Shown here piece after piece: positions 1 to 64,000 of a DNA stretch of 64,000 nt; within the stretch, counting starts at the first letter, position 1, and each line of letters starts with the position of its first letter. The notes beneath the pieces are model-generated. The model was not told the origin of the DNA, ran no database searches, and saw nothing but the letters and a program-made list of their open reading frames with translations. The translations under genes were made by a program, and so were the position numbers. The stretch is from the sequence record OR258281.1; one strand, given 5' to 3'.

Positions 1-18
1 TATTATTAAGGGTCAGTA

Positions 19-639
19 ATGACGAAGCGTAACTGTATTATTTTTGATTGTGATGATATTCTTCTGGATTACATGGAAGGTCTCAAAAAGTTTGTAGAGA
101 AACATTACGATATATATCCAGCAGGTTATAGCACTGATTATGTACTGAATGAATGGCTAGGAGTTGATGAATATACATGTCAGGAAATTATCAATCACTT
201 CAATCATAATTCATACGAATTTGGATTGTTAAAACAACTGGAAGATGGATTAAGTACTGAACTTCTTATTTTATACAATCATGCAAAAAAACATGACACT
301 GATCTTGTTGTACTTACTAAAAGTGGCAAGAAGGGTCATGGTGAAGTACTACGTAAAGTGAACTTAATGAATACATTCGGGGATATATTCTCCGAAATTA
401 TCATTATTGAAACAAATGAAACTAAACGTGCGTCATTACTAAAGCTTAAGTCTAAGTATAATGTATTATGCTTCGTTGATGATTACGTAGGTAATATTGA
501 TGATGGAATCAAGTGCGGGATTAACTCAGTACTGATAGAACGTCATCATAACGTAAAACACAAAGGTAAAGAGCAATACGTATTTTTCAAAGATTGGGAA
601 CTACTTATTGATTACCTGTACGAGTTAATTAAACAATAA
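19..639 (+). CDS. HAD-superfamily hydrolase, 5'(3')-deoxyribonucleotidase-like
   Basis: HAD motif I IIFDCDDILLD and motif IV FVDDYVGN. Confidence 0.75.
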   Translation: MTKRNCIIFDCDDILLDYMEGLKKFVEKHYDIYPAGYSTDYVLNEWLGVDEYTCQEIINHFNHNSYEFGLLKQLEDGLSTELLILYNHAKKHDTDLVVLTKSGKKGHGEVLRKVNLMNTFGDIFSEIIIIETNETKRASLLKLKSKYNVLCFVDDYVGNIDDGIKCGINSVLIERHHNVKHKGKEQYVFFKDWELLIDYLYELIKQ

Positions 640-649
640 GGATTATTGT

Positions 650-1336
650 ATGTGCGAAGTACGAATGGATTCGTTAAAATCAGATATTGAACGTGTACTA
701 TCAAAAGTACCAGAAATTACTGAAAAGCATAGTAAGTTAAACAGCTTATCTTCTTATATTGAATCGAAGATGGCTACCATTGTACCATCTAAAAGTGTGG
801 TTTTTATCGGGCAAACTAAAAAAGATATTCTGGCGAATTCAAAAGAATATCTTAATTTTGCACAGAAAGAACTACTGACCAACTTGAAACCTTTAGATAA
901 ATCAAAGCACCTTGCACTTAATGATCAATTTAACGAAGTTGAGATTGGTTGGGGTTATTCATATTATATTCCAGGAGATAGTGCATTTTACAAGAAGTTT
1001 CTAATGGGTGTTGGTATGATGGATGACTTTGCAAAAATGGCATATGTAGTTGACCACAATACAAAATACAACTCGATGAGTGCAAGAAAGTTAATTGAAG
1101 AAGTATGTATCGGAAGATTTGACTTAAATCTGGCATTGAAACTGAAAGAACGTATTAAGTTCAGTTCATACTATGTTGATGAAAATTTCAAAATTACCAA
1201 TGTGTATGCCCTGAACTTGTACAATTCGCATATCAACGATTTTGAAAGTTTTTATAGTACTACATTTAAACATCATTCAATAGAAGACATTAAAAAAAGT
1301 ATTGAAACATACATCGATTCTCAATTAAGTAAATAA
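650..1336 (+). CDS. hypothetical protein
   Basis: 228-aa ORF chained to the upstream gene; no family recognised. Confidence 0.7.
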   Translation: MCEVRMDSLKSDIERVLSKVPEITEKHSKLNSLSSYIESKMATIVPSKSVVFIGQTKKDILANSKEYLNFAQKELLTNLKPLDKSKHLALNDQFNEVEIGWGYSYYIPGDSAFYKKFLMGVGMMDDFAKMAYVVDHNTKYNSMSARKLIEEVCIGRFDLNLALKLKERIKFSSYYVDENFKITNVYALNLYNSHINDFESFYSTTFKHHSIEDIKKSIETYIDSQLSK

Positions 1337-1372
1337 GTTATAAATGTTAATTACTTTTTGAGGATTAATAAC

Positions 1373-1939
1373 ATGCAAAGTGATAATAGTTCTGGAACCA
1401 TCCAACGTCTGTATGATCAAGACGGTCTTCTAGATATACTACTAGGAGTAGAACAGTACTTTGATGGTATGGATTTGTATGCGTACAAAAACTGGATTGA
1501 TGGGGAAATTGTTGAAGGCCCAATCGTTTCCAAATATTGGGTTGAAGTGACAATTAAGTACAATCATGAAACTTTCCCCGATCCACGTGCACTACTTATT
1601 TTTGAACGTCAAGGTACTAAAGTATTAGTAAAACAGGAGTACGAAGTACATCCTATTGAACATCCACGCAGTTCAGATGATATGCAGAGTGTTCTTGGTA
1701 GTTATACATCAGTACAGAAACCGAAGGAAGTTCGTGAACCTATTCTGTTGGTTAAGTTCCAGATCCCACGCAGATTAGTGAATCCTGAAAGTTTCGATGA
1801 GTACAAACTAATGAATGCTGATTTTAATAATAATGCATTACTGAATGATGATGCTGAACAAGATGCACCACCAGCACCTGAACAACAGGATAATGGTGAT
1901 GATATTCAGTTTGATGAAATGGGAGGAATGGGTGAGTAA
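1373..1939 (+). CDS. conserved large-phage hypothetical protein with acidic C-terminal tail
   Basis: ATG at 1373 with GAGG SD; LYAYKNWIDGEIVEGP..KYWVEVT pattern recalled from large myoviruses. Confidence 0.7.
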   Translation: MQSDNSSGTIQRLYDQDGLLDILLGVEQYFDGMDLYAYKNWIDGEIVEGPIVSKYWVEVTIKYNHETFPDPRALLIFERQGTKVLVKQEYEVHPIEHPRSSDDMQSVLGSYTSVQKPKEVREPILLVKFQIPRRLVNPESFDEYKLMNADFNNNALLNDDAEQDAPPAPEQQDNGDDIQFDEMGGMGE

Positions 1940-2615
1940 TATTCTAAATGAGAAATCACTTAAACCTGAAGTACTAAAGGATCTTATTAATCCAATTGTC
2001 AGTATTGATGAGTACACACCAAAGCTTGATTCAAGCAACATTGTTATCATGTTTCAGGTACTTGACAATTTTGATGCGGCATACGATCTTAGTTCCTTCA
2101 TTGAAAAGTCTCCCGAGGATGTAGTTGATACTGAAGCAGTTGAAACACCTAACGTAGATGGACAATATCAGGTTTTTGTGGAGATGGAGCGTAATGCCGA
2201 ATTTCCTGAGAAATTTGTACGTTTAGTACATGATATTGCTAATATTTCTCCGGGTATAGATTGGAAGTTACAACTATATAAAGTTAACGATCCGATTGAT
2301 CTTGATGTTAAGAAACTTAATAAGAATCTGAGACTAAGTACTGAAGATACTTTGCGTGAATTTTTTGATTACGCACCAGTTCAGGTACAGATGTTAGAAG
2401 AAGGTTTCAAACTTAAGAGTGTATACGGTTCTGAACTTACGTACTCTAAAAACTCCGGTGCAGTATCAGAAGAAACAATGAAGTTCATGCTGAATTGTGA
2501 TACTAAACTGGACGAATCAAAACTAAGTTCAGTACTTGGTTCTGAATATGATGTAGTAAGAAGTGGTTCTGAACTCATTGTAGGCCGTGCCGGAAAATAC
2601 ATTATATTGAGGTAA
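1932..2615 (+). CDS. hypothetical protein
   Basis: GTG at 1932 with GGAGG SD at 1922, overlapping the upstream stop. Confidence 0.7.
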   Translation: MSNILNEKSLKPEVLKDLINPIVSIDEYTPKLDSSNIVIMFQVLDNFDAAYDLSSFIEKSPEDVVDTEAVETPNVDGQYQVFVEMERNAEFPEKFVRLVHDIANISPGIDWKLQLYKVNDPIDLDVKKLNKNLRLSTEDTLREFFDYAPVQVQMLEEGFKLKSVYGSELTYSKNSGAVSEETMKFMLNCDTKLDESKLSSVLGSEYDVVRSGSELIVGRAGKYIILR

Positions 2616-2616
2616 C

Positions 2617-3411
2617 ATGAGAGTACTTAATCTTATTAAGGAACTCCATGAGAATACGCGTTCAGAGCTACAATCACATTCTAATATTGGCTTAACGAAG
2701 CGTATGTACTGTAGAGCATATGAGATTAACCGTATAGGGAAATCATATGATAACAGTGCACGACAAGATATAAGTACTGAATTTATTTTAACATCATACT
2801 TAGCACGTACTGTGTTCATTAATGAAAAGTACTTACGCTCAAGATATTTTTATGATGAAGAGTATCAAAATGAATTAAAGTTCACTAAAGGGTTATGGAA
2901 GATTTTCAGTACTGAAGTATTCAATGAAATCCTTCCTGAACTTCCAGTACCCAAAACCTATAATGAACTTGAAAGTATTTTCATGAGTAGAAGCAGAAAC
3001 ATGAAATTCAACCTGTACAATACAGTAAAAAGTGCAGTCATTCATAGTACTATTACAGATTCTAAACACTGTAGTACCATGAAAGATTTCGACCTTTTCT
3101 GTTGTCTTCCTGGCATACCGGGATGGACTTCAGTACAGCACGGAGCATCACTTTCAGATGGTCGCAGAGAAGCCCCGCAGAGGCTTCTACAATGCAGCAT
3201 GGGTATGTTTAGATACGACCACCTTAATGCTAATGAACCTTACAAAAACTTTTGGAAGGAGCAGGCTAATTTAGCATTGACAAAGGCGATCACTATATGG
3301 GAAGATTCATACATAACGAAGTTTAGGAACGCGTCGATGTATGATTTGACCCCATTACCAGAAAGATTTACTCCAGTTGGGGAATTCAAATGGAACATCA
3401 AAAGGACTTAA
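2617..3411 (+). CDS. hypothetical protein
   Basis: 264-aa ORF followed by a terminator hairpin. Confidence 0.7.
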   Translation: MRVLNLIKELHENTRSELQSHSNIGLTKRMYCRAYEINRIGKSYDNSARQDISTEFILTSYLARTVFINEKYLRSRYFYDEEYQNELKFTKGLWKIFSTEVFNEILPELPVPKTYNELESIFMSRSRNMKFNLYNTVKSAVIHSTITDSKHCSTMKDFDLFCCLPGIPGWTSVQHGASLSDGRREAPQRLLQCSMGMFRYDHLNANEPYKNFWKEQANLALTKAITIWEDSYITKFRNASMYDLTPLPERFTPVGEFKWNIKRT

Positions 3412-3435
3412 CTTTTAGTTGAGTCCTTTCTTTTT
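3404..3435 (+). terminator. intrinsic terminator
   Basis: GGACTTAAC/GTTGAGTCC stem then a T-rich tract. Confidence 0.6.
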
Positions 3436-3454
3436 GAATTAAGGAAACCCACCT

Positions 3455-4261
3455 ATGTTTAGCTTTGCTTTTGGAAACAACTCAGTTTGTAACATAGAAC
3501 CTAAAGTTAAATGGTCAAACATACGTCAGTCTGCGTTACGCCGTAACAAACATATGCGTTTATCAGTAAACCATGTCACTAAGTTACTGGATAAGGATGT
3601 TAATAAAGGAGTATGTGATTACACTGGAGTTGAGTTTAGTACTGATACTAATTCTCCTTTATATCCTACTTTTGACCGGATTAATTCTGCACTTGGATAT
3701 GTACCGGGTAACATTGTAATCTGTACTACACAAGCAAACTTACTAAAAGAAAAAGTATTTGAAAATGGAATTTCTTGGACAAGATCTAAAGAAAATGATT
3801 TTATTGTTAATAGTATCTTCAAAACTTTAAGTACTAATATTGTAGTTAAAGCTAAGAAGTACCTAGTTAAAGGTGAAAGAGTAAATCTTACTCTGAATCT
3901 TAACACTCTTTTAGAGAACCACAAAAAAGCAGTACTTTCTTTAGACTACTGTGATTCTGAAGTACTACTAAGTGTTCAGAATCCTTATGCTAAAGCTGGT
4001 TTAATTAAAATTAACCGCAGTAGTACTAAGTCTGACAAGTGTACCATAAAGGACTATAACGAATTTTGTCGTTTGAACTTTAAAGTACAACTAACGTATC
4101 TGGAATTCCATACTCTGATGAACACTGAATTGTGTCAGCACAGTGGAAAATATATCGAAAATCCTTTGCTAATTGTGCTTGACAAAACTAAGCCAGTGCG
4201 TAAAAATAGCGTTATAGTGATTGACCGGAAATATCAGGAAGCGTATCGTGAGCAAATGTAA
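3455..4261 (+). CDS. His-Me finger (HNH-like) endonuclease
   Basis: CDYTGVEF..PTFDRINSALGYVPGNIVICT..AN matches the DRID..GY..GN motif of phage HNH-like nucleases. Confidence 0.6.
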   Translation: MFSFAFGNNSVCNIEPKVKWSNIRQSALRRNKHMRLSVNHVTKLLDKDVNKGVCDYTGVEFSTDTNSPLYPTFDRINSALGYVPGNIVICTTQANLLKEKVFENGISWTRSKENDFIVNSIFKTLSTNIVVKAKKYLVKGERVNLTLNLNTLLENHKKAVLSLDYCDSEVLLSVQNPYAKAGLIKINRSSTKSDKCTIKDYNEFCRLNFKVQLTYLEFHTLMNTELCQHSGKYIENPLLIVLDKTKPVRKNSVIVIDRKYQEAYREQM

Positions 4262-5249
4262 TGAAATCAAAATTCCTACGGGAAGAGAAGGATATGTGTT
4301 TAGGAGTGATATGCATTTTGGTCATTCAAAAATGGGAAAAACCATGAAGAAAGTTGACATTAAACTGAAAGAAGTACATCCGAATGATATGACGGGAATT
4401 CCTTTACCTGTTACAAGTATTAATGATGTTGAATTGCCAAAATTTAATGATTTTTCATTGGACTTTAGCCTTTATATTCATCACTTGGACCTTACATTGT
4501 CCGATTCATTAAAAAAGAAAATCAACTTCAAACAATTACGTTTTAGTACTTCTTTAAGTGATTTATATCGGCAGCTATTTATTAATGTTCCAGAAGTACA
4601 TTTTTATCTGAATTTTAATAATTACAGTTATCATAATTTTAGTAACTGTTTGAATATTATAGAAAATTTGTTGAAACATGAATTTACCCAACGTGGTTCT
4701 TGTAAAATGAAAAACTTACTGAACCCAGCATACGATTATCAAATTAACCCAGCAATACATGGAAAAAACGAAATGTCTTATACTCTGAAATTCTTTTATA
4801 CTGAAGGCCATACTTTTACTGCTTCTAACGTTGATAACCACACAGTAGGTCAAGGTTGTATCAATTACTACACCAGCAAGCAAACTGATACCGTTCACAG
4901 TTCAGCACAACATCGTGTATTTGTTGATGATGTACTGTATGTAGAAGTACACAAACCTAACGGTTTCTTTGAAGTAATTCCAGGTCTGATCAAATCATTC
5001 AGTGCAGTACCAAATGCACAGGAAATGAATAAAGTTAACAACGTGGTTGCTAACGAAAATCAGCATAAAGAAGCTGCTGCAAAACGACATGACAAAAATG
5101 TTAAGGCAATTGCCGCTAAGCGTAAGGCACAACGTGCTCGTGAACTTGGTGTTACTATTGCAGATCTGGAAAAAATTGGTACTATGCAAAAAGCAGAACG
5201 TACCCGTATTAAAGAAGAAAAGAAAGCTAAGAAAAATACTTCTGCATAA
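4221..5249 (+). CDS. hypothetical protein with Lys/Arg/Ala-rich C-terminus
   Basis: 342-aa ORF; possible internal start at 4707. Confidence 0.6.
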   Translation: MTGNIRKRIVSKCNEIKIPTGREGYVFRSDMHFGHSKMGKTMKKVDIKLKEVHPNDMTGIPLPVTSINDVELPKFNDFSLDFSLYIHHLDLTLSDSLKKKINFKQLRFSTSLSDLYRQLFINVPEVHFYLNFNNYSYHNFSNCLNIIENLLKHEFTQRGSCKMKNLLNPAYDYQINPAIHGKNEMSYTLKFFYTEGHTFTASNVDNHTVGQGCINYYTSKQTDTVHSSAQHRVFVDDVLYVEVHKPNGFFEVIPGLIKSFSAVPNAQEMNKVNNVVANENQHKEAAAKRHDKNVKAIAAKRKAQRARELGVTIADLEKIGTMQKAERTRIKEEKKAKKNTSA

Positions 5250-5267
5250 TAATAAGATATTTTAACA

Positions 5268-5297
5268 ATAGGGAGCTAATGAAAGTTAGCTCCCTAT
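5268..5297. terminator. perfect 12-bp hairpin (terminator or processing site)
   Basis: ATAGGGAGCTAA-tgaaag-TTAGCTCCCTAT. Confidence 0.55.
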
Positions 5298-5314
5298 ATT
5301 GTTTAGGAAGTACA

Positions 5315-5542
5315 ATGAGTAAGTTTAGCAATGTCTTTTATAGTATTGCATGTATAGTACTTTGCGGTACTCTTTTATTTTTAGTTCTACACGATACACC
5401 CACCGATAGCAGCATACAATCATTTGACGATATTATCACTAATCCAAAGGACCGTGAGGTACTTAGGAAGTTAGGTATTCGTCAATTTGTCTGTACTAAA
5501 GACCACAAAACTGACGTAATTATATGTAAAAATGAGAGGTAA
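5315..5542 (+). CDS. small membrane-anchored protein
   Basis: ATG at 5315 with AGGAAG SD; N-terminal hydrophobic helix. Confidence 0.65.
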   Translation: MSKFSNVFYSIACIVLCGTLLFLVLHDTPTDSSIQSFDDIITNPKDREVLRKLGIRQFVCTKDHKTDVIICKNER

Positions 5543-5548
5543 TAATAT

Positions 5549-5758
5549 ATGAACACTGGTAACTATATCATTCTTGGTAGTAATCATGACGGCACAAACG
5601 TTACTGTACGTGCTAAGCCATACGAACACACCTCACTGTGTTCAGCACAGAAAGAAGCAGAGCGTCTTGCCGTGCAATTTCCTGAGCGGTCTTTCATCGT
5701 TGTTGAAGTGAAGGGAACCGTAAAACAGGTTGTTGTAAATCCGATTCAATGGAAATAA
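5549..5758 (+). CDS. hypothetical protein
   Basis: GAGG SD; 69 aa. Confidence 0.65.
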   Translation: MNTGNYIILGSNHDGTNVTVRAKPYEHTSLCSAQKEAERLAVQFPERSFIVVEVKGTVKQVVVNPIQWK

Positions 5759-5786
5759 TTATTTTAAAGAAAAATGATATTTCTGC

Positions 5787-5815
5787 TTGACGGTCCTAAT
5801 GGTATTTGGCATAAT
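5787..5815 (+). promoter_or_regulatory. sigma70-type promoter of the ter cluster
   Basis: TTGACG-N17-CATAAT. Confidence 0.6.
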
Positions 5816-5846
5816 GACCTCACTGAAAACGAACAGGAAAAAAGAA

Positions 5847-6563
5847 ATGGCTCTCTCACTTGATAAAGAAGTAGAAAAAGTTAAATTAACTCTGGACAAA
5901 GTAACTACTGGTGATGTTCCTCCAGTGCAGGTTGAACTGCTGGCAGACGTCTCTGGTTCAATGGGTTCTGCGTATACTCAGCGTGGCTGGATGTACCCAA
6001 TCCTTCAGCGTACTATCGCACTGGCAAGCGTTATTGACCCGGACAAAGTAGTACAACTGACGATCTTCGATACTTCTGCAACTTCGTTGGGCGACTTCGG
6101 TGTTGATAAGTTCGAAAGCATTTATAAAGCATTCGACGGTAAAGTAGGCGGCGGTACTGACTACGAAAGTGCATTTAACCAGGTATTGTCAAACCGTAAT
6201 TCACCGGTACAGAAAGCAAAAGGTTTCTTTGGCTCTCTGTTCGGTAAAAAAGACAATTCAGCAGCAAAAAGTACTTCCAAAGAGCCGTCACTTATTGTAT
6301 TCTTTACTGACGGCGAAGATGGTGGCAGTACTTCAAGTTTCCTGAAAGCAGTAGATAAAGTTCTGGATGGTAATACTTATCTTCTGTGTATTGGTGCTGG
6401 CGGTTCTGAGTACTCTTATCGTACACTGAAACAACTTGCCGATCAGCGTAGTGATGTTGGTTATGTGTACTTCGACAAACCACACAATCTTACCGATGAC
6501 CAGTTCTATAATACAGTACTGAGCGGTGAATTTGGTGAATGGCTGAAGCAGTTCTCTGCTTAA
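5847..6563 (+). CDS. vWA-domain protein (ter-cluster type)
   Basis: MIDAS motif DVSGS, GGTDY, FFTDGE; adjacent to terC/terD. Confidence 0.85.
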   Translation: MALSLDKEVEKVKLTLDKVTTGDVPPVQVELLADVSGSMGSAYTQRGWMYPILQRTIALASVIDPDKVVQLTIFDTSATSLGDFGVDKFESIYKAFDGKVGGGTDYESAFNQVLSNRNSPVQKAKGFFGSLFGKKDNSAAKSTSKEPSLIVFFTDGEDGGSTSSFLKAVDKVLDGNTYLLCIGAGGSEYSYRTLKQLADQRSDVGYVYFDKPHNLTDDQFYNTVLSGEFGEWLKQFSA

Positions 6564-6644
6564 GTTAAAAACAATTAGTACTTAAATGATGCACCAATAT
6601 ATTGTTGGTGCATATAAATCAAAACCTTTTAGGGTAATAAAGTA

Positions 6645-7706
6645 ATGAAAAGCACTTTGAGCTATTTCCGTGGAGCACTGACGTTTCTGGTAATCGGTAT
6701 TGGGTTCGCAGCATATGATGGTTATATGTATGGGGGTATGGCTGGAGCATGGCCTGCTGTACTGACAATGCTGATGCTTGCTGGTCTTGAAATTAGTATG
6801 TCGATGGATAACGCAGTAGTCAATGCTGGTATTCTGAAACACATGTCACCGTTCTGGCGTAAGATGTTCCTGACAGTGGGTATGTTCATTGCAGTATTCG
6901 GTATGCGAGCATTTTTCCCATTAGTGATTATTTCCATTACAGGCGGAACTTCACTACTTGAAGCTGGGAAAATTGCACTATTCGATCATGAAAAATTCCA
7001 GAGTATTATGCTTGGTGCACACATGAGTATCATGGGATTCGGTGCAGCATTCCTACTCATGGTTGGCTTGAATTACTTTGTACAAAAAGAACATGAAACT
7101 ATCTGGATTCCAGTAGAGAAATGGTTCGAAAAATTACCTGAAGGTGTGATTGCCCGTTTAGTACTAGGTGTTCTGATTACTACTCCAGTACTGGCAGGTG
7201 TATATATTACTCACCCATCAGAGTTCCAAGGTTTCGCAATCTCTATTGCTGTAGGCTTTGCTACTTATGTACTGTTAGATGTTATTAAAGCAATTGTTGG
7301 TGGTGGAGATATTGCAGCACTTGCAGCTAAACATGGGGTACTTGCTTTCCTGTGGTTAGAAGTAATCGATGCAAGCTTTAGTCTCGATGGTGTCGTTGGT
7401 GCATTCAGTATCACAAATGATCCAGTACTGATTGCAATTGGTTGTGGTTTAGTTGGTGCAATGACAGTACGTGATGCTACTGTATATCTGGTAGAAACTG
7501 GTAAGTTAGATACTTATGAGTATCTTGAACCAGGTGCAATGTGGGCGATTTTAGCACTCGTTACCATCATGTTTGTAAGTGCATTTGGAGTACACGTACC
7601 GGAAGTAGTAGCTGGTGGCGTTAGTATTATGATTATCATTGCAGCAGTAATTTGTAGTATTAAGAAGAATGGTCTTCATGATACAATGGAACTTGAAAAC
7701 GAATAA
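6645..7706 (+). CDS. terC: TerC-family (DUF475-type) integral membrane protein
   Basis: LEISMSMDNAVVNA and EVIDASFSLDGVVGAF motifs; many transmembrane helices. Confidence 0.88.
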   Translation: MKSTLSYFRGALTFLVIGIGFAAYDGYMYGGMAGAWPAVLTMLMLAGLEISMSMDNAVVNAGILKHMSPFWRKMFLTVGMFIAVFGMRAFFPLVIISITGGTSLLEAGKIALFDHEKFQSIMLGAHMSIMGFGAAFLLMVGLNYFVQKEHETIWIPVEKWFEKLPEGVIARLVLGVLITTPVLAGVYITHPSEFQGFAISIAVGFATYVLLDVIKAIVGGGDIAALAAKHGVLAFLWLEVIDASFSLDGVVGAFSITNDPVLIAIGCGLVGAMTVRDATVYLVETGKLDTYEYLEPGAMWAILALVTIMFVSAFGVHVPEVVAGGVSIMIIIAAVICSIKKNGLHDTMELENE

Positions 7707-7721
7707 GTTCTGACAAATCTA

Positions 7722-7752
7722 AATACTCCCATAATATTATGGGAGTATTTTT
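7722..7752 (+). terminator. intrinsic terminator
   Basis: AATACTCCCATA/TATGGGAGTATT stem plus T tract. Confidence 0.7.
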
Positions 7753-7946
7753 ATGCCAATTAAGTTAACGACAGAACAATGAAGACGCGATTAAAAATGA
7801 TTTTTTCATAAAAAAATGAGATAAATTTATTGCGGATTTCATACAAAGATGATATAGTTAGTGAAATTGATTCACACATGAATGACCTTAAGAAATGTGA
7901 AGTACTTATAAAAATTCATGGCGAAATAAAGTTTAAAAAGCATTGA
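7753..7946 (+). pseudogene. internally deleted, frameshifted homing-endonuclease remnant
   Basis: MPIKLTTEQ* start; then across two frames EDAIKNDFFIK / NEINLLRISYKDDI, like the C-terminus of Vsr-type phage endonucleases. Confidence 0.5.
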
Positions 7947-7971
7947 CAGATAGTACCAAACGTTTTAAAAT
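7943..7971 (+). promoter_or_regulatory. sigma70-type promoter upstream of terD
   Basis: TTGACA-N17-TAAAAT. Confidence 0.7.
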
Positions 7972-8017
7972 ATATCCCGTAACGTAAACTTAATTCATAC
8001 ACAAGAAGGAAAATTAC

Positions 8018-8599
8018 ATGGCTCTCACTCTCGAAAAAGGTTCATCACTGCCACTGACTAAAGAAGACGGCAAAACACCACTGAACCGTATTCGTGTTGA
8101 ACTGTCCTGGAATCCAAACGAAGGTGCATCTCAGTTCCAGTTCGACCTGGATGTATTAGGTGCAGTATGTAAAGATGAAACTCTGCAAGCAGTAGCAGCA
8201 TCTGAAGTAGCATATTGGGGCCAGAAAGTTACCAAAGCTATCAAGGTTTCTCCTGATAACACTACTGGTAAAGGCGATGGCGTTGATGAATATATGGATG
8301 TTACTATCGATCAGGTAGCTCCTGAAGGTACTCGCATTCCGATTCTGGTTTACATCTATAACGCACGTCAGAAACAGCAGAGCTTTGCACAAGTTGATGG
8401 TGCAACAGTAGTACTGCGTGATCTTGATACTGGTAATGTAGTTGGTTCTTGTAACATTACTGAAAAAGGCACTTCAAGCGATGAATCACTGCTGGTCGGT
8501 GTGTTCGAAAAACAGGCTGATGGTACTTTCGTTTACAATCAGTTGAACGAATTCTACGATAAGAGCTTCCAGGAATGGGTTCAAGTCTTCACCAGCTAA
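8018..8599 (+). CDS. terD: TerD-family stress protein
   Basis: VELSWNP..FDLDV..SPDNTTGKGDGVDE motifs. Confidence 0.85.
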   Translation: MALTLEKGSSLPLTKEDGKTPLNRIRVELSWNPNEGASQFQFDLDVLGAVCKDETLQAVAASEVAYWGQKVTKAIKVSPDNTTGKGDGVDEYMDVTIDQVAPEGTRIPILVYIYNARQKQQSFAQVDGATVVLRDLDTGNVVGSCNITEKGTSSDESLLVGVFEKQADGTFVYNQLNEFYDKSFQEWVQVFTS

Positions 8600-8619
8600 T
8601 CTGAAGTTCTTCTACATTA

Positions 8620-8643
8620 TTGGGTACTCAATTGAGTACCCAA
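8620..8643. repeat. perfect 24-bp palindrome
   Basis: TTGGGTACTCAATTGAGTACCCAA. Confidence 0.75.
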
Positions 8644-8690
8644 TTCTTTTTAAACAGTACTTAAACAAAAGCTAAACAGAGGAAAAGTAT

Positions 8691-9281
8691 ATGTCTTTTA
8701 CACTTGATAAAGGTTCTAAACTAAATCTTGATAAGTTTGAAGCCTCCGGCTTGAACGTTCTTCGTGTTGAAATGAATTGGGATGCACCAGAAAAAACAAG
8801 TTCTCATTTTAAAACGTATGATTACGATCTGGATGCAGTTGCATTTATCATTGACAAAAATGAAAAAGCAATTGATAACTACAAACATTTTTGTTTCTTC
8901 AAACAGCCAAATACTCCAGCAATTCTGAGTTCAGGGGATGACCTGAATGGTAAAGATGGTGGTGAATCCCTTCTGATTACCCTGGCTAATGTACCAACAG
9001 AAGGTACACAGATTCCAATTATCGTTGATCTGCACAAAGCAGCAGAACGTAAGCAGAACCTGTCTCAGATGAAATCTGGTACTGTTCAGATCCTGAACCA
9101 TGAAACTGATGAAGTACTTTGTACTATCAACATGAGTTCGTTCTCAAGCAGTGATACTTCAATCCTGTGTGCTATGGTTAACCGCACATCGTCTGGTTTT
9201 GACGTAGAAAACATCAGCTTAGGTTTTGATAAAGGCTTGGGTGATTGGGTTAAATTGTACGGGATTGATTTGACCAAATAA
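8691..9281 (+). CDS. terD: TerD/TerZ-family stress protein (second copy)
   Basis: MNWD..YDLDAVAF..SGDDLNGKDGGE motifs. Confidence 0.82.
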   Translation: MSFTLDKGSKLNLDKFEASGLNVLRVEMNWDAPEKTSSHFKTYDYDLDAVAFIIDKNEKAIDNYKHFCFFKQPNTPAILSSGDDLNGKDGGESLLITLANVPTEGTQIPIIVDLHKAAERKQNLSQMKSGTVQILNHETDEVLCTINMSSFSSSDTSILCAMVNRTSSGFDVENISLGFDKGLGDWVKLYGIDLTK

Positions 9282-9302
9282 GTAAAAGCTGTTAGAATTA
9301 AT

Positions 9303-9326
9303 GGGTGCTGAAGAAGCACCCTTTTT
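9303..9326 (+). terminator. intrinsic terminator
   Basis: GGGTGCT/AGCACCC plus T5. Confidence 0.7.
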
Positions 9327-9343
9327 CGCATAGGGATGAATAA

Positions 9344-10348
9344 ATGAGTACAGATTATAAAAACCTTTTTAACAAGAATAAAAAGAAAGATTATTCTAAT
9401 CTGTTTTCTAATATAGAAAAAGAAGTACCAAGTACTACAACCTCTAATCAGGAATCAAGAATGGCGTATAAAAACTTATTCAACGATGCTGATAAAAAGG
9501 AAGAACCAAGTACACCAGAACCTAAAAAGGCATACAATAATTTGTTTGGTTCTAGTACTAATACTCCTTCAGAACCAGCAAAGAGTAAAATTCCAGTGTT
9601 TCCACAAGAAGCACCTAAACGAACTTCAATACCGCAACGTATCGTAGATCCAAGAGTTCCGGTTATTCAACAAATTGATGCAAAGATTAGTACTCATGCA
9701 GTAATAGAATGGATTGATAACTTTGATCTAAAGTTCAAAGAACTGAGTAAAGTTAACCAGGATTTATCACAGCGTGAATTAGATCTTGCAATGGACTTTA
9801 CTGGTGGTCGTACTTCGGTACAGAAGCTGTTTACGGACATTAAAATTACTGTTGGTAAACTGAAAGGGCCGGAAAAGAAACAAGGTTTTATTTCCCGGTT
9901 ACTTAGTACTCCAGAAGAATTTAAACTTACTCAGGATGTAATTACCGATGTTATCCAGAGTATACGAGTACTTCTTGAAGTTTTCGCAAGAAAGTCAAAG
10001 TACAATACAAGTATGTTTGTACGTTCTGAAATGCGGAAGATTGAAACTGATATTTCTGAATTAAAAAGTGAACTTCAATGTGCATTGGTTGCAAGTCAGT
10101 ACCTTAAAAGTACCGACGACTTTAAAGCACCAGCACTGTTGGAGAAAGTACAGAAATTAAGTACTTTAGTTGATCTGTCTGAAATTCAGTTAAAGAATTC
10201 ATATCAGCTTCTTGAAAAAGATATTGATTCATATGAGAACCTTAAGAACACTACAGTTCCGTTCTTGTATATTAAGATTCAAAGTCTCATGAACAGTACT
10301 TTAGATACTGAAGTACTCAACGTAATTAACGATATTGATAAACTCTAA
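9344..10348 (+). CDS. hypothetical coiled-coil protein with repeated YxNLF motifs in a disordered N-terminus
   Basis: 334 aa; sits between terD and the telA-like gene. Confidence 0.7.
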   Translation: MSTDYKNLFNKNKKKDYSNLFSNIEKEVPSTTTSNQESRMAYKNLFNDADKKEEPSTPEPKKAYNNLFGSSTNTPSEPAKSKIPVFPQEAPKRTSIPQRIVDPRVPVIQQIDAKISTHAVIEWIDNFDLKFKELSKVNQDLSQRELDLAMDFTGGRTSVQKLFTDIKITVGKLKGPEKKQGFISRLLSTPEEFKLTQDVITDVIQSIRVLLEVFARKSKYNTSMFVRSEMRKIETDISELKSELQCALVASQYLKSTDDFKAPALLEKVQKLSTLVDLSEIQLKNSYQLLEKDIDSYENLKNTTVPFLYIKIQSLMNSTLDTEVLNVINDIDKL

Positions 10349-10357
10349 GGGTATACT

Positions 10358-11464
10358 ATGTCATACGGTAATCTGTTTAAAGATAAAAACACATCTGCTA
10401 AAGAAACTACTGTCATTGATGCAGAGAAAAATACAAGTACTGGTACTTTTGAGCAAAGTGTTAAATCACTTCCAGTACTGAAAGATTCTAAGGGTAATAT
10501 TTTCAACATGACCCTTACTGATATTCCAAAATTTGGTGTTGTAAAAGATTCCAAAATGCAGGAAATCAACAACCAGATCCTTAATAAAACAATGGTTGCT
10601 GACAGTGGTGTTATGGCCCAAGGTTTTACCCAAATCATGGCACTTACTGATAAAGTAGACTTTGGCCTACTTCAAGAAACTAATGGTAAAGTAGGCTTTA
10701 TTGCGAGTATTCGTAATAAGTTCATTGATAAAAAAGCCCAAGTTACCGCACAATTTACAACAGTACGTACTCAGATCACTGCGATTGCTGCATCTCTTCA
10801 GGAAAAAGTTAAAGAGATGGAACAGGAAGGTATCTGGCTTGAACAAGCATACCGCATGAACATTGAAGAAATCAAAGAATGGGAACAGAACAAAGTACTT
10901 GTTGAAAATGCACTTGCACAGGCTGAAAAGTATCTCGGTTATCTTGGTGAACTTGACGATTCAAGTACTGAAGAGATCGAAGAAACGCGTATTAAGGTTA
11001 ATGCATTAAGTTCTCAAGCTGATACTGTTCGTAAGATGCATATGCTGAGTACTTTGGCTGCACCAGAAATTCGCATGATGCAGGTTACTAACTACAACAA
11101 CCTGACTAAATTCAATAACATTATTGGGTTAAGTATTCCGTTTTGGGAAAAGAAAATGTCCCTGGCACTTACCTCAGAAAAACAACGTCAGTCTATTGCA
11201 CAAGGTGCTGCAATGGATGACTTCACTAATAAACTTATTGAAGAAACTGCTAAGCAAGTTGGTAAGAATATGGTTGATTCAGCTAACGCAGCACAACGTG
11301 GTATTGCTGATGTAGATATTATGGTTGAAGCTACCAATGTTATCGTGAATGCAATGAAAGAAGCAGTACAGATCGATAAAAACGGTAACGAAACTCGTCG
11401 TCAGAATGCCGTGAAGATTGAAGATTCAATGAATAAAATGAAAGAAGCACTGCGTACCATTTAA
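10358..11464 (+). CDS. telA: TelA/KlaA-like toxic anion resistance protein
   Basis: Helical protein with APEIRMMQVTN..KFNNII..IPFWEKKM pattern; ter-cluster context. Confidence 0.7.
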   Translation: MSYGNLFKDKNTSAKETTVIDAEKNTSTGTFEQSVKSLPVLKDSKGNIFNMTLTDIPKFGVVKDSKMQEINNQILNKTMVADSGVMAQGFTQIMALTDKVDFGLLQETNGKVGFIASIRNKFIDKKAQVTAQFTTVRTQITAIAASLQEKVKEMEQEGIWLEQAYRMNIEEIKEWEQNKVLVENALAQAEKYLGYLGELDDSSTEEIEETRIKVNALSSQADTVRKMHMLSTLAAPEIRMMQVTNYNNLTKFNNIIGLSIPFWEKKMSLALTSEKQRQSIAQGAAMDDFTNKLIEETAKQVGKNMVDSANAAQRGIADVDIMVEATNVIVNAMKEAVQIDKNGNETRRQNAVKIEDSMNKMKEALRTI

Positions 11465-11488
11465 TAGTGATACACAGTACTGAATACT

Positions 11489-11511
11489 AACCCCGCTATG
11501 CGGGGTTTTTT
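11489..11511 (+). terminator. intrinsic terminator ending the ter cluster
   Basis: AACCCCGC-TAT-GCGGGGTT plus T tract. Confidence 0.8.
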
Positions 11512-11525
11512 AGTAGGTAAAAAAC

Positions 11526-11819
11526 ATGATCGGCACTTTTAATGTATGTACTAAAGTACTCAAACTCATCAAAACATATGTATTCGGATGGGATGTAACT
11601 GATCTCAGAAATGAAAGAAATGTTGTAATCAGGTTCTTGAGGAAAAGGTACGATGAATTTGTAGTACTAATGATACTTGCAGGTATCAGTGCAGTCTTTA
11701 ATCTTATATTAGGTTTGTTCTGTGGTCAAATAGGACAAATTATATCTTTCATTGATTTACTAATGAGTATCTTCAGTGCATATCTATTAGTGTCAGAAAA
11801 TAGAGGGCTATTACCGTGA
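11526..11819 (+). CDS. membrane protein
   Basis: Two hydrophobic segments. Confidence 0.6.
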   Translation: MIGTFNVCTKVLKLIKTYVFGWDVTDLRNERNVVIRFLRKRYDEFVVLMILAGISAVFNLILGLFCGQIGQIISFIDLLMSIFSAYLLVSENRGLLP

Positions 11820-12181
11820 TCTGGTTTATTTTATTTCAAGTTTTAGGTTTAGTTGCAGTACTTGGTATTTGGTACTTGATTCACAAAGTACGTAGGAATA
11901 AACATCCAGAAGATATGTTTACTGATCTACTTCTGGATAATATTAAGAAAGTACTAATCAGTGCAGGTTTTGTATTTGTACTTCTTACCTTATGCATGGT
12001 TAAGCCAATCTACTACAGTGCTAAGTGTTCTATTCATGGTACTAGTATGAATGCTAAAACTAAGTACTCATGGGTAATGGGTGAGTGTTTAATGGAAACC
12101 AAAAATGGTTCATGGATTCCGGTAAAGATTACTCGTGGCGTACCTGATGGAGCAGATGATCACGATTCTTATAGTGAATAA
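11816..12181 (+). CDS. membrane protein
   Basis: Two hydrophobic segments; coupled start. Confidence 0.65.
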   Translation: MIWFILFQVLGLVAVLGIWYLIHKVRRNKHPEDMFTDLLLDNIKKVLISAGFVFVLLTLCMVKPIYYSAKCSIHGTSMNAKTKYSWVMGECLMETKNGSWIPVKITRGVPDGADDHDSYSE

Positions 12182-12182
12182 T

Positions 12183-12644
12183 ATGACAATCCAAGAACAA
12201 CTTGATTACATCAGAAAGAATTTAACTTCGTGTGAATATGATAAGGACTTTCAAACAGCAGTACAATTTTATAACTATTGTGGCTCTTATATTGAAATAA
12301 GAACCGTATTCTTTAGTGATGAGGTTAATGACAAATCACTATGGATAAAGTATAAAGAAAATGACCAGTATTTTATTGCTTATGAAGAACGGGGTTTTGT
12401 TGTTAATAGAATTGCAGTTATTAAAAATCAAGTAAACTTATATAATGGTTGTTATTTCAGTAATAGTAGTAATATAGATGTTGAACCTAGATTATGTAAT
12501 ACTGAAGACTTAGATACTTCACTTCTTTTTAATTTGATTATTGATGGTTTTGGTGATTTTAAACCATGTGTAGATGCATATAAACTTATGGTTGAAATGA
12601 AAGATACTATACAAAGTACTTTTCGGGAGGCAGGATGGAGTTAA
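12183..12644 (+). CDS. hypothetical protein (possible weak member of the DEFFN family)
   Basis: ATG 12183 follows the upstream stop; C-terminal SLLFNLII. Confidence 0.6.
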   Translation: MTIQEQLDYIRKNLTSCEYDKDFQTAVQFYNYCGSYIEIRTVFFSDEVNDKSLWIKYKENDQYFIAYEERGFVVNRIAVIKNQVNLYNGCYFSNSSNIDVEPRLCNTEDLDTSLLFNLIIDGFGDFKPCVDAYKLMVEMKDTIQSTFREAGWS

Positions 12645-12755
12645 TTTTAAGTATTCTAACTTTGTGTGCATTTGGAGTACTAGGTGTTGCTTTATTCATG
12701 TTAGTACTAATAGTAATTTGTGCTATTGAAGAAATTTTATCTAAGAGATTTTAAT

Positions 12756-12914
12756 ATGGAAACACTACTTTTTACTTTAACAATTCTAATGCTAATAATG
12801 TGTGTTGTAGCTGTTATTAGTATTTTTGGATTTGTTGTTTATATGATGTACTCTATGATATGCGATGATATTCAAGATCGTAAAAAACGTAAGGATTATG
12901 ACGAATGGAACTAA
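12756..12914 (+). CDS. small membrane protein
   Basis: Single hydrophobic helix with a charged tail. Confidence 0.5.
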   Translation: METLLFTLTILMLIMCVVAVISIFGFVVYMMYSMICDDIQDRKKRKDYDEWN

Positions 12915-13034
12915 TTTTAACCATACTGGCATGGTGGTTTGGTATTACGGTGTTAGGTCTAGCATTAGTTGGATTCTTCGCTATAATGTTATTTTGTGAT
13001 GTAGTAGATGAATTAAACAGACGATAGGAGAAAT

Positions 13035-13514
13035 ATGATTGTATTCGAAGATGATGATTCTGACCTATATGATCCTTTAAATGATGGAATCACTCATATC
13101 AATACATATAGTCGTGGTAAAACATTATTGGGTAGAATGCTCTCTAATTTTTATCACGCACCTTTTGAACATCCAGAATTTGGTAAGTTCGACTCAGTTG
13201 AAGGATTCTGGTACTGGTATAAAACTGGTGCTAAATATGACACACTGAGAAACCTTAGCGGGTATAAAGCTAAGGAAGAAGGAAAGAAGTACCCAACCGT
13301 TGAGGTTGATGATTTTTCTGAAAGAGTACTAGAATGTTTAGTACTTAAAATTACTTCCAATACTGAAATCTACAATGAATTAAAGGATAGTACTCTACCT
13401 TTTGTTCACTACTATTACTATGGGGAAGAAAACCCTAAAGTACATAAAGTACCTAGTGGTGATTGGTTAATGGAAGCACTGGAAGATATTCGTAAATTAA
13501 TTAAGGAAGATTAA
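13035..13514 (+). CDS. NADAR-like phage protein
   Basis: HINTYSRGKTLLGRMLSNFY..F..SVEGFWYWYK resembles the NADAR LSNF..SVE motif; GGAG SD. Confidence 0.5.
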   Translation: MIVFEDDDSDLYDPLNDGITHINTYSRGKTLLGRMLSNFYHAPFEHPEFGKFDSVEGFWYWYKTGAKYDTLRNLSGYKAKEEGKKYPTVEVDDFSERVLECLVLKITSNTEIYNELKDSTLPFVHYYYYGEENPKVHKVPSGDWLMEALEDIRKLIKED

Positions 13515-13515
13515 C

Positions 13516-14661
13516 ATGGAAAAGATTTATAATACTGCTCATACTCGTATTTGTACCTATGATGATGCACTAAAACTACTTGAAAGTCTATCTTTACAGA
13601 CTGAGTTATCTATACTTGCTATGAGCCATAATGAATCTGGTAAAGTAAGTATTACTTATTCATTCAACAAGGATGTTAAAGAACAACTAAGCCTAGAAGT
13701 AATAGCGTCTTATATTGTTAAAGCCAAATCTGACATTTACTCTTATATTATGGAAGACAAGAAACGAAATCTTGATGAATCTGAAAAAGTAAAAGAGTTT
13801 GTAGCAGAACCAGTACTACCTAAAGTAGCTTCATTCTTTGAAAACCTTCTTACAAAGTTTGAAGAAGTAGCACAAGAAGATAATCCTGAAGTACTAAATC
13901 AGATTACTGCTAAACTGCAAGAAGCGGCAGACGATGTTTCTAAAATGGATCTGTTTGACTATGAACGACCAGCAGCCCTAATGAAACAGGTACTGAATGG
14001 ATATAAAAATGCGTTGAATATTCCAGTAAATGAGGTACTATTTCATAAAGATAAAACTGGCAACTTGAAACTTAATGAAGGTAAAGAACCGCAACCAACG
14101 GAACAAAATTTAGTAGAACCGAGTATTACAGTGATTGATGATACTGAACAGCGTAAAAATGCCAAAATTATGCGTGATATTCTTCATGCGGTTGAAGAAG
14201 CAGATAACGGCACTTATCACAAGAAAATTGCCGACGAAATTGATTCTAAAGTACTTGCATATAATGCTACAATTGATAGTGTACTACCATTACAGAAAGA
14301 GATTTATGATCTCGTCCAAAAGCTTCCTAATAAAGAAAGCTATGATGTATTCATCAATGAAAGCGGTAAGTTTGAAGTGGTTAAAGTACCAGGTGTTTCA
14401 GTACTGAAGAACGTTAAGTTCGGTTCACAACGTAGTACTTCTGAATATGATGTACTTTATGTTGACATGTATCATAATGGAGTATTCAGTAGTGAAAATG
14501 CAATTCCAGTTGGGGCAAATGCAAAACACATTATGTACAGTACTACTAAAGTACCTTTTGAGCGTTTTACTATTACACGTTCTGGTAATAACTTTATTGC
14601 GGTTGAAGTAGTAGAAGATCTGGTAGATGAAATTACTCGTCTAGCTGGTGTTAAAAAATAA
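13516..14661 (+). CDS. hypothetical protein
   Basis: 381-aa acidic ORF. Confidence 0.7.
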   Translation: MEKIYNTAHTRICTYDDALKLLESLSLQTELSILAMSHNESGKVSITYSFNKDVKEQLSLEVIASYIVKAKSDIYSYIMEDKKRNLDESEKVKEFVAEPVLPKVASFFENLLTKFEEVAQEDNPEVLNQITAKLQEAADDVSKMDLFDYERPAALMKQVLNGYKNALNIPVNEVLFHKDKTGNLKLNEGKEPQPTEQNLVEPSITVIDDTEQRKNAKIMRDILHAVEEADNGTYHKKIADEIDSKVLAYNATIDSVLPLQKEIYDLVQKLPNKESYDVFINESGKFEVVKVPGVSVLKNVKFGSQRSTSEYDVLYVDMYHNGVFSSENAIPVGANAKHIMYSTTKVPFERFTITRSGNNFIAVEVVEDLVDEITRLAGVKK

Positions 14662-14670
14662 GAGGTAATT

Positions 14671-14886
14671 ATGTTACGTTCACAACTTGAAGTAGATTTT
14701 CCTAAGTTCAAAGATCGCCTGTTCTATACGAAACAGGAGGCACTGGATTCAGGCTTAAGCGGCACGGTGTACATTGGCTCGCCTGCGGTGCACAGCGTGT
14801 GTGAGATTAACACACGTGAGGTCAGAGGTAGTACTGAAGTGGTGAAGGTTATCAATTACACTTGGACTCGGACTTATTGGGACTGA
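14671..14886 (+). CDS. hypothetical protein
   Basis: GAGG SD; followed by a terminator. Confidence 0.6.
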   Translation: MLRSQLEVDFPKFKDRLFYTKQEALDSGLSGTVYIGSPAVHSVCEINTREVRGSTEVVKVINYTWTRTYWD

Positions 14887-14901
14887 GTAAAATTAGATTA
14901 G

Positions 14902-14925
14902 GGAGGCTTCGGCCTCCTTTTTTTT
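14902..14925 (+). terminator. intrinsic terminator
   Basis: GGAGGC-TTCG-GCCTCC-T8. Confidence 0.85.
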
Positions 14926-15000
14926 GGCTCAAAAATAGGTTGATTAACACGGATGATATGATATAATTTTCAGAATTGTTTAGTTCTTGAGTTTTGGGAA

Positions 15001-16593
15001 ATGCCTAAAAAGTTTACAAAAGAAGATTTTATTTCAAAAGCTATTAATATTCATAAAAACAAATATGATTACTCTAAAGTTGAATACATTAATAGTAGAA
15101 CCAAGATTAAGATAATTTGTAAAATACATGGTGAATTTGAACAACTGCCATATGTACATTTTACAAGTGATGGTTGTTATACATGTGGACGAGAAACAAC
15201 TCGCGATAAAAATAAAAAAGGTAAAGAACAATTCATAAAAGATTCAGTTTCAATTTATGGTACTAAATTCAATTATGATAAGGTTGATTACTTAAATGCT
15301 GTTACAAAAGTAATCATCACCTGTCCAATCCATGGTGATATACTAATTAGACCAAAAGACCATATATTTAAAAAGAGAAGTTGTAAACACTGCAATTTAA
15401 TATCTAAGAATGGTAATAGAAGAAGAGGTATAACAAAAAATACAGAGGATTTTGTAAGTAAATCAATAGAAAAACATGGAATGAAATATACTTATGAAAA
15501 AACACAATATATCAATTCCAAAGATAAAGTAATAATAACATGTACTGAACATGGAGATTTTGAGCAAACACCTAGCAATCATTTAACTGGTTTTGGTTGT
15601 TCAAAATGTTCAGGTACATTTAGATACGACACTGAATCTTACATTGAGAAGGCATGTCAGGTACATAACAACAAATATAAGTATGATAAAACCATTTATA
15701 AAATGGGAAGATCTAAAATAATAATAACATGTCCTATTCATGGAGATTTTGAACAGGTTGCAAGTGGTCACCTATCAGGAAATGGTTGCTCAAAATGTGG
15801 AGGAACCGAAAAATTAACAACCGAAATTTTTATTCAGAGAGCAAACAAAGCACATAAGGGATTATATACATATGAAAAAGTAAAGTACGTAAATCTTACT
15901 ACCAAAGTAAAAATTACTTGTCCTACTCATGGAGTATTTGAACAGAGTCCTGATAAACATATAGAAGGAAATGGTTGTAAAAAATGCTCAGGAATGGAAC
16001 AATCCAATACAAATGACTTTATAAAAAAATCTAGCATAATACATAATAACATATATAATTATGATAAAGTAAATTATGTTACAGCACACAAAATCGTTAC
16101 AATAACTTGTCCAGAACATGGTGATTTTGAAATTACACCCAATCGACACTTAAATGGGTCAGGATGTATTTTATGCTCAACTGGTGGTGGATATAGAAGA
16201 ACTAAAATAGGTTATTTTTATATCCACAACATACATGACGAAAATGGATGTGTTAAATATTACAAATTTGGAATTACTAATAATCAGAGGAAAAGATTTC
16301 AAATACTATCTAGAAATAATAATGTAACTATAACTCAGTTTAAATGCTTTAAATCTGATAATGGCGAAGAGATTATAAATTTAGAATCATTCATCAAATC
16401 ATCTGATATAAAAACTAAAGTACTTGAACAAACTAGTATGTCAGACGGGTATACTGAAACTATAAATGTAGAAGATTTACCTAAACTTATGAAAATAGTT
16501 CATAAATTTATGAACAAAGAGGGTTCATCTATTGTAGAAACGAGTTTAGTTACTGATTTAAAAGTATATAAAAAGAAAAATTCTACTAAGTGA
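15001..16593 (+). mobile_element. free-standing homing endonuclease with six zinc-ribbon repeats and a C-terminal GIY-YIG-like domain
   Basis: Six CPxHG.F....HL.G.GC..C repeats; GYFYIH..YYKFGITN; very AT-rich; only one AGTACT site. Confidence 0.75.
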
Positions 16594-16610
16594 TATAATG
16601 AGGTTAAAAT

Positions 16611-16784
16611 ATGAAACGTAAAACAGATACACGTACTGATTTAGAAGAATGTAAAGCAAAGATTGAAGCATTACTTAAAGAGTACAATTGTACTGTTTGG
16701 GGTGTACATGATTGGTGTAATGTAGTACTTGAAGATAAAGATACCAAAGAAACGGTAGGATTAGGTAATGAGAAAACATACTGA
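16611..16784 (+). CDS. small hypothetical protein (paralogue of the next gene)
   Basis: Translated by hand: MKRKTDTRTDLEECKAKIEALLKEYNC..; GAGG SD. Confidence 0.65.
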   Translation: MKRKTDTRTDLEECKAKIEALLKEYNCTVWGVHDWCNVVLEDKDTKETVGLGNEKTY

Positions 16785-16920
16785 AGACCTACAAGAGTGT
16801 ATGGATAAAATTCAAGAAATTCTTGAAGAGTATAATTGTGAAATTGATAGTTCATATGATTACAGTCATGCATTCCTCCGTGACAAAGATACTGATGAAA
16901 CGATTAGTTTTGGGAGGTAG
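16768..16920 (+). CDS. small hypothetical protein (paralogue of the previous gene)
   Basis: Translated by hand: MRKHTEDLQECMDKIQEILEEYNC.. Confidence 0.65.
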   Translation: MRKHTEDLQECMDKIQEILEEYNCEIDSSYDYSHAFLRDKDTDETISFGR

Positions 16921-16922
16921 TA

Positions 16923-17294
16923 ATGTACAATCTTAAAGTAATCAAGCAAGTACTGGAAATGATTCAGAATCCTTTGACCCGTAGAGAATATCACGGTATA
17001 TGGTTTAATCTGAAATTCTACTACGAAGACTTTGCCGATGTGTCTCGTGAACAAAGTAACAAAGATGTTTCACACTTCATGAAAGATTGCCTTACTTCAT
17101 TGTATGGTGAATACATTCCATATCCACTAGAAGCTAATTCTAATAACCCTAGAAGGGAGCATTATCGGATTGAAAAGAAATGGAGTAAGGATTGTAAAAC
17201 AGGCAAAGAACGTGTTGAACTACTCAAGAAGATGATTCAGTACTGCAATTCTGTTCTCGAAATGAGAATCCAAACTCAGAAAACTATTTCTTAA
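16923..17294 (+). CDS. hypothetical protein
   Basis: GGAGG SD; 123 aa. Confidence 0.65.
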   Translation: MYNLKVIKQVLEMIQNPLTRREYHGIWFNLKFYYEDFADVSREQSNKDVSHFMKDCLTSLYGEYIPYPLEANSNNPRREHYRIEKKWSKDCKTGKERVELLKKMIQYCNSVLEMRIQTQKTIS

Positions 17295-17357
17295 TCATCG
17301 TTGATTTCACAAGCCCATTTGCGGTATAATGGGCTTTTAAGGAATCTGGAGAAACAA

Positions 17358-17531
17358 ATGAATCAGGAAACTAAGCTTTTTCAATTCAAAATTCGTCGTG
17401 TATATGCTGATAAAGTCAGGGATAGTAACTATCAGATCCCGGCTACAAGCCGCGATGAGGCACTCATCAAATTAGGTCAGACATTCAGTAATTCAAAAGA
17501 TGAATATGAATTGACATTAATTGATGGTTAG
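17358..17531 (+). CDS. small hypothetical protein
   Basis: GGAG SD before ATG 17358. Confidence 0.55.
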   Translation: MNQETKLFQFKIRRVYADKVRDSNYQIPATSRDEALIKLGQTFSNSKDEYELTLIDG

Positions 17532-17542
17532 CATTACGAATT

Positions 17543-17923
17543 TTGTTTGTATTACTGAAAGAACACCTTCATATTGAATACATACTAGGGGCAATTGTGG
17601 ATATAATTGATTTTCTACAAAATGCAACGGAAGTAAAAAATTTACCAAACCGGTATAATTTTTATTATAACGAAATAAGATATAAAATTGACTGCACTAA
17701 ACTATCAATTACTATACTAAGGGAAATTACATTAAGTGATATTATGGGAGCGATAAATGGAAAAGCTCCAGAAAATCATATACATACGTTTTTTGTACCT
17801 GAATCAGAAGACCATGCATTTAATTTATCACTAATGTGTATAGATCATATTCCATATGAGCATTTAGGTACATATAAAAGCTTTATTTCTAAAATTGACG
17901 TAAGGTGTTTAAGTGAACATTAA
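17543..17923 (+). CDS. DEFFN-motif family protein
   Basis: EDHAFNLSL near the C-terminus. Confidence 0.6.
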   Translation: MFVLLKEHLHIEYILGAIVDIIDFLQNATEVKNLPNRYNFYYNEIRYKIDCTKLSITILREITLSDIMGAINGKAPENHIHTFFVPESEDHAFNLSLMCIDHIPYEHLGTYKSFISKIDVRCLSEH

Positions 17924-18218
17924 AGAATTTTTAGAAACAGCAGTACTTTCAAGTCTATTGACCTATCAATACAAAGGAAGGGCATATACAGTTAAGTGTA
18001 CTGATACCTACATTCGTATTGCATTAAAACTACGACCTTTGATCTTAACATCAACTACAGGTTCAACAATCGATTCAAAAAGAGATATTTTCATTTTTGT
18101 AATACCTGAAGCAGTTGATGACGCTTTTAATTTGAGTACTACGAATGAACACGTACTTCCCTTTGAACTTCTTGATTTGTACTTAAAATTCAAAAAGAAT
18201 CATGAAACAAAGAACTAA
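17913..18218 (+). CDS. DEFFN-motif family protein
   Basis: DDAFNLST; paralogue of the previous ORF. Confidence 0.6.
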   Translation: MNIKEFLETAVLSSLLTYQYKGRAYTVKCTDTYIRIALKLRPLILTSTTGSTIDSKRDIFIFVIPEAVDDAFNLSTTNEHVLPFELLDLYLKFKKNHETKN

Positions 18219-18231
18219 TGTGTTCTATACT
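18203..18231 (+). promoter_or_regulatory. phage-type promoter TGAAAC-N17-TATACT (copy 1)
   Basis: One of five copies with identical spacing. Confidence 0.7.
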
Positions 18232-18235
18232 ACTA

Positions 18236-18940
18236 GGGAGACTTGAAAAAGCCTCCCTTTTTTACAATCCTGATTGGTGCACCCGTTTAGTAGTGGTGAG
18301 TACTTAAGAGTTAGTACTTGCTTGGTGTAATGATATATTCCTGATCCTATCGAAAACGTAGATGGCAGATGAGTTGTCCAAACAGAACGATGAGCAAATG
18401 AGACCCGTGAAGATTTTACAGTGCACGGCAATGCGGCTCAATAAAAGTACCGGATAATACCCCGTAGGTACTCTTGATAGACATATATGGCTAAGACCCA
18501 TACCAAATGGTATAAGGGAATCTAAGTACTATACCAGATTCTGCTTCTGATTTCTATAATATAAATCCGTCCAGAATTCCTGAGTACTTCAGATAGATAT
18601 TAGTATTGATCGTATTGTACTAATATTGAGTGTAGTGATGAGCTACGACCGTTGCATATGAACAGTGATAGGAAGAAACCGGGCAACCCGCTTCCGTGTA
18701 TACAATACAATTCACAATACGATTGAATGATGACTACCAGCGTCAAAATTAGTTTATTCATCCCTCTTGTGGGGGATGGAAATGAATTCAGTCAAACCGC
18801 GTCAAGTAGTAATTGCTGTTAAAGCTATCTATAATTGTAGTAGTTTTAAAATTAATTATAACTGATTTGATATGAGAAATGAATGAACGTAGTGAATTCA
18901 TTACGAATGAAAATCTTGACTTACGAAGTAAGGCAAACAA
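18236..18940 (+). ncRNA. candidate large structured non-coding RNA (or replication origin region)
   Basis: About 700 bp with no credible ORF, directly behind a promoter, with many hairpins. Confidence 0.4.
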
Positions 18941-19318
18941 ATGTCTGATACCAATAATAGTCCATATGATGATGATTTTAAGTCATTTCTAAAAGGACTA
19001 GATTCTTCATGTATTAGTGGCAAAATCATGATTGAACCTGGTGTATCTATTACTGCGATGATTTATTTCAGTAATGGTAATACTATTTTTGTTTCTCAAA
19101 TGATTACCAGAGTAGTAAGTTACAGGAATGCAAGTAGAGATCTTATTCTGTACACAGAAGAAGGCTTGGACGAGGATGATTTTTTTAATAAAAACATGCA
19201 AAGAGAAATCTCATGTATCATCAAGTCCAGTAGTATCAAAATGATACGTGATAAGATGAAACAGTACTTACAGTCTGAAATAAAAAACCTACAAGACTTA
19301 ATAGACCTACTATCATGA
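18941..19318 (+). CDS. DEFFN-motif family protein
   Basis: EDDFFNKNM. Confidence 0.65.
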   Translation: MSDTNNSPYDDDFKSFLKGLDSSCISGKIMIEPGVSITAMIYFSNGNTIFVSQMITRVVSYRNASRDLILYTEEGLDEDDFFNKNMQREISCIIKSSSIKMIRDKMKQYLQSEIKNLQDLIDLLS

Positions 19319-19698
19319 AAACTACGCAATGTATATTAGATAAACTATCTAGTGACGATTTTTCGCTTGAATTGAAAACTAAACCTAAACCTGGAGAAAC
19401 TGGAGTATATATCTGGTTTTTGATACACTATAAACAATATAGTTACCAATCATTTCTTAATTTAGGGAATTCTTTTTGGTTCAAAACGTTAAATGAAGGA
19501 ACTTTACTTGCTAAAAATGATAATAGTCCATTTCTTGAGACGGATGAGTACTTTAATCTCAATATCCTAAATCCAATTCCAGACTTCTTACTTAAAGATA
19601 ATTACTGTAAGATTTATTATCAAATAAAAGATAGATTAAAAAGCATATATAGGCATAGTTATAGATACGAAATTTTCATGAGAATTAACGGTGAATAG
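19315..19698 (+). CDS. DEFFN-motif family protein
   Basis: TDEYFNLNILNPIPDFLLK. Confidence 0.65.
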   Translation: MKTTQCILDKLSSDDFSLELKTKPKPGETGVYIWFLIHYKQYSYQSFLNLGNSFWFKTLNEGTLLAKNDNSPFLETDEYFNLNILNPIPDFLLKDNYCKIYYQIKDRLKSIYRHSYRYEIFMRINGE

Positions 19699-20038
19699 TA
19701 CTGATATAGTGATACAAAAAATAATAGATGGAGATTATACTATTACCAGAACTTATTCTGGATGTGAAGTAATATATGTTAAATATAATTCAAAAAATAG
19801 AGTTGAACTATGGCTAGAACATTCTCTTTCTATTACCACATTTAGTTCAAGCTATGCACAGTATCTTAGAACTAAAAAACTACCAGTTGATGGATTAAGT
19901 GCTGATGAGTACTTTAATATGTCGTTAGAGTTGGATGTACCGGATATTGTATTAAAAGATAATATTAAAAAAATTATCAATTCATTTAAAAATAATATTA
20001 ACCAATCTGCATATAGCATAGAGATAAAATTATGTTAA
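19691..20038 (+). CDS. DEFFN-motif family protein
   Basis: ADEYFNMSLELDVPDIVLK. Confidence 0.65.
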   Translation: MNSTDIVIQKIIDGDYTITRTYSGCEVIYVKYNSKNRVELWLEHSLSITTFSSSYAQYLRTKKLPVDGLSADEYFNMSLELDVPDIVLKDNIKKIINSFKNNINQSAYSIEIKLC

Positions 20039-20496
20039 GTACAGAAAACCTTTTAGATGTACTTCAAAAAAAGACTTACAACAAAATGATTTGTACTAAT
20101 TTTATTAGTACTATCAAAAAGTATTTTCGTAACAGAAAAGACTTTAAAAGAAAGAAATTCAGTATTTCTTATTCCTATAAAGTTGATAATGAAGATATAC
20201 GCATTTTCATTTCAGAAACAGGCGTTAAGTATTCTGTCTTCAATACCAACATTTCTAAATATCAGTCATTCAGTGGCTGTGTACCAAAATACTCATCTCA
20301 AGATTTTATGAATCCTGATGAGTATTTTAACAAAACAATTACTGAAGAATTTCCAGATATTGTTCTGAAGAAAAACCACGATAAAATTGTGGAGTTTTTC
20401 AAAACAAGTAAAATACGACATTTCTCCTGCATTGAAGATGTAGTAGATGAGTCATTCGATATGTTCAACAAATATTTGTACCCTAACTATCTCTAG
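20032..20496 (+). CDS. DEFFN-motif family protein
   Basis: PDEYFNKTITEEFPDIVLK. Confidence 0.65.
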   Translation: MLSTENLLDVLQKKTYNKMICTNFISTIKKYFRNRKDFKRKKFSISYSYKVDNEDIRIFISETGVKYSVFNTNISKYQSFSGCVPKYSSQDFMNPDEYFNKTITEEFPDIVLKKNHDKIVEFFKTSKIRHFSCIEDVVDESFDMFNKYLYPNYL

Positions 20497-20504
20497 GAGA
20501 TTAT

Positions 20505-20750
20505 ATGAAAGTTAAACTACTAAAATTTAAAGATGCAGTACAACGTGTATGGCGTGAAGAAAAGGCTGAGTTCAGTGTGCAGTACTTTGTACATCACCTT
20601 GTACGTGGTGTATTCGCTATGATCCTTATCTCGCTGCTGTTCTGGCTGGTTAATGCAGTACTTGGAACTGGTTTTGTTGCTATCTTAGTACAGATCCCAA
20701 TCCTTGCAGTGATCATGATTATTGTTGACCGTATCAAGTTCGAACTATGA
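20505..20750 (+). CDS. small membrane protein
   Basis: GGAG SD; two hydrophobic helices. Confidence 0.65.
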   Translation: MKVKLLKFKDAVQRVWREEKAEFSVQYFVHHLVRGVFAMILISLLFWLVNAVLGTGFVAILVQIPILAVIMIIVDRIKFEL

Positions 20751-20959
20751 GTAAATTTGTAAAGTACAAAGATTGCTGTGTAGTTAATATGGATCAAGTA
20801 TCATATTTCAATATTTTTACGAGATGTATTAGATTTTTCCATACTGACAGTGAAGATAATTTTACTGAATGGCGTGTATATTCAAAAGAAGAAGCAGAAT
20901 ACGTATATGAACTGCTACTGAATTTGACTAACACTGTAGTACTTAAAGATTTTAAATAA
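20747..20959 (+). CDS. hypothetical protein
   Basis: Overlapping start/stop coupling. Confidence 0.6.
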   Translation: MSKFVKYKDCCVVNMDQVSYFNIFTRCIRFFHTDSEDNFTEWRVYSKEEAEYVYELLLNLTNTVVLKDFK

Positions 20960-20976
20960 AAAGCAGTAAATTTTTT

Positions 20977-21005
20977 TGAAACGATTTTGAAAGATGTACT
21001 ATACT
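20977..21005 (+). promoter_or_regulatory. phage-type promoter TGAAAC-N17-TATACT (copy 2)
   Basis: Ends 10 nt before tRNA-Ser. Confidence 0.75.
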
Positions 21006-21015
21006 ATTAGTACTT

Positions 21016-21103
21016 GGAGAGTTGGGTGAGCGGCTTAAACCAACAGTCTACTAAATTGTCGCAGAGAAATCTGCCGTGGGTTCGAATCCCACACTCTCCG
21101 CCA
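21016..21103 (+). tRNA. trnS: tRNA-Ser, anticodon ACT
   Basis: GGAGAGT/ACTCTCC acceptor, anticodon arm ACAGT-CT-ACT-AA-ATTGT, long variable arm, TTCGAAT T-loop, GCCA end. Confidence 0.9.
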
Positions 21104-21170
21104 CATTTACTTGTCGTCTAATTTTATAATATAGTAGTAACAACAAAAAGCAGTTACGAGATATTATATA

Positions 21171-21226
21171 GGATACTACGTTCGAAATGCGTGGGGATGT
21201 AGGTGAGATTCCTACCGAGTATGCCA
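21171..21226 (+). pseudogene. tRNA-like remnant (T-arm, acceptor 3' strand and CCA)
   Basis: GTAGG-TGAGATT-CCTAC then CGAGTATGCCA; no D-arm. Confidence 0.3.
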
Positions 21227-21232
21227 AATTAA

Positions 21233-21302
21233 AGCCCATATAGGTAATGTGTTCGGCCTCTAAAACCAAAACACAAGAGTTCAAGTCTCTTATGGGTTAC
21301 CA
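21233..21302 (+). tRNA. degenerate tRNA, most likely CTA (amber) anticodon
   Basis: AGCCCAT/ATGGGTT acceptor, AAGAG-TTCAAGT-CTCTT T-arm, ACCA end, loop CT-CTA-AA; weak anticodon stem, no D-stem. Confidence 0.45.
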
Positions 21303-21349
21303 ATTCTAATGGAGAATAAATTATGAAATAGACCAAACCATCTTTAAAA

Positions 21350-21679
21350 ATGTTTCGCTGGGGTAACGATAAGTACTCACATTTAGGTTATAGAATTTTC
21401 ACACTTGCTTATTGTAAGAGATTCGACTTATATCTCTTTAAGTACAATGAAGGTTCGTTTATTCCTAAGCATAAAGATCCCTCTTTTGGGATGCGACACT
21501 ACCGACTTAATTTAGTACTAAAGAAGCCGGATAAAGGTGGAGAGTTTATTTGTAATAATAAAATCTTCTCTATATTCAATGATAGAATCATGCTCTTTAG
21601 AGCAGATACTGAGTACCATAAGATTACAAAAGTTGAAAAGGGTACTAGATGGCTACTGAGCCTCGGTATCAGACTATGA
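21350..21679 (+). CDS. 2OG-Fe(II) oxygenase
   Basis: HKD..GGEF..H...RW facial-triad pattern. Confidence 0.7.
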   Translation: MFRWGNDKYSHLGYRIFTLAYCKRFDLYLFKYNEGSFIPKHKDPSFGMRHYRLNLVLKKPDKGGEFICNNKIFSIFNDRIMLFRADTEYHKITKVEKGTRWLLSLGIRL

Positions 21680-21686
21680 GGTACTT

Positions 21687-21911
21687 ATGGCAAAGACTTA
21701 TAAACCTGAAGTTCACTCCGAATATGAAACGTATTGGGGTGAAGAAAGTGTTTACCATTCAGCACGAATGGTCTACGATAAGCACGGAAAATATGTGACT
21801 TTAGACTCACATTTGAGTACTGTTAATACTCTAATCAGAGTACAGAATAAAAACAGAAAATTCAAAGAAGAAATTGAACGTCTTAAAGAAGAAATTAAGA
21901 AACTAAAATGA
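21687..21911 (+). CDS. hypothetical protein
   Basis: GAGG SD; coiled-coil tail. Confidence 0.6.
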   Translation: MAKTYKPEVHSEYETYWGEESVYHSARMVYDKHGKYVTLDSHLSTVNTLIRVQNKNRKFKEEIERLKEEIKKLK

Positions 21912-22372
21912 AAAACTCAGTGACTGAATATTTGAAGTTAATAATGCGTTATCTTAAAGTTGATACGTTTGAAGATATTACTGATTATAATTACCGTCAT
22001 CAAACTGAATTTAAATTTGAATCAAAAAGAAAGTTTTTACTACAGAAATATATTTCTTCTAGATATAAAAAAGATGAACCAATTGTACCACTGATTTATA
22101 GTTTGTATTATAATGGTTTCTTTATTACCTATAGAACGGTCACAAAGAACTTAGAATTCAGAATGCATCAATTTCAAAAAGGTTCTATCACAGTAGATAT
22201 ACCACTTGATATCGATTCTAAAGATGAATTCTTCAATTTTGCACTTGAAAATAACATTGGTTATTTAAAGCTTGAAGACTTAGATATACTCCGTGAAATT
22301 GTAGAAATTATTAAAATAACTACTAAAAGTGGTGGATATTCGGATAAACTTTATGCAAATCAAAACAATTGA
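21908..22372 (+). CDS. DEFFN-motif family protein
   Basis: KDEFFNFALEN. Confidence 0.65.
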   Translation: MKNSVTEYLKLIMRYLKVDTFEDITDYNYRHQTEFKFESKRKFLLQKYISSRYKKDEPIVPLIYSLYYNGFFITYRTVTKNLEFRMHQFQKGSITVDIPLDIDSKDEFFNFALENNIGYLKLEDLDILREIVEIIKITTKSGGYSDKLYANQNN

Positions 22373-22796
22373 AACGCATCTCAGGTTAATGAAGTACTAT
22401 CTGAAAAATGATAATATGTGTAAACATTCAGATGATTCTGACATTACTGATTATCCCACACTTGAGTTTAAATCTGAGAGGATAAGTCTTAGCACTCAAG
22501 TATGTAATAGAATTGATAATACATACAGTACTTTAATTGAAGTACGTTATGGTACTGTAATGATAATGTTCGGTACTGAGTACTATAACACGGGTTATAT
22601 GTATGTACATAATAAACCTTTTTCGAAGGAAAACAGTTTATTAACTGTACCACGTGGTATTGAAACTATTGATGACTTCTTCAATTACATATTAGTACAC
22701 GATACGCCTTATTTTGAATATGATATAATTCCAGTACTGAATGAAATTGTTGTTTTGGTAACTGAATTTTTGAAATTGAAGTGTAAGTATTTTTAG
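22353..22796 (+). CDS. DEFFN-motif family protein
   Basis: IDDFFNYILVH; N-terminus resembles neighbours (LRLMKYYL / LKLIMRYL / LKLMLHFL). Confidence 0.65.
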   Translation: MQIKTIETHLRLMKYYLKNDNMCKHSDDSDITDYPTLEFKSERISLSTQVCNRIDNTYSTLIEVRYGTVMIMFGTEYYNTGYMYVHNKPFSKENSLLTVPRGIETIDDFFNYILVHDTPYFEYDIIPVLNEIVVLVTEFLKLKCKYF

Positions 22797-22802
22797 GTAC
22801 TT

Positions 22803-23225
22803 ATGAAAAAATCTATTGGGTCTTGTCTCAAATTAATGTTACATTTTTTGCAAAAAGATGAACTTATTACAGACAATGATAAAAAACATAGTATAAGTTC
22901 ATACATAGCAGAATTAAAGTCTGAAAGGCTTGATGTATTAATATCAGGCCACACCGGTACTATAAGTACAAGTACATTATTGTATGTGCATTACAATGAT
23001 ACAAAAATATATATCAAGAACAGTAAAGTTTATATTGCTACGAAAAAGTTTGGTGACGAAGCCAGAAGTTTTTCTGCACCAATCGAAATTGCGGATAAAG
23101 GTGAATTTTTTAATTATGTATTAGAAAATGATGTTGATTGTCTAAAATTTGAAGACCTTGATACTGTTAGATCTATCCTTGATGTTTTAAGTGAAAAACG
23201 TTCAAATTTGTTTAAAAAAACGTGA
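22803..23225 (+). CDS. DEFFN-motif family protein
   Basis: KGEFFNYVLEN. Confidence 0.65.
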   Translation: MKKSIGSCLKLMLHFLQKDELITDNDKKHSISSYIAELKSERLDVLISGHTGTISTSTLLYVHYNDTKIYIKNSKVYIATKKFGDEARSFSAPIEIADKGEFFNYVLENDVDCLKFEDLDTVRSILDVLSEKRSNLFKKT

Positions 23226-23251
23226 AACGTTTTCGAAATATGTTCTATACT
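23223..23251 (+). promoter_or_regulatory. phage-type promoter TGAAAC-N17-TATACT (copy 3)
   Basis: Precedes a structured RNA and tRNA cluster. Confidence 0.75.
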
Positions 23252-23287
23252 ATAGATACAAAGATTGATTAGCAATTAAAACTTTTT

Positions 23288-23506
23288 AAGTACTCAACCT
23301 GCTCTCATTTATAGTTGAGTACTTCTTTTAAAGTTAACTTTAAGATGAATACTCATTTATCACCTTACTCTCGTTGATAATAAAAGTAAGCAGGATAACC
23401 CCTCAGTTAAAGCTGTCCTGCTACTTTCATCTTAAAGTTAATTTGATAACTAAAGAAAAGAAAGTACGTGAGTAACCAAAGTAGGTTAACTACGCTCTTG
23501 TACTTT
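23288..23506 (+). ncRNA. candidate structured RNA in the tRNA-operon leader
   Basis: 11-bp and 16-bp perfect stems with nested hairpins. Confidence 0.5.
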
Positions 23507-23513
23507 TGTATTT

Positions 23514-23589
23514 GCTTCCTTAGCACAGCAGGTAGTGCAACGCACTTGTAATGCGTAGGTCGGCGGTTCGATTCCGTCAGGGAGCACCA
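23514..23589 (+). tRNA. trnT: tRNA-Thr(TGT)
   Basis: ACGCA-CT-TGT-AA-TGCGT arm; full cloverleaf; CCA. Confidence 0.95.
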
Positions 23590-23596
23590 AGATAAA

Positions 23597-23672
23597 TGCT
23601 CGTTAGCTCAGTAGGTAGAGCAGTTGACTGTTAATCAATTGGTCACAGGTTCAAGTCCTGTACGAGCAGCCA
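23597..23672 (+). tRNA. trnN: tRNA-Asn(GTT)
   Basis: GTTGA-CT-GTT-AA-TCAAT arm; full cloverleaf; CCA. Confidence 0.95.
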
Positions 23673-23677
23673 TATAT

Positions 23678-23768
23678 TATAACTAGACTCTGGTTGAATG
23701 TAAGTAGGGTTGAGTAGGCGTACTCAATGTGGATTCCGATACTGGAGTAACGCATATTTCTAGTTATA
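23678..23768 (+). ncRNA. candidate small structured RNA between tRNAs
   Basis: TATAACTAGA/TCTAGTTATA closing stem with inner CTCTGGT/ACTGGAG and TTGAGTA/TACTCAA stems. Confidence 0.45.
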
Positions 23769-23769
23769 T

Positions 23770-23846
23770 GGGGTTGTAGCTCAGTTGGTTAGAGCACTTG
23801 ATTGAAAATCAGGGTGTCAGTGGTTCAAATCCACTCTTCCCCACCA
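23770..23846 (+). tRNA. trnF: tRNA-Phe(GAA)
   Basis: CTTGA-TT-GAA-AA-TCAGG arm; CCA; two T-T mismatches in the acceptor. Confidence 0.88.
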
Positions 23847-23864
23847 CATTAAAAGTACTGAAAT

Positions 23865-24095
23865 ATGAATAATTCAGAGATACGTCAATATCGAATTACT
23901 ATGGTTATGTACTTTACCCAACAAGAACGGTTCTATGATTTATATATCAATGATCGTCTGAAGTTATGTACTGAAGCAATGTTTTTTATAGAATTGCTTT
24001 ATTCTAACGAAATTGATAATACTGATTTCAAACTATACAATGATGGAATCAATATTTGTAATAACATTTATCAAAATCTGAAATCAAGTCTATGA
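23865..24095 (+). CDS. hypothetical protein
   Basis: 76-aa ORF chained to the next gene. Confidence 0.55.
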   Translation: MNNSEIRQYRITMVMYFTQQERFYDLYINDRLKLCTEAMFFIELLYSNEIDNTDFKLYNDGINICNNIYQNLKSSL

Positions 24096-24487
24096 TTAAC
24101 ATAGAGTTACTAGATAAAATCGATAGCTTTTTGAGTACTACAACTCGTAAAGATTTCAACGCCAGTCATGATTATATTGGTGCATTAAAGTACTCTCGTG
24201 ATATAGAGAATGCATCTGTCGAGTTGTGGTTAACTATACAAGGCCATATATATACTTTTATGATTGTTAGTAGTGATCAGTATACTTATCTATCACAACT
24301 AACTAGTGAAATCATAGTATGTAATTATAATAAAGCCATTAGCTTTAATATGGATAATATAGAGTCTGATGATGACATATTCAATATGTCCTTATTAGAA
24401 GATGTTCAAGGTATTACAGTTGAAGTACTAAACAAAATAAAACAATTGCAAGATAAAACAATCAAAATTATTGAGGATTATACATGA
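24092..24487 (+). CDS. DEFFN-motif family protein
   Basis: DDDIFNMSLL. Confidence 0.65.
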   Translation: MINIELLDKIDSFLSTTTRKDFNASHDYIGALKYSRDIENASVELWLTIQGHIYTFMIVSSDQYTYLSQLTSEIIVCNYNKAISFNMDNIESDDDIFNMSLLEDVQGITVEVLNKIKQLQDKTIKIIEDYT

Positions 24488-25113
24488 CTACAATTACTCT
24501 TACTCACGCATTAGTAGAAATCAAGAAACTAGATCAACAGATTCAACGTGCTTCAATGCAAGCATTTGTTGGCTTCACTACTGGTGAGGGCGTGTGGGAG
24601 AAACCTTCTGATCGCAAGTACACTGACAAGAACCAAGCAGCGTCAGCGTATAAATCGGCACTGGATTCTGTACAGGATCTGATTACCCGCCGTACTGCAA
24701 TCAAAGGTGCAATCGTCAAAGCAAACGCTGTTACCTTAGTAAAAGTAGCTGACGTTGAAATGACAATTGCAGAAGCAATTGAGCGTAAGAATAGCATTTC
24801 GTTTAAGCAGTTCCTGCTTGACAGTCTTCGTCGTCAGCAGGCAGAAGCAGTTAATTCTGTTACTCGCCTGGAAGCACAGATGCAGACTGAAATTACCAAA
24901 AGCCGCAACGAACTTGCAGCCGCTGGTAAGTCTGATGAAGCTAAACTTGAACAAAGTTCAGCAGATATTAAAAAGAAAGCACTACCAGTACTGAATGATC
25001 CAAACGGCATTCAGGCTGTAATTGAAGCACTGGAAAAAGAGATCGAAGATTTCGTTTCCAATGTGGATGTAGTACTTTCAGTAGCTAACGCTACAACTAC
25101 TATTGAAGTTTAA
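24484..25113 (+). CDS. coiled-coil protein, possibly DIP1984-like
   Basis: HALVEIKKLDQQI N-terminus and VDVVLSVANATTTIEV C-terminus; GAGG SD. Confidence 0.65.
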   Translation: MTTITLTHALVEIKKLDQQIQRASMQAFVGFTTGEGVWEKPSDRKYTDKNQAASAYKSALDSVQDLITRRTAIKGAIVKANAVTLVKVADVEMTIAEAIERKNSISFKQFLLDSLRRQQAEAVNSVTRLEAQMQTEITKSRNELAAAGKSDEAKLEQSSADIKKKALPVLNDPNGIQAVIEALEKEIEDFVSNVDVVLSVANATTTIEV

Positions 25114-25148
25114 TAGTAAATAGTTCGGCACAATGTGCCGAATTAATT

Positions 25149-25485
25149 AAGTACTCTATCGTCTTTACTGATAAGCCAAACAATTGCAGTTCTGTCTTTC
25201 CAGCGGAACTAAAACTTCTGGAGAACTAATCGGATGATTAATTACACTTTTATGTAAATCAAAACATGTGCGACTTTGGCGGTATTAGTCCTGACCATTA
25301 AACCGCCATAACGATCAACATTGAAGCGATTAACTCTGAAAAGTTTAACGATTGATACATTAAAAGCTAAACGCTAGATAAGCTCAATGCACTTAATGAT
25401 ATTCAAAATCCTTGATTAACGGGAACGATGTTTGCAATTTTGATCTAGGCTTACGACAAGGCTGGTAAACGGGGTTAGAGTACTT
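25149..25485 (+). ncRNA. candidate structured RNA of about 337 nt
   Basis: Perfect long-range stem AAGTACTCTA/TAGAGTACTT; internal hairpins; no ORF; terminator follows. Confidence 0.55.
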
Positions 25486-25503
25486 TACTAATTCGGTCCA
25501 AAT

Positions 25504-25530
25504 AAAGCACCTTCAACGGGTGCTTTTTTA
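25504..25530 (+). terminator. intrinsic terminator
   Basis: AAAGCACC/GGTGCTTT plus T tract. Confidence 0.75.
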
Positions 25531-25557
25531 TTGTCTTCTTTATTTTTAGATGGTACT

Positions 25558-25770
25558 ATGTACAGTGAACAACAAATCTATCGAGTTCAATCTCACTTTA
25601 ACACCTATGGCTTTGAAGCAACCATTCTCGTTGCGATATATCATGGCGTTACAGATCCAGTTGAACTTACAAGAATCCTTTTAGATGCAGCAGTCTTTGA
25701 CTCTTCAATCAAAGACAATATCAGTATTGAAAAAGTAACTGATAGCATCAAAAAGTACACTAAATCATAG
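25558..25770 (+). CDS. hypothetical protein
   Basis: ATG 25558 after the terminator. Confidence 0.55.
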   Translation: MYSEQQIYRVQSHFNTYGFEATILVAIYHGVTDPVELTRILLDAAVFDSSIKDNISIEKVTDSIKKYTKS

Positions 25771-25780
25771 GGTAATTAAA

Positions 25781-26191
25781 ATGGATAAACCACAGTACTC
25801 TTGTTACATAGTACTCCGAAAAGACTTAGATATGCCTGTTGGTAAGTTCTCTGCACAAGTAGGACACGCAGTAGGTAAAATCTTTGAGTACTACATGACA
25901 CAAAAAGAACATCACCGAAATACCGATGATGAAGAACTTCTTTCACGTGTCAGTACTTTTGAGAACTGGAACAAAGAAGGTGGCGGTCACGGTGGTAAGA
26001 AAGTAATTCTTAAAGCCGATACTGAACTTAAACTTGAAAATCTTCGTAAGAAACTTAACGAAGACAATGTTAAGTACTTCGATATTTTCGATTACGGATA
26101 TAACTTCTTTGACGGTTTAACTTGTACTGGATTAGTACTTTATCCACGTCAGGAAGAACTAAAATACATTAAACGCTTACAGTGTTGGTGA
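25781..26191 (+). CDS. pth2: peptidyl-tRNA hydrolase, Pth2 family
   Basis: IVLRKDLDMPVGKFSAQVGHAV..KKVILK..D.G..T signature. Confidence 0.85.
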   Translation: MDKPQYSCYIVLRKDLDMPVGKFSAQVGHAVGKIFEYYMTQKEHHRNTDDEELLSRVSTFENWNKEGGGHGGKKVILKADTELKLENLRKKLNEDNVKYFDIFDYGYNFFDGLTCTGLVLYPRQEELKYIKRLQCW

Positions 26192-26194
26192 TAT

Positions 26195-26482
26195 ATGAGT
26201 AAAAGTAAATTAGATACTACCCCAACGATTGTATTACATCGTTATCGTGAAAGCTTACGTGCTAAAGTTAAATCAGTACGTGAAGATATTAAAATCTGGA
26301 AAGATACATCAAATCCTTATATTACAGAAGTACTGGAATTCAGAAAACAGATTGCCAGCACTGAAGTACTAATCACTATTTGTGATGAACTACTTAAGAA
26401 TATGGGTTGTATCGATCCTAAACGTGATGAACTTATTAATAAGTTCCTGATTGGTACTGGATATTATGTTGAAGAAAATTGA
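26195..26482 (+). CDS. hypothetical protein
   Basis: 95 aa; chained. Confidence 0.6.
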   Translation: MSKSKLDTTPTIVLHRYRESLRAKVKSVREDIKIWKDTSNPYITEVLEFRKQIASTEVLITICDELLKNMGCIDPKRDELINKFLIGTGYYVEEN

Positions 26483-26696
26483 TGATGCTGTTGTACAGGT
26501 AAAATGTAAAGGTAATTATAAGTTCCTGGACTTGTATGTGTTTGATAAAGAAGTTTATGCTAAACTTGGAAGTTCCTATATCAAGATCATGAGTTCTAAT
26601 CTTACGAGTAATTCATCTTATCGTTGGGTGAAACTCTACAACATCAATGAAAGCTATAGCAAATGTGTGCTTATCTACGATGAACCATCAAGGTGA
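26466..26696 (+). CDS. hypothetical protein
   Basis: Chained ORF. Confidence 0.55.
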   Translation: MLKKIDDAVVQVKCKGNYKFLDLYVFDKEVYAKLGSSYIKIMSSNLTSNSSYRWVKLYNINESYSKCVLIYDEPSR

Positions 26697-26700
26697 CTGT

Positions 26701-27042
26701 ATGACTCCTAAGCAGGCTTTAGAGAACGCAATTGATGCAGTGCATGGTTCGGACATTGAGAGCGTATATGTTCGCAACACGCTCCAGACGCTGCTTAAAT
26801 CGCTGTCCGTAGAGTACTCGTACTATATGTACCGTTTTACGACAAGCTCAGGTCAGAGTTCCTGGCAGTACATCAAGTACTCAAAACAGGCTAAACCTTT
26901 GTCAGATCCAGATACCCATGAAGAAATAAAGGAATGGATCTTAGAACAGTCGGAAAACGCTTGGTTTGAGTATGCCGCAAGCGGTAGTATAGAAATTAAT
27001 GAATGTACAAAAGAATTTTTTCAACTCCAGAACCAATTTTAA
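26701..27042 (+). CDS. hypothetical protein
   Basis: AAGGTG SD before ATG 26701. Confidence 0.6.
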   Translation: MTPKQALENAIDAVHGSDIESVYVRNTLQTLLKSLSVEYSYYMYRFTTSSGQSSWQYIKYSKQAKPLSDPDTHEEIKEWILEQSENAWFEYAASGSIEINECTKEFFQLQNQF

Positions 27043-27233
27043 TACCTTTTAACGTTTTATTAACACCTAAGTACCTGATTTAGATACTAATTTTGTAGGC
27101 TTATGATTCTAATGAGGTACTTTGTAAATGTTTTAGGTTCGATTGTTTCATGAAGTGATTATAACCGATAAACCTGTTAAAAAACATAGACTTAAAACTT
27201 TAAAAAAGTTTTTGAAAATCTTTCCAAATCGCA

Positions 27234-27262
27234 TTGACAGATAAATCCGATTTATACATAAT
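27234..27262 (+). promoter_or_regulatory. sigma70-type promoter
   Basis: TTGACA-N17-CATAAT after an A/T-rich UP-like tract. Confidence 0.7.
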
Positions 27263-27274
27263 GGCACTCACAGG

Positions 27275-27742
27275 ATGACGAGGCGGCAAGAAAAAATCGG
27301 ATTTCCTAAGAGAGCAAGGCTTGAGGGATGGGGAGTACTGGTTACTAAAAGTACCGATACGAACTTCAGTTTTACTGGCAAGCCAAGCGAAAAATATAAG
27401 CCCATATTACACGGTGAACCAATGTCTAAAATTCTTCGTTCAGGTATCATGAATCAGATCAACGAACTCAAAACCCTCTCCTTAGACGCGGTTTTGATGC
27501 AATTAGTTCCAGCGATGTTGGTTAAATCCATTCAAGTTTCTCTTGAATGTGCAGAAGAAATTGTCGAGCATTTTCCAGAAGTTTCATTAGTCCGTGTTGA
27601 AAAGATTCATGCATCTATGAGTACTCTGATCAATTGTGTAAAAGAGTACCGTAATACCCTCGGAAGTACTTATACTAAGTTGAATACCAAGAAGGAAATC
27701 AACTGGCAGTCATTTATTGTATTTCCAGTGGTGGTACATTAA
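27275..27742 (+). CDS. hypothetical protein (start uncertain, possibly 27422)
   Basis: ORF track. Confidence 0.5.
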   Translation: MTRRQEKIGFPKRARLEGWGVLVTKSTDTNFSFTGKPSEKYKPILHGEPMSKILRSGIMNQINELKTLSLDAVLMQLVPAMLVKSIQVSLECAEEIVEHFPEVSLVRVEKIHASMSTLINCVKEYRNTLGSTYTKLNTKKEINWQSFIVFPVVVH

Positions 27743-27930
27743 TGATAGTTGAAGTGGACGTATTTGAAGTACAATTAGTAGATCGCATAACAAAAAAAGT
27801 AATAAAAACATATGATGCTGGGATGGATTACGACAAGGCTTTGCAAATACAAGACCAATGGAATTTGGCATATGTTAACGGTACGAACTATACAAAAATA
27901 GAAACGTACTATGATGAAATCGAAGAATAA
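27742..27930 (+). CDS. hypothetical protein
   Basis: Coupled start; terminator follows. Confidence 0.55.
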   Translation: MIVEVDVFEVQLVDRITKKVIKTYDAGMDYDKALQIQDQWNLAYVNGTNYTKIETYYDEIEE

Positions 27931-27935
27931 ACACT

Positions 27936-27957
27936 AACCCGCTCCGGCGGGTTTTTT
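27936..27957 (+). terminator. intrinsic terminator
   Basis: AACCCGC-TCCG-GCGGGTT plus T tract. Confidence 0.8.
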
Positions 27958-27967
27958 AATGCTTTAA

Positions 27968-28209
27968 GATTATATTAGGATGTGGGCTTAGAGGCAGCCA
28001 TCATTTAAAGAGTTTCGAGAACTACGGTACTACCAGAAAAACCTTATAGTACGGTTAGACTTATAAGTTCAGGGATTAATAATTAAAAGTTTGTTTTGCA
28101 TAGGATTCGATCCTGGCAGAATTAAGTACACGAACTGAGAGGGAAAGGGAGTGTATAATGCTTTTAGTTGCCCTTAGAGAATTTGGCGTGACAGCACACT
28201 ATTATAATC
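27968..28209 (+). ncRNA. 23S rRNA L11-binding domain (helices 43/44) mimic with a 172-nt insert
   Basis: AGGATGTGGGCTTAGAGGCAGCCATCATTTAAAGAGT..GCGTGACAGCACACT matches the 23S nt 1054-1105 sequence as I recall it; closed by a GATTATA/TATAATC stem. Confidence 0.8.
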
Positions 28210-28239
28210 TTCTTAATTTGAACAATAAAAGGAAATGTA

Positions 28240-28743
28240 ATGTATGAACTAAAACAAAGACTAGATAAGCTGGAATATCTTAAGTTCTACTATGCACAAA
28301 CCAGAGAACCTATTTTTGATACACTTGAGTTCTTTGGTGAACTGGATTTATTAGGTATCGAGTATGAAGTACTTAAGGACTTGTTCAGTACTGAACAGGA
28401 ACTTTATAAGTTATCGGAATCCCTCTATTTTGAAGGTTCTAACTTAATAGACTTACTCAAAGGTACAGGTACTGTATATCATAACGGTCTTGATGTTACA
28501 TTCTCAAGAACTGAAGACCTGTTTTATATGTATCGTGATAGTTCATCTGACGTACTTTACTACTACGAAGCACAATCAGTTATGGAAGAAGTTTTAGATT
28601 ATAGTACCTGTGATTTTAACGAAATCATTTATTTTTACAAAATAGTCAAACCTCTTTCTGAATTTAATCAAAGTACCGATAAAACTGAAGTAACACGTTC
28701 CTTTATTTCTTTTCTGTTAAAGAATAATACAAGGACATATTAA
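28240..28743 (+). CDS. hypothetical protein
   Basis: AAGGA SD; 167 aa. Confidence 0.65.
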   Translation: MYELKQRLDKLEYLKFYYAQTREPIFDTLEFFGELDLLGIEYEVLKDLFSTEQELYKLSESLYFEGSNLIDLLKGTGTVYHNGLDVTFSRTEDLFYMYRDSSSDVLYYYEAQSVMEEVLDYSTCDFNEIIYFYKIVKPLSEFNQSTDKTEVTRSFISFLLKNNTRTY

Positions 28744-28761
28744 TTAAAAAAGGAGCAGTAA

Positions 28762-29034
28762 ATGATCTATGTAATTGCATGGTTAGTAATTGGTTTTACC
28801 TGTAGTATGTTAGTACAGAGTTATATGACTAACGAATATCTTCAGTTCACACTTGATGAATTACTTGAAGAAAATCGTATTTCCAAACAGACCTATGATG
28901 CAGTAGAACTAAGTAAACTAAAAGTTGCTTTCAGTATCGTAGTAATTCTGTATGGTGTCTTTGGTGTTCTGGAATACTATAATACCAAACGCCGCTTTAA
29001 CAAAATGCTTGACGCAAAGCAGAAAAAAGTCTAA
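28762..29034 (+). CDS. membrane protein
   Basis: GGAG SD; two hydrophobic helices. Confidence 0.65.
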   Translation: MIYVIAWLVIGFTCSMLVQSYMTNEYLQFTLDELLEENRISKQTYDAVELSKLKVAFSIVVILYGVFGVLEYYNTKRRFNKMLDAKQKKV

Positions 29035-29037
29035 GAT
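29009..29037 (+). promoter_or_regulatory. sigma70-type promoter
   Basis: TTGACG-N17-TAAGAT. Confidence 0.5.
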
Positions 29038-29086
29038 TTAAGTCCTTGTGCACCATCCTTAATTGTGAAATCAAAAGGAATACTTA

Positions 29087-29647
29087 ATGAAAGCTCTGGT
29101 ACTTGCTAGTTACGCAGAAGATGAAGAATCACGTTCATCATATGAAGAATGTACTATTATCGGTTATGACCGTGATAAGTACTGTGATTACAAAACACCA
29201 GACTTTGATAGTATTCAAAGTACTAAAGCTGGACATTTCCGTAACCTGGATATGTCCTTCATCAATCCCCGCCAATTTGCTTCATTACCGATTACCCGTA
29301 CTGATTCAGCAGGTCTTACGTACTATATTCGCCGCACTAAGCGTGATGTACAGAAAGAAATCAAAGAGAAGTATAAAAGTAAGACACAGTATCTTGTGTA
29401 TATTGGTGACGGTACTAACAATCCATATTCTAATATGTCATACGACTATAGGTTAACAGTACCAACGTTTGACAAAGCTGTAAAGTACTTTCATAGATAT
29501 ACTCATGTTGATATCATGCAGACTGTTGAAGATAAACGTGGTTACAGTAATAACCAAGTACTTCACAAAGATCCTAAAGATGAATATTACTGCGTTGATT
29601 CTTCTGGTAAGAGTGTAATTTCAAGTAAACGGTTGAATAAGGTATGA
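29087..29647 (+). CDS. hypothetical protein
   Basis: AAGGA SD; 186 aa. Confidence 0.65.
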   Translation: MKALVLASYAEDEESRSSYEECTIIGYDRDKYCDYKTPDFDSIQSTKAGHFRNLDMSFINPRQFASLPITRTDSAGLTYYIRRTKRDVQKEIKEKYKSKTQYLVYIGDGTNNPYSNMSYDYRLTVPTFDKAVKYFHRYTHVDIMQTVEDKRGYSNNQVLHKDPKDEYYCVDSSGKSVISSKRLNKV

Positions 29648-30186
29648 TTAGTACTAAAGAACTGATCAAAATGTTAAATACAGGCTCTGATAAAATCTCA
29701 GTCTATACGCATTATCAAAATAATACCAAAAAATCAGCAAGACTTGTTGAAAAGATAATTAATATACATGAAAACAAAGGTATTGCACCCTATACGTCAC
29801 TCACAAAATTAATAGATTTCTTGAGAAAGGAATATCATAAATCATTAAAGTATCTACCGTACTTCACTGATTCCAGAGAGTACGAACTCTCACTGAGTAT
29901 TCAGAGAGGCCATGCTAAGTATCGTATTACCAATAAAGTAGTACAGGTTTATACTATAGATTGTGATGGTGATGAGGAATATATCTTTAACAGTACTGAT
30001 GGTATGAGTAATGAAGATTTTTTTAATCTCAGTCTAAGTACTCATGTATGTGATGTGGTACTTGATGAAAACGTTAAACAGATTCGTAAAGTACTGAAAA
30101 GTAAAAAGCGTAAAGCAGCATATGTTTATAGTTATCATAACCACAATATTAACTACCAATATAGACTTAAGAGAAAGAAAGCATGA
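29644..30186 (+). CDS. DEFFN-motif family protein
   Basis: NEDFFNLSLSTHVCDVVL. Confidence 0.65.
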   Translation: MISTKELIKMLNTGSDKISVYTHYQNNTKKSARLVEKIINIHENKGIAPYTSLTKLIDFLRKEYHKSLKYLPYFTDSREYELSLSIQRGHAKYRITNKVVQVYTIDCDGDEEYIFNSTDGMSNEDFFNLSLSTHVCDVVLDENVKQIRKVLKSKKRKAAYVYSYHNHNINYQYRLKRKKA

Positions 30187-30683
30187 ATGCTCAAGATGTA
30201 CTTCATCTTTTGAAGAATCATAAAAAACATTTTTATTATGCTTACACCAAAAAAACACAAACTACTAAGTCCAACAAATATCTCAAAAAAGCCAAAGCTA
30301 AGAACTTTGGATCAGTAAGAGCAAAGTACTTCAAAAAAGCAAGAGAAGCAATCCGTGTTATGCCTTATCATAGTCGTTCTGATGAATTTACTGTTTCAAT
30401 TCAGTTAATGATAGATATGTACAACTATCTTCAAATAAGTATCAGTAATTCAGAAGTTCATTTATACGTGTTTAATGTGCGTATGCCTGAACCGATTGAT
30501 TTATATTACGGGAAGACGGGTTTAGAACGAGACGATTTTTTCAGTATTAGTTTGACTTACAATATTCCTCAATTGGTACTAAGTACCGAAATTGCTAAAC
30601 TTCGCCGGGACTTTCCAAAAAAGCTGCGTCAGAAATATTTTCAGATGAATAATGGAACCGTGAAAAAATTTGAAACGTTTTAA
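30183..30683 (+). CDS. DEFFN-motif family protein
   Basis: RDDFFSISLTYNIPQLVL. Confidence 0.65.
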   Translation: MNAQDVLHLLKNHKKHFYYAYTKKTQTTKSNKYLKKAKAKNFGSVRAKYFKKAREAIRVMPYHSRSDEFTVSIQLMIDMYNYLQISISNSEVHLYVFNVRMPEPIDLYYGKTGLERDDFFSISLTYNIPQLVLSTEIAKLRRDFPKKLRQKYFQMNNGTVKKFETF

Positions 30684-30699
30684 AAATGTGTCCTATACT
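30671..30699 (+). promoter_or_regulatory. phage-type promoter TGAAAC-N17-TATACT (copy 4)
   Basis: Identical spacing to the other copies. Confidence 0.75.
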
Positions 30700-30710
30700 A
30701 TAGGTGTATA

Positions 30711-31268
30711 ATGATTGATGCTAATAAGGTTTTCAGATCTCTCTATAAAATTAGATTCACCGATATGATAAATCGGTATAGAGCCGGATGTGTAAAAGAA
30801 GTTGATAAATTAAGAAAACACAGGATCTTGAATAGTAAGATTAATAATCGTTTGCTTTCAGGAATCAAGTTCTATTACAAGTTCTTTAATAAGTTATCTA
30901 ACAAGAGTCTAGCACCTGTAGTAGTGGATGATAGAAAATTTTGTATTGACATTTACCAGAATTATTCTCCAAATTCTTATAATAAAAATTTAACCTTAAT
31001 CAGTATTACTGAATCCAGGGTTTACCTTGAAGTCCTTCATGAAGTAATAGTTTCATGTGCTGATGGACTTGATGATGATGAAATGTTTAATGCAAAATTA
31101 AGATGTGATGTACCTGATATTGTCAGTAAAGCTGAAGTACTTAAGCTTCGTAAATTGATTAAAGACAATAAAAAATATCAGTGCAAAAAGTACTTGCTTT
31201 ATTTTGATAATGACGATAATCAAGTAATTCCGTACTTTACGCGGATGAGCCGTTTGTCTAAGATTTAA
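30711..31268 (+). CDS. DEFFN-motif family protein
   Basis: DDEMFNAKLRCDVPDIVSK. Confidence 0.65.
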   Translation: MIDANKVFRSLYKIRFTDMINRYRAGCVKEVDKLRKHRILNSKINNRLLSGIKFYYKFFNKLSNKSLAPVVVDDRKFCIDIYQNYSPNSYNKNLTLISITESRVYLEVLHEVIVSCADGLDDDEMFNAKLRCDVPDIVSKAEVLKLRKLIKDNKKYQCKKYLLYFDNDDNQVIPYFTRMSRLSKI

Positions 31269-31283
31269 AAAGATTTTGTAGCA

Positions 31284-31312
31284 TTGACTTTTAGGATAAA
31301 AGCTACTAAACT
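31284..31312 (+). promoter_or_regulatory. sigma70-type promoter
   Basis: TTGACT-N17-TAAACT. Confidence 0.55.
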
Positions 31313-31360
31313 TAACATTGAAATTGTAGTGTTTTCAACGAACTTTGAGAGGATGATTCG

Positions 31361-31555
31361 ATGAAAAACGAACCTAAATGGCGTAAAATTTTAAGTTACG
31401 ATTCAAGAACTAACTCTTTGGATATTGAAAAAGAAATCCAACTCGCAATTGAAGAAGGAAGAGTGTTCTTTATTGAGGCTGAACTCACTGAAGATCATGT
31501 ACTTGAAATGGTGGAAGAAGCTGCCATGATACATCAGAATATAACATTACATTAA
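31361..31555 (+). CDS. hypothetical protein
   Basis: GAGGA SD. Confidence 0.6.
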   Translation: MKNEPKWRKILSYDSRTNSLDIEKEIQLAIEEGRVFFIEAELTEDHVLEMVEEAAMIHQNITLH

Positions 31556-31561
31556 TTTAAA

Positions 31562-31690
31562 CGGGATTAATAATTCAGGGTTTTACCTGTTAGGTAAAAT
31601 TGTCTAAGGAGTGTGCATAGACACTCTCTGAAGAATAGACTATGTATCCCGATATATACTGAGTACTTTGATATTATATTGAAGTACTCA
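31562..31690 (+). ncRNA. candidate structured RNA upstream of tRNA(CAT)
   Basis: CGGGAT/ATCCCG closing stem, TTTTACCT/AGGTAAAA and GTCTA/TAGAC arms, TGAGTACTT/AAGTACTCA hairpin. Confidence 0.4.
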
Positions 31691-31705
31691 ACCAAAGTAA
31701 TTTGG

Positions 31706-31797
31706 GGGCCAGTTGGCTAGTGGCCGAAGCCGCTCGACTCATAATCGATTACAGTTAACCAGACACATCACAGGTTCGAATCCTGTCTGGCCCACCA
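31706..31797 (+). tRNA. tRNA with CAT anticodon (Met or Ile2) and a 20-nt extra arm
   Basis: GGGCCAG/CTGGCCC acceptor, CT-CAT-AA loop, TTCGAAT T-loop, ACCA end. Confidence 0.85.
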
Positions 31798-31884
31798 AAT
31801 TACTTTTTATTTGTCAATAATTCATTTTCTTAGACCGTATTCTAGATAAGGAACTATTTACAAGAAAATAATATAGGTACTCCA

Positions 31885-32136
31885 ATGAACTACAATGAAA
31901 TTAAAAAGTGGTGGGATGAATCAAAGTTGTTAAATGCCAATGTAGTACTTAGGATTGGTGATCGTGTAATTAACGATAAAGGTAATTGTGGTGTTGTTGT
32001 TAAGATTTGTAAACCGGAAAGTACAGATGATCATGGTACTATCTACGTATGGCAAGAAGATTTAACCGATTACGGTTCAGACAATTGTGAACACTACTGC
32101 TATACAAATTGGCAATCTTTCCTTCGTTTAATATAA
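31885..32136 (+). CDS. hypothetical protein
   Basis: 83 aa. Confidence 0.6.
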   Translation: MNYNEIKKWWDESKLLNANVVLRIGDRVINDKGNCGVVVKICKPESTDDHGTIYVWQEDLTDYGSDNCEHYCYTNWQSFLRLI

Positions 32137-32152
32137 TAATAAAGAGAATCAA

Positions 32153-32293
32153 ATGAAGACACGCTATATTGTTTATTATATCCTTTTAGGTATTGCTGGA
32201 GTACTATTTGTAACTTCTGCTTTCGTGCTAACGCCATTTAACTACTTCTTGTTAATAGTAGGTTTTGTGGCTGCCTTAGTATGGTATGTATAA
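32153..32293 (+). CDS. small membrane protein
   Basis: Translated by hand: MKTRYIVYYILLGIAGVLFV.. Confidence 0.55.
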   Translation: MKTRYIVYYILLGIAGVLFVTSAFVLTPFNYFLLIVGFVAALVWYV

Positions 32294-32334
32294 AAGTACA
32301 ACATGAGAAGTTTATTTAAATCACAAGGAACTAA

Positions 32335-32511
32335 ATGAATATCATCAAATATATTTTAATGAGTATAGCAGGTGTATTGTTTGTAGGTTCTTTATTTTTT
32401 AGTTTCCCTGTTAGCAACTATATATTACTTGGTGGTTGGATTTCGTACATGGTCTCGTTGGTAATACATTACTACAAACAAAAGCCATTTCGTAAATTGA
32501 ATGATTTTTAA
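32335..32511 (+). CDS. small membrane protein (paralogue of the previous gene)
   Basis: Translated by hand: MNIIKYILMSIAGVLFV..; AAGGA SD. Confidence 0.55.
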   Translation: MNIIKYILMSIAGVLFVGSLFFSFPVSNYILLGGWISYMVSLVIHYYKQKPFRKLNDF

Positions 32512-32522
32512 GGTACTCCATA

Positions 32523-32828
32523 ATGATCAAATATGAAACTCTCCCTGTTAAAGTAGATGCACCATTCTTTTATAGCAGGAAGTTCATGAACAAAATGAAA
32601 TACGCGGTAGTTAAATTGTTTGAGAGTGTTGAGTTCGAACACGTTCCAAATAAAAAGCAAGGACCAGAATTAAAGAACTATCAGCGTGGTTTCTTTATTA
32701 AACGTTATAATGTTCATAAAATTTTCTTGGATTCAAGAACTACTTTTACTGAACGTAAAAAAGGTAAATGTTTTAATTTAGAAGACCATCCAAAAAGTGT
32801 AGTACTACGTTTTAAGGATAAGAGATAA
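32523..32828 (+). CDS. hypothetical basic protein
   Basis: 101 aa. Confidence 0.6.
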   Translation: MIKYETLPVKVDAPFFYSRKFMNKMKYAVVKLFESVEFEHVPNKKQGPELKNYQRGFFIKRYNVHKIFLDSRTTFTERKKGKCFNLEDHPKSVVLRFKDKR

Positions 32829-33052
32829 TGGTATTATTAGAAGAAAAAGCAATTGCTAAAATGAATTTCAAACGACTGAAAGAGTACCGTACATCAGTCA
32901 TTGCACATATCAGTAAATACTACGAAAGTACTGGTACTGATTGTCTGGACCTTAAACCGGTAGACCATGACAGTCAGGAATATAAGGATGCTAAGGCATT
33001 ACTTAAAACAGTTAATAAGTACTATGATGTACTTAAACTGAAAGATATGTAA
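32828..33052 (+). CDS. hypothetical protein
   Basis: Coupled start. Confidence 0.6.
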   Translation: MVLLEEKAIAKMNFKRLKEYRTSVIAHISKYYESTGTDCLDLKPVDHDSQEYKDAKALLKTVNKYYDVLKLKDM

Positions 33053-33071
33053 CATCTGAAAGCGTGACTGC

Positions 33072-33237
33072 AAGTAAGTGGATTGGTAAGGTTCCCGCTT
33101 CCGATGTGCTGGGGAATAGTTCAGTAGGATAACAACGGCTACTCCAATCGACTAGGGTCTGATCTACATTGGTAGGCTTCCTAACCGGACGTAGGGATTA
33201 GTCATCCCAGGGGCATTCGTCACTGCCCTACTTATTT
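33072..33237 (+). ncRNA. candidate multi-branched RNA abutting tRNA-Leu
   Basis: AAGTAAGTG/TACTTATTT closing stem enclosing four GC-rich arms. Confidence 0.5.
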
Positions 33238-33322
33238 GCGGGTATGGTGAAATTGGTAAACACAGGGGATTTAAAATCCCCCGCCGTATGGCTTGTCGGT
33301 TCAAGTCCGACTACCCGCACCA
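33238..33322 (+). tRNA. trnL: tRNA-Leu(TAA)
   Basis: GGGGA-TT-TAA-AA-TCCCC arm; long variable arm; CCA. Confidence 0.95.
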
Positions 33323-33336
33323 TTAATTAAAACAAC

Positions 33337-33412
33337 GCAGACGTAGTGTTAGCGGTTAGCACGGTTGGCTTCCACCCAATAAGCGAGAGTTCAAATCTCT
33401 CTGTCTGCTCCA
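33337..33412 (+). tRNA. trnG: tRNA-Gly(TCC)
   Basis: GTTGG-CT-TCC-AC-CCAAT arm; TCCA end. Confidence 0.95.
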
Positions 33413-33436
33413 TATTATTAACTAAGAGTACTAAAA

Positions 33437-33610
33437 ATGAAAACAGAAAAGATTCATATGATTTTATCATGGGTTACTATTGTACTGGTACTATTAAGTT
33501 TCTTTATCCCAGGTATTTTTACCATCGCGTTATGTTTAGGTTCTGTTCAATTCGGTATGTCCTTGTGTAAAGACGATACCATTCGTAATCTATTACATAT
33601 TAAAGACTAA
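33437..33610 (+). CDS. small membrane protein
   Basis: Translated by hand: MKTEKIHMILSWVTIVLVLLSFF.. Confidence 0.5.
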   Translation: MKTEKIHMILSWVTIVLVLLSFFIPGIFTIALCLGSVQFGMSLCKDDTIRNLLHIKD

Positions 33611-33611
33611 A

Positions 33612-33839
33612 ATGAAAATTTTATTTGAAGTACTAAAGCACTTAATTGTGCTTTTTTTGTGGGCTGGATTATGGTTGGGTTTAGTACATTATATTCCTGA
33701 TGAATTCGCTAAGATGCACCCAACGTGGAGTTTACTGATTGTGATGAGTACATTTCCCAATCTGTATATTGTGTACAGTGTACTTAAACCTTACAATAAA
33801 CTACTGGTTAAACATGAAAGTACTAAAAATTGTTTATAA
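33612..33839 (+). CDS. small membrane protein
   Basis: Two hydrophobic helices. Confidence 0.6.
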   Translation: MKILFEVLKHLIVLFLWAGLWLGLVHYIPDEFAKMHPTWSLLIVMSTFPNLYIVYSVLKPYNKLLVKHESTKNCL

Positions 33840-34029
33840 ATGGGTGACAATTGGTTTCCTGTACGCAACCATTTTAGCACTTGCACTGCAATTATTGCCT
33901 GATGATTTCTATGATAAACATGGTACTTTGTTCTTTATCATGTGCATGGTTACAATACAGGTAAGTATATACATTGTCGGAAGGTTCTTTGTAAAAAATG
34001 AAAAAACCAAGAAAGTTACGAATCAGTAA
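33814..34029 (+). CDS. small membrane protein (paralogue of the previous gene)
   Basis: IPDEFAKMH versus LPDDFYDKH similarity. Confidence 0.6.
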   Translation: MKVLKIVYKWVTIGFLYATILALALQLLPDDFYDKHGTLFFIMCMVTIQVSIYIVGRFFVKNEKTKKVTNQ

Positions 34030-34312
34030 TGCACTAAAGAGCAGGCTTCATACTTCAGTACTACAGGGTCGTCGTAGTACTGTGTATAAGATGATCGCAA
34101 AGAAATTGGACGGACAGGTACTATGTTATGTATGTGGTCGTTATGTGAAAGAACAACACGCGTCACTTGAACATATCATGCCGCTGTCACATGGTGGTAC
34201 TGATTCGATGGATAATCTGTGGATTTCTCATAATGCATGTAATTCCAGACGCGGAAATGATTTAGATTTTCCTTGTTCTGGTATTCCTGACGGTATAACT
34301 AAATTACAATAA
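33998..34312 (+). CDS. HNH endonuclease
   Basis: CYVC..LEHIMPLSHGG..NLWISHNACNSRRGN. Confidence 0.85.
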   Translation: MKKPRKLRISNALKSRLHTSVLQGRRSTVYKMIAKKLDGQVLCYVCGRYVKEQHASLEHIMPLSHGGTDSMDNLWISHNACNSRRGNDLDFPCSGIPDGITKLQ

Positions 34313-34322
34313 GGTACTCAAT

Positions 34323-34694
34323 ATGTTAGAATGGGTGTTATTAGGACTATTCATTTTTATAATTTTATTATTTTGCTATGCATCAGTTCAAGCCGGTAAT
34401 CTTGAAAGTTGGTATAAAGATCGTGAATATATCATCAAGAATGAACTAAAAGAATTAGGTATAAGTATTGAAGCTTATGTTAATTCTGATAAGAAAATAA
34501 CTTCAAAATTTGTACTGAAATACTTTGGCAAACTTAATGGTTCATATGGTAATCATTATACAAAACCAATGTATGTACATGAATTAGCATCATTATTACA
34601 AGATATGGAGAAAGCTAACTACTTGGATGTATTAATTCCAAATTTAGTTACAAAAGATCCAGTACCCGAAATTACTTTTAAGGTGAAGAAATGA
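34323..34694 (+). CDS. membrane-anchored protein
   Basis: N-terminal transmembrane helix. Confidence 0.65.
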   Translation: MLEWVLLGLFIFIILLFCYASVQAGNLESWYKDREYIIKNELKELGISIEAYVNSDKKITSKFVLKYFGKLNGSYGNHYTKPMYVHELASLLQDMEKANYLDVLIPNLVTKDPVPEITFKVKK

Positions 34695-35071
34695 GTTCAC
34701 TAGCTATTGTCGGAATTGTCATTACTGTAATTGCAGTATTAGTAATTCTATATTATGCAATTAAAAAACATTACCATTATTATACAACATATTATAGAGA
34801 GCGTAGTGGTATCATTGATAGTGAACTACGTAGTGTTGGAGTAAGACTACACTCTGATTACCACAATGGTTTGAAATTTGTAATAACTGGTACTGTTCCA
34901 GTTAACTGTAGTAAAGAGACCAAAACATTTAGTGCATACTTCGCGGGAAGAATTTTGTATCGTATGCAGAAAGATTACTACATGGCAGTACTTAAGCCTT
35001 ATTTCGAAGAAGAACTAATAAGGTTCAATAAAGAACAAATCAAAAATTCCTATAAGATTCATAAAGGTTGA
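34691..35071 (+). CDS. membrane-anchored protein
   Basis: N-terminal transmembrane helix; weakly similar to the previous ORF. Confidence 0.65.
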   Translation: MSSLAIVGIVITVIAVLVILYYAIKKHYHYYTTYYRERSGIIDSELRSVGVRLHSDYHNGLKFVITGTVPVNCSKETKTFSAYFAGRILYRMQKDYYMAVLKPYFEEELIRFNKEQIKNSYKIHKG

Positions 35072-35074
35072 TAT

Positions 35075-35347
35075 ATGTTTAGTGGTGCTAAGCTTTTTCA
35101 TATGAAAACTACACACGGTGTTCCACTGGATGTAACTTTACAGGTACTTAAAAGTAAAGGTATAACTGTAACATGGGATAAGTTTATCGATGAAGCCCGT
35201 ATCAACAAATGGTGGGATTTTCAGATTGTACAGTACTGTACTGATTCATTAGGTGATGCAGGTTATAGTACTGATGATATTTCTGAAATCATCCAGCGAA
35301 TGAAACTCTACATTCTTCAGAATGAACACCCAATGATGAAGAAATGA
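35075..35347 (+). CDS. stand-alone protein resembling a helical segment of alanyl-tRNA synthetase
   Basis: SGAKLFHMKTTHGVPLDVT..KGITVTWDKF resembles AlaRS G..AF.LYDTYGFPLDLT..G..VD..F. Confidence 0.5.
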   Translation: MFSGAKLFHMKTTHGVPLDVTLQVLKSKGITVTWDKFIDEARINKWWDFQIVQYCTDSLGDAGYSTDDISEIIQRMKLYILQNEHPMMKK

Positions 35348-35353
35348 TTTGCC

Positions 35354-35400
35354 AGCCCTCTTCTTAGATGTTAAGATGCATTTAAAGAGAGGGCTTTTTT
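35354..35400 (+). terminator. intrinsic terminator
   Basis: AGCCCTCT/AGAGGGCT plus T tract. Confidence 0.55.
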
Positions 35401-35784
35401 ATGCACACAAAAAAATATTATCACATCACTGATAGCAACAACGTGCAAAGCATTTTAAGCACAGGCATTCAGTGTAATAACAAAACTGCACATTCACCAT
35501 TTATGTCAAGTTCTGTTGCATTTGATAAGCATCAGGATTACACCGACCGAACTGGCGTACCGGATGTAGTATTCATCTGTGAAGATCCAGTACTGGCATT
35601 GGCTAAGATGGGTTCTTATACTCCAGTTTATCGTCTTTCTGTAATTGTAGTAGAACTACCAGAAGATGTAGTACTTAAACCTTCTTGGTGTTATGAATTT
35701 GAGTTATTACATTCAGGTACTATTGACCCGAAGTACATTGTCGATAGTCTTTATTATACCGATTTCGAAAGGGTAACAGCATAA
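35401..35784 (+). CDS. ADP-ribosyltransferase-fold / Tpt1-like protein
   Basis: YYHITDSNNVQSILSTGI motif, VVFIC strand and a late Glu. Confidence 0.45.
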   Translation: MHTKKYYHITDSNNVQSILSTGIQCNNKTAHSPFMSSSVAFDKHQDYTDRTGVPDVVFICEDPVLALAKMGSYTPVYRLSVIVVELPEDVVLKPSWCYEFELLHSGTIDPKYIVDSLYYTDFERVTA

Positions 35785-36032
35785 TGGGCTACAGTAATGG
35801 TGGTAATGAATTCACACCGGATAACGATGAAACTACTTTGTACATCGAATGCCGGAGCCGTGACATTCCATTTAATGAAGTACTTGAACAAATCAAATCA
35901 CATTTCGGTGCTGATGTTGATTTAGAGACAGTCAGTATCAGTTCTGAAAACATCCATACTCGTTGTCGATACTATGATCTTCATGATTCTTCCGATTGGG
36001 ATCAGTACTTAGTTATTTCTCGGAGCGTTTAA
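35784..36032 (+). CDS. hypothetical protein
   Basis: Coupled start. Confidence 0.6.
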   Translation: MGYSNGGNEFTPDNDETTLYIECRSRDIPFNEVLEQIKSHFGADVDLETVSISSENIHTRCRYYDLHDSSDWDQYLVISRSV

Positions 36033-36033
36033 A

Positions 36034-36645
36034 ATGTGGGATATTGATAAATTAACAGAACTTCTTAAACGCAAACAGGAAGAGTTTGACAACATGACTC
36101 CTGAAGAACGTCAGATGGATCTGTATGGTTATACTGAAAAACAGTTGGAAGATTATAAAACCAATTCATTCAGTACTGATATGGAAACCCTTACTAAGTA
36201 CATTGAAGAACATGGTACTTATAATACCGAATCAGTAGCATATAAAACAATGCCTGAAGCTAAGTTCATCAACGAAAAGTTCTTGTTTATTTGCTTTAAT
36301 GATGAGTCTGTTGAAATCTCAAGTGATGACTATCATTCTACAACAGTACTGAACGATATTGTTCGTAATGATAGTTATGGTATGGGTTCAACTACTAATT
36401 TCAACAAGTACGAACCTAAACCTGATGACATTCAGTACACTAAAGATGATGTTCGCAGTACAGTTAAAATTGGTACTGGTATTGACGAAATATCAGTTGG
36501 GGCAACCCATAATGACCCTGATGTTATTTTTTTGCGTATAGCAAATGTTGATCATGTTCATTTAATATCCGATATGCGTAAACTCCAAAAGTTGTTAAAC
36601 GTGTACTTGGGTGAGGAAACTAATGATGACAACTATAACGAATGA
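36034..36645 (+). CDS. hypothetical protein
   Basis: GGAG SD; 203 aa. Confidence 0.65.
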   Translation: MWDIDKLTELLKRKQEEFDNMTPEERQMDLYGYTEKQLEDYKTNSFSTDMETLTKYIEEHGTYNTESVAYKTMPEAKFINEKFLFICFNDESVEISSDDYHSTTVLNDIVRNDSYGMGSTTNFNKYEPKPDDIQYTKDDVRSTVKIGTGIDEISVGATHNDPDVIFLRIANVDHVHLISDMRKLQKLLNVYLGEETNDDNYNE

Positions 36646-36841
36646 AAAATTCAGGAAGTCTCTGATTAAGTTCCATGATGGTTCGCCGTTAAGTGATAAA
36701 GATCTTGAAGTACTTCATGATCATTTTCATTCACTGGAAGAACTGGTGAAAGCTAATCCAGATCTTGAAGCGATTAAGCTGTATGCTTATACTCACCTTA
36801 ACCGCATTAACGATTACATTCGTGCAAGAGCAAAAAAATGA
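36611..36841 (+). CDS. hypothetical protein
   Basis: Chained ORF. Confidence 0.55.
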   Translation: MRKLMMTTITNEKFRKSLIKFHDGSPLSDKDLEVLHDHFHSLEELVKANPDLEAIKLYAYTHLNRINDYIRARAKK

Positions 36842-37893
36842 CTCCAGAACAAATTAGTGATTTAACGTCTTTCTTGTCTAAACAACCAAGTATTAACATT
36901 ATACGGTTGAACGACTACTTCTTGAAAGAATATAAATTCGTTTACCTGTTACCTACTATCATTGATAATGATAATGTGAATTTGCAGTTCGGTATCGTTT
37001 TCAGTAATGAAAATTTAGAAACCGAAGGTTTAGAATTTGACAATCTTAATCGTCGTCAGCTTTACGTGTACTGCCATGCTACAGTGAAAGCTGATGGTAA
37101 GTTCAAAGATGAAACTTACAAAGCCCGTACTGCTGATATTGGTGAATTAGTAGTACCAGAAGACCGGGATTCTTATGTACGTAAACAAGCATTACGGTTA
37201 GCTGATTTGCCTAAACTGAAAGACCAGTTCTCTGTTATAAAACCCGATTCTTGTCATTTAATGTCGGGTATTGCAGACGCATACGGTTCCTATGATGGTT
37301 ATGGTTACGTCCATAATCTTTATGGTTCAGAATTCGTTAATATTCAGGGTTTACGTGGGTTTGATGTTTATAACGTAAACTATGACAGTGATGAAGTATA
37401 TCTCATGGAGTACTATGAGTACATGAACACTCCATTATGCGTATGTACCAAATATGCGGATAAGAGTGATTATGAAATTAAGGTTTATGATAAAGAGCAC
37501 TTTAACTCTTTCATGAAAGTACTTGAAACAATGGTTTATAATAATTCAGATGAATACGATGTACATGACTACATCACTGATGACACCATTGAAGATCAAA
37601 GTAATGGATATGGTAATGCGTTTGTTCATAATGGGGATTTGTATTATACCATCGATTCGCCATTCTGGAGTTTCGGTTATACTAATCGTAATAACCAGGC
37701 ATACTATGGTATTATCAAATCATTTAATGATGTTACCATGCAAAAGGTAAACATAGTTAGTATTCATTCCGTCGATCAAAGTAGATACTCCAGTAGTGAA
37801 AACACATTAGTAAGAATAGTACTTGATGGTGCTGAAATTGAGGTAAAACCAAGTACGATATTCTTTAAGGTTCGGGATGCAAAGATTCTTTAA
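36838..37893 (+). CDS. hypothetical protein
   Basis: 351-aa ORF. Confidence 0.7.
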   Translation: MTPEQISDLTSFLSKQPSINIIRLNDYFLKEYKFVYLLPTIIDNDNVNLQFGIVFSNENLETEGLEFDNLNRRQLYVYCHATVKADGKFKDETYKARTADIGELVVPEDRDSYVRKQALRLADLPKLKDQFSVIKPDSCHLMSGIADAYGSYDGYGYVHNLYGSEFVNIQGLRGFDVYNVNYDSDEVYLMEYYEYMNTPLCVCTKYADKSDYEIKVYDKEHFNSFMKVLETMVYNNSDEYDVHDYITDDTIEDQSNGYGNAFVHNGDLYYTIDSPFWSFGYTNRNNQAYYGIIKSFNDVTMQKVNIVSIHSVDQSRYSSSENTLVRIVLDGAEIEVKPSTIFFKVRDAKIL

Positions 37894-38116
37894 AACAAAT
37901 GATGCATTAGGACATAACGAATATGCTTATGTCCTAAAGCTTACTGAGACTGAATATCTTTGCTGCTATTACCCTTCTTTCTCATATTCGTATGAGGAAG
38001 GAGTGGTGGCAGATTATTCAGATTATAATTTAGAACCAGTATCACGTGATGAATTTAAGAAATTTTCTAATATTTCATCGTCACTGATTGATTACCTGTT
38101 GAGAGAGAAACCATGA
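37877..38116 (+). CDS. hypothetical protein
   Basis: Chained ORF. Confidence 0.55.
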   Translation: MQRFFKTNDALGHNEYAYVLKLTETEYLCCYYPSFSYSYEEGVVADYSDYNLEPVSRDEFKKFSNISSSLIDYLLREKP

Positions 38117-38376
38117 TTAAAGTACATGAAGTACAACACAATTTTAATACCTATATCAATCTGTCAGAAATTACAGATGAACATCGTGAAATTAAAGATA
38201 AAATTCATCAGTCTATTAACTATCTGATTGGTGAAGGTAAGTATATTCAATTCCGTGGATCATTTGGTGTAGTATATTCATTTGATGATAGTGTTGAATG
38301 GATGGAAGAATTTCGTTCTCTGCTTCCTAAAAGTACTCTTGCTCGTGAAAGTAATATTGCTATTTTACTGGATTAA
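38113..38376 (+). CDS. hypothetical protein
   Basis: Chained ORF. Confidence 0.6.
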   Translation: MIKVHEVQHNFNTYINLSEITDEHREIKDKIHQSINYLIGEGKYIQFRGSFGVVYSFDDSVEWMEEFRSLLPKSTLARESNIAILLD

Positions 38377-38545
38377 TAAATGAAACATTTTATTGCAGCA
38401 GTACTAATTATATTACTACTGACATTCGTAACTTCATTAGAAGCTATCGTAACTGGTCAGTACTTGATGGTACTAATGGTTGCCGGATTTTGGGTAGTTG
38501 TTTTTACTCTTATTGTCGTAATCGCAAAACTTTTGGTGGATTAAA

Positions 38546-38803
38546 ATGAGTATTGAAATTAAAGAATATGAAACCCGTATTAATAACTTTATTCATGGTT
38601 CGGAACTTTTAAAGAAGAACCCGACCCTATATGAGTCCATCCGGGAAGATGCGGTAGAATACGATGAATGGCAGGTTGATTATCAAGATGGTGATTTCTA
38701 CTTTGCATTTACCGATGAAGATGAATTTTCATGGATGCCGGAACTTCTTGAACTATTAGGTATTAAAGAGTTCGGCAAGTTCGCCGTTTATTTCTGTCAT
38801 TAA
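38546..38803 (+). CDS. hypothetical acidic protein
   Basis: 85 aa. Confidence 0.6.
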   Translation: MSIEIKEYETRINNFIHGSELLKKNPTLYESIREDAVEYDEWQVDYQDGDFYFAFTDEDEFSWMPELLELLGIKEFGKFAVYFCH

Positions 38804-38818
38804 CTAAGGTCGTATATT

Positions 38819-39004
38819 ATGAAATTTGTACTCCTATCATGCATTGCTTCAGTTATTGTAGCAATCGTATGCGTAATAGTGTTTTCATTTGTTGGTGTTA
38901 ATGTACCAGTGCTTATTGCGGCTGGTTGTGTAACTTATATGGTAGCTATGGCAGTATGTGGTATTGCTGGTCTTCTGTATGCATTATCTAGTACTCAAAA
39001 ATGA
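38819..39004 (+). CDS. small membrane protein
   Basis: Entirely hydrophobic. Confidence 0.55.
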   Translation: MKFVLLSCIASVIVAIVCVIVFSFVGVNVPVLIAAGCVTYMVAMAVCGIAGLLYALSSTQK

Positions 39005-39693
39005 AGAAGTTATTTCTAATTCTTCTGCTTTTAGTACCGGGAATTTCATTCGCAGAAGAGTACACATGTCCTAATGTGTACTTGAATAATGAACTACCAA
39101 CTGTTAAGTACGATAAGGTACTTTGTTTCAAAGACTATTCAGTTCTGTATAGTACTAAGTACAAAATACCTTTAGTATCATCTGAGCACCTTACCAGTAC
39201 TGAGTTACACGGTGCGGAGGATATTAACCGAAAGAATAGCTTCCATCGTGAGTTACAACTTCCGGTGGAAGATGCAAGCAACCCCAAAGACTACGCCAAA
39301 AGTGGGTATGATATGGGGCATATGTCACCTGCTGGTGATATGCCTGATATGTCGTCACAGTACGAGAGCTTCAGCTTAAGTAATATGACACCACAAACAC
39401 CACAACTGAATCGTATTGTGTGGCGTAAGATTGAAGGTACAGTGCGTGCAATGGCTAAGCAGTACGGAGAAGTATATGTTGTCACTGGTGCTATTGTATC
39501 AGATACCTCTGTAGAAATACATGATGGTATTAAAGTACCTGACTTGTTGTATAAATCTGTCTATGTACCAAGTAACGGAGCATCACAAGTTTTTGTTGCT
39601 CCTAATGATACTACTAAAACTTTCAAGATTATGACTCTTGGTAGTTTTGCAGAAGAGTATGGCATTACTCCGTTCCCTGCACTGAAAAACTGA
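39001..39693 (+). CDS. DNA/RNA non-specific endonuclease (NucA/EndA type) with signal peptide
   Basis: YDMGHMSPAGD active site, NMTPQ..LN..W; MKKLFLILLLLVPGISFA signal. Confidence 0.88.
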   Translation: MKKLFLILLLLVPGISFAEEYTCPNVYLNNELPTVKYDKVLCFKDYSVLYSTKYKIPLVSSEHLTSTELHGAEDINRKNSFHRELQLPVEDASNPKDYAKSGYDMGHMSPAGDMPDMSSQYESFSLSNMTPQTPQLNRIVWRKIEGTVRAMAKQYGEVYVVTGAIVSDTSVEIHDGIKVPDLLYKSVYVPSNGASQVFVAPNDTTKTFKIMTLGSFAEEYGITPFPALKN

Positions 39694-39853
39694 TTGCGTT
39701 TTACAACCCTCTTTGATATAATTTTTAAAAATCCAGAGAGGGTGATAAAATGTCATTTAAAGATTGTATAAAAGGTATTCTGGTAACCACCGCCATCTCA
39801 TTAGCTGGTGGTGTTGTTGTTGGTATCTTTCAATATTTTTCTAAGGTTAAATA

Positions 39854-40105
39854 ATGGTATTGAATAAAACAGGTGCATCACAGGAAGAGATCGAGAGTCT
39901 TGAACCATTCCGTGAACTGCGTATTAAACTAATCGAAGGTGAATCAATTCTGTTTATCTCTGAAGTACAAAAAGATTTAGTACAATACTTTGGTAAGTAC
40001 TATCAATACTTTATGTTGTACTTTAAAAAGGGAAGACTTGAGTACAAAACTTACTCTGAACTTACGGAAGAAGATTTCACTCGACAAATGATCGAGATTG
40101 TATAA
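39854..40105 (+). CDS. hypothetical protein
   Basis: 83 aa. Confidence 0.55.
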   Translation: MVLNKTGASQEEIESLEPFRELRIKLIEGESILFISEVQKDLVQYFGKYYQYFMLYFKKGRLEYKTYSELTEEDFTRQMIEIV

Positions 40106-40555
40106 ATGAAATTTATACCCAATGAAGATATTACTGTGTATTACAGCTTAATTAAAAAAGCACACTCAGTAATTAACGATATATATTATGCTAAAACAAA
40201 AGAAGGCTGGGATTCATTTTACGTCAAGAATAGTACTTTAAAAATTGATGTATCATATTATGATGGTTACTACTTCTTTACTTTTGAAGATGCAGATTTA
40301 AGTATTGTTTTGAATGATGAAGGTTTTGTTTTCATGCCAATTTATGATTTAAGGTACAAAAACGATACCTGTCTTCGTGACCACTTTGATTACAAACTTG
40401 AAGATGCAGAAGTAAATGATCCAGGTTCTTACTTCCAACACCATTTGATTAATGATGAATGTGGTGTTTCATATCAATACTATCCTCTACTAAGAGACTT
40501 ACAGCGTAAGTTTCATAGTACTTATGACTTCACAAAAAACTTTTTAATGGAGTAA
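40106..40555 (+). CDS. DEFFN-motif family protein (divergent)
   Basis: PGSYFQHHLIND. Confidence 0.6.
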   Translation: MKFIPNEDITVYYSLIKKAHSVINDIYYAKTKEGWDSFYVKNSTLKIDVSYYDGYYFFTFEDADLSIVLNDEGFVFMPIYDLRYKNDTCLRDHFDYKLEDAEVNDPGSYFQHHLINDECGVSYQYYPLLRDLQRKFHSTYDFTKNFLME

Positions 40556-40558
40556 TAT

Positions 40559-40693
40559 ATGCATCCTAATGCACGCCGTTATCGTACCCAATCACGCCCA
40601 CTTAAGTTAAGTGATTTGGTTCCTCAGTACCGGAAGAAAGAAATTCCTGATAATGTGATCCGTGTTGACTTCCAAGCTAAAAAGAAAATCTAA
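40559..40693 (+). CDS. small basic protein
   Basis: Translated by hand: MHPNARRYRTQSRPLKLSDLVPQYRKKEIPDNVIRVDFQAKKKI; GGAG SD. Confidence 0.6.
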   Translation: MHPNARRYRTQSRPLKLSDLVPQYRKKEIPDNVIRVDFQAKKKI

Positions 40694-40702
40694 AGGTGAA
40701 CT

Positions 40703-40921
40703 ATGAGTACTAAAGTTACATTACACGTATCTGATGAAGATATGGAATATGCTCATTCCCCTTGGACTTCTGCTGAATCTGCATTACAGGCAGTCAATAA
40801 AGTACTTAAAGAACGTGGCATCGATATTGAGTTCGAAGTGCTCAATTATGGCTGTGCTGAAGATGTACCAGATGAATTCTTCGGTGAGGATGATGAATGG
40901 ATCGAGGTGAAAGAAGAATAA
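40703..40921 (+). CDS. hypothetical acidic protein
   Basis: AGGTG SD. Confidence 0.6.
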   Translation: MSTKVTLHVSDEDMEYAHSPWTSAESALQAVNKVLKERGIDIEFEVLNYGCAEDVPDEFFGEDDEWIEVKEE

Positions 40922-41086
40922 TGAAACTATTTTTCAAACAGTTCTTTTGTCACCATGATTATGAGTATTACAAATCCGTTAGTGTATCTTTCCTCTTAAA
41001 GTATTCACATTCGTACTATGAGTATAAATGTAAGAAGTGCGATAAGATTAAAAATACTAACGAAAAATTATAATAAAACTAATAAT

Positions 41087-41162
41087 GCTCCTATAGTTAA
41101 ACTGGACATAACCTGAACCTTCTAAGTTCATGTTCCCCGTTCGAGTCGGGGTGGGAGTGCCA
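41087..41162 (+). tRNA. trnR: tRNA-Arg(TCT)
   Basis: TGAAC-CT-TCT-AA-GTTCA arm; GCCA end. Confidence 0.93.
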
Positions 41163-41179
41163 TATTTTTAGGGTTCACA

Positions 41180-41395
41180 ATGAAAGTAAAAATTAAAGAC
41201 TTATCAGGTTTTTGTAGTTCAGTATTTGGCGGCGATGATTTTATTCGTCATTTCCCTGAACTGCAAAGTACCGGAATTGAAGTTAAACAGCATGACGGTA
41301 ATTACTATGTAATGATCGACAACAAGATTGCACACGATAGTTGTTTCTTCAGTCCTAGCGAAATGAAGTACTTGGAAGAGGTGAAAAATGCGTAA
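41180..41395 (+). CDS. hypothetical protein
   Basis: 71 aa. Confidence 0.6.
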   Translation: MKVKIKDLSGFCSSVFGGDDFIRHFPELQSTGIEVKQHDGNYYVMIDNKIAHDSCFFSPSEMKYLEEVKNA

Positions 41396-41654
41396 CAAAA
41401 CTATTCCAGACTATAAAGCACTATATCAGGAAGCAGCACAAAAGCTGAACTGTACTGAAATTGATCTACGTATGTACTCGTGGTATGAATCTTTTCCAAC
41501 TACTGCTGGCCCACACAAAGACCGTATTGCAGGGCAGGCATTTACCGATTTCCAGGTACTGGCATTCAGTACTGTTAACTGTAGCGATGCTGTGATGTAC
41601 TGTGACGGTATTTGGTCTAAGTGGGACGGTCGTACTATGGGTGGCTGGAAATGA
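41388..41654 (+). CDS. hypothetical protein
   Basis: GAGGTG SD. Confidence 0.6.
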   Translation: MRNKTIPDYKALYQEAAQKLNCTEIDLRMYSWYESFPTTAGPHKDRIAGQAFTDFQVLAFSTVNCSDAVMYCDGIWSKWDGRTMGGWK

Positions 41655-42046
41655 AACTTGCTGAACTTATCGATGTAGTGAAACAAAATCCAGGCCGGGA
41701 TCTCATCTTTAAAGTACAGCCAAAACAAAGTCTTGAAGTCGGTCCTGGTTATACCAACTTTAAGATCAATTATAGTCATTGTATTTTAGTACTATCCAGA
41801 ATTCAACATGGTGAATCATACTCAAAGAATCATGTTGAAATTAATTCTCCGGTTATTGTTGGTTTGTTTAGTCTTCCACTTGAACAAAACAAACATATCA
41901 GTAATAAAGACATGGATAACCTTAAAAGTAATTTTCTTGAAAAAGATGGTACATTCAGTACTGTAATGTTTATTACCAATGATGAATTCTGTTCTGGTAT
42001 TGAATTATTACATGTTTGTGAACCTGATACCTGCGGGATCGAATAA
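41651..42046 (+). CDS. hypothetical protein
   Basis: Coupled ATG at 41651. Confidence 0.6.
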   Translation: MKLAELIDVVKQNPGRDLIFKVQPKQSLEVGPGYTNFKINYSHCILVLSRIQHGESYSKNHVEINSPVIVGLFSLPLEQNKHISNKDMDNLKSNFLEKDGTFSTVMFITNDEFCSGIELLHVCEPDTCGIE

Positions 42047-42112
42047 AGAGGTTGACAGAATTACATAAACTGTGTTATGGTCGTAAGGTACATAATACAC
42101 GGGGATAGAAAA

Positions 42113-42346
42113 ATGTTATTCACACTACTCTTTATCATAACTACCAGTACTGGTGGTATAACTTCCAATTCAGTACAAAATTTAACAGAACAAGACTGCA
42201 ACGATATTAAGAAGACAATAAACTACCGCTTTAGTGGGTACGTTAAAATGAATGATTGTTTCGTACAGGGAACTCCTAATTTCATTATTACTGATCAGTC
42301 CAAAGAACAGAAAGAGTTGGATGCACTGATTAAAAAGGTGAAGTAA
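42113..42346 (+). CDS. small exported or membrane protein
   Basis: Hydrophobic N-terminus; two Cys. Confidence 0.55.
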   Translation: MLFTLLFIITTSTGGITSNSVQNLTEQDCNDIKKTINYRFSGYVKMNDCFVQGTPNFIITDQSKEQKELDALIKKVK

Positions 42347-42672
42347 TGGACATTGTACCCTTTTCTTTCATATTAGATAGCGTAGGCGAGTACTGGATCA
42401 TAGAACGTGTAGAGCGTTGTATTGTCGGTAGGGATTATCTTACACCTGATAGTATCGGAATAGGGTACAAGTTACCTCACAATAAAGTATTCCTTGAAGG
42501 GTCAAGCCGCAAGGAATATATTAACATGCGTACATGTACCTTTCAGCAGTTGCGGAATTTTTTGAATCACAGTGTTAGTACTGAAAAATCATGGATTTAC
42601 GTTTTAGACATTAAAGGTGTTATAAAACGTAAACCCTTTTTGTTTGAGATACCTGGAGTGCCGGAAATATGA
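42346..42672 (+). CDS. hypothetical protein
   Basis: Coupled start. Confidence 0.6.
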   Translation: MDIVPFSFILDSVGEYWIIERVERCIVGRDYLTPDSIGIGYKLPHNKVFLEGSSRKEYINMRTCTFQQLRNFLNHSVSTEKSWIYVLDIKGVIKRKPFLFEIPGVPEI

Positions 42673-43028
42673 TAAGTGTTGTGGTAAGCATTGATACTAT
42701 ATACAATTACAGAGAAACATTTGATTTTAATCATGGGATCAAAATACGTTCACCTAAAACCGATTTTTATATTGGAAATATGAGTATAGAAGACCATCCA
42801 TGTTTTTTCATTGCTAATCCATACAAAACATCACTTAATTTTGATATAAAATCCGGTTATATATCTATAAATGATGAAAAGTGGATTCCATATATTTTCG
42901 AAGATAAAAATGAATTCTTCCAGCATCAAACAATGAATAATTACTATGACTTAAAGTTTGAGCATTTAGTTAAGTTAAAAGAACTCTTTGAATTTTTATG
43001 TAAGAAACTAAATTATGAACTTGAATGA
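42669..43028 (+). CDS. DEFFN-motif family protein
   Basis: KNEFFQHQTMNNYYDL. Confidence 0.62.
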   Translation: MISVVVSIDTIYNYRETFDFNHGIKIRSPKTDFYIGNMSIEDHPCFFIANPYKTSLNFDIKSGYISINDEKWIPYIFEDKNEFFQHQTMNNYYDLKFEHLVKLKELFEFLCKKLNYELE

Positions 43029-43410
43029 AGTAGTGAATAATATTGTAACCAATCTACATACTTTTGAGGTTGAGAGTTACCGGACAAGTAGTGATGGTAC
43101 TTATTATGGAAGGGTATTTAAAAGTACTGAGCATGAAAACCCAATCGTTGTTATTGATAATTTTGGTAGATTTTTAGTTCAAGTAAGAAATAAAACTAAT
43201 ATTTTATTTTTATCAGAGTTGGATTGTACCATAAGAAATGATTATGGAATGTACATACCCGATTGTAGTATCTGGTACGAAGAGTGTACTACAAAATCTG
43301 ACTTCTTCAATATATCAGTACTTCATGATTTATTGGGATTAACTTTTGAGTCCTTTTTGGACACCAAAAAAATATTCCACGCGTTCACCAAAACCGATAA
43401 AAAATCGTGA
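43015..43410 (+). CDS. DEFFN-motif family protein
   Basis: KSDFFNISVLHDLLGL. Confidence 0.65.
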   Translation: MNLNEVVNNIVTNLHTFEVESYRTSSDGTYYGRVFKSTEHENPIVVIDNFGRFLVQVRNKTNILFLSELDCTIRNDYGMYIPDCSIWYEECTTKSDFFNISVLHDLLGLTFESFLDTKKIFHAFTKTDKKS

Positions 43411-43436
43411 AACGCTTTATGAATGTGTCCTATACT
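43408..43436 (+). promoter_or_regulatory. phage-type promoter TGAAAC-N17-TATACT (copy 5)
   Basis: Upstream of a small ORF and the RNA array. Confidence 0.75.
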
Positions 43437-43468
43437 ATAGATGTAGGGAACAGCAGCGAAGAGACACT

Positions 43469-43600
43469 ATGACGGCTGAACAGTTACACGAACTACTTGA
43501 TGCGTTAGCACAAGGTAAAGGAGACGAGTTTCTAAGTGAACTTGGCTTCGAATGTACAAAGAATGATTCAAAGTCTATTGAATGGACTCTGAAGAAATAA
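43469..43600 (+). CDS. small hypothetical protein
   Basis: MTAEQLHELLDALAQGKG..; GAGA SD. Confidence 0.5.
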   Translation: MTAEQLHELLDALAQGKGDEFLSELGFECTKNDSKSIEWTLKK

Positions 43601-43610
43601 AAAGTATTTT

Positions 43611-43661
43611 AGGATTCTTACAGCAACCATAATCTTATGCTTAAAGAAAAAAGAGAATCCT
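43611..43661 (+). ncRNA. ACAGCAA hairpin unit 1
   Basis: AGGATTCT-TACAGCAA..AGAATCCT followed by GTATTAATTTAG. Confidence 0.65.
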
Positions 43662-43671
43662 GTATTAATTT

Positions 43672-43753
43672 AGCAAGATAACATAAAGTCATCACAATGT
43701 ACCAGCCAAACTTAGGGTTGGGTATGTAGCCTGACGCACTACTCTTGCAACCA
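43672..43753 (+). ncRNA. cloverleaf-shaped RNA ending in ACCA with non-canonical loops
   Basis: GCAAGA/TCTTGC, ACAT/ATGT, CCAGCC/GGTTGG and GTAG/CTAC stems in tRNA order. Confidence 0.45.
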
Positions 43754-43759
43754 GTATTG

Positions 43760-43818
43760 AAGAATCTTACAGCAAACATAACCCAATCAAACTTTTAATT
43801 TGAAAATTAAAGATTCTT
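43760..43818 (+). ncRNA. ACAGCAA hairpin unit 2 with a tRNA-Lys(UUU)-like anticodon arm
   Basis: AAGAATCT/AGATTCTT stem; TCAAA-CT-TTT-AA-TTTGA. Confidence 0.7.
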
Positions 43819-43839
43819 GTTTTAATTTAGACCAGATTT

Positions 43840-43898
43840 TGGATTCTTCCAGCAACCATAAAACAATCAAACTTTTAATTTGAAAATTAAAGAATCCA
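43840..43898 (+). ncRNA. ACAGCAA hairpin unit 3 with a tRNA-Lys(UUU)-like anticodon arm
   Basis: TGGATTCT/AGAATCCA stem; identical anticodon arm to unit 2. Confidence 0.7.
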
Positions 43899-43922
43899 GT
43901 ATTAATTAGTACTACAAGTTTT

Positions 43923-44040
43923 TGGAATCAAACAGCAAACAATTCTAATGGGAACTTTTTGTCGCGGGTTCGAATCCCTCCCTCACGTCCCGCGTGAGGT
44001 AGCTCAGCGGTAGAGCGAAAGTAGAAAAAAATTGATTCCA
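43923..44040 (+). ncRNA. ACAGCAA hairpin unit 4 containing a circularly permuted tRNA (YrlA Y-RNA-like)
   Basis: Order is T-arm, loop-closed 7-bp acceptor, TA, D-arm; ACTTT/AAAGT anticodon stem opens into the TGGAATCA/TGATTCCA outer stem. Confidence 0.8.
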
Positions 44041-44070
44041 GTTTTAATTTAAACAACATGTGAATACATC

Positions 44071-44787
44071 ATGAGCAAACTAGATAAAAGTACTTCTGAA
44101 GATAAACCAAAAAAAGTTAAGAAAGTAAAAGAGCAGAAGGTTGAAGTACCAACTGTTAAATTTGCATCTTTAACTATCATGGATAATCCTAAAGTAGCAA
44201 CTCATACAATGACTGGTACTATTAATGATAGTACTCATAAAGAGTTCCGCGAGTTCCTGAATAAAGTATTTGAACACAATCGCAAGATTGATGATGATGC
44301 ACGTGAAAATGCAGAGAAAGTTGAATTTAATAAGATTCACGATCCTGAAGCTAAAAATACCTTTGTCTTTAAGAAAGACAAAATTGAGCGTATCAATCTG
44401 GTTATTGATAGTTATGGCGGTGCATGTCGTAGTATGATGAACATTACTGCACTCATGGAAGCATCCCCTATCCCGATTGATACCTACTGCTTCGGCGTAG
44501 CTATGAGTGCTGGGTTTATGATCTTCGTGCATGGCAAACGCCGCTACGTAGGTACTGCTTCAGATTTGATGACTCACAGCTTAAGTACTATGGTATGGGA
44601 TAATGCACCTAATATCTTGACTCAGGCTGAACAAATCAACAAGCTGAATCAGATCTTCCAGAAGATCATTTCTTCTAAAACTGGTCTTACAATGGACTGG
44701 ATGAAGGAAAATGAAAAGATTGATGTTCATTTCTTTGCAGACGAAGCGGTTAAGCTTAAAATTGCTGACTTCATTGTAGAGTACTGA
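44071..44787 (+). CDS. clpP: ClpP-family protease
   Basis: LVIDSYGG, GVAMSAG (catalytic Ser), LMTHS (His), DVHFFADEAVKL. Confidence 0.85.
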   Translation: MSKLDKSTSEDKPKKVKKVKEQKVEVPTVKFASLTIMDNPKVATHTMTGTINDSTHKEFREFLNKVFEHNRKIDDDARENAEKVEFNKIHDPEAKNTFVFKKDKIERINLVIDSYGGACRSMMNITALMEASPIPIDTYCFGVAMSAGFMIFVHGKRRYVGTASDLMTHSLSTMVWDNAPNILTQAEQINKLNQIFQKIISSKTGLTMDWMKENEKIDVHFFADEAVKLKIADFIVEY

Positions 44788-44797
44788 TAAAATATTT

Positions 44798-44852
44798 TGG
44801 ATTCTTACAGCAACCATAACCTTTACTGATGATAAAAGAAACCTAGAATCCA
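44798..44852 (+). ncRNA. ACAGCAA hairpin unit 5
   Basis: TGGATTCT-TACAGCAA..AGAATCCA-GTTTTAATTTAG; inner TTTA-CT-GAT-GA-TAAA. Confidence 0.65.
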
Positions 44853-44873
44853 GTTTTAATTTAGATATAGCTT

Positions 44874-45200
44874 ATGAATGAACTAGAGACATTAATACAT
44901 GAAGTGCATGATCACTTAGTAAACAATGCTATTTTAGACCCGACTATAAGAATTATAGCTCGTGCAAAAAATTTCAATATTAAGTACTTTAAGTTCAATA
45001 TATACCTGTGTTCCAGTAAAGTACTATATGGTGATGGCTGCGATGCACATGAAGTACCTTACTACTTTGAGAAAGACCATTATTTTAATGCAAGTTTAGA
45101 AAATGATATTAAAATCGATTTCAACACTATGGTAAAAATTGCATCTATACTTGAGTACTATAATATTCCCTATAGGTCATTTAATGATAGAGCCTACTAA
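44874..45200 (+). CDS. DEFFN-motif family protein
   Basis: KDHYFNASLEND. Confidence 0.62.
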   Translation: MNELETLIHEVHDHLVNNAILDPTIRIIARAKNFNIKYFKFNIYLCSSKVLYGDGCDAHEVPYYFEKDHYFNASLENDIKIDFNTMVKIASILEYYNIPYRSFNDRAY

Positions 45201-45564
45201 AATAATAAAAAAGTTGCATGAATGTATTGGGAATATCCACTTTGAATTTAAACGTAAGGGCGAAAGTGAAATATGGAAATGCCGTATAGAATATGGTATT
45301 CAAATTACATGTATTGCTGGTGTTTCACCTTGCCTTTATATAATACACAATGACAAACAAGTTCTTTTTATTACTGATCGAACGGTAGCACAAAATAAAA
45401 TCAAAATAGAAAACTATCATGTTTTGCAAAATAAAGATGAATTCTTTAATTTTATAATGCTAAATGACAGTGCAGGTTTTAATCGTATTGATTTTGTGCG
45501 TTTGCCAGAAATATATGAGTACTACATACATTTGTTTCAAAACCGAAAAATAAAAGTGCCGTAA
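45184..45564 (+). CDS. DEFFN-motif family protein
   Basis: KDEFFNFIMLND. Confidence 0.62.
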   Translation: MIEPTKIIKKLHECIGNIHFEFKRKGESEIWKCRIEYGIQITCIAGVSPCLYIIHNDKQVLFITDRTVAQNKIKIENYHVLQNKDEFFNFIMLNDSAGFNRIDFVRLPEIYEYYIHLFQNRKIKVP

Positions 45565-45717
45565 GTGTCGGCGGTTTCTATAAGCGTTGCCTCACTAGCC
45601 AGAGGAATGATGGAACCGGTTAACTAACTTTACGTGTTCGGGGCATAATACATGGCAAGTATTGTGTGCAAAGGTCGCACCTGAACTTTCATATAGTATC
45701 CGACTAGTACTATATGA
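45565..45717 (+). ncRNA. candidate structured RNA with a possible pseudoknot
   Basis: CGGTTTC/GGAACCG, GTTCGGG/CCTGAAC and TCATATAGTA/TACTATATGA stems; loop CCGAC complementary to 5' GTCGG. Confidence 0.5.
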
Positions 45718-45737
45718 GCCATTAATTAAGACTCTAT

Positions 45738-45881
45738 GGGGATATTCTACCACTTGCAAATCAACAAGAATTTGATCAACTCAGCGTTGGTTGAACGGTG
45801 GCTGGTGAGATTGAAACAGTACCATGGTGTGCACAAACTGGTACTGATTCAGAGTTGGTTCGATTCCGCTCTATCCCTTCA
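45738..45881 (+). ncRNA. tRNA-like RNA with acceptor and T-arm but an expanded body
   Basis: GGGGATA/TATCCCT acceptor, TTCGATT T-loop, CAGTACCA/TGGTACTG arm; no encoded CCA. Confidence 0.6.
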
Positions 45882-45887
45882 AATTTC

Positions 45888-45912
45888 AAGACTCGCATTG
45901 CGAGTCTTTTTT
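45888..45912 (+). terminator. intrinsic terminator after the ncRNA pair
   Basis: AAGACTCGC-ATT-GCGAGTCTT plus T tract. Confidence 0.8.
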
Positions 45913-45927
45913 GTTGGTTCAAAAAAA

Positions 45928-46323
45928 ATGAAACTTGATGAAATAGTACCAATGGTACTCAACGGAAACTATACTTGCCGTGCTTACGATTCAGTTAATA
46001 CTAGGTTAGTCGTCAGATTAACTATTGATGACCCGTATAAAACTGAGGCATTGATGGTATCAGGAAATTATGGCGTCAGGATTAATTTCAATACAGATAA
46101 TGTATGCATTAGACTTGGTACGGATAATGAAATAGGTTATTGTCTTGATTATATTAAATCCACGAATAAATCATTTAGTAAGATACCAACTGAACCGGAT
46201 GATATTTTCAATTTTAAAATAGTTAATGATTTTAATTTAGACGAAGACTTTAAAATGGCAATTTATAAACTGGCTGAAAGTTTTAACGTAATATATAAAA
46301 AACGGTACAATTTAAATGAATGA
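45928..46323 (+). CDS. DEFFN-motif family protein
   Basis: PDDIFNFKIVND; start taken as MKLDEIV after the terminator. Confidence 0.62.
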   Translation: MKLDEIVPMVLNGNYTCRAYDSVNTRLVVRLTIDDPYKTEALMVSGNYGVRINFNTDNVCIRLGTDNEIGYCLDYIKSTNKSFSKIPTEPDDIFNFKIVNDFNLDEDFKMAIYKLAESFNVIYKKRYNLNE

Positions 46324-46702
46324 AATTATAAACAAAGTACTTGATAAACAATTCTCAGTGCTACATCATTCTTCCGAAAACGGATTGTTTTTACTCTTTG
46401 TAAAAATCGGAAATATCACTGAATTAATGATAAATGTCTCTAGAAGTGGAATATTTGTCATTGGATTTTTTCAGATAGATTTTGAATTTGTGGTGCAGGA
46501 TGTATCAAAATTCGATATTTTTTATAAAGTATCAGATAATCCTAACTATGAAGTACTTCCAAAAACGACAGATGATATTTTCAATTTTAATTTAGTACAT
46601 TCAATTGATATATCTAATCCAAAAATTGGAGAATTCGTTCATGCATGTCATGAATTATATCATGATGAATTGTATAAAAACATACAGAATGTGTTACCAT
46701 GA
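46316..46702 (+). CDS. DEFFN-motif family protein
   Basis: TDDIFNFNLVH. Confidence 0.62.
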   Translation: MNEIINKVLDKQFSVLHHSSENGLFLLFVKIGNITELMINVSRSGIFVIGFFQIDFEFVVQDVSKFDIFYKVSDNPNYEVLPKTTDDIFNFNLVHSIDISNPKIGEFVHACHELYHDELYKNIQNVLP

Positions 46703-46893
46703 TAACAATCGACTGTTATATTTGCCATGAACCAAATCAGGTACTTAAACCACATAAAGTTCGTTATGGTGGATTTCTTAATTTAACATCACCGCGTACA
46801 GAATGTACTAATTGTGGTTCTTTTCTGTACTGTATTAAAGTAGAAAACGCGAACATTAAATTCACGAAATATGTTATGAAAGGAATGAAATAA
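46699..46893 (+). CDS. small zinc-ribbon protein
   Basis: CYIC..CTNC. Confidence 0.6.
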   Translation: MITIDCYICHEPNQVLKPHKVRYGGFLNLTSPRTECTNCGSFLYCIKVENANIKFTKYVMKGMK

Positions 46894-47105
46894 TGAGTCT
46901 TACCCTTACCCTCAATAAGAAACAGATCAAAGAACTTGCTGCACTTGTCGGCTTCCATGTACAAGATGTGACATTCGCTGATGAAAGTACTCAAGTAGTA
47001 ATTACACATGGCAATATTGAAGCTGATGATAATAATCCAGAATTCAATGGTATGCTGGTGTATAAAGTACCTGCCTCAGATAATGGCACACATCCTTTAG
47101 GCTAA
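46893..47105 (+). CDS. hypothetical protein
   Basis: Coupled start. Confidence 0.6.
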   Translation: MSLTLTLNKKQIKELAALVGFHVQDVTFADESTQVVITHGNIEADDNNPEFNGMLVYKVPASDNGTHPLG

Positions 47106-47111
47106 TTGCCT

Positions 47112-47486
47112 ATGAAAAGAAGTAGTGTAATATATTTCTGTAAAGAACTGGACAAAGATAAAGTACAGCTTAATAAACTATCAAGTACATATAATGCTGT
47201 CTTCTATGATGTTAAGTTAGGAAGAAGTACTTTCTATGTAACTTATAATAAAAACAAGAAATCAGTCATGCTTAATGCTGACGACTATCTGGTTAAGATG
47301 TGTAATGATAAAAACGTATCAGTTACCGTCAATCAAGTTAATACATATAATTCGGTACTTCTTCCTGCTGCATTAGCTACTAAAGATGAGTGGTTTAATT
47401 TTAATCTAATCTGTGATCTCCAGAAAAATGAAGTACTGATCATAAGAAAAGGAATGTACAAGTTACATTACATGGTTAATAAATGA
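47112..47486 (+). CDS. DEFFN-motif family protein
   Basis: KDEWFNFNLICD. Confidence 0.62.
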   Translation: MKRSSVIYFCKELDKDKVQLNKLSSTYNAVFYDVKLGRSTFYVTYNKNKKSVMLNADDYLVKMCNDKNVSVTVNQVNTYNSVLLPAALATKDEWFNFNLICDLQKNEVLIIRKGMYKLHYMVNK

Positions 47487-47866
47487 ATTATAATGAATTT
47501 ATTGAAAAAATTTTAGAGACAAAGCCTGAGTTTATTAGAAATATTAACACTCTACATTTTAATATTGAAGATATGTACTTAGAGGTTAACTTTGACAGTG
47601 GGTATTTTTTAGTTGAGCGACGATTTATAGATGACGAAGGATATCAAGTCGTAGCTTGCTGGAACGTCTATGAGTTAGATTATGTTAATGTTATATTAGC
47701 TAAAAACCATCAAGAATACCTTGATGAAATGGATGTAATACCAGATAACCTTAGCAAAGATGATTTTTTCAATTACACAGTTAACCATGAAGTCTTAATT
47801 TCATACGAAGAGTACCTTAATTTACATAACGTGTATAAAAGACTGGAAGAATTTTATGGAATTTAG
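47483..47866 (+). CDS. DEFFN-motif family protein
   Basis: KDDFFNYTVNH. Confidence 0.65.
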   Translation: MNYNEFIEKILETKPEFIRNINTLHFNIEDMYLEVNFDSGYFLVERRFIDDEGYQVVACWNVYELDYVNVILAKNHQEYLDEMDVIPDNLSKDDFFNYTVNHEVLISYEEYLNLHNVYKRLEEFYGI

Positions 47867-48287
47867 TATATCAGATTGTTATAATGCATTTAATAATGAT
47901 TATGTTTCAGTACTAAATCGTTATCGTTCACGTATAGTATTTGAATGGGGTCAATACATCTTAAAATTTAATATAGTAGAGACCATATATAAAGGATACT
48001 ATACTATTAAATTAAAAAATGATGCAAGTGTAGTATATGATGAATATGGTACATATACTAACCAATGCAGATTTGTAGTGGATTTTAATACTATTATTCC
48101 AGTTACTGATTTACACATCAAGTTCGACAGTGAATCTAATTTAGAAGTACTTAGACTTAATTGTACAAAAGATGAGTATTTTAACTATTGTTTATACTAC
48201 GATACTCCTTTCAAATTTGAAGAACTCCATTTTTTTGAAAAACTGTACCATCTAGTACAAAGGAAATATTTTGATGAAAAATCATAA
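47856..48287 (+). CDS. DEFFN-motif family protein
   Basis: KDEYFNYCLYYD. Confidence 0.65.
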   Translation: MEFSISDCYNAFNNDYVSVLNRYRSRIVFEWGQYILKFNIVETIYKGYYTIKLKNDASVVYDEYGTYTNQCRFVVDFNTIIPVTDLHIKFDSESNLEVLRLNCTKDEYFNYCLYYDTPFKFEELHFFEKLYHLVQRKYFDEKS

Positions 48288-48666
48288 TAAAATAATCGAA
48301 GAATTTTGGAAGTACTTTGAAGAAGCAATTGAGTCTGATAAGAAATTTCATTCCTTCTATCATATTTTCACAATGGATATTGACAAATACAATATAGTTT
48401 TGGGATCTGATTATTTCATTATCAGAATTCAAAATGACCCAATTGTAGCGTTCAATGATACTAAAGATCTTAATAACTATATTATTACGCATGACTTTCC
48501 ACTTAAAAATCATACTCCTTATTTTAAATCTCATGATGAATATTTCAACTACAGTTTAGAAAATGAATGTGTACTTACATGGGATAGTATATTGGTAATT
48601 GATAAAATTATTGATAAGATCCATTCAATGCAAATTCCATTTAAAGTACAAAGCAGGCAGATATAA
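48271..48666 (+). CDS. DEFFN-motif family protein
   Basis: HDEYFNYSLEN. Confidence 0.65.
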   Translation: MMKNHNKIIEEFWKYFEEAIESDKKFHSFYHIFTMDIDKYNIVLGSDYFIIRIQNDPIVAFNDTKDLNNYIITHDFPLKNHTPYFKSHDEYFNYSLENECVLTWDSILVIDKIIDKIHSMQIPFKVQSRQI

Positions 48667-48669
48667 TTT

Positions 48670-49131
48670 ATGGCTATTGATAGTAGTTCATATTATTACA
48701 GAAGTACTACTGATATTATGATAGGAAACATGACATTGCTGGAAAAATTGAATATGATCTATGATATTCTGCCTTATGCATGTTTAAGTACTTCAGATGT
48801 GATATATGTACTAACTGGTATGGGAATAGATGATTTAAATAGATTTCGAACTCCTGAAACTGAGACTCAAACAGTTAGAACTTATTTCTTCTCCAATGAC
48901 AAGCTCGGAATTGAGTTGGAAATCTGTGACGATACGACTGTTTTCAGAACAAATACCAAAATAGTAATATTAAGATTATCTCAAAATAATTTTTCTTTTA
49001 ACGGATATTATACTGTTAACTATATTGAAACTAAAGAAGACCATTTCAATGAAACCATGATGAATCCAGACATAACAGATTGGGAAATTTATGAAATGGT
49101 ACAGAAGATTAAGAATGCCCTTCCTACATAA
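48670..49131 (+). CDS. DEFFN-motif family protein (divergent)
   Basis: KEDHFNETMMN. Confidence 0.6.
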   Translation: MAIDSSSYYYRSTTDIMIGNMTLLEKLNMIYDILPYACLSTSDVIYVLTGMGIDDLNRFRTPETETQTVRTYFFSNDKLGIELEICDDTTVFRTNTKIVILRLSQNNFSFNGYYTVNYIETKEDHFNETMMNPDITDWEIYEMVQKIKNALPT

Positions 49132-49174
49132 ATAATTTCGTACAATTCAGTACTGAAAATTAAAGGAAGCAAGG

Positions 49175-49540
49175 ATGTTTCACACAAAATTACAAGTTGA
49201 GCTACAAGACGATGGAAGTACCTGGAAAACTCTTCAGGATTTAGTTTATGAAGATGAGATGGAAGGGTTCATAGGCGTCCCTGAAGCGTATTTGACGGAC
49301 TTTGCAAGCGTACCCCGAATCCCGGTTGTCTTTGACCTCGTAGGCGATTATGGACACGCTGCCGCCACTGTACATGACTATCTGTATGACCACGGAAAGA
49401 TCACACGTAAAGAAATCGATAAAGTGTTTCATAGAGCACTACTTGATACCGGAGTTGGAAAGTTCAGATCATACATCATGTATAAAGGTGTGAGACTTTT
49501 TGGTTTTATAGCGTTCAGAAACGCACGCAAAGGAAAATAA
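49175..49540 (+). CDS. DUF1353-family protein
   Basis: VP...LTDFASVPR..AATVHDYLY motif. Confidence 0.8.
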   Translation: MFHTKLQVELQDDGSTWKTLQDLVYEDEMEGFIGVPEAYLTDFASVPRIPVVFDLVGDYGHAAATVHDYLYDHGKITRKEIDKVFHRALLDTGVGKFRSYIMYKGVRLFGFIAFRNARKGK

Positions 49541-49953
49541 TGAACATTGATTATTTCAAGAAACAAGATATTAAAAACATGCAATCTGCTCTCAGATATG
49601 TTATCGATAATTTTGACAGGATCAAAACGGTACTTAACGAAGACCTCATAGCAAAAACCTCTCCGGTATCTATTAAGTACCCAAGAAATTATTGTCATAA
49701 CGTCAATGTAGAAGTACTTAAGTCCAAGATTGTTATTATAAACACCCATAGATATGCTTTTATTTTTGATGATCATACAATAATTAAGAGATGTGGAGTT
49801 GTTACCTATAACTTTCAACATGATTTAAGCAAAGATGAATTTTTTAATATGAGTATTAATTATGATACTTATGGGTTAACCTTTGAGGATCTTGAAATAA
49901 TCAGTACTATCAAAACTGTATTAGGAGGTATTATTAGTGGGCAACAATGTTGA
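49540..49953 (+). CDS. DEFFN-motif family protein
   Basis: KDEFFNMSINYD. Confidence 0.65.
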   Translation: MNIDYFKKQDIKNMQSALRYVIDNFDRIKTVLNEDLIAKTSPVSIKYPRNYCHNVNVEVLKSKIVIINTHRYAFIFDDHTIIKRCGVVTYNFQHDLSKDEFFNMSINYDTYGLTFEDLEIISTIKTVLGGIISGQQC

Positions 49954-50407
49954 TATAAAGTTTGAAGGTTTAAAGACTGCACTGAAGATGGTATATAGTT
50001 CTGAGAGTGCTATTCTTAATTTAATCAATAACAAACAAATCAATCTCAAGAAAAATAAACATAAAGATTTAACTAACTATAATTCAATATTAGCAACATA
50101 TGGTGGATATGTATCTGAAGAAAAGTTCCCTTGTATACTGGAATCAGATACATTGGGTGATGTTAACATTCACATATATAAAACCTATATCTTGTTGAAC
50201 TACAAAAAAAACAATTACAGATTAGATAAAGGTTCATTAATGGTTAATGAATATGAAGTTGATATCAGTGATGTAGACACTAAACAGGATATGTTTAGTT
50301 TTAGTACTTTACGTGATTTTTATGATCTTGATTACGATGATATTGAACGCACAAAACATATCTATAAAGTTCTCATTGAAGCCGCTGATAAAGCAAGAAA
50401 TGCTTGA
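49937..50407 (+). CDS. DEFFN-motif family protein
   Basis: KQDMFSFSTLRD. Confidence 0.6.
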   Translation: MGNNVDIKFEGLKTALKMVYSSESAILNLINNKQINLKKNKHKDLTNYNSILATYGGYVSEEKFPCILESDTLGDVNIHIYKTYILLNYKKNNYRLDKGSLMVNEYEVDISDVDTKQDMFSFSTLRDFYDLDYDDIERTKHIYKVLIEAADKARNA

Positions 50408-50467
50408 TTTATTTTAAAAACCCTGATAGGATCACTTCATCGGGGTTTTCTTTTTACAGGAAAGACC

Positions 50468-50986
50468 TTGAAAAGTACTAATAAGATTACCGAAATTTAT
50501 CGCAGTGTTGGCGTCCAAGAGTACTATAAAACTGTAGGCTCTGAATACGTTAATCCTCACAAGGATTTTGTTTATCAGTGTCTTGATGAACTTAATTGTA
50601 CTGCTGGCGGTACTGTACTTGATCTCGCTTGTGGTACAGGTGATGTGAGTATGTACTTTAAAGCTGCAAGTTGTGTAGGTTCCGATAAGTTCCTGTACAA
50701 CGAGTACCAGGATATTACTGGTAACAACTGCTATCAGTATTCGTTTGAAGATATAGCAGATTTTAATTTCGACATTAAAGAAACCATTGATTTGATTGTA
50801 TGTAGTTATGCTATAGATTTAGTACCTAGTACTTATCTTAACAAGCTACTGTACTCACTGAGTACTATAAGTTCAAGAATGATTTTGATTAGACCGAACT
50901 CGCATATAGTGCCTGAAAAGTACTGGAGGGTAGTTCAAAAGGTGAAGCACGGGAAAAGTAGAGGGGTACTATATGAAACGTATTGA
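50468..50986 (+). CDS. class I SAM-dependent methyltransferase-like protein
   Basis: VLDLACGTGDV motif I; IDLIVCSYA. Confidence 0.75.
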   Translation: MKSTNKITEIYRSVGVQEYYKTVGSEYVNPHKDFVYQCLDELNCTAGGTVLDLACGTGDVSMYFKAASCVGSDKFLYNEYQDITGNNCYQYSFEDIADFNFDIKETIDLIVCSYAIDLVPSTYLNKLLYSLSTISSRMILIRPNSHIVPEKYWRVVQKVKHGKSRGVLYETY

Positions 50987-51458
50987 TTTTGTTGATGAAG
51001 TACTGAACAACATTTCTGGTCTAGTAAGTCACAAAGTACCACATAAACATGTTCATACTTCTGATATGGATGTGAAGATTTATACAGTTTATTTCCATAA
51101 TCACCTTTACTATCTGTATTACAATTTTAAAAATAATACATTCAGTATCAGTGATTATAATTCAAGAAAGAAAACAATGGTTCAGTCCATTAGTATTACT
51201 TTCTATGAAAATACATTCGCTGTGTATTGGGAAAATAAAGCACATTTTCTTCCAAGTTTAAGTACTAAAGCATTCCATATCAATCGTGATATTACCCGTG
51301 CTGAACTTGACAAGATACCTTTATCTAAAAGGCACGTAACTCACCATCAGTTTGTAAAGCTGGACTATATTGAGAAAGAATTCAAGCGTAAGAAGCGTCA
51401 CCGTAATAATTTACTGTACCGTATTGGATTCCATATTCGTAGTATAATTCGTATGTAG
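50973..51458 (+). CDS. hypothetical protein
   Basis: GAGGGG SD. Confidence 0.62.
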   Translation: MKRIDFVDEVLNNISGLVSHKVPHKHVHTSDMDVKIYTVYFHNHLYYLYYNFKNNTFSISDYNSRKKTMVQSISITFYENTFAVYWENKAHFLPSLSTKAFHINRDITRAELDKIPLSKRHVTHHQFVKLDYIEKEFKRKKRHRNNLLYRIGFHIRSIIRM

Positions 51459-51463
51459 AATGC

Positions 51464-51487
51464 AAAAAAGGAGCCATATGGCTCCTT
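51464..51487. terminator. terminator between convergent genes
   Basis: A-run plus AAGGAGCC/GGCTCCTT. Confidence 0.75.
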
Positions 51488-51489
51488 CA

Positions 51490-52641
51490 TTATTTCCCAC
51501 TGATAACAATACGTGCATCAAATGGATCATCTACTGTCAGTACAACATCGTTATTCTCTTTAATTACGCGTTGTTCCTGAATAATATGATAATCAGTTCC
51601 TGAAATAAGTTCAGATAACTGAACAACAATATTATCAGACTGATTATGTATGCTTTGAGGTATAGTATAAGTATAAACAGAACCACTTTTTTCCCAATCA
51701 GAACTTAAAATGTTGTCTGCATAAACTGAGTGCTGAGTACTGTCGCCAATCATGACAAGGTTAAGTGACTGTGCAGTATTCTGGTTAACAACAATATCAC
51801 CAGTACTGATACTGTAATTTATAGATGGAACATATAAAGTACCGGTAGTACTCTGTGCCTGTACAATAAAGTTAACACCACGATTATGAGTACTGCCTAA
51901 TAGTGTTGCAGCATAAGTACCATCACTCTGTTGTACAAAGGAGGAACTAGGTATTGCATAAGATGTTACATAATCACTATCAACATCATCACCTACTACT
52001 GGAACTGTTACATCAGCAGTCTTATAGTACGGAGATATAACATTTATACTTACAACTCCAGTACTTGTAAGTTCAGGAACAGTAACACTGAACCGCATAT
52101 TAGTTACAGTACCTGTATATGAATTAGAGCCAATTGTTACTGTTACATTCATTCCGTCTTCAACCAGATCACCAACAGCAGGCATGATAGTACCAGTAAT
52201 TATTGTATCGCCAACCCGTACAGTATCAACATATACTGCACCGAGCATTTGCTTTGGTAGTCCACAAGTAGGTGGAACCAAATCATAAAGATGAATACCG
52301 GTACTCAGTATAACTTTGTGGTCAAAGAACTTGATAGCGAAACCATAGTCATTATTGATGTTCATGGAACGAACATAAAAATGACCGTTCCTTATCTGAT
52401 TTATTAGTTCATCATCACTCTTTGAATAATCAAGTTGTTTACCTTGTTTATCTAATCCGGTGATCCTGAGTGAACGGTGTAGTACTCCATTTTCGTCTTT
52501 AATATCGAAGTCATATGAGTTACGCTGTTTGTGTATTCGTGCATTCGTGAGTGTTGTACCATCTTTCAGTACTGCACCTTGTATTAAAAAGCCGCAAATA
52601 CCATATGGGTATCTGCCAGCCGCTGCAATAGTTTTAGCCAT
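51490..52641 (-). CDS. probable virion structural protein with beta-rich (Ig-like) repeats
   Basis: Ser/Thr/Val-rich with a duplicated domain; lone - strand gene; GGAG SD before MAKT; TATAAATA upstream. Confidence 0.6.
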   Translation of the reverse strand: MAKTIAAAGRYPYGICGFLIQGAVLKDGTTLTNARIHKQRNSYDFDIKDENGVLHRSLRITGLDKQGKQLDYSKSDDELINQIRNGHFYVRSMNINNDYGFAIKFFDHKVILSTGIHLYDLVPPTCGLPKQMLGAVYVDTVRVGDTIITGTIMPAVGDLVEDGMNVTVTIGSNSYTGTVTNMRFSVTVPELTSTGVVSINVISPYYKTADVTVPVVGDDVDSDYVTSYAIPSSSFVQQSDGTYAATLLGSTHNRGVNFIVQAQSTTGTLYVPSINYSISTGDIVVNQNTAQSLNLVMIGDSTQHSVYADNILSSDWEKSGSVYTYTIPQSIHNQSDNIVVQLSELISGTDYHIIQEQRVIKENNDVVLTVDDPFDARIVISGK

Positions 52642-52697
52642 TTTTGTCTCCATAGAGGTACTAAACATTTATGATGTATTTACCTCGAAAAATGCAA

Positions 52698-52705
52698 TAT
52701 TTATA
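52698..52705 (-). promoter_or_regulatory. T4-type late promoter
   Basis: TATAAATA on the - strand about 55 nt upstream of the structural gene. Confidence 0.5.
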
Positions 52706-52714
52706 GGTATTATA

Positions 52715-53281
52715 ATGAGTCGTTATAGAATTTTTAATGAAGATATTAAGGTAAAAATCTTCAACTCTGAGTACGAATTGTTCTGTGAACAGGCAGAAGT
52801 TAAAGCAAAAAAGTACCAGAACATTGCAAGAAGTAAAAGTCCATATGGTTTTAATACCGCACACTCGCACATTGTTGGGTTAGTAACTGAATACGCTGCA
52901 CTACTTATGTTTAAAGGTATTGAGGAAACCAATGGTATTGAACTTAATATTGATCCTGTATTTCAGGACAATACAAGAGACTCACAATGTGATATTGTAG
53001 TTAATAATCTGAGAATTGAAGTCAAAGGGATTAAGTACAAATCATGGGTTGAATACGGCCCATGCATCAGTAATATTCAATACGATAGACTACTAAAGAA
53101 AGCAGATGTAGTTCTGTGGGCATTATATAATGAACGTCAGCAGGAAGTTACCTTTAAGGGTTTCAACCGTGTATCTGATATTTCAACATTAAGGCCAGTA
53201 CTTACTGGTCCTGAAGGAAAACAAATCCTGAACTATAAAGTACTAGATTTAGTTAAACCACTAAAAGAACTTAATATATGA
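52715..53281 (+). CDS. PD-(D/E)xK nuclease-like protein
   Basis: CDIVVNNLRIEVKG motif; ATG 52715. Confidence 0.6.
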   Translation: MSRYRIFNEDIKVKIFNSEYELFCEQAEVKAKKYQNIARSKSPYGFNTAHSHIVGLVTEYAALLMFKGIEETNGIELNIDPVFQDNTRDSQCDIVVNNLRIEVKGIKYKSWVEYGPCISNIQYDRLLKKADVVLWALYNERQQEVTFKGFNRVSDISTLRPVLTGPEGKQILNYKVLDLVKPLKELNI

Positions 53282-53658
53282 TCTATATTATGGTCGGTGT
53301 AGTACTTCTGGTTATAGCAGCATATGCAATAGCTTTGTACAATCAGCCTATATGTGCCACTGATAAATTCCTTAACAGTAATGGTATATTTCTGGTGAAC
53401 AATATAATTATGTACAACGGCGATGAGTTCTGGACTGACAACAATGATTTAATAATTAAAGCTGGTAAAGTACATTACAGAATAAGGAAAAAACATGGTA
53501 CTTATGATGTATTACTTGCAGATCATGATTGTATTATTGCTGAGAAAATCCGTTTATATCAACGGCAGAAAGTTGAAATAAAAAAGTTAAAAAGACTCTT
53601 TGCAACGAAGCCTTATTATGATAATCTTGTCTCCAGTGAAAAAACGGGATGTGCATGA
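53278..53658 (+). CDS. membrane-anchored protein
   Basis: N-terminal transmembrane helix. Confidence 0.6.
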   Translation: MIYIMVGVVLLVIAAYAIALYNQPICATDKFLNSNGIFLVNNIIMYNGDEFWTDNNDLIIKAGKVHYRIRKKHGTYDVLLADHDCIIAEKIRLYQRQKVEIKKLKRLFATKPYYDNLVSSEKTGCA

Positions 53659-53761
53659 AACTGAATACGATTCGTGAAAATTTTGGAGTGACCTTCAAAA
53701 ATTAATCCAGTACTCAAAAGTGCATGAAAACTGAACCAATCATTAGAGTGCAGAGGTTGAA

Positions 53762-54316
53762 ATGACAGTATTAGTAACAATGATGAAGAACAGCATGACA
53801 CGTAGTGCTGGTTATATTACACTTAATGAACTGGAATTCATTGATTCGTACACGTTCAGTAAATGTATTAAAGTAAAGAACGTAAAGAAACCACAAGACA
53901 TTGACAAACTGGTTATCTTCTATGAAGATACTAATATTGTTGCAATGTTCGATGTGATGTGTTCTAACATCATTACTGGTGAACTGCGTGTAACCATGTA
54001 TAACAAGAAAGTACTGTTCGATGGTTCATTGGGTGAATACAAGTGTCCAGCAAACAAAAGTCATTACTTTACTGAGTTCTACAATGATACTCTGATGGCA
54101 CCAACTGAAATTGCTGAGTACTTCAGAAAGAACCTTATTTCGTCAGTTAACAGTACAGCAGAAAAATTCAGTACAGGTTCTGCGACAATTATGCCAGCAC
54201 CAAAAAGTACCAAAAAAGAGAAACGTTCAAGTACTTCACTGAATGAAATGACACCAGAAAGACTGCTTGAACTTAAGAAGAAGATCTTTGGTGATGGGTA
54301 TACTGAAGACAAATAG
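53762..54316 (+). CDS. hypothetical protein
   Basis: GAGG SD. Confidence 0.65.
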   Translation: MTVLVTMMKNSMTRSAGYITLNELEFIDSYTFSKCIKVKNVKKPQDIDKLVIFYEDTNIVAMFDVMCSNIITGELRVTMYNKKVLFDGSLGEYKCPANKSHYFTEFYNDTLMAPTEIAEYFRKNLISSVNSTAEKFSTGSATIMPAPKSTKKEKRSSTSLNEMTPERLLELKKKIFGDGYTEDK

Positions 54317-54347
54317 TCTATCACACTTGAACCTCTGAAGTCAATGA

Positions 54348-54371
54348 AAAACCTGCTCTGTGCGGGTTTTT
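54348..54371 (+). terminator. intrinsic terminator
   Basis: AAAACCTGC/GCGGGTTTT. Confidence 0.7.
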
Positions 54372-54394
54372 CTGTTTTATATAATAGGTAAACT

Positions 54395-54769
54395 ATGACT
54401 GAACTATTAGAATTCTTCTTGAATGATAGTAACTATTTTATAGAGGAAGAATTTCGCCAACATAAGAATTACACTTACAAAGATAAGAGTACTTCAGAAG
54501 TACAGTTGTATATTAGGGAAACTTGTTTAGTAAAAATAATATGGTTTAAAAAATTATCAATACATATTAATAGAAAACAAATACTCGTAGTACTAGACAG
54601 TTCATCTTTTACTTTAGAGTATTTGTTAGAAGAATATAAAGATAATAGTCTTTTTAATATAAGCCTGAATTACGATACTTCAGTCTTTATGAATTTATTT
54701 TCTTGTGCTGATTTTGAACGCTTCATCGAAATAGCAAAAAAACTCCATAAAGATTTAAAAACTGCTTAA
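54395..54769 (+). CDS. DEFFN-motif family protein (divergent)
   Basis: DNSLFNISLNYD. Confidence 0.6.
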   Translation: MTELLEFFLNDSNYFIEEEFRQHKNYTYKDKSTSEVQLYIRETCLVKIIWFKKLSIHINRKQILVVLDSSSFTLEYLLEEYKDNSLFNISLNYDTSVFMNLFSCADFERFIEIAKKLHKDLKTA

Positions 54770-54776
54770 AAATCTA

Positions 54777-54805
54777 TTGACGGGCCGGGTGGATTTGCAT
54801 AAACT
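54777..54805 (+). promoter_or_regulatory. sigma70-type promoter
   Basis: TTGACG-N17-TAAACT. Confidence 0.55.
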
Positions 54806-54992
54806 GAAAGTCCTTTAAGAGAAAAGCATTTTATGATTTCAACCAGCAATGAGGATTGAACGCAGATGTAACGGACAAATATAAGCCTAATACCTTGACA
54901 AAATAGAGATTATATTAAGAGTACATATTAAGTTTTGTATTATTGGAGTACCAGTAATAGTGCTGGTACTCTAACCCTAAAGAGAAAGTAAA

Positions 54993-55274
54993 ATGGTTGA
55001 AGCATATTATGCCGGTGCTTTAGTAAGTATCATAACATTCTTGATGTTTTACTTTATGGTCTTTACTGATGATAAACACCGTTTCTGTGGTTCATTATTT
55101 GGTGCATTATTGTACGGTGGTTTGGTTTTCTGGTCTCGGTACGATACCATAACAGATAACGAAGAAGCCTGTGCAAGCAGTACTGAACAAAAGATTCTGG
55201 TTGATAACGTATGTTATATTAAAGCACCGGAAGGAACGTATATCAAGTACGATAGCGAAATTTTTAAGAAATAG
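54993..55274 (+). CDS. membrane protein
   Basis: Two hydrophobic helices. Confidence 0.6.
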   Translation: MVEAYYAGALVSIITFLMFYFMVFTDDKHRFCGSLFGALLYGGLVFWSRYDTITDNEEACASSTEQKILVDNVCYIKAPEGTYIKYDSEIFKK

Positions 55275-55346
55275 CTGTACTAAATCTCAAAGTACTAGTA
55301 ATATATTAGTACTTTCAAATTCAGTACATAACAGAGAGGGTGTACA

Positions 55347-55613
55347 ATGGAACTTCATGATGTTAATAACAGCATTCAAGAGAAGTTAAATGAAATCGAA
55401 TCCCTTCAGGGTTTAATTGCAAAAACCCATGAAGAAGGTGAACCAATCCGGGCTGAAATGAGTAAGTCTAAAGACCAGGGCCGTATTAATAAACTGGAAA
55501 ACAAACTGAATATGCTGTTCAGTCGCCGCTTGAATCTTATCTATCAGGTACAGGCTTGCAAAGAGCAGATTGTTAAGTACCGCAACGATTATATGAGTGC
55601 TGTTCTACTTTAG
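55347..55613 (+). CDS. small coiled-coil protein
   Basis: GAGGG SD. Confidence 0.62.
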   Translation: MELHDVNNSIQEKLNEIESLQGLIAKTHEEGEPIRAEMSKSKDQGRINKLENKLNMLFSRRLNLIYQVQACKEQIVKYRNDYMSAVLL

Positions 55614-55679
55614 TCCTTGCAAAATTGATAAGAAGTGGTGTATAATTGACGGTAAGAAAGGTACATAAAGGGGTCGGAA

Positions 55680-55898
55680 ATGAGAATTCTTCTCACTATT
55701 ATACGTTCCCTGTACAGTCGAGCGAAGACTGATCTGAATTACATTGCACAGTCAGTATTCGTAGGCAATATTACCGTACAGGAAGCAGTACAAATCTACG
55801 GGCTTAATTTGAGAGAACTTGAATATGTTCGGAACAATATTGCTGAGTACCGTGCTGCTGACAAATACATCACAGATCGCTTATCACAAGGAATATAG
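55680..55898 (+). CDS. hypothetical protein
   Basis: 72 aa. Confidence 0.55.
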   Translation: MRILLTIIRSLYSRAKTDLNYIAQSVFVGNITVQEAVQIYGLNLRELEYVRNNIAEYRAADKYITDRLSQGI

Positions 55899-55899
55899 T

Positions 55900-56055
55900 A
55901 TGAATCAATATCTCGTGCAGTACATTACTTCTGGTGTTTCGCGTCCATCTGAAGAACAGGTTGGTGCATATAATGAATCCGATGCTATTCGCCGTATCAG
56001 AGAACGGTATGGATTCAATAATGTAACCATCAAAGGTGTTCGCAAAGCGAACTAG
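55900..56055 (+). CDS. small hypothetical protein
   Basis: AAGGA SD before ATG 55900. Confidence 0.5.
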   Translation: MNQYLVQYITSGVSRPSEEQVGAYNESDAIRRIRERYGFNNVTIKGVRKAN

Positions 56056-56085
56056 TACCATTAGCAGTACCTCACATTAATAAAA

Positions 56086-56113
56086 GAGCCACCTCAAGAA
56101 GTGTGGCTTTTTT
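56086..56113 (+). terminator. intrinsic terminator
   Basis: GAGCCAC/GTGGCTT plus T tract. Confidence 0.65.
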
Positions 56114-56207
56114 ATTGCCCGAATTTATACGCCATTCTGTCAGTACTAAATAAGTACCACAATGAAGTATAAGATTAATTTGAACCTGTTGTAAGAGAGA
56201 TATACGA

Positions 56208-57212
56208 ATGGCTAATAATAAATCGCATGACCACTTTGAAAACGATATTCTTAACCTCGATAAACATATCGAAGATGAAGTACTTCAGGAAGTATTCAGT
56301 AACGAAAACAGTACCTATCAGAATATGTCACAGATGGATTACGAAACATCTGAAGATACATACGAAGCTCCTGTTATCAGTATCAAAAACAGCCAGAACG
56401 AAATCAAAATCGTCCATACTAATGAAGAGTTAATTGCTTTTATTAAATCTGGCGTTGATGTAGAAAAGAACCGTAATCAGTTAGTACTACAAAACCAGGG
56501 TATTGTACATAAAGAAGCAAAATCATGTACTTCACGTATTCCCTACGACGATAAAGTACAGTACGGTTTCGAAGCACTGCTTATGTGTATTAATACCTAT
56601 AACCCCGATATTGGTATTAAATTCATTACCTATGCAGGAACCAGTATTCGCCGTCACATGTATAGCTGGGGTAATACAGAATCCAGGGCAGTAGAGATCC
56701 CTAAGTACTTAAGTAATGATAACATTAAGATCCAGAAGTTTATTGCTGAATACCAGACTGCTAATGGTAAAGAACCATCAGAAGAAGAAGTACAGGCTGG
56801 TACAGAACTAAACATCAAACGTGTAAAATCAGCAATGCGTTTTGTTAATAATGCATTCTCACTTGATACACCGTTTGGTTCAGGTGATAGTACTCTTACA
56901 CTTGAGGAAGTTATTTCAGGTGAAGGTTCTGATTATGTACTTGATGAACGAATCAATAGTACTAAAATCGAAGAGGTAATGGATATTGTAAACCCATTAC
57001 TTAAACCACTTGAATCTGAACTGATCTCTTTAGTACACGGACTGAATGGTAATAAACAACATTCATTCAATGATATTCTGGATTTGGGTATTATCGACCA
57101 CAACGGTAATTTCATTAACTCTAAACCTACACTGTCTCGCCGCTATAACGAGGCACTTGATAAAGTTAAAAGAATTATCAAAGATAAGAAAATCTTTTTA
57201 AGCGATTTGTAA
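56208..57212 (+). CDS. RNA polymerase sigma factor, sigma-70 family
   Basis: Region 2 RNQLVLQNQGIVHKEA..DDKVQYG..TYNPDIGIKFITYA; region 3 VEIP..GKEPSEEEV..FSLDTP; region-4-like C-terminus. Confidence 0.85.
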   Translation: MANNKSHDHFENDILNLDKHIEDEVLQEVFSNENSTYQNMSQMDYETSEDTYEAPVISIKNSQNEIKIVHTNEELIAFIKSGVDVEKNRNQLVLQNQGIVHKEAKSCTSRIPYDDKVQYGFEALLMCINTYNPDIGIKFITYAGTSIRRHMYSWGNTESRAVEIPKYLSNDNIKIQKFIAEYQTANGKEPSEEEVQAGTELNIKRVKSAMRFVNNAFSLDTPFGSGDSTLTLEEVISGEGSDYVLDERINSTKIEEVMDIVNPLLKPLESELISLVHGLNGNKQHSFNDILDLGIIDHNGNFINSKPTLSRRYNEALDKVKRIIKDKKIFLSDL

Positions 57213-57400
57213 TTATAGTACCTTCTTATCAAAGACTATATCAGTAGGTTCCTTGTAATAAAAGCTAACCTACTGATAACACTGAAAAACCATAGCCTAA
57301 CTGTTTATTTCGCATCGAAAAATAAATCTTTAGTACTTGCAATATCGATGCAAGGTATGTTAATCTGTACAGGTAATATGGTGGTCAGGAGGTGTCAACA

Positions 57401-57559
57401 ATGACAAAGAAGAAGAAAGAGCAGCACGGGAAAAAAGGTTCTGAGATTGATCCCGACCGGTACTTACAGGCTGTCGAGAAGACCGACAGAGATGAAGAAG
57501 CTGGTAGTATTGATTACGTAAAACTCTTTAAAAATCGTGACTTAAAGAAGCCTCATTAA
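57401..57559 (+). CDS. small charged protein
   Basis: AGGAGGT SD; translated by hand MTKKKKEQHGKKGSEIDPDRYLQAVEK.. Confidence 0.65.
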   Translation: MTKKKKEQHGKKGSEIDPDRYLQAVEKTDRDEEAGSIDYVKLFKNRDLKKPH

Positions 57560-57584
57560 GAGGCTTCACCACAGGAGACAGTAA

Positions 57585-57839
57585 ATGAACTTACCAGATG
57601 AATTAGTACTACTGCGTACCCGAATCCTTGAAAATCAGGGAAAAGTTGATTCTCTTGACTCTGAAATTAAAGAACTCTTCACTAAAAAAATTCTTGTTAT
57701 TGATAAGAACAATAACGTTATTACTAAAGAAGTACAAGAAATCTCAAACAAGATTGAATATAACTTTAAAATTAAAAGTGATTACGAAAACCGCGTAAAA
57801 CGCGACAAAGAATTAGTACTTAGTACCGTACTCGCTTAA
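57585..57839 (+). CDS. small coiled-coil protein
   Basis: AGGAG SD. Confidence 0.62.
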   Translation: MNLPDELVLLRTRILENQGKVDSLDSEIKELFTKKILVIDKNNNVITKEVQEISNKIEYNFKIKSDYENRVKRDKELVLSTVLA

Positions 57840-57846
57840 ATCTTCT

Positions 57847-57870
57847 AATCCCCTACTTGGGGATTTTTTT
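57847..57870 (+). terminator. intrinsic terminator
   Basis: AATCCC/GGGATT plus T tract. Confidence 0.65.
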
Positions 57871-57883
57871 ATGGTAAAATATA

Positions 57884-58348
57884 ATGTTCAGAAAAATTCT
57901 GGAAGAAAATAATATTCAGGATGTGCTTCACAATATCAGATCAGAATTTAAAAATTCCGTAAGTGCAATTCGTGTTTTTGGAAAAGCTGAAAGTACTAAT
58001 TATACTAAAGCTACATATGGCGGTGCAAACTTGCTGGATAAAAAGTGCAGATACGTTACTATTAATAACGATAAAGTACGTATATTAATACGATACAACA
58101 ATGAAGTACTAGAAGCACTAAGTATTGATGTCAAATCTAATCACGATCAAATAATTTATCATCTTGAACGTAATACTTTTGAATATTTCTTCGGTACTGA
58201 GGGAGTTTATAGGATCGAAATGCCAGATATGGAAGATAAAGAATATATCTTTAATATGTGCATTCAATATCCAGAACTTGATATTATTGGAATTAAAAAC
58301 GATATGCAGTGGCTTATCGAAAAGTACGGAATAGTGAAATACTTATGA
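57884..58348 (+). CDS. DEFFN-motif family protein
   Basis: DKEYIFNMCIQYP. Confidence 0.62.
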   Translation: MFRKILEENNIQDVLHNIRSEFKNSVSAIRVFGKAESTNYTKATYGGANLLDKKCRYVTINNDKVRILIRYNNEVLEALSIDVKSNHDQIIYHLERNTFEYFFGTEGVYRIEMPDMEDKEYIFNMCIQYPELDIIGIKNDMQWLIEKYGIVKYL

Positions 58349-58803
58349 TTGGTCTTAAGGAAGCAGTACTTAAACACCGTGTTTCTGAATTAATCAGTGA
58401 TGTTAGTGAAAGAAACATTGACTACAAAAACGATAATTTTTTCAATTTTAAAGAATGTTATATTATTGGTACTAACGTCCATTACAAACAGGGAAGTTTA
58501 GCCGGGTTATGTAAATTGCATTACGTAAAGGGTAATAAACTTTTTCGTATATTTTTTAACGATAGAGTACTCGGCACGATTTCTATAATGAGGAATCGTA
58601 TGGTAATGACTAAAGACCACACCAGTATTACTGTAGAACTGGATTTTGCTTCTTTACTTGATAAAGAATATATTTTTAATGAGACCATCAGGCTATCTGG
58701 TACACCTCTTATATCAGAAATGGATATACCTGAATTATTCAGTGATATAAACTGGATATATGAAAACTTTGGAGTACTTAATGTACCAGGAAGTGGCGAA
58801 TGA
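58345..58803 (+). CDS. DEFFN-motif family protein
   Basis: DKEYIFNETIRL. Confidence 0.62.
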   Translation: MIGLKEAVLKHRVSELISDVSERNIDYKNDNFFNFKECYIIGTNVHYKQGSLAGLCKLHYVKGNKLFRIFFNDRVLGTISIMRNRMVMTKDHTSITVELDFASLLDKEYIFNETIRLSGTPLISEMDIPELFSDINWIYENFGVLNVPGSGE

Positions 58804-59195
58804 TAAATTTACTACTTGACGGGAAAGTTATTAATGAGTTATTAAATCCAAAACAACTTTCAGTTGGTGCACTGTACTATGATGAAAACGAGATTCATTT
58901 CTACCGGACTAATATTTCGGATAAAGTTACTTATCTTAATCTTTATATAAAATATGGTTCAGTGAATTGTTCACTTAAGTATGTGTGTAACAAATTCAGT
59001 ACAATTGAGTATGATAATGATAGGTACTATTGCGATAGGCAGGACTTTATATTAAATTCAGTACCCTATTCTGAACAGGACTTTAATGATCCGGGATTTG
59101 AATTTAATTTAAGTATACTGGACGATATAGATTATAAGTTCTTCAGGCTCTTTAAAGAACTCAGAAGTACCAGATTTTTGTTGAGTTTTCCTTGA
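58800..59195 (+). CDS. DEFFN-motif family protein (divergent)
   Basis: PGFEFNLSILDD. Confidence 0.6.
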   Translation: MINLLLDGKVINELLNPKQLSVGALYYDENEIHFYRTNISDKVTYLNLYIKYGSVNCSLKYVCNKFSTIEYDNDRYYCDRQDFILNSVPYSEQDFNDPGFEFNLSILDDIDYKFFRLFKELRSTRFLLSFP

Positions 59196-59220
59196 CGGAC
59201 AGCCCCTGATATGAGATACT
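59192..59220 (+). promoter_or_regulatory. sigma70-type promoter
   Basis: TTGACG-N17-GATACT upstream of the ATPase. Confidence 0.5.
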
Positions 59221-59248
59221 TTCAGTACAGAGAGGGGAGATTTTCAAA

Positions 59249-60037
59249 ATGACTACTACCGTTCAAGTACTCACAGATGAGCAGATTCGTTCAAACATTC
59301 ATCAGCGTTTTGGTGCTATGATGACTACGCTTGAATGCATCATCGATCCTTTCAATACCATTCGTGCAATGATTGTTACAGGTGCACCCGGTGTAGGTAA
59401 ATCCTATAACCTTATCAAACGTCTGGAACAGGCACATGATAATCTGGAATGTGACTTTCATAAAATCAGTGGTAAAGTAACTCCACTCGGTTTATATCAG
59501 GCACTGAATAAAACCCGCCATTTCGGTTCAGTACTGTTACTTGATGACGTTGATGTATTCGAAGATGAAGGTACTCTTGATATTCTTAAAGCTGCACTGG
59601 ATAGCTCTAAGACCCGTACCGTTTCATATATCAGTAACAGTAACGTACTGCGTAAAGAAGGTATTCCGAATCAGATCGAATACAGCGGAAAGATTATCTT
59701 TGTAAGTAACAAGAATTTCATGCACATACTGAATAGTAACAGCAAGTTACAACCGCATGTTAAAGCTCTTGTAACGCGTGGTACTTTCATCGATTTACAA
59801 ATCCACGATACCCGCAGCATTCTTATCCAGATTGAAGATGTACTGACCCATACCGATATGCTTACCAAGCATGTATCAGTACAGCAACAGAAGGATATAC
59901 TGGACTTCATGAAGTCAAACGCAGATAGGTTACTTGAACCTTCATTGCGTACCCCGATTAACATCAGTGGTTTAGTACTCCACGATGCACAGAACTGGAA
60001 GAATACCGCTGAAGTATCTTTCCTGAAGAGTGCGTAA
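59249..60037 (+). CDS. AAA+ / P-loop ATPase
   Basis: Walker A GAPGVGKS, Walker B LLLDDVD, IIFVSN sensor-1. Confidence 0.85.
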   Translation: MTTTVQVLTDEQIRSNIHQRFGAMMTTLECIIDPFNTIRAMIVTGAPGVGKSYNLIKRLEQAHDNLECDFHKISGKVTPLGLYQALNKTRHFGSVLLLDDVDVFEDEGTLDILKAALDSSKTRTVSYISNSNVLRKEGIPNQIEYSGKIIFVSNKNFMHILNSNSKLQPHVKALVTRGTFIDLQIHDTRSILIQIEDVLTHTDMLTKHVSVQQQKDILDFMKSNADRLLEPSLRTPINISGLVLHDAQNWKNTAEVSFLKSA

Positions 60038-60038
60038 T

Positions 60039-60066
60039 AAAAAAAGCCAGCATTACGCTGGCTTTT
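60039..60066. terminator. bidirectional terminator
   Basis: AAAAGCCAGC-ATTAC-GCTGGCTTTT between convergent genes. Confidence 0.85.
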
Positions 60067-60069
60067 CTG

Positions 60070-61221
60070 TTATTCAGAATTATAGTTATATGGTGTTTTT
60101 AAAGGAATAAAAATATAAGAATCAGTACCAGTACTTGAGTTATAAGTTACATCACCCGCCCAATACACTTTATCATTCTGGACTACGTAGTTAGAGGTAT
60201 AGTACTGTGTGCAGACAAATTGTACAGGATCAGTACTTAATCCTACACATGGCATAAACCCATATACGTTCTGGTCTGTAGTATTGTTAATACCTAATTG
60301 TCCCTTCACATTATATCCAGAAGAACGTAAACCATCAGTACAGGTTAACGTCATGATATGAGTACTTGAACCACTGTTTTTAATATCCTGTACTAAACCA
60401 TCGTATGCTGTTAATGCAGTCATGTTTGATACGTTTTTAGACGTCAGGGTAAGATCGCCAGCGTAGTTATAACCCGCTCCGTAAATCCGCGTGGTGCCGT
60501 CTGTGGTACTCTTCATCAGAAGAAATGCCTCACCAACCGTAGGCTGTACCTGAAACGGCTCATAGCCGGTAGGATTCGCAAAGGCCGTCCAGGTCTGATA
60601 CGTTGTTAAACCATTATTACTTAACTGACCATTGGCGTTATTACCAACACGCCAGTACTGCCCGTTCTTTATTACCCAGGTATTGACAGAAAGTAGTTCT
60701 ACTTCAGAACATGATGTATTGGTTAATGTCCATGAGGTAACAGTACTGTTATGACCTAAACCAAGCTCGTAGTTAAGGTTAGTACCAATCCCATACAAAT
60801 CACCACTCTTAAGCAAAATAACAGTACTGTTATTTGAACCACCTCTTATTTTTCTTATCTGATCGTATGTACCAACTGAATTTATAATACTCGTACAATC
60901 AGTAAAAACTGTGTTATTCCCGCTTGTACCATATATACCAGTTTTTACTCCACAATGCCAGAAAGTATTATCCCTTTTAACTGCTAACGTCCATGTAGCA
61001 CTTACAAAAACATCCTTAACATCAGTAAGTACTTTACTCCAGTTCAGGTAATCAGTACTTGTTGTGCCTGTACCCGTTTTGTATGATGTACCCGCACCTG
61101 CTGTATAAAGTTCACCATTCTCATATAATAACGCACGATGAGTCTGTGATGCTACCATTTTCTGTATCTTCATCTTTGGTGCTTTATTGCCGTACTGCGA
61201 TATGACAGGAATAGGAAACAT
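60070..61221 (-). CDS. RCC1/BLIP-II-like beta-propeller repeat protein
   Basis: Repeated G.N..G.LG motifs; MFPIP start. Confidence 0.75.
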   Translation of the reverse strand: MFPIPVISQYGNKAPKMKIQKMVASQTHRALLYENGELYTAGAGTSYKTGTGTTSTDYLNWSKVLTDVKDVFVSATWTLAVKRDNTFWHCGVKTGIYGTSGNNTVFTDCTSIINSVGTYDQIRKIRGGSNNSTVILLKSGDLYGIGTNLNYELGLGHNSTVTSWTLTNTSCSEVELLSVNTWVIKNGQYWRVGNNANGQLSNNGLTTYQTWTAFANPTGYEPFQVQPTVGEAFLLMKSTTDGTTRIYGAGYNYAGDLTLTSKNVSNMTALTAYDGLVQDIKNSGSSTHIMTLTCTDGLRSSGYNVKGQLGINNTTDQNVYGFMPCVGLSTDPVQFVCTQYYTSNYVVQNDKVYWAGDVTYNSSTGTDSYIFIPLKTPYNYNSE

Positions 61222-61312
61222 TTTATCTCCTTTTAAATGTATTAAATTTATATTTAGGTACTAAAGCATTACAAAACAAAGACTTCCGCCAGAAGTACCT
61301 AATATAATCATT

Positions 61313-62437
61313 TTATTTAATTGTACGATCCAGTAACTGTAAACCAACAACATTCGCGGTAAAGTACGGTAACAGGTTCTGTACTGAACCAGCATTATAA
61401 TTACCACTTCCATATAAGTTATTATTAACTAATGCATATAACTTCATATAACCAAGCTGCAATGAATCATCACTCGGATTTAAATTAGCAATATATGATG
61501 CTGGAATTAAAGTAAAATTACTTCCGCCAGAACTGGCTGAACCTGTCATGTTCTGCCCGGAAAAATAATAAGAAGTGCCAATCTTAACAATTATCTGATA
61601 CCTGTTCCCCCACATTTTGGAGGGTACACCAAAGGAAATACTCTGCTGTGCAAAACTTCTGTTAGTGTTTGCTGACACACCATTACCTAACTGACCACTA
61701 AACTGTGTACCACATGTATATAATCCTGAAGTACTTAATACGTACATACACAAATAACCCATCTGTACATCAGTAACCGTACCACTTATTCCAGTAACCT
61801 GCTGGAACCGGTTAGCAGTTGTTACTGTACTGTAACCTAACTGTAAATTACTGTTAGAACCACATGTATATACAGTACCGTCTTTGTGTAGTACTGCAAC
61901 TGAAATAGAGTCCATCGTGAATGATATCTTGTTAACTGACGTTCTTAATTGTGTAAAAGATGTAACCGCCGTTGTATTTCCAGTACCTAACTGACCACTA
62001 CTGTTACGACCCATACCAAGTAAATTATCATTATTATCTATAATATAAACATTCTCTGTATTATAATATAATGCACGGTAGTTATTATTGTATTGAACAA
62101 AATATGAGGTACAATCCGTATAAGTATTATATGTAACAGATGAACCAGTAAATCGGTTTAAACCGGCTGTCTGCCACGTACCATCATTCTTTCGTACTAA
62201 AGTACCACTCTGATCGCTCGCCCATACGTCATTTACATTACTGTTGATCTTCCTCCACGTAGTAATAGCAGTAGTATCTCCAGTACCAAACATACCGTTA
62301 CTGTTCTGACCTATAGCATATAAATCACCCGAAGTACTTAATACCATCAAGCCATTAAACATCGCTACGTACTTCTTTATTCCGGTAATAACCGGAATGT
62401 TATTACCGTACTTGCTTATAATTGGAATAGGAAACAT
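61313..62437 (-). CDS. RCC1/BLIP-II-like beta-propeller repeat protein
   Basis: GQNSNGMFG, GRNSSGQLG, GSNSNLQLG repeats; MFPIP start. Confidence 0.78.
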   Translation of the reverse strand: MFPIPIISKYGNNIPVITGIKKYVAMFNGLMVLSTSGDLYAIGQNSNGMFGTGDTTAITTWRKINSNVNDVWASDQSGTLVRKNDGTWQTAGLNRFTGSSVTYNTYTDCTSYFVQYNNNYRALYYNTENVYIIDNNDNLLGMGRNSSGQLGTGNTTAVTSFTQLRTSVNKISFTMDSISVAVLHKDGTVYTCGSNSNLQLGYSTVTTANRFQQVTGISGTVTDVQMGYLCMYVLSTSGLYTCGTQFSGQLGNGVSANTNRSFAQQSISFGVPSKMWGNRYQIIVKIGTSYYFSGQNMTGSASSGGSNFTLIPASYIANLNPSDDSLQLGYMKLYALVNNNLYGSGNYNAGSVQNLLPYFTANVVGLQLLDRTIK

Positions 62438-62447
62438 ATTCTCCCCC

Positions 62448-63593
62448 TTATTTGTATGGTGTAGGCATTAATCTGTAAACAGGAGTATTTGTAGTACCAA
62501 GTGTCATAGCCGCACCACCCGCTGCATATACTAATCCCTGATATACATAATACGATGCGTTCACTATGTTACACATGTATGTTATCGAACTCAACGTCTG
62601 TGACTGTACTGTACCAGCACATGCAACAAAGTTAGTGGGCGAAGTAGAAGTACTTATAGCAAGACGACCGGAGTTGTTGTCCCCAGTACTCATCATCTGT
62701 GAAGCACCAATAACAAAAGTACTGTAGAAATTCATAGAACTTATACGGTTAATTGCACTCAACCCTGGATTGTAAAATGCTAACTGTCCAGTTGTAGTAC
62801 CATTACCTGTACCGTAACTTGCACCACATGTTCTTATTGTTCCGTCACTTAAAAGTAATGTACAGTTATACTGCCCCGCACCAACATCTAGTACCGTTAA
62901 TCCCGTACCCGGCGTGTACTGACCAAATGTAGTCTGAGTAGAAGTCTTTGAACCAAATCCTAATGTTGCTACACTGTTTGTACCACATCGCCACGCAGTA
63001 CCATCATTCTTTAATATCCATGTACCATATAACGTGCACTGGATCTTCTTAACGTTTGTACCACTCGTTAATGCTGTCCAGTTATATGTTCCAGTACCAC
63101 TACCAGCACCTAATGCATAGTACTGATTACTGCCTATTCCCCATATCTGACCTGAACCATCAACTACAAATAACCTAGCTGGCGTATCATTATATCCCTG
63201 TATAGCCTGTATAGCACTAATGTCAAAACGAGAAAATGCAGAAGTAATATCCTGATAGGTAGTACTGTTAGATATAGAATATCCTAACGCAGAAGTGAAT
63301 ATCGTGTTCAATGAACCTGAACCATATACCTTGTTATCCTTAGTAATCAATATACTGAAATTACCACAACATGCAAATAAACGTACATCATTACGTAATA
63401 ACGCCCAATTTCCTGTAATGTCTGTAGTTGTACCTGTACCGTACATCCCACTCGTGTTTGCACCCAATGCATAAGTCTCGCCTGAATTATATTGCAGTAC
63501 TACACTCTTTGCCTCCGGGCCAGTAGTTAAAGTCTTTATTCCCGGATTACTAGGCTGTACCCTAAGTGAACTTATAATCGGAATCGGAAACAT
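62448..63593 (-). CDS. RCC1/BLIP-II-like beta-propeller repeat protein
   Basis: GANTSGMYG, GSNQYYALG, GDNNSGRLA repeats; MFPIP start. Confidence 0.78.
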   Translation of the reverse strand: MFPIPIISSLRVQPSNPGIKTLTTGPEAKSVVLQYNSGETYALGANTSGMYGTGTTTDITGNWALLRNDVRLFACCGNFSILITKDNKVYGSGSLNTIFTSALGYSISNSTTYQDITSAFSRFDISAIQAIQGYNDTPARLFVVDGSGQIWGIGSNQYYALGAGSGTGTYNWTALTSGTNVKKIQCTLYGTWILKNDGTAWRCGTNSVATLGFGSKTSTQTTFGQYTPGTGLTVLDVGAGQYNCTLLLSDGTIRTCGASYGTGNGTTTGQLAFYNPGLSAINRISSMNFYSTFVIGASQMMSTGDNNSGRLAISTSTSPTNFVACAGTVQSQTLSSITYMCNIVNASYYVYQGLVYAAGGAAMTLGTTNTPVYRLMPTPYK

Positions 63594-63603
63594 ATCTCTC
63601 TCC

Positions 63604-63729
63604 TTAATATGGCATTGCTAACGCCGTGAAAATGGTAGCAGTCCCTAAACCATAATTAGTACCTGAACCACTATAATATAATTTATTACCTGCAAATAAA
63701 AATGCCGTATTACCACATATCCTGTAAGC
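63604..63729 (-). pseudogene. orphan C-terminal fragment of a fourth RCC1-like paralogue
   Basis: Translated by hand: AYRICGNTAFLFAGNKLYYSGSGTNYGLGTATIFTALAMPY*, preceded in frame by TAG with no start. Confidence 0.55.
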
Positions 63730-63732
63730 CTA

Positions 63733-63758
63733 TAGTACTCGTAGTACTCGTAGTACTT
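63733..63758. repeat. 9-bp tandem repeat TAGTACTCG (about 3 copies)
   Basis: tagtactcg tagtactcg tagtactt. Confidence 0.8.
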
Positions 63759-63938
63759 ACCATCTCACGATATGCCTGTACCCTCCGTATGTAGATATAG
63801 CATCTTATATTTACCACAAATAGGGATTGATATCCGTAGGATTTCAAACCCGGTAAAACGCAGTTATTGATAGAAGAATGAATATTAAAGTACTTAAAAA
63901 TATTCCAGAAAATGAAAGTAATTATTAACGTAAGTAAT

Positions 63939-63990
63939 CATTGAGTACTACAGATAAACCAATATAAACCGATATAAACATTGAGTACTA
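63939..63990. repeat. direct repeats CATTGAGTACTA x2 bracketing three ATAAAC-containing 10-mers
   Basis: Read directly from the sequence. Confidence 0.75.
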
Positions 63991-64000
63991 TATGCTGCTA

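Follow-up and report, generated by a model that had tools for sequence, protein, structure and literature searches.

Phage RNAs that substitute for or sponge host targets include the pseudo-ToxI antitoxin RNA and the tRNAs by which phages replace or evade cleaved host tRNAs. GOLLD and ROOL, which are found in the tRNA regions of phages and prophages, are protein-independent RNAs that form homo-oligomeric cages. To our knowledge, no virus-encoded, free-standing RNA that reproduces a ribosomal functional centre has been described. Outside the ribosome, rRNA protein-binding sites are mimicked by the leaders of ribosomal-protein mRNAs (PMC10931766), two examples being the L10(L12)4 leader of rplJL and the L1 site preceding rplK/rplA; these regulate in cis, from the 5′ UTR of the gene for the protein that they bind, and mimic local features only. 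GOLLD and ROOL are presented in PMC12286853 as structured RNA genes accompanying phage tRNA genes, and PMC2330231 describes the GTPase-associated centre (GAC) and the sarcin-ricin loop (SRL) as jointly forming the factor-binding centre. The RNA reported here resembles the leaders in being an extraribosomal copy of a protein-binding site, but it is free-standing, has no adjacent ribosomal-protein gene and copies a whole tertiary domain. Likewise, it differs from the pseudo-ToxI and phage-tRNA countermeasures in mimicking a ribosomal centre rather than an antitoxin or a tRNA, and from GOLLD and ROOL, which are not rRNA mimics.

The element occupies positions 27966-28211 (approximately 246 nt; all features are on the plus strand) of the window, i.e. 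the whole 64,000-nt stretch of the Xanthomonas jumbo phage XaC1 record (OR258281.1) that was analysed, and lies in an unannotated gap between XaC1_476 upstream and XaC1_477 downstream. The left boundary of the locus is formed by the intrinsic terminator of XaC1_476 at 27936-27959 (7-bp stem with 5 GC pairs, followed by TTTTTT). The initial annotation had placed here both halves of 23S helices 43/44, and its coordinates proved correct: AGGATGTGGGCTTAGAGGCAGCCATCATTTAAAGAGT at 27977-28013 and GCGTGACAGCACACT at 28186-28200 correspond to E. coli 1054-1090 and 1091-1105, and an insert of about 171 nt splits the GAC copy between 1090 and 1091. The 5′ half comprises helix 43 including the 1067 loop (27980-28004), the 1082-1086 loop (28005-28009) and GAGU (28010-28013), the 5′ side of lower helix 44. 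The 3′ half contains upper helix 44, including the 1095 loop. It also supplies A1101, which pairs with U1090, followed by the 3′ side of the 1054-1056 stem.

With the two halves aligned, 45 of 52 positions are identical to Salmonella LT2 23S rRNA, in which this stretch is the same as in E. coli. The mismatches fall at 1061, 1070, 1089, 1090, 1095, 1097 and 1101, exactly the count and the seven positions that had been listed beforehand. The reading of 1090 as a change held in that it differs from E. coli; however, U is the bacterial consensus at this position (Rfam consensus), from which E. coli deviates, and the true phage-specific change is A1101 (U in rRNA), which makes the U1090-A1101 pair. 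The proposed significance of the 23S alignment was borne out for the 5′ half, as its 2 mismatches in 35 nt were matched by 0 of 100 shuffles, and positions 1094-1147 of the Rfam LSU_rRNA_bacteria model aligned to 27976-28032 with 19 bits (E = 6e-4 in a 361-nt search). It did not extend to the 15-nt 3′ half, which on its own is at chance level (2 matches found versus 1.26 expected); this half is taken as real because of its position in the element and its conservation in relatives. A second weak match to the GAC loop, at 25609-25623 inside a CDS, was attributed to chance.

The element is not part of a 23S gene, as it is isolated among phage genes, its helix 42 is replaced and its helix 44 is interrupted. 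In keeping with the isolation originally claimed, the annotation shows no rRNA operon near the element, and 27976-28032 was the only LSU match detected with Rfam. The proposed non-ribosomal outer stem (27966-27976 with 28201-28211) is likewise confirmed, with 10 of 11 positions paired and the stem present in the MFE fold. It takes the place of helix 42, and across the family each outer position shows all of the UA, AU, GC and CG pair types, its sequence varies and its contiguous pairing ranges from 1 to 18 pairs. The L10(L12)n site of the ribosome, in contrast, is a helix 42 with conserved sequence and a kink-turn. Since a stem of variable sequence and length stands where helix 42 would be, binding of L10, as the initial annotation had suggested, is unlikely. 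The 3′ strand of the outer stem is followed by a U-rich stretch and then by XaC1_477, the start codon of which (28240) lies 29 nt past the end of the element. No terminator was found between the two, and a scan restricted to sigma-70-type sites detected no promoter at the locus.

The first relatives were retrieved with the exact pattern CCC-UUA-GA-GNN. Scans of IMG/VR returned 97 stretches in a first round and at least 120 in a second. Overall, at least 149 split copies, at least 114 of them unique, were present in IMG/VR viral contigs. The element was also found in isolates of several phage groups, namely XaC1, XbC2, GAP32, CBB, BF, the pEa_SNUABM phages, fHe-Yen9-03/04, Kaldavass, XacN1, pf16, RSP15, Aeromonas 4_4572 and Vibrio 2.275.O, the hosts being Xanthomonas, Erwinia, Pectobacterium, Serratia, Yersinia, Cronobacter, Pseudomonas, Ralstonia, Aeromonas and Vibrio. 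The RNA was either without annotation or mis-called as a small ORF in each of the isolate records inspected. Contiguous rRNA was absent among the split copies listed, and no insert-free copy occurred in the viral contigs listed. A blastn-short comparison of all elements with full 23S rRNA returned no rRNA-like segment besides the GAC and SRL regions. A 15-nt pattern, CCCTTAGAGANTTTGG, gave only chance matches in metagenome contigs, none of which carried the GAC 5′ half.

No family was found for the RNA in Rfam: at permissive thresholds XaC1 gave only the local LSU match and tRNAs, and an SRL-bearing relative (L181) gave zero matches. Neither of the two matched GOLLD, ROOL, tmRNA or other non-coding RNAs of tRNA arrays, and no Rfam leader family matched the XaC1 element. 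The literature searched yielded background papers and no description of a GAC-copying phage RNA. The sequence at 27966-28211 of the window belongs to a large, previously unannotated phage RNA family, and the GAC-type family appears to have been undescribed so far.

Selection on the fold was assessed from the pairs of helix 43 (1057-1059/1079-1081 and 1062-1064/1074-1076), the 1082-1086 pair and the pairs of helix 44 (1087-1102, 1090-1101, 1091-1100 and 1092-1099). The predicted pairs were formed in 96.5% of cells, as compared to 77.1% for shuffled sequences (0 of 500 reached the observed value) and 34-61% for slid partners. Across the 114 unique copies listed, both partners change at 1058-1080 (UA 41, AU 39, GC 28, CG 5), at 1082-1086 (UA 93, AU 20) and at 1092-1099 (CG 73, UA 33, UG 8), and the 1054-1105 pair is GC in 59 and AU in 50; within the 5′ half, 1058-1080 and 1082-1086 are the covarying pairs. 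The remaining GAC pairs do not vary, in part as a consequence of having been fixed in the search pattern. The 1092-1099 pair covaries with 1072, the tertiary triple 1072/(1092-1099) being C/CG in 73, U/UA in 32 and U/UG in 8 of the 114 copies listed with a single exception, C/UA, and the corresponding C1072/(C1092-G1099) contact is documented for E. coli (PMC2952862). The triple G1071.(G1091-C1100) is G/GC in 114 of the 114 copies listed. U1066, G1071, G1093, U1094 and A1098 are invariant in the same 114 copies, and all five positions were left unconstrained by the 5′ pattern behind most copies.

The covariation in helices and base triple indicates that the three-dimensional GAC fold is under selection, and it shows that, at both the secondary and the tertiary level, the family keeps the structure of the L11-binding domain, helices 43/44. 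The original proposal of a GAC-mimicking phage RNA split by a structured insert is thereby upheld by at least 114 homologues with compensatory changes in helices and triple. Positions in contact with factors are less strictly kept. Position 1067 is A in 90, G in 21, U in 2 and C in 1 of the 114 copies listed (a purine in 111), A1095 is present in 108 of 114 (G1095 in XaC1), and 1095-1097 vary among copies. A1067 and A1095 are thus mostly retained, but relaxed relative to rRNA, as are 1095-1097. Consequently, the contacts of thiostrepton and some of those of EF-G do not appear to be uniformly selected. In combination, the phage RNA resembles the rRNA GAC (E. coli 1051-1108) in its core, in its helices, in the 1082-1086 pair, in the G1071/C1072 triples and in the style of covariation. 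It departs from it in lying outside rRNA and in tRNA arrays, in its arbitrary closing stem in place of helix 42, in a fixed A1101 where rRNA has U, and in the addition of 26-356 nt and a UUU at 1090/1091.

The site of this addition was identical, 1090/1091, in all 149 complete copies listed, with lengths of 26-356 nt, the shortest inserts being hairpins of 26-44 nt (L199, L285 and L183); the minimal elements L199 and L183 measure 77 and 95 nt, respectively. The closing pair of the insert is GC in 62, UA in 29 and AU in 19 of the unique copies listed, and its 3′ end reads UUU in 108 of the 114 unique copies listed; the base that comes next is G in 105 copies and A in the other 9. In XaC1 the insert base (28014-28018) consists of UUC 28014-28016, which pairs with GAA 28179-28181, and GA 28017-28018, which faces GA 28177-28178. 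Two predicted arms follow. P1 (28019-28070) is a hairpin whose closing stem joins GAAC 28019-28022 to GUUC 28067-28070, and A28071 precedes P2 (together 28071-28173), closed by GGG 28072-28074 and CCC 28171-28173. The segment UUA-GA-GAA at 28174-28181 returns to the base, and a linker, UUU and G (28182-28185), rejoins the insert to upper helix 44. The P1 closing stem covaries among relatives (GAAC/GUUC, GAGC/GCUC, GUUG/CAAC, GCGG/CCGC, GUGA/UCAC and others).

In the Lilley nomenclature, a k-turn or k-junction combines a 3-nt bulge and tandem sheared G.A/A.G pairs with a C stem and an NC stem. The XaC1-type sequence CCC-UUA-GA-GNN opposite NNC-GA, with a third helix on the non-bulged strand, would conform to this arrangement, so that the insert base of XaC1 reads as a k-turn-like three-way junction in which 28017-28018 would belong to the non-bulged and 28174-28181, with its UUA bulge, to the bulged strand. 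CCC-UUA-GA-GNN is kept across the XaC1-type subfamily, and 30 of 34 candidate relatives, XaC1 included, show the pattern, with the P-ins, P1 and C stems covarying among them. In rRNA, Kt-42 sits in helix 42, whereas the XaC1-type motif is located on helix 44. An interpretation of UUAGA as a T-loop was dropped, being conserved neither in XaC1 nor in other relatives; the k-junction reading, unlike it, suits all XaC1-type members. The suggestion that the insert may be an intron was not sustained. An insert is present in every complete copy down to 26 nt, at a fixed site, with a covarying closing stem and a conserved UUU, and neither XaC1 nor a relative with a 354-nt insert matched a group I or group II intron in Rfam.

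Inserts fall into sub-types, each with conserved motifs of its own: the k-junction type, a YGGUAAGGC type and an SRL-bearing type. The core of the SRL (helix 95), AGUACGAGAGGA, which joins a bulged-G motif to a GAGA tetraloop, was searched allowing at most 1 mismatch and was detected in 12 of the 114 unique elements listed, among the larger relatives; the stem of the hairpin that carries it covaries, the reverse complement control gave 0 matches, and the same 12-mer is present in Salmonella 23S rRNA. The XaC1 element has no SRL core, and a plain hairpin in P2 (28094-28121), followed by UUAAG at 28122-28126, probably takes the equivalent position, given that the UUAAG motif flanks both. Two further SRL-like candidates, GUCGAGAGCGAACCG in Mimasvirus inserts and GACCGGA further in, were discarded, as their conservation was absent in XaC1 and the relatives. 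An isolated SRL oligonucleotide is bound by EF-G (PMC3496166).

The family is usually located in same-strand tRNA gene arrays. A tRNA gene lies within 3 kb of 48 of 71 elements and within 300 nt of 37 of 71, and many elements have a same-strand tRNA at a distance of 8-23 nt, either on one side or on both. The XaC1 element has no flanking tRNA, the nearest being ~3.5 kb downstream and ~4.1 kb upstream. Clustering of the ORFs of 76 loci revealed no conserved neighbour protein, as no family occurred in more than 9 loci, and the small ORFs upstream of the element in XaC1 and GAP32 are unrelated. Pfam gave no match for the XaC1 neighbours, XaC1_477 included, except for Pth2 ~2 kb upstream. Phage-encoded L11 or L7/L12 was absent from element-bearing phages; the matches returned by searches for these proteins represented bacterial contamination or unrelated phages. 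Any protein partner would thus come from the host. The closing stem is followed, on its 3′ strand, by a U-tract in both Mimasvirus and Eneladusvirus.

Taking these features together, we assign a probability of roughly 0.5 to the proposal that the element is a stand-alone structured RNA which would bind host uL11 and, in trans, act as a decoy copy of the factor-binding site on the ribosome. It is from the conservation of the fold only that we infer uL11 binding. The RNA would be co-transcribed with tRNAs and then released by tRNA-processing enzymes; that of XaC1 would either start downstream of the XaC1_476 terminator or be cut from its read-through, with the closing stem shielding the RNA ends. 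Having adopted the ribosomal GAC-like fold and bound host uL11, the decoy could rival ribosomes for proteins that dock on, or attack, the factor-binding site. The likeliest clients would be either host anti-translation effectors, such as toxins or defence enzymes that target the GAC or the SRL, or the stringent factor, and the SRL-bearing relatives may mimic both RNA halves of the site. A bacterial toxin acting on this region is Tre23, which ADP-ribosylates helix 44 at 1095-1098 (PMC8661411). The putative decoy roles named in the initial annotation, i.e. L11 titration, blunting of RelA signalling and absorption of toxins, agree with the data, and the relatives with an added SRL copy lend them further interest. 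A pure L11 or toxin decoy needs no insert, yet every member has one together with the UUU linker, and XaC1 itself has neither an SRL copy nor a flanking tRNA. The more elaborate version, in which the RNA is a portable replica of the factor-binding site (GAC, with the SRL in the largest members) that is made from tRNA arrays in tRNA-like amounts and acts as bait or trap, is put forward tentatively as a possibility on the doubtful side. Such a replica might be a bait for ribosome-disabling enzymes of the host or of competitors, or a trap for the stringent factor or translational GTPases.

Among the alternatives, an RNA that soaks up free or exchangeable uL11 and thereby blinds the stringent response seems unlikely, though it deserves consideration. 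Binding of the L11 C-terminal domain tolerates variation at 1067 and 1095-1097, the conserved unit approximates a minimal L11-binding RNA with its fold determinants, and the tRNA-array setting fits a translation-maintenance module. Thiostrepton blocks the activation of RelA, in which the thiostrepton loop takes part (PMC5829649). In the sponge model, ribosomes devoid of uL11 cannot activate RelA, so that (p)ppGpp would stay low as the phage drains amino acids and tRNAs. However, most uL11 is already ribosome-bound at infection, and such a sponge leaves the SRL copy of 12 relatives and the obligatory insert unexplained.

It is rather improbable that the RNA instead provides a docking platform for a translational GTPase, the EF-Tu ternary complex or the tRNA elbow, which would store, chaperone or redirect the bound factor for phage translation. 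Isolated rRNA pieces bind factors weakly, an SRL is present in only ~10% of members, and sequestering factors has no evident benefit. Conversely, the purine at 1067 in 111 of 114 listed elements and the location among tRNA genes would suit a platform, as would the finding that A1067 stacks on the tRNA elbow on the ribosome, with the acceptor stem contacted by the SRL (PMC5829649), and that SRL and GAC oligonucleotides each bind EF-G (Munishkin and Wool 1997, as cited in PMC3496166).

The structured inserts, with their range of lengths and sub-type-specific motifs, could also suggest that the GAC is a mere stable folding or protein-binding handle, for instance for nuclease protection by uL11, while the variable inserts do different jobs. 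We regard this as quite improbable, given that the GAC and the UUU linker are the sole features common to all members and that hairpins of 26-44 nt leave scant space for an effector domain. By analogy with the rRNA-mimicking leaders of ribosomal-protein mRNAs, the XaC1 element might act in cis on XaC1_477, which it precedes by 29 nt with no intervening terminator, itself following the terminator of XaC1_476. This appears very improbable, since the neighbour genes are not conserved in the family, XaC1_477 has no Pfam match, the flanks are mostly tRNAs, and a U-tract follows the closing stem in Mimasvirus and Eneladusvirus. Finally, although some phage records (Pd_22F and several short records) do hold host rRNA fragments with a contiguous GAC, a non-functional captured host rRNA, an assembly chimera or an rRNA split by an intron or mobile element is effectively refuted by covariation, the at least 114 distinct copies with compensatory changes coming from independent isolates and metagenomes and sharing the insertion site, UUU linker and A1101 with no contiguous rRNA flanks or intron match, and conservation at unconstrained positions countering a search-pattern artefact.

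For practical purposes, phage annotation pipelines should gain a model for the GAC-copying RNA. For structural biology, the elements are a natural source of compact GAC and GAC+SRL constructs that bring stabilising domains of their own, and their conservation pattern amounts to a natural mutagenesis that may separate the GAC nucleotides required for the fold from those required for factor contact. A family of RNAs that copy the GAC could reveal ribosome-targeting defence effectors not known before. If the replica reading were true, it would establish anti-defence or host-takeover RNAs of a new class, a natural 'ribosome-in-pieces', and if uL11 or a GAC-directed protein is bound, the RNA would open a new chapter in the manipulation and protection of translation by phages.

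The XaC1 element (27966-28211, plus strand) lies within a 309-nt unannotated gap of Xanthomonas phage XaC1 (OR258281.1), the 349-kb jumbo phage of which the window is a part (BLAST, 100% identity). The gap separates XaC1_476, annotated to end at 27930 and followed by a terminator hairpin (27936-27953), from XaC1_477, annotated to start at 28240. Both halves of the GTPase-associated centre (GAC; 23S rRNA helices 43/44, the L11-binding domain) were recovered exactly where the initial annotation had placed them. Its count of 45 identities in 52 positions was reproduced against Salmonella LT2 23S rRNA, whose GAC equals the E. coli sequence quoted there, with mismatches at the listed positions 1061, 1070, 1089, 1090, 1095, 1097 and 1101 (E. 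coli numbering). The differences at 1089 and 1090 are real relative to E. coli, but in the Rfam consensus GAGU (1087-1090) is the bacterial norm and the E. coli GAAA deviates. The phage-specific feature is rather A1101, which is invariant in 114/114 copies and pairs with U1090. The 35-nt 5' half carries two mismatches to 23S rRNA (0/100 shuffles as good), while the match of the 15-nt 3' half by itself is not significant; the suggested homology search aligned 27976-28032 to the GAC region with the Rfam bacterial LSU model (E=6e-4). Likewise, the proposed non-ribosomal outer stem (27966-27976 with 28201-28211, 10/11 pairs) was recovered in free-energy folding (z = -2.3), and the window holds no rRNA operon. 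Rfam matches at gathering threshold in the window were seven tRNAs only, and ARAGORN reported eight tRNAs in the 64 kb.

When the XaC1 region was compared with phage genomes by BLAST, jumbo-phage matches were confined to the GAC 5' half. Reading of the loci revealed a common architecture in GAP32, CBB, XbC2, Kaldavass, BF, pEa_SNUABM_12 and fHe-Yen9-04: a closing stem, a 5' half with GAGU at its end, about 170-250 nt of insert, UUUGG(C/U)GU...CACAC, and the closing stem again. Xanthomonas phage XacN1, Pseudomonas phage pf16, Ralstonia phage RSP15 and Aeromonas phage 4_4572 were confirmed in the same manner, as was a more diverged element in Vibrio phage 2.275.O. Paenibacillus phage Pd_22F and several short records were rejected, the GAC there being ordinary contiguous rRNA. 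An IMG/VR scan with the 5'-half pattern returned 97 stretches, and a looser pattern, without constraints on pair 1058/1080 or the loop of helix 43, at least 120. Among the IMG/VR matches listed, 158 loci carried the 5' half, of which 149 were split, nine were cut by a contig end or lacked a recognisable 3' half, and none was contiguous rRNA. In total, at least 114 distinct sequences of the split element were obtained. Across 185,579 bacterial species representatives, a split-specific pattern (inserts of 155-185 nt) matched three places, all on contigs of metagenome-assembled genomes; one of these lies within an array of 14 tRNAs and a tmRNA, and that contig looks phage-like. XaC1 and XbC2 share an isolation host (X. 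vesicatoria) and a source type, yet their elements differ throughout the insert; that of XbC2 (L002) is 90% identical to GAP32 and close to enterobacterial Mimasvirus elements such as Kaldavass (L015). Host and GAC variant do not go together: the 1058-1080 pair is U-A in XaC1 and G-C in XacN1.

Pair counts on an alignment of the 114 distinct sequences (A2) revealed standard pairs in 96.5% of cells, as compared to 77.1% with shuffled partners, and 0/500 shuffles reached the observed value; sliding the partners by 1-3 columns left only 34-61% of cells paired. Every pair left free by the search patterns covaries: 1058-1080 (UA 41, AU 39, GC 28, CG 5, GU 1), 1082-1086 (UA 93, AU 20), 1054-1105 (GC 59, AU 50, UA 4), 1092-1099 (CG 73, UA 33, UG 8) and the first pair of the insert (GC 62, UA 29, AU 19). 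This excludes junk sequence or an artefact. In the ribosome, C1072 docks on C1092-G1099 and G1071 on G1091-C1100 (PMC2952862). The latter triple is invariant among the 114 phage RNAs, and base 1072 covaries with pair 1092-1099 (C with C-G 73, U with U-A 32, U with U-G 8, one exception). Consequently, the three-dimensional L11-binding fold is kept, beyond the two hairpins alone. U1066, G1071, G1093, U1094 and A1098, none of them fixed by the 5' pattern behind most copies, are likewise invariant. Positions 1067 (A 90, G 21, U 2, C 1), 1095 (A in 108/114; G in XaC1), 1096 (A 92, G 20) and 1097 (C 57, U 42, A 15) vary, and thus the fold is under stricter conservation than are the two loop adenines contacted by factors and thiostrepton. 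The GAC fold in the phage RNAs is under selection.

The insert noted between the halves was found at one common site, between 1090 and 1091, in every complete member. It ranges from 26 nt (L199, a relative whose whole element is 77 nt) to 356 nt, starts with a stem, three to five pairs long, that covaries, and ends in UUU in 108/114 elements, the next base, preceding G1091, being G in 105 and A in nine. The initial annotation had entertained an intron. Such a reading, or that of a recent insertion, is ruled out by the universal presence at one site, the covarying stem and the UUU end, and no Rfam intron family matched the XaC1 element or the relative L181. About 30-37 distinct members, including Mimasvirus and Eneladusvirus phages, XacN1 and RSP15, share the XaC1-type pattern 5' NNC-(G/A)A-(hairpin P1)-A-GGG ... 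CCC-UUA-GA-GNN-UUU 3', in which the NNC/GNN stem, four P1 closing pairs and the GGG/CCC stem covary. We take this base to be a kink-turn with a third helix entering the non-bulged strand, i.e. a putative k-junction by its pattern. In a second sub-type, including pf16 and Aeromonas 4_4572, the insert ends ...CCCG-NAAA-YGGUAAGGC....

Twelve of the 114 elements, all with 309-356 nt inserts and an XaC1-type junction, match AGUACGAGAGGA with no more than one mismatch (loci L181, L211, L221, L263, L266, L267, L270, L273, L275, L276, L282 and L305; e.g. L181:5938-6342); the reverse complements of the 114 gave no match. [quoted passage not shown] It caps a hairpin with a covarying stem (UUCCA/UGGAA, UUGCA/UGCAA, GUGCA/UGCAC, UUCCC/GGGAC, GUGCCC/GGGCGC), followed by UUAA(G) in most of the twelve copies. 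XaC1 has a plain hairpin at the equivalent place (28094-28121), then the same UUAAG, and thus mimics the GAC only. GAC and SRL are described in PMC2330231 as the two RNA elements of the ribosomal translation-factor binding centre, and the SRL-bearing close structural relatives mimic both.

Of the 71 distinct elements analysed first, 48 had a tRNA within 3 kb and 37 had one within 300 nt. Many have a tRNA on the same strand whose end lies 8-23 nt ahead of the GAC core, or whose start lies 11-23 nt past it, only a few bases outside the closing stem; the element lies between tRNA-Lys and tRNA-Gln in locus L011, tRNA-Ser and tRNA-Asn in L008, and tRNA-Asn and tRNA-Pro in pf16. This proximity suggests that the element is co-transcribed with tRNAs and released by the nucleases that process them. 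The XaC1 element has no adjacent tRNA despite the eight in the window. In Mimasvirus and Eneladusvirus elements, the closing stem leads, at its 3' strand, into a U-tract. The variable neighbours across the family speak against a cis-regulatory role: no conserved protein family adjoins the element in the loci compared. The XaC1 neighbour genes gave no Pfam domain except Pth2, from a peptidyl-tRNA hydrolase gene 2 kb upstream (25781-26191), and in XacN1 a 2'-5' RNA ligase gene immediately precedes the element; genes of RNA repair and translation maintenance accompany the element. Several element-bearing arrays (L006, L011, L160, L179, L256, L329) also hold a CUA-anticodon, amber-suppressor-type tRNA, called tRNA-Pyl by ARAGORN, and L329 a tmRNA gene with tag peptide ANTYALAA. 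At 21016-21103 and 31706-31797, the XaC1 tRNA set has a tRNA-Ser whose anticodon (ACT) is unusual and a tRNA-Met(CAT) of 92 nt, long for a class I tRNA. Separately, the 420-nt unannotated gap between XaC1_469 and XaC1_470 (25114-25535, plus strand) has a strong hairpin at its start (25124-25143) and a terminator at its end (about 25507-25530), and folds far better than shuffles (z = -4.2, 0/100). Neither an Rfam match nor a homologue in the phage collection turned up for it, and it may be another non-coding RNA.

Rfam 15 holds no family for the GAC-split phage RNA, and a full-text literature search returned no description of it. The isolate records inspected leave the region unannotated or place a spurious small ORF over it, e.g. 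in Kaldavass. The "hypothetical protein" there is 30 aa (L015:1534-1626), and a short CDS is also present in Pseudomonas phage Milchi; such calls over a structured RNA are almost certainly spurious. Ribosomal-protein mRNA leaders that mimic rRNA and phage-made RNA decoys are already known, and to our knowledge no virus has been described to encode a free-standing copy of a functional centre of the ribosome.

The element is a conserved, structured, non-coding phage RNA that keeps the L11-binding GAC fold, and we put at roughly 0.9 the probability that it is a functional RNA with that fold. Three candidate clients agree with the data. The first is a host or competitor enzyme attacking the GAC/SRL site, the SRL being the classic target of ribosome-inactivating enzymes. 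A known bacterial toxin ADP-ribosylates helix 44 at 1095-1098 (PMC8661411). The second is the stringent-response machinery, which depends on the thiostrepton loop; A1067 and the SRL both contact the A/R tRNA (PMC5829649). The third is translational GTPases, or tRNA itself: 111/114 elements carry a purine at 1067, and isolated SRL and GAC RNAs are cited in PMC5829649 and PMC3496166 as binding EF-G. None of the three accounts for the obligatory insert and UUU linker. The earlier suggestion of L10 binding is disfavoured, since helix 42 is not conserved in the family. No L11 or L7/L12 genes were found in phages carrying the element, so any protein partner would come from the host. The element probably binds host uL11. 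The proposed mechanism is that of a small RNA, processed and stable, which would bind host uL11 and serve in trans as a decoy copy of the ribosome's factor-binding site; to this mechanism as a whole we would give even odds.

What the first reader, a model, noticed from the sequence alone, without database searches (positions are those of the whole stretch)
43611..44852. Array of ACAGCAA-bulge hairpins carrying interchangeable tRNA-mimic cargo
Seen: five units share an 8-bp stem (RGATTCT/AGAATCY type), a 5' ACAGCAA or CCAGCAA bulge, a T-rich lead-in and a GT(A/T)TTAATTTA-like tail. Only the apical cargo differs: units 2 and 3 carry the same anticodon arm TCAAA-CT-TTT-AA-TTTGA (Lys UUU), unit 5 a CT-GAT-GA loop (Ile-like), unit 1 a possible GCT loop, and unit 4 a whole permuted tRNA. 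Units 1-4 precede clpP and unit 5 follows it. Established: tRNA-Lys(UUU) is the target of the anticodon nucleases PrrC and RloC. Inference: a modular RNA system in which a constant protein-binding scaffold presents anticodon decoys to host tRNA-cleaving defences. This is my best candidate, with the rRNA mimic, for an undescribed system.
Basis: partly seen in the sequence, partly recalled or inferred. Interest (0 to 1): 0.92.

Follow-up and report, generated by a model that had tools for sequence, protein, structure and literature searches.

The report
Phage Y-RNA-like array displaying tRNA parts
Five small RNA genes in this Xanthomonas jumbo phage share one handle (a short stem plus ACAGCAA) and each displays a piece of a tRNA; the same handle recurs beside a Ro60-like protein gene in hundreds of unrelated phages, so they are most likely that protein's Y-RNA-like partners.

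Summary
The window is the last 64 kb of Xanthomonas phage XaC1. It holds exactly five units, each with an 8-9 bp closing stem, ACAGCAA or CCAGCAA after the 5' arm, and G-U after the 3' arm.

Unit 4 carries a permuted tRNA-like core that matches Rfam YrlA below threshold. Units 2, 3 and 5 carry 4-5 bp hairpins with anticodon-type 7-nt loops (UUU, UUU, GAU). Unit 1's loop is not canonical.

The scaffold is not private to XaC1:
- In 132 distinct viral loci that encode a DUF2828 protein, 245 units lie on the gene's strand and 17 on the other, mostly within 500 nt of the gene.
- All seven stem pairs covary.
- DUF2828 folds like Ro60, and XaC1 encodes one next to an RNA ligase.
- About a third of non-tRNA-like cargoes are anticodon-loop mimics, against 4-5% in shuffles. 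UUU and UGU are the commonest.

Best reading: a variant of the Ro60/Y RNA system, with the scaffold as protein handle and tRNA parts as cargo. The decoy idea fits known anticodon-nuclease targets but is untested.

The scaffold also resembles Dictyostelium Class I RNAs (Rfam 27-33 bits, gathering score 41.5); I could not explain this.

Verdict: new variant of a known kind.

The parts
43611..43663 (+). Unit 1. 5' arm 43611-43618, ACAGCAA 43620-43626, inner hairpin 43633-43647 (loop AUGCUUA), 3' arm 43654-43661, G-U 43662-43663. The AT-rich tail runs to 43672.
   Evidence: 55.3 bits with R1; Rfam Dicty_Class_I_RNA 30.4 bits
43760..43820 (+). Unit 2. 5' arm 43760-43768, ACAGCAA 43769-43775, anticodon-arm-like hairpin 43787-43803 (loop CUUUUAA), 3' arm 43810-43818, G-U 43819-43820.
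   Evidence: 61.6 bits
43840..43900 (+). Unit 3. 5' arm 43840-43848, CCAGCAA 43849-43855, the same hairpin as unit 2 at 43867-43883, 3' arm 43890-43898, G-U 43899-43900.
   Evidence: 67.2 bits
43923..44042 (+). Unit 4, the long unit. 5' arm 43923-43931, ACAGCAA 43932-43938, permuted tRNA-like core 43955-44021, 3' arm 44032-44040, G-U 44041-44042. Within the core: T arm 43964-43980, acceptor-like 7-bp stem 43981-43999 closed by a 5-nt loop, D arm 44002-44016.
   Evidence: Rfam YrlA 40.9 bits, E 3.5e-7, gathering score 69. In the alignment with 17 relatives, 12 of 16 pairs show compensatory change.
44071..44787 (+). ClpP-related head maturation protease gene lying between units 4 and 5. It is a neighbour, not shown to belong to the system.
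   Evidence: annotation XaC1_523; NCBIfam NF045542 and ClpP models, below cut-off
44798..44854 (+). Unit 5. 5' arm 44798-44805, ACAGCAA 44807-44813, hairpin 44822-44836 (loop CUGAUGA), 3' arm 44845-44852, G-U 44853-44854. The tail runs to 44863.
   Evidence: 57.6 bits; Rfam Dicty_Class_I_RNA 27.1 bits

Best explanation
The five units are genes for small non-coding RNAs of the Y RNA kind.

Proposed mechanism:
- In each RNA the 5' and 3' ends pair into a 7-9 bp stem. That stem, the single-stranded (U)(A/U)CAGCAA next to it and the 3' G-U form a constant handle.
- The handle is bound by the phage's own Ro60-like protein, the DUF2828 family member XaC1_252. That gene lies about 200 kb away and outside this window.
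- The variable middle displays a piece of a tRNA: the elbow-and-acceptor body (unit 4, YrlA-like) or an anticodon-arm look-alike (units 2, 3 and 5, perhaps 1).
- As with known Y RNAs, the cargo would bring the ring protein together with proteins that recognise tRNA.

The most likely use during infection is to protect or service the tRNA pool when host defences cut tRNAs. The RNAs could do this by occupying anticodon nucleases as look-alike substrates, or by tethering the RNA ligase and CCA-adding enzyme encoded beside the protein gene.

Shown: the RNA family, its structure, its cargo classes, its linkage to DUF2828 genes, and the Ro60 fold of DUF2828.

Inferred: that the units are expressed as discrete RNAs, that DUF2828 binds them, and the role in defence.
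For: (1) Five units in the window, and nothing else there matches the family model.

(2) Linkage to DUF2828 genes:
- In 80 viral loci chosen only for a DUF2828 gene, 141 units lie on the gene's strand, 11 on the other strand, and 6.2 appear in shuffles. Of the 141, 91 lie within 500 nt upstream of the gene.
- In 132 non-overlapping loci the count is 245 against 17, and 103 loci have at least one unit.
- All 83 covariance-model hits are on the gene's strand.
- Units sit directly beside the gene in Klebsiella FBKp34, Salmonella Mushroom, Mycobacterium Whirlwind, Campylobacter CP81 and Vibrio ValKK3.

(3) Reciprocal search. The RNA pattern alone finds at least 120 viral stretches. Of the 80 held, 20 carry a DUF2828 gene, always on the same strand, at a median distance of 191 nt. 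73 of the 80 carry tRNA or tmRNA genes.

(4) Structure of the closing stem. 98.6% of cells are paired and all 7 pairs show compensatory change. The covariation score is 0.823, against 0.166 in shuffles (0 of 500 reach it) and at most 0.105 with the partner slid.

(5) tRNA-like core. YrlA hits of 36-42 bits in several lineages. T arm, acceptor stem and D arm covary.

(6) The protein. An AlphaFold model of a 94%-identical relative has pLDDT 92.7. The top six PDB matches are all Ro60 (1yvr E 2.8e-10, TM 0.58; also 9kop, 2nvo, 9l5y). The DxSxS motif is invariant. XaC1 has the gene, near an RNA ligase (TIGR02306), a HAD hydrolase and a CCA-adding enzyme.

(7) Anticodon-like cargo. 56 and 70 units against about 11 and 6 expected. 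UUU occurs 9 times more often than among tRNA genes of the same loci (p 9e-10), and UGU 4 times (p 0.0016).

(8) Literature:
- Y RNAs tether Ro60 to effectors, and YrlA mimics tRNA (PMC4201824).
- A phage Ro60 binds phage-encoded Y-like RNAs (PMC12135203).
- A Felixounavirus Ro60-like protein counters the Ppl defence (10.1101/2024.10.10.617714).
- AriB cuts tRNA-Lys(UUU) and tRNA-Thr(UGU) (PMC12409363).
Against: - There are no expression data and no binding data for any unit or for any DUF2828 protein.
- In XaC1 and its Eneladusvirus relatives the units are about 200 kb from the DUF2828 gene, so linkage there holds only at genome level.
- 60 of the 80 loci found by the RNA pattern show no DUF2828 gene in the stretch held.
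- DUF2828 has no sequence-level match to Ro60 in the PDB. Its precomputed Pfam domains are PF11443 and PF25043, not TROVE.
- The handle lacks the GNCGAA-type motif of known bacterial Y RNAs, and unit 4 scores 40.9 bits against a gathering score of 69.
- More than half of the cargoes are neither tRNA-like nor anticodon-like.
- The UUU excess may partly reflect AT-rich composition.
- The one reported phenotype of a DUF2828 protein concerns Ppl, which is not known to cut tRNA.
Confidence: 0.62

Rival explanations
1. The RNAs and the partner protein are as above, but the cargo does not act as a decoy. The ribonucleoprotein is a tether or platform for RNA repair and quality control. It would bring damaged or misfolded tRNAs, or the phage RNA ligase and CCA-adding enzyme, to the Ro-like ring, as the Ro60-Y RNA-PNPase complex does in bacteria.
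For: The DUF2828 gene lies near an RNA ligase and tRNA enzymes in XaC1 and CBB. Mycobacteriophage LeBron carries a Ro-like protein, an RNA ligase and a polynucleotide kinase (PMC13148394). Tethering is the established role of Y RNAs (PMC4201824, PMC12135203).
Against: It does not explain why the anticodon-like loops concentrate on UUU and UGU. It also does not explain why their stems differ from those of real tRNAs.
Confidence: 0.25
2. The units are cis-acting parts of long transcripts, not free RNAs. They could be processing sites, mRNA-stabilising hairpins or weak terminators that punctuate the tRNA and small-ORF region, for example bracketing the protease gene.
For: The units sit in intergenic gaps with T-rich flanks. 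Units 4 and 5 bracket an ORF. The units lie among tRNA genes that must be processed from long transcripts.
Against: The scan finds no terminator-like site at any unit. The stems are AU-rich and enclose 35-100 nt. A single-stranded 7-mer is kept across phages of Proteobacteria, Actinobacteria and Campylobacter while the stems change. Many units contain a YrlA-like core. The units are tightly linked to one protein family.
Confidence: 0.08
3. The units are decayed tRNA genes or small mobile repeats with no function of their own.
For: They carry tRNA-derived pieces and occur in several copies inside tRNA islands.
Against: There is compensatory covariation in the closing stem and in all three arms of the tRNA-like core. 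The scaffold is the same across very distant phages. The motif is strand-specific.
Confidence: 0.03

Closest known systems
YrlA and other bacterial or phage Y RNAs with Ro60/Rsr (Rfam RF02553; Chen et al. 2014, PMC4201824; Thermus phage phiLo Ro60 with Yrl1/2, PMC12135203)
   Same: - The architecture is modular: the 5' and 3' ends pair, a conserved single-stranded motif sits next to the stem, and a variable module follows.
- One RNA per genome carries a permuted tRNA-like domain (T arm, acceptor-like stem, D arm), alongside shorter RNAs without it.
- The genes usually lie beside, and on the same strand as, a ring protein made of a HEAT-repeat ring plus a vWA domain.
- They are associated with RNA repair genes.
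   Different: - The protein is DUF2828 (PF11443 plus PF25043). It resembles Ro60 in fold only.
- The handle motif is (U)(A/U)CAGCAA plus a 3' G-U, not GNCGAA or CGAA.
- Only the tRNA-like core matches the Rfam model (36-42 bits against a gathering score of 69).
- There are up to 7-9 units per tRNA island.
- Many short units carry anticodon-loop look-alikes, which as far as I could find has not been described for Y RNAs.
- In XaC1 the RNAs are about 200 kb from the protein gene.
Dictyostelium Class I RNAs (Rfam RF01414; Kjellin et al. 2021, PMC7919456)
   Same: - A short stem (6 bp there, 7-9 bp here) joins the ends.
- A conserved motif ending in UUACAGCAA lies directly after the 5' arm; 10 of its 11 positions match in units 1 and 5.
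- The middle is variable and AU-rich.
- The outermost pair is followed by U-G-U at the 3' end.
- The size is 42-65 nt there and about 50-65 nt for the short units here.
- The Rfam model hits units 1 and 5 at 30.4 and 27.1 bits, and relatives at up to 33.1 bits.
   Different: - Class I RNAs are eukaryotic genes with a DUSE promoter and a T-run terminator.
- The only shown direct binder is an RRM protein, CIBP/Rnp1A.
- They were reported as absent outside Dictyostelia.
- No hit here reaches the gathering score of 41.5.
- No tRNA-like cargo has been described for them.
- Whether dictyostelids have a DUF2828 protein could not be tested here.
Phage-encoded tRNAs that rescue infection from anticodon nucleases (T5 tRNA-Lys, tRNA-Thr and tRNA-Asn against PARIS; tRNA-Tyr against retron-Eco7; tRNA-Lys against PrrC; PMC11464382, PMC12409363, PMC11555353)
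   Same: They lie in the same genomic setting (phage tRNA islands). The same anticodons stand out (UUU, then UGU).
   Different: Those are complete, functional tRNAs that replace cleaved ones. The units here cannot decode, because they are either a body without an anticodon loop or an anticodon-like hairpin without a body, mounted on a protein handle.

Membership tests
YrlA (Rfam RF02553) | Score at or above the family's gathering threshold (69 bits) | tested here: not met
   Unit 4 scores 40.9 bits, E 3.5e-7. Relatives score 26-42 bits, mostly over model positions 23-87 only.
YrlA (Rfam RF02553) | tRNA-like domain: T arm, D arm and an acceptor-like stem closed by a loop, in permuted order | tested here: met
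   Read in the sequence at 43955-44021 and shown in the cmscan alignment. The RNAalifold consensus of 18 long units has 12 of 16 pairs with compensatory change.
YrlA / bacterial Y RNA | GNCGAAN0-1G (or CGAA) Ro-binding motif near the 5' end | tested here: not met
   The 5' region of all units has ACAGCAA or CCAGCAA instead. The motif is as defined in PMC4201824 and PMC12135203.
YrlA / bacterial Y RNA | Encoded within a few kb of the Ro60 gene and on the same strand | tested here: inconclusive
   Not so in XaC1: the DUF2828 gene is at record 128391-129977 and the units at about 328.6-329.8 kb. It is so in most other phages: 91 of 141 units lie within 500 nt upstream of the gene, and the strand counts are 245 against 17.
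Y RNA (general) | Bound and stabilised by a Ro60-family protein | not testable with these tools
   Needs binding or co-purification data.
Ro60 / TROVE proteins (partner protein) | Ring of HEAT-like repeats plus a vWA domain with a MIDAS motif | tested here: met
   The AlphaFold model has pLDDT 92.7 and pTM 0.90. The top six Foldseek PDB hits are Ro60 proteins, TM 0.44-0.58. DxSxS is invariant in 77 sequences.
Ro60 / TROVE proteins (partner protein) | Sequence-level membership (Pfam TROVE, or a match to solved Ro60 sequences) | tested here: not met
   Precomputed Pfam domains are PF11443 plus PF25043 only. phmmer and the profile search against the PDB give no Ro60 hit. There is no NCBIfam match. 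PHROG 850 is named 'RNA-binding protein'.
Dictyostelium Class I RNA (Rfam RF01414) | Score at or above the gathering threshold (41.5 bits) | tested here: not met
   Units 1, 5, 2 and 3 score 30.4, 27.1, 19.6 and 18.2 bits. Relatives reach up to 33.1 bits.
Dictyostelium Class I RNA (Rfam RF01414) | Short terminal stem, the 11-nt motif next to the 5' arm with its five near-invariant positions, and a CUGU 3' end | tested here: met
   Units 1 and 5 read ...UUCUUACAGCAA... after the stem start and ...CC(U/A)GU at the 3' end. Across the family, U two positions before CAGCAA is 87%; after the 3' arm G is 88% and U 76%; the outermost pair is A-U in 115 of 141 units. Feature definitions are from PMC7919456.
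Dictyostelium Class I RNA (Rfam RF01414) | DUSE promoter about 60 nt upstream and a eukaryotic (dictyostelid) origin | tested here: not met
   The window is a phage genome, 100% identical to OR258281.1.
tRNA gene (including permuted tRNA genes) | Complete cloverleaf with an anticodon loop | tested here: not met
   ARAGORN and Rfam tRNA find nothing in 43.6-44.9 kb. Unit 4 has the scaffold where the anticodon arm would be.
Intrinsic terminator / promoter-stem-loop cassette | G+C-rich hairpin followed by a U run, or a promoter consensus joined to the hairpin | tested here: not met
   The scan finds no terminator-like site at any unit and no excess of promoter-like sites.

The most novel reading that the evidence does not exclude
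The ACAGCAA-stem handle may be the recognition element of the DUF2828 branch of Ro60-like proteins wherever that branch occurs. On this reading the Dictyostelium Class I RNAs are the same kind of RNA, namely the Y RNAs of a DUF2828-type protein in a eukaryote. Class I RNAs are so far thought unique to dictyostelids and have no known mechanism.

The reading would link an orphan eukaryotic RNA class, an orphan protein family found in phages, bacteria and eukaryotes, and phage counter-defence.

One protein pulled down with a Class I RNA, DDB_G0281243, has unknown function (10.1101/2020.04.05.026054). I could not look it up.
Probability: 0.25. Interest if true: 0.9.

Novelty: new variant of a known kind. 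Interest (0 to 1): 0.72.

Why it matters
1. It gives a sequence-defined RNA partner to DUF2828. That protein family occurs in more than 700 deposited phage genomes and thousands of metagenomic proteins. One member is reported to counter a bacterial defence, and its RNAs had only been guessed at.

2. It enlarges the Y RNA concept. One protein handle carries up to seven to nine different cargoes per phage. These include anticodon-loop look-alikes concentrated on the loops that known anticodon nucleases cut. That makes an RNA-decoy or RNA-tether layer of phage counter-defence testable.

3. These units are currently unannotated, or in some records overlap features annotated as tRNA or promoter. 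A covariance model would put that right.

4. The unexplained likeness to Dictyostelium Class I RNAs offers a concrete lead to the mechanism of that RNA class.

Tried and rejected
- Terminator or promoter cassette: rejected, because the scan finds nothing at the units.
- True tRNA or permuted tRNA genes: rejected.
- Ro60/TROVE gene inside the window: ten large ORFs were scanned against PHROGs and none is the partner. The gene is elsewhere in the phage.
- Sequence-level link of DUF2828 to Ro60: nothing found. Only the fold comparison shows it.
- More units near the XaC1 DUF2828 gene or in the 45 kb before the window: none, and no tRNA genes there either. I did not scan the other roughly 230 kb of the genome.
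- blastn with unit 5 finds only XaC1 itself. The family is visible only through motif plus structure.
- My first viral pattern had the wrong spacing and found 2 stretches.
- My first two scripts failed or printed nothing.
- Whether dictyostelids have DUF2828, and what DDB_G0281243 is: not answerable here. Searches for DUF2828, PF11443 and DDB_G0281243 gave nothing useful. Avesson 2011, Burroughs & Aravind 2016 and Sim 2020 are not held.
- The idea that cargo hairpins are copies of the phage's own anticodon arms: rejected.

Full report
**What the window is.** The region 43400-45000 is 100% identical to Xanthomonas phage XaC1 (OR258281.1, 349 kb; host X. vesicatoria). The window is the last 64 kb of that record. 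None of the five units is annotated there. The ORF between units 4 and 5 is annotated as a head maturation protease, and it matches ClpP-related models below their cut-offs. The nearest relatives at DNA level are Eneladusvirus phages (Serratia BF, Erwinia pEa_SNUABM, Yersinia fHe-Yen9).

**The observation.** Reading the sequence and scanning every CAGCAA on both strands gives exactly five sites with the described anatomy, all on the + strand.
- An 8-9 nt arm ends 1-2 nt before ACAGCAA (CCAGCAA in unit 3).
- Its perfect complement lies 33-99 nt further on and is followed by G-U and an AT-rich tail.
- The stems of the five units differ by compensated changes.
- Units 2 and 3 hold the same 5-bp hairpin with loop CUUUUAA. 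Unit 5 holds a 4-bp hairpin with loop CUGAUGA. Unit 1 holds a 4-bp hairpin with the non-canonical loop AUGCUUA.
- Unit 4 holds a T arm, a 7-bp acceptor-like stem closed by five bases, and a D arm, in that permuted order. The scaffold stands where the anticodon arm would be.
- ARAGORN finds eight tRNA genes in the window but none here.
- Single-sequence folding supports the closing stems but is not significant on its own, with z from -0.4 to -2.2.

**First identification.** A permissive Rfam scan of the region gave two recurrent hits.
- Unit 4 matches YrlA, the tRNA-like bacterial Y RNA, at 40.9 bits (E 3.5e-7, gathering score 69).
- Units 1, 5, 2 and 3 match the Class I RNA of Dictyostelium at 30.4, 27.1, 19.6 and 18.2 bits (gathering score 41.5), through the shared ...CUUACAGCAA next to a short terminal stem.

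**The lead to a protein.** The YrlA-like part of unit 4 has a 75%-identical counterpart in an unrelated phage, Klebsiella FBKp34 (Stephanstirmvirinae). There it is one of three ACAGCAA-stem units placed directly downstream of a 479-aa gene annotated as DUF2828. That protein belongs to PHROG 850, 'RNA-binding protein'. Relatives occur in 711 phage records, where they are often annotated 'Ro-like RNA binding protein' or 'vWFA protein'.

XaC1 has one too, XaC1_252, at record 128391-129977 and outside the window. Its neighbourhood holds an RNA ligase of the DRB0094 type, a HAD hydrolase, a ribosome hibernation factor, a CCA-adding enzyme and a Nudix hydrolase.

**Is DUF2828 Ro60-like?** By sequence it is not. 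phmmer and a seven-sequence profile find no Ro60 in the PDB. The precomputed Pfam domains are PF11443 and PF25043. NCBIfam has no model for it.

By fold it is. An AlphaFold model of a 94%-identical relative, built with a 77-sequence alignment, reaches pLDDT 92.7 and pTM 0.90. Its six best PDB matches are all Ro60 proteins: Xenopus 1yvr/1yvp (E 2.8e-10, TM 0.58), Thermus phage phiLo 9kop/9l5y, and Deinococcus 2nvo. Isolated vWA domains follow. The DxSxS metal-site motif of the vWA domain is invariant. This agrees with a preprint that found a Felixounavirus member (Bas63 gp130) structurally similar to Ro60 (10.1101/2024.10.10.617714).

**The RNA family and its linkage to the gene.** In annotated phages the same unit sits next to the DUF2828 gene, on its strand:
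- three units in Salmonella phage Mushroom, among its tRNA genes; Rfam places those tRNAs on the + strand of the locus;
- three just downstream in Mycobacterium phage Whirlwind;
- two just upstream in Campylobacter phage CP81;
- one just upstream in Vibrio phage ValKK3.

BF and fHe-Yen9-03 have seven to nine units in their tRNA islands, far from the gene, as in XaC1.

In 80 metagenomic viral loci fetched only because they encode a DUF2828 relative, a simple rule was applied: CAGCAA, with an arm of at least 7 nt ending 0-4 nt before it and a perfect complement within 175 nt.
- It finds 141 units on the gene's strand in 65 loci, 11 on the other strand, and 6.2 in shuffled sequence.
- 91 of the 141 lie within 500 nt upstream of the gene.
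- With two further sets of loci and after removing overlaps, 132 loci give 245 units against 17, and 103 loci have at least one.

The reverse test used an RNA pattern alone. Of the 80 held, 20 contain a DUF2828 relative, always on the same strand, at a median distance of 191 nt. 73 contain tRNA or tmRNA genes, 1117 in 726 kb. The other 60 show no DUF2828 gene in the stretch held. That is the XaC1 situation, or a limit of the data.

**Structure.** A covariance model (R1) was built from 37 short units of different phages.
- In 89 loci it finds 83 matches at E <= 0.001, all on the gene's strand.
- On their alignment the closing stem is paired in 98.6% of cells, and all seven pairs show changes on both sides.
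- The covariation score is 0.823. Shuffles give 0.166 (0 of 500 reach the observed value) and slid partners give at most 0.105. The alignment is fitted to the model, so the slid control is the fairer one.

Column shares over the 141 units:
- U two positions before CAGCAA, 87%.
- After the 3' arm: G 88%, then U 76%, then U 66%.
- The outermost pair is A-U in 115 units.
- The last eight bases before the 3' arm are 32-69% A.

For the long units, an alignment of 18 from different lineages gives a consensus of T arm, 7-bp acceptor-like stem and D arm, with compensatory change in 12 of 16 pairs.

**Cargo.**

| Set | Distinct units | T-loop (tRNA-like) | Canonical anticodon-type hairpin* | Expected from shuffles |
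|---|---|---|---|---|
| DUF2828 loci | 245 | 44 | 56 | about 11 |
| Independent pattern-derived set | 205 | 41 | 70 | 5.9 |

*A hairpin of at least 4 bp with a 7-nt loop of the form Y-U-NNN-R-N.

- The triplets at the anticodon position are led by UUU (8 and 18) and UGU (5 and 9). UGA, CAU and GUU follow in the first set; UGA, UCU and GGA in the second.
- Compared with 1113 tRNA genes in the same loci, UUU is 9 times and UGU 4 times over-represented (p 9e-10 and 0.0016).
- These hairpins are not copies of resident anticodon arms. A few AU-rich stems recur and carry either CUUUUAA or CUUGUAA, whereas the tRNA genes have varied, G+C-richer stems.
- So cargo does vary, but the main anticodon-like module looks like one conserved hairpin with a small set of loops.
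- More than half of the cargoes fit neither class.

**Function.** What is established elsewhere:
- Ro60 binds the stem of Y RNAs, and the other end of the RNA tethers an effector such as PNPase.
- YrlA mimics tRNA and is handled by tRNA enzymes (PMC4201824).
- A phage Ro60 binds two phage-encoded Y-like RNAs and host PNPase (PMC12135203).
- Jumbo phages pair TROVE proteins with RNA repair genes (PMC7824862).
- Loss of the Felixounavirus Ro60-like gene sensitises the phage to the Ppl defence. The authors supposed that some 'tRNA genes' downstream are its Y RNAs but did not identify them (10.1101/2024.10.10.617714).
- The PARIS nuclease AriB cuts tRNA-Lys(UUU) and tRNA-Thr(UGU) first and tRNA-Asn(GUU) second (PMC12409363). 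PrrC cuts tRNA-Lys, and retron-Eco7 depletes tRNA-Tyr (PMC11555353).

From this I infer that the units are the Y RNAs of the DUF2828 protein, and that their tRNA-part cargo engages tRNA-directed proteins. The match between the commonest loops and the commonest nuclease targets favours a decoy or sponge role. The gene neighbourhood favours a repair-platform role. The two are not exclusive, and I cannot separate them.

[quoted passage not shown] The rest of the genome was not checked.

**The Dictyostelium resemblance.** Class I RNAs are defined by four features (PMC7919456):
- a 6-bp stem joining the ends;
- an 11-nt motif next to the 5' arm, with five near-invariant positions;
- a variable middle;
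- a CUGU 3' end.

Units 1 and 5 match 10 of the 11 motif positions, including all five near-invariant ones. The family-wide features map onto the Class I description: U before the motif, an outermost A-U pair, and G-U after the stem. Units from five different phage lineages are hit by the Rfam model at 25-33 bits. None reaches the gathering score, and promoter and host are of course different.

The Class I authors found no such RNAs outside Dictyostelia. Their outgroup search took in one bacterium (Myxococcus xanthus); no phage genome is mentioned. The direct binder they identified is an RRM protein. Another co-purifying protein, DDB_G0281243, has no known function (10.1101/2020.04.05.026054). 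DUF2828 occurs in eukaryotes (plant papers). I could not establish whether it occurs in dictyostelids. I therefore report the likeness as real but unexplained, and as the most novel reading that is still open.

**Novelty.** Within the literature I could search, three things appear undescribed:
- the ACAGCAA-stem scaffold;
- its link to DUF2828;
- the anticodon-like cargo.

The 2014 YrlA survey was limited to genomes with an annotated TROVE protein and defined a different motif. The kind of system, a Ro60-like protein with modular Y RNAs including a tRNA mimic in phages, is known. Hence 'new variant of a known kind'.

**Limits.**
- There are no expression or binding data.
- The unit-finding rule demands perfect stems and an exact CAGCAA, so it misses diverged units and cannot measure how invariant the motif is.
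- The loci are partial contigs.
- R1 cannot see long-cargo units such as unit 4.
- About 230 kb of XaC1 was not scanned.

Slip: early in my reasoning I wrote from memory a human Y RNA sequence, an E. coli tRNA-Lys sequence and a vertebrate Y RNA motif.

Noticed in passing
window 43673-43750 (+), between units 1 and 2: A possible sixth, non-canonical unit. A 6-bp closing stem (GCAAGA/UCUUGC) encloses a G+C-richer hairpin and is followed by ...CCAGUAUUG, like the unit tails, but there is no ACAGCAA. The fold is not significant (z -1.27).
   Followed up: partly
window 21016-21103 (+): ARAGORN calls a tRNA-Ser with anticodon ACU (Rfam tRNA 52.5 bits). An unmodified A at the wobble position is unusual.
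   Followed up: no
window 31706-31797 (+): This tRNA-Met(CAU) is 92 nt long, about 15 nt longer than usual. It may carry an insertion or a long extra arm.
   Followed up: no
window 23514-23672 (+), and L249 plus L006: [quoted passage not shown] No tRNA-Lys(UUU) gene lies in the last 109 kb of the genome, while two units display a UUU loop. The rest of the genome was not checked.
   Followed up: partly
window 60070-63593 (-): Three tandem paralogous ORFs (383, 374 and 381 aa) match the C-terminal half of PHROG 4219, named 'regulator of chromosome condensation' (RCC1-like repeats), and more weakly a tail protein family.
   Followed up: no
L002 2303-2455 and L003 3622-3774 (Serratia BF, Yersinia fHe-Yen9-03): A 153-nt unit on the same scaffold carries three hairpins and no T-loop. 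This third kind of long cargo is conserved between the two phages. BF and fHe-Yen9-03 also have five units each with T-loop cargo, some with decayed D arms.
   Followed up: partly
L029 1288-1614 and L065 804-1018 (metagenomic viral contigs): Phage tRNA islands that hold DUF2828 and the units also hold permuted tmRNA genes (alpha_tmRNA 142.5 bits; tmRNA_permuted 79-89 bits).
   Followed up: no
L007 (NC_041923.1, Salmonella phage Mushroom) 4082-6220: The annotation table lists the tRNA genes on the strand opposite to the DUF2828 gene, but Rfam finds them all on the same strand as the gene and the units. The strand shown in the table seems wrong for this reversed locus.
   Followed up: partly
L003 4017-4069 (LT960552.1), and BF features at L002 2923-2995 and 3236-3330: In relatives, stretches homologous to the units carry other annotations: '-35/-10 signal' and 'ribosome binding site' in fHe-Yen9-03, and hypothetical small ORFs in BF. 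The units are thus hidden under other labels in public records.
   Followed up: no
all ASL-like cargoes: About two thirds of the anticodon-like loops have U at position 36 followed by A-A. This is the loop type of tRNAs that read ANN codons (Lys, Thr, Asn, Ser-GCU, Ile, Met, Arg-UCU). From general knowledge, these tRNAs also share the t6A37 modification. AT-rich composition may contribute to the pattern.
   Followed up: no
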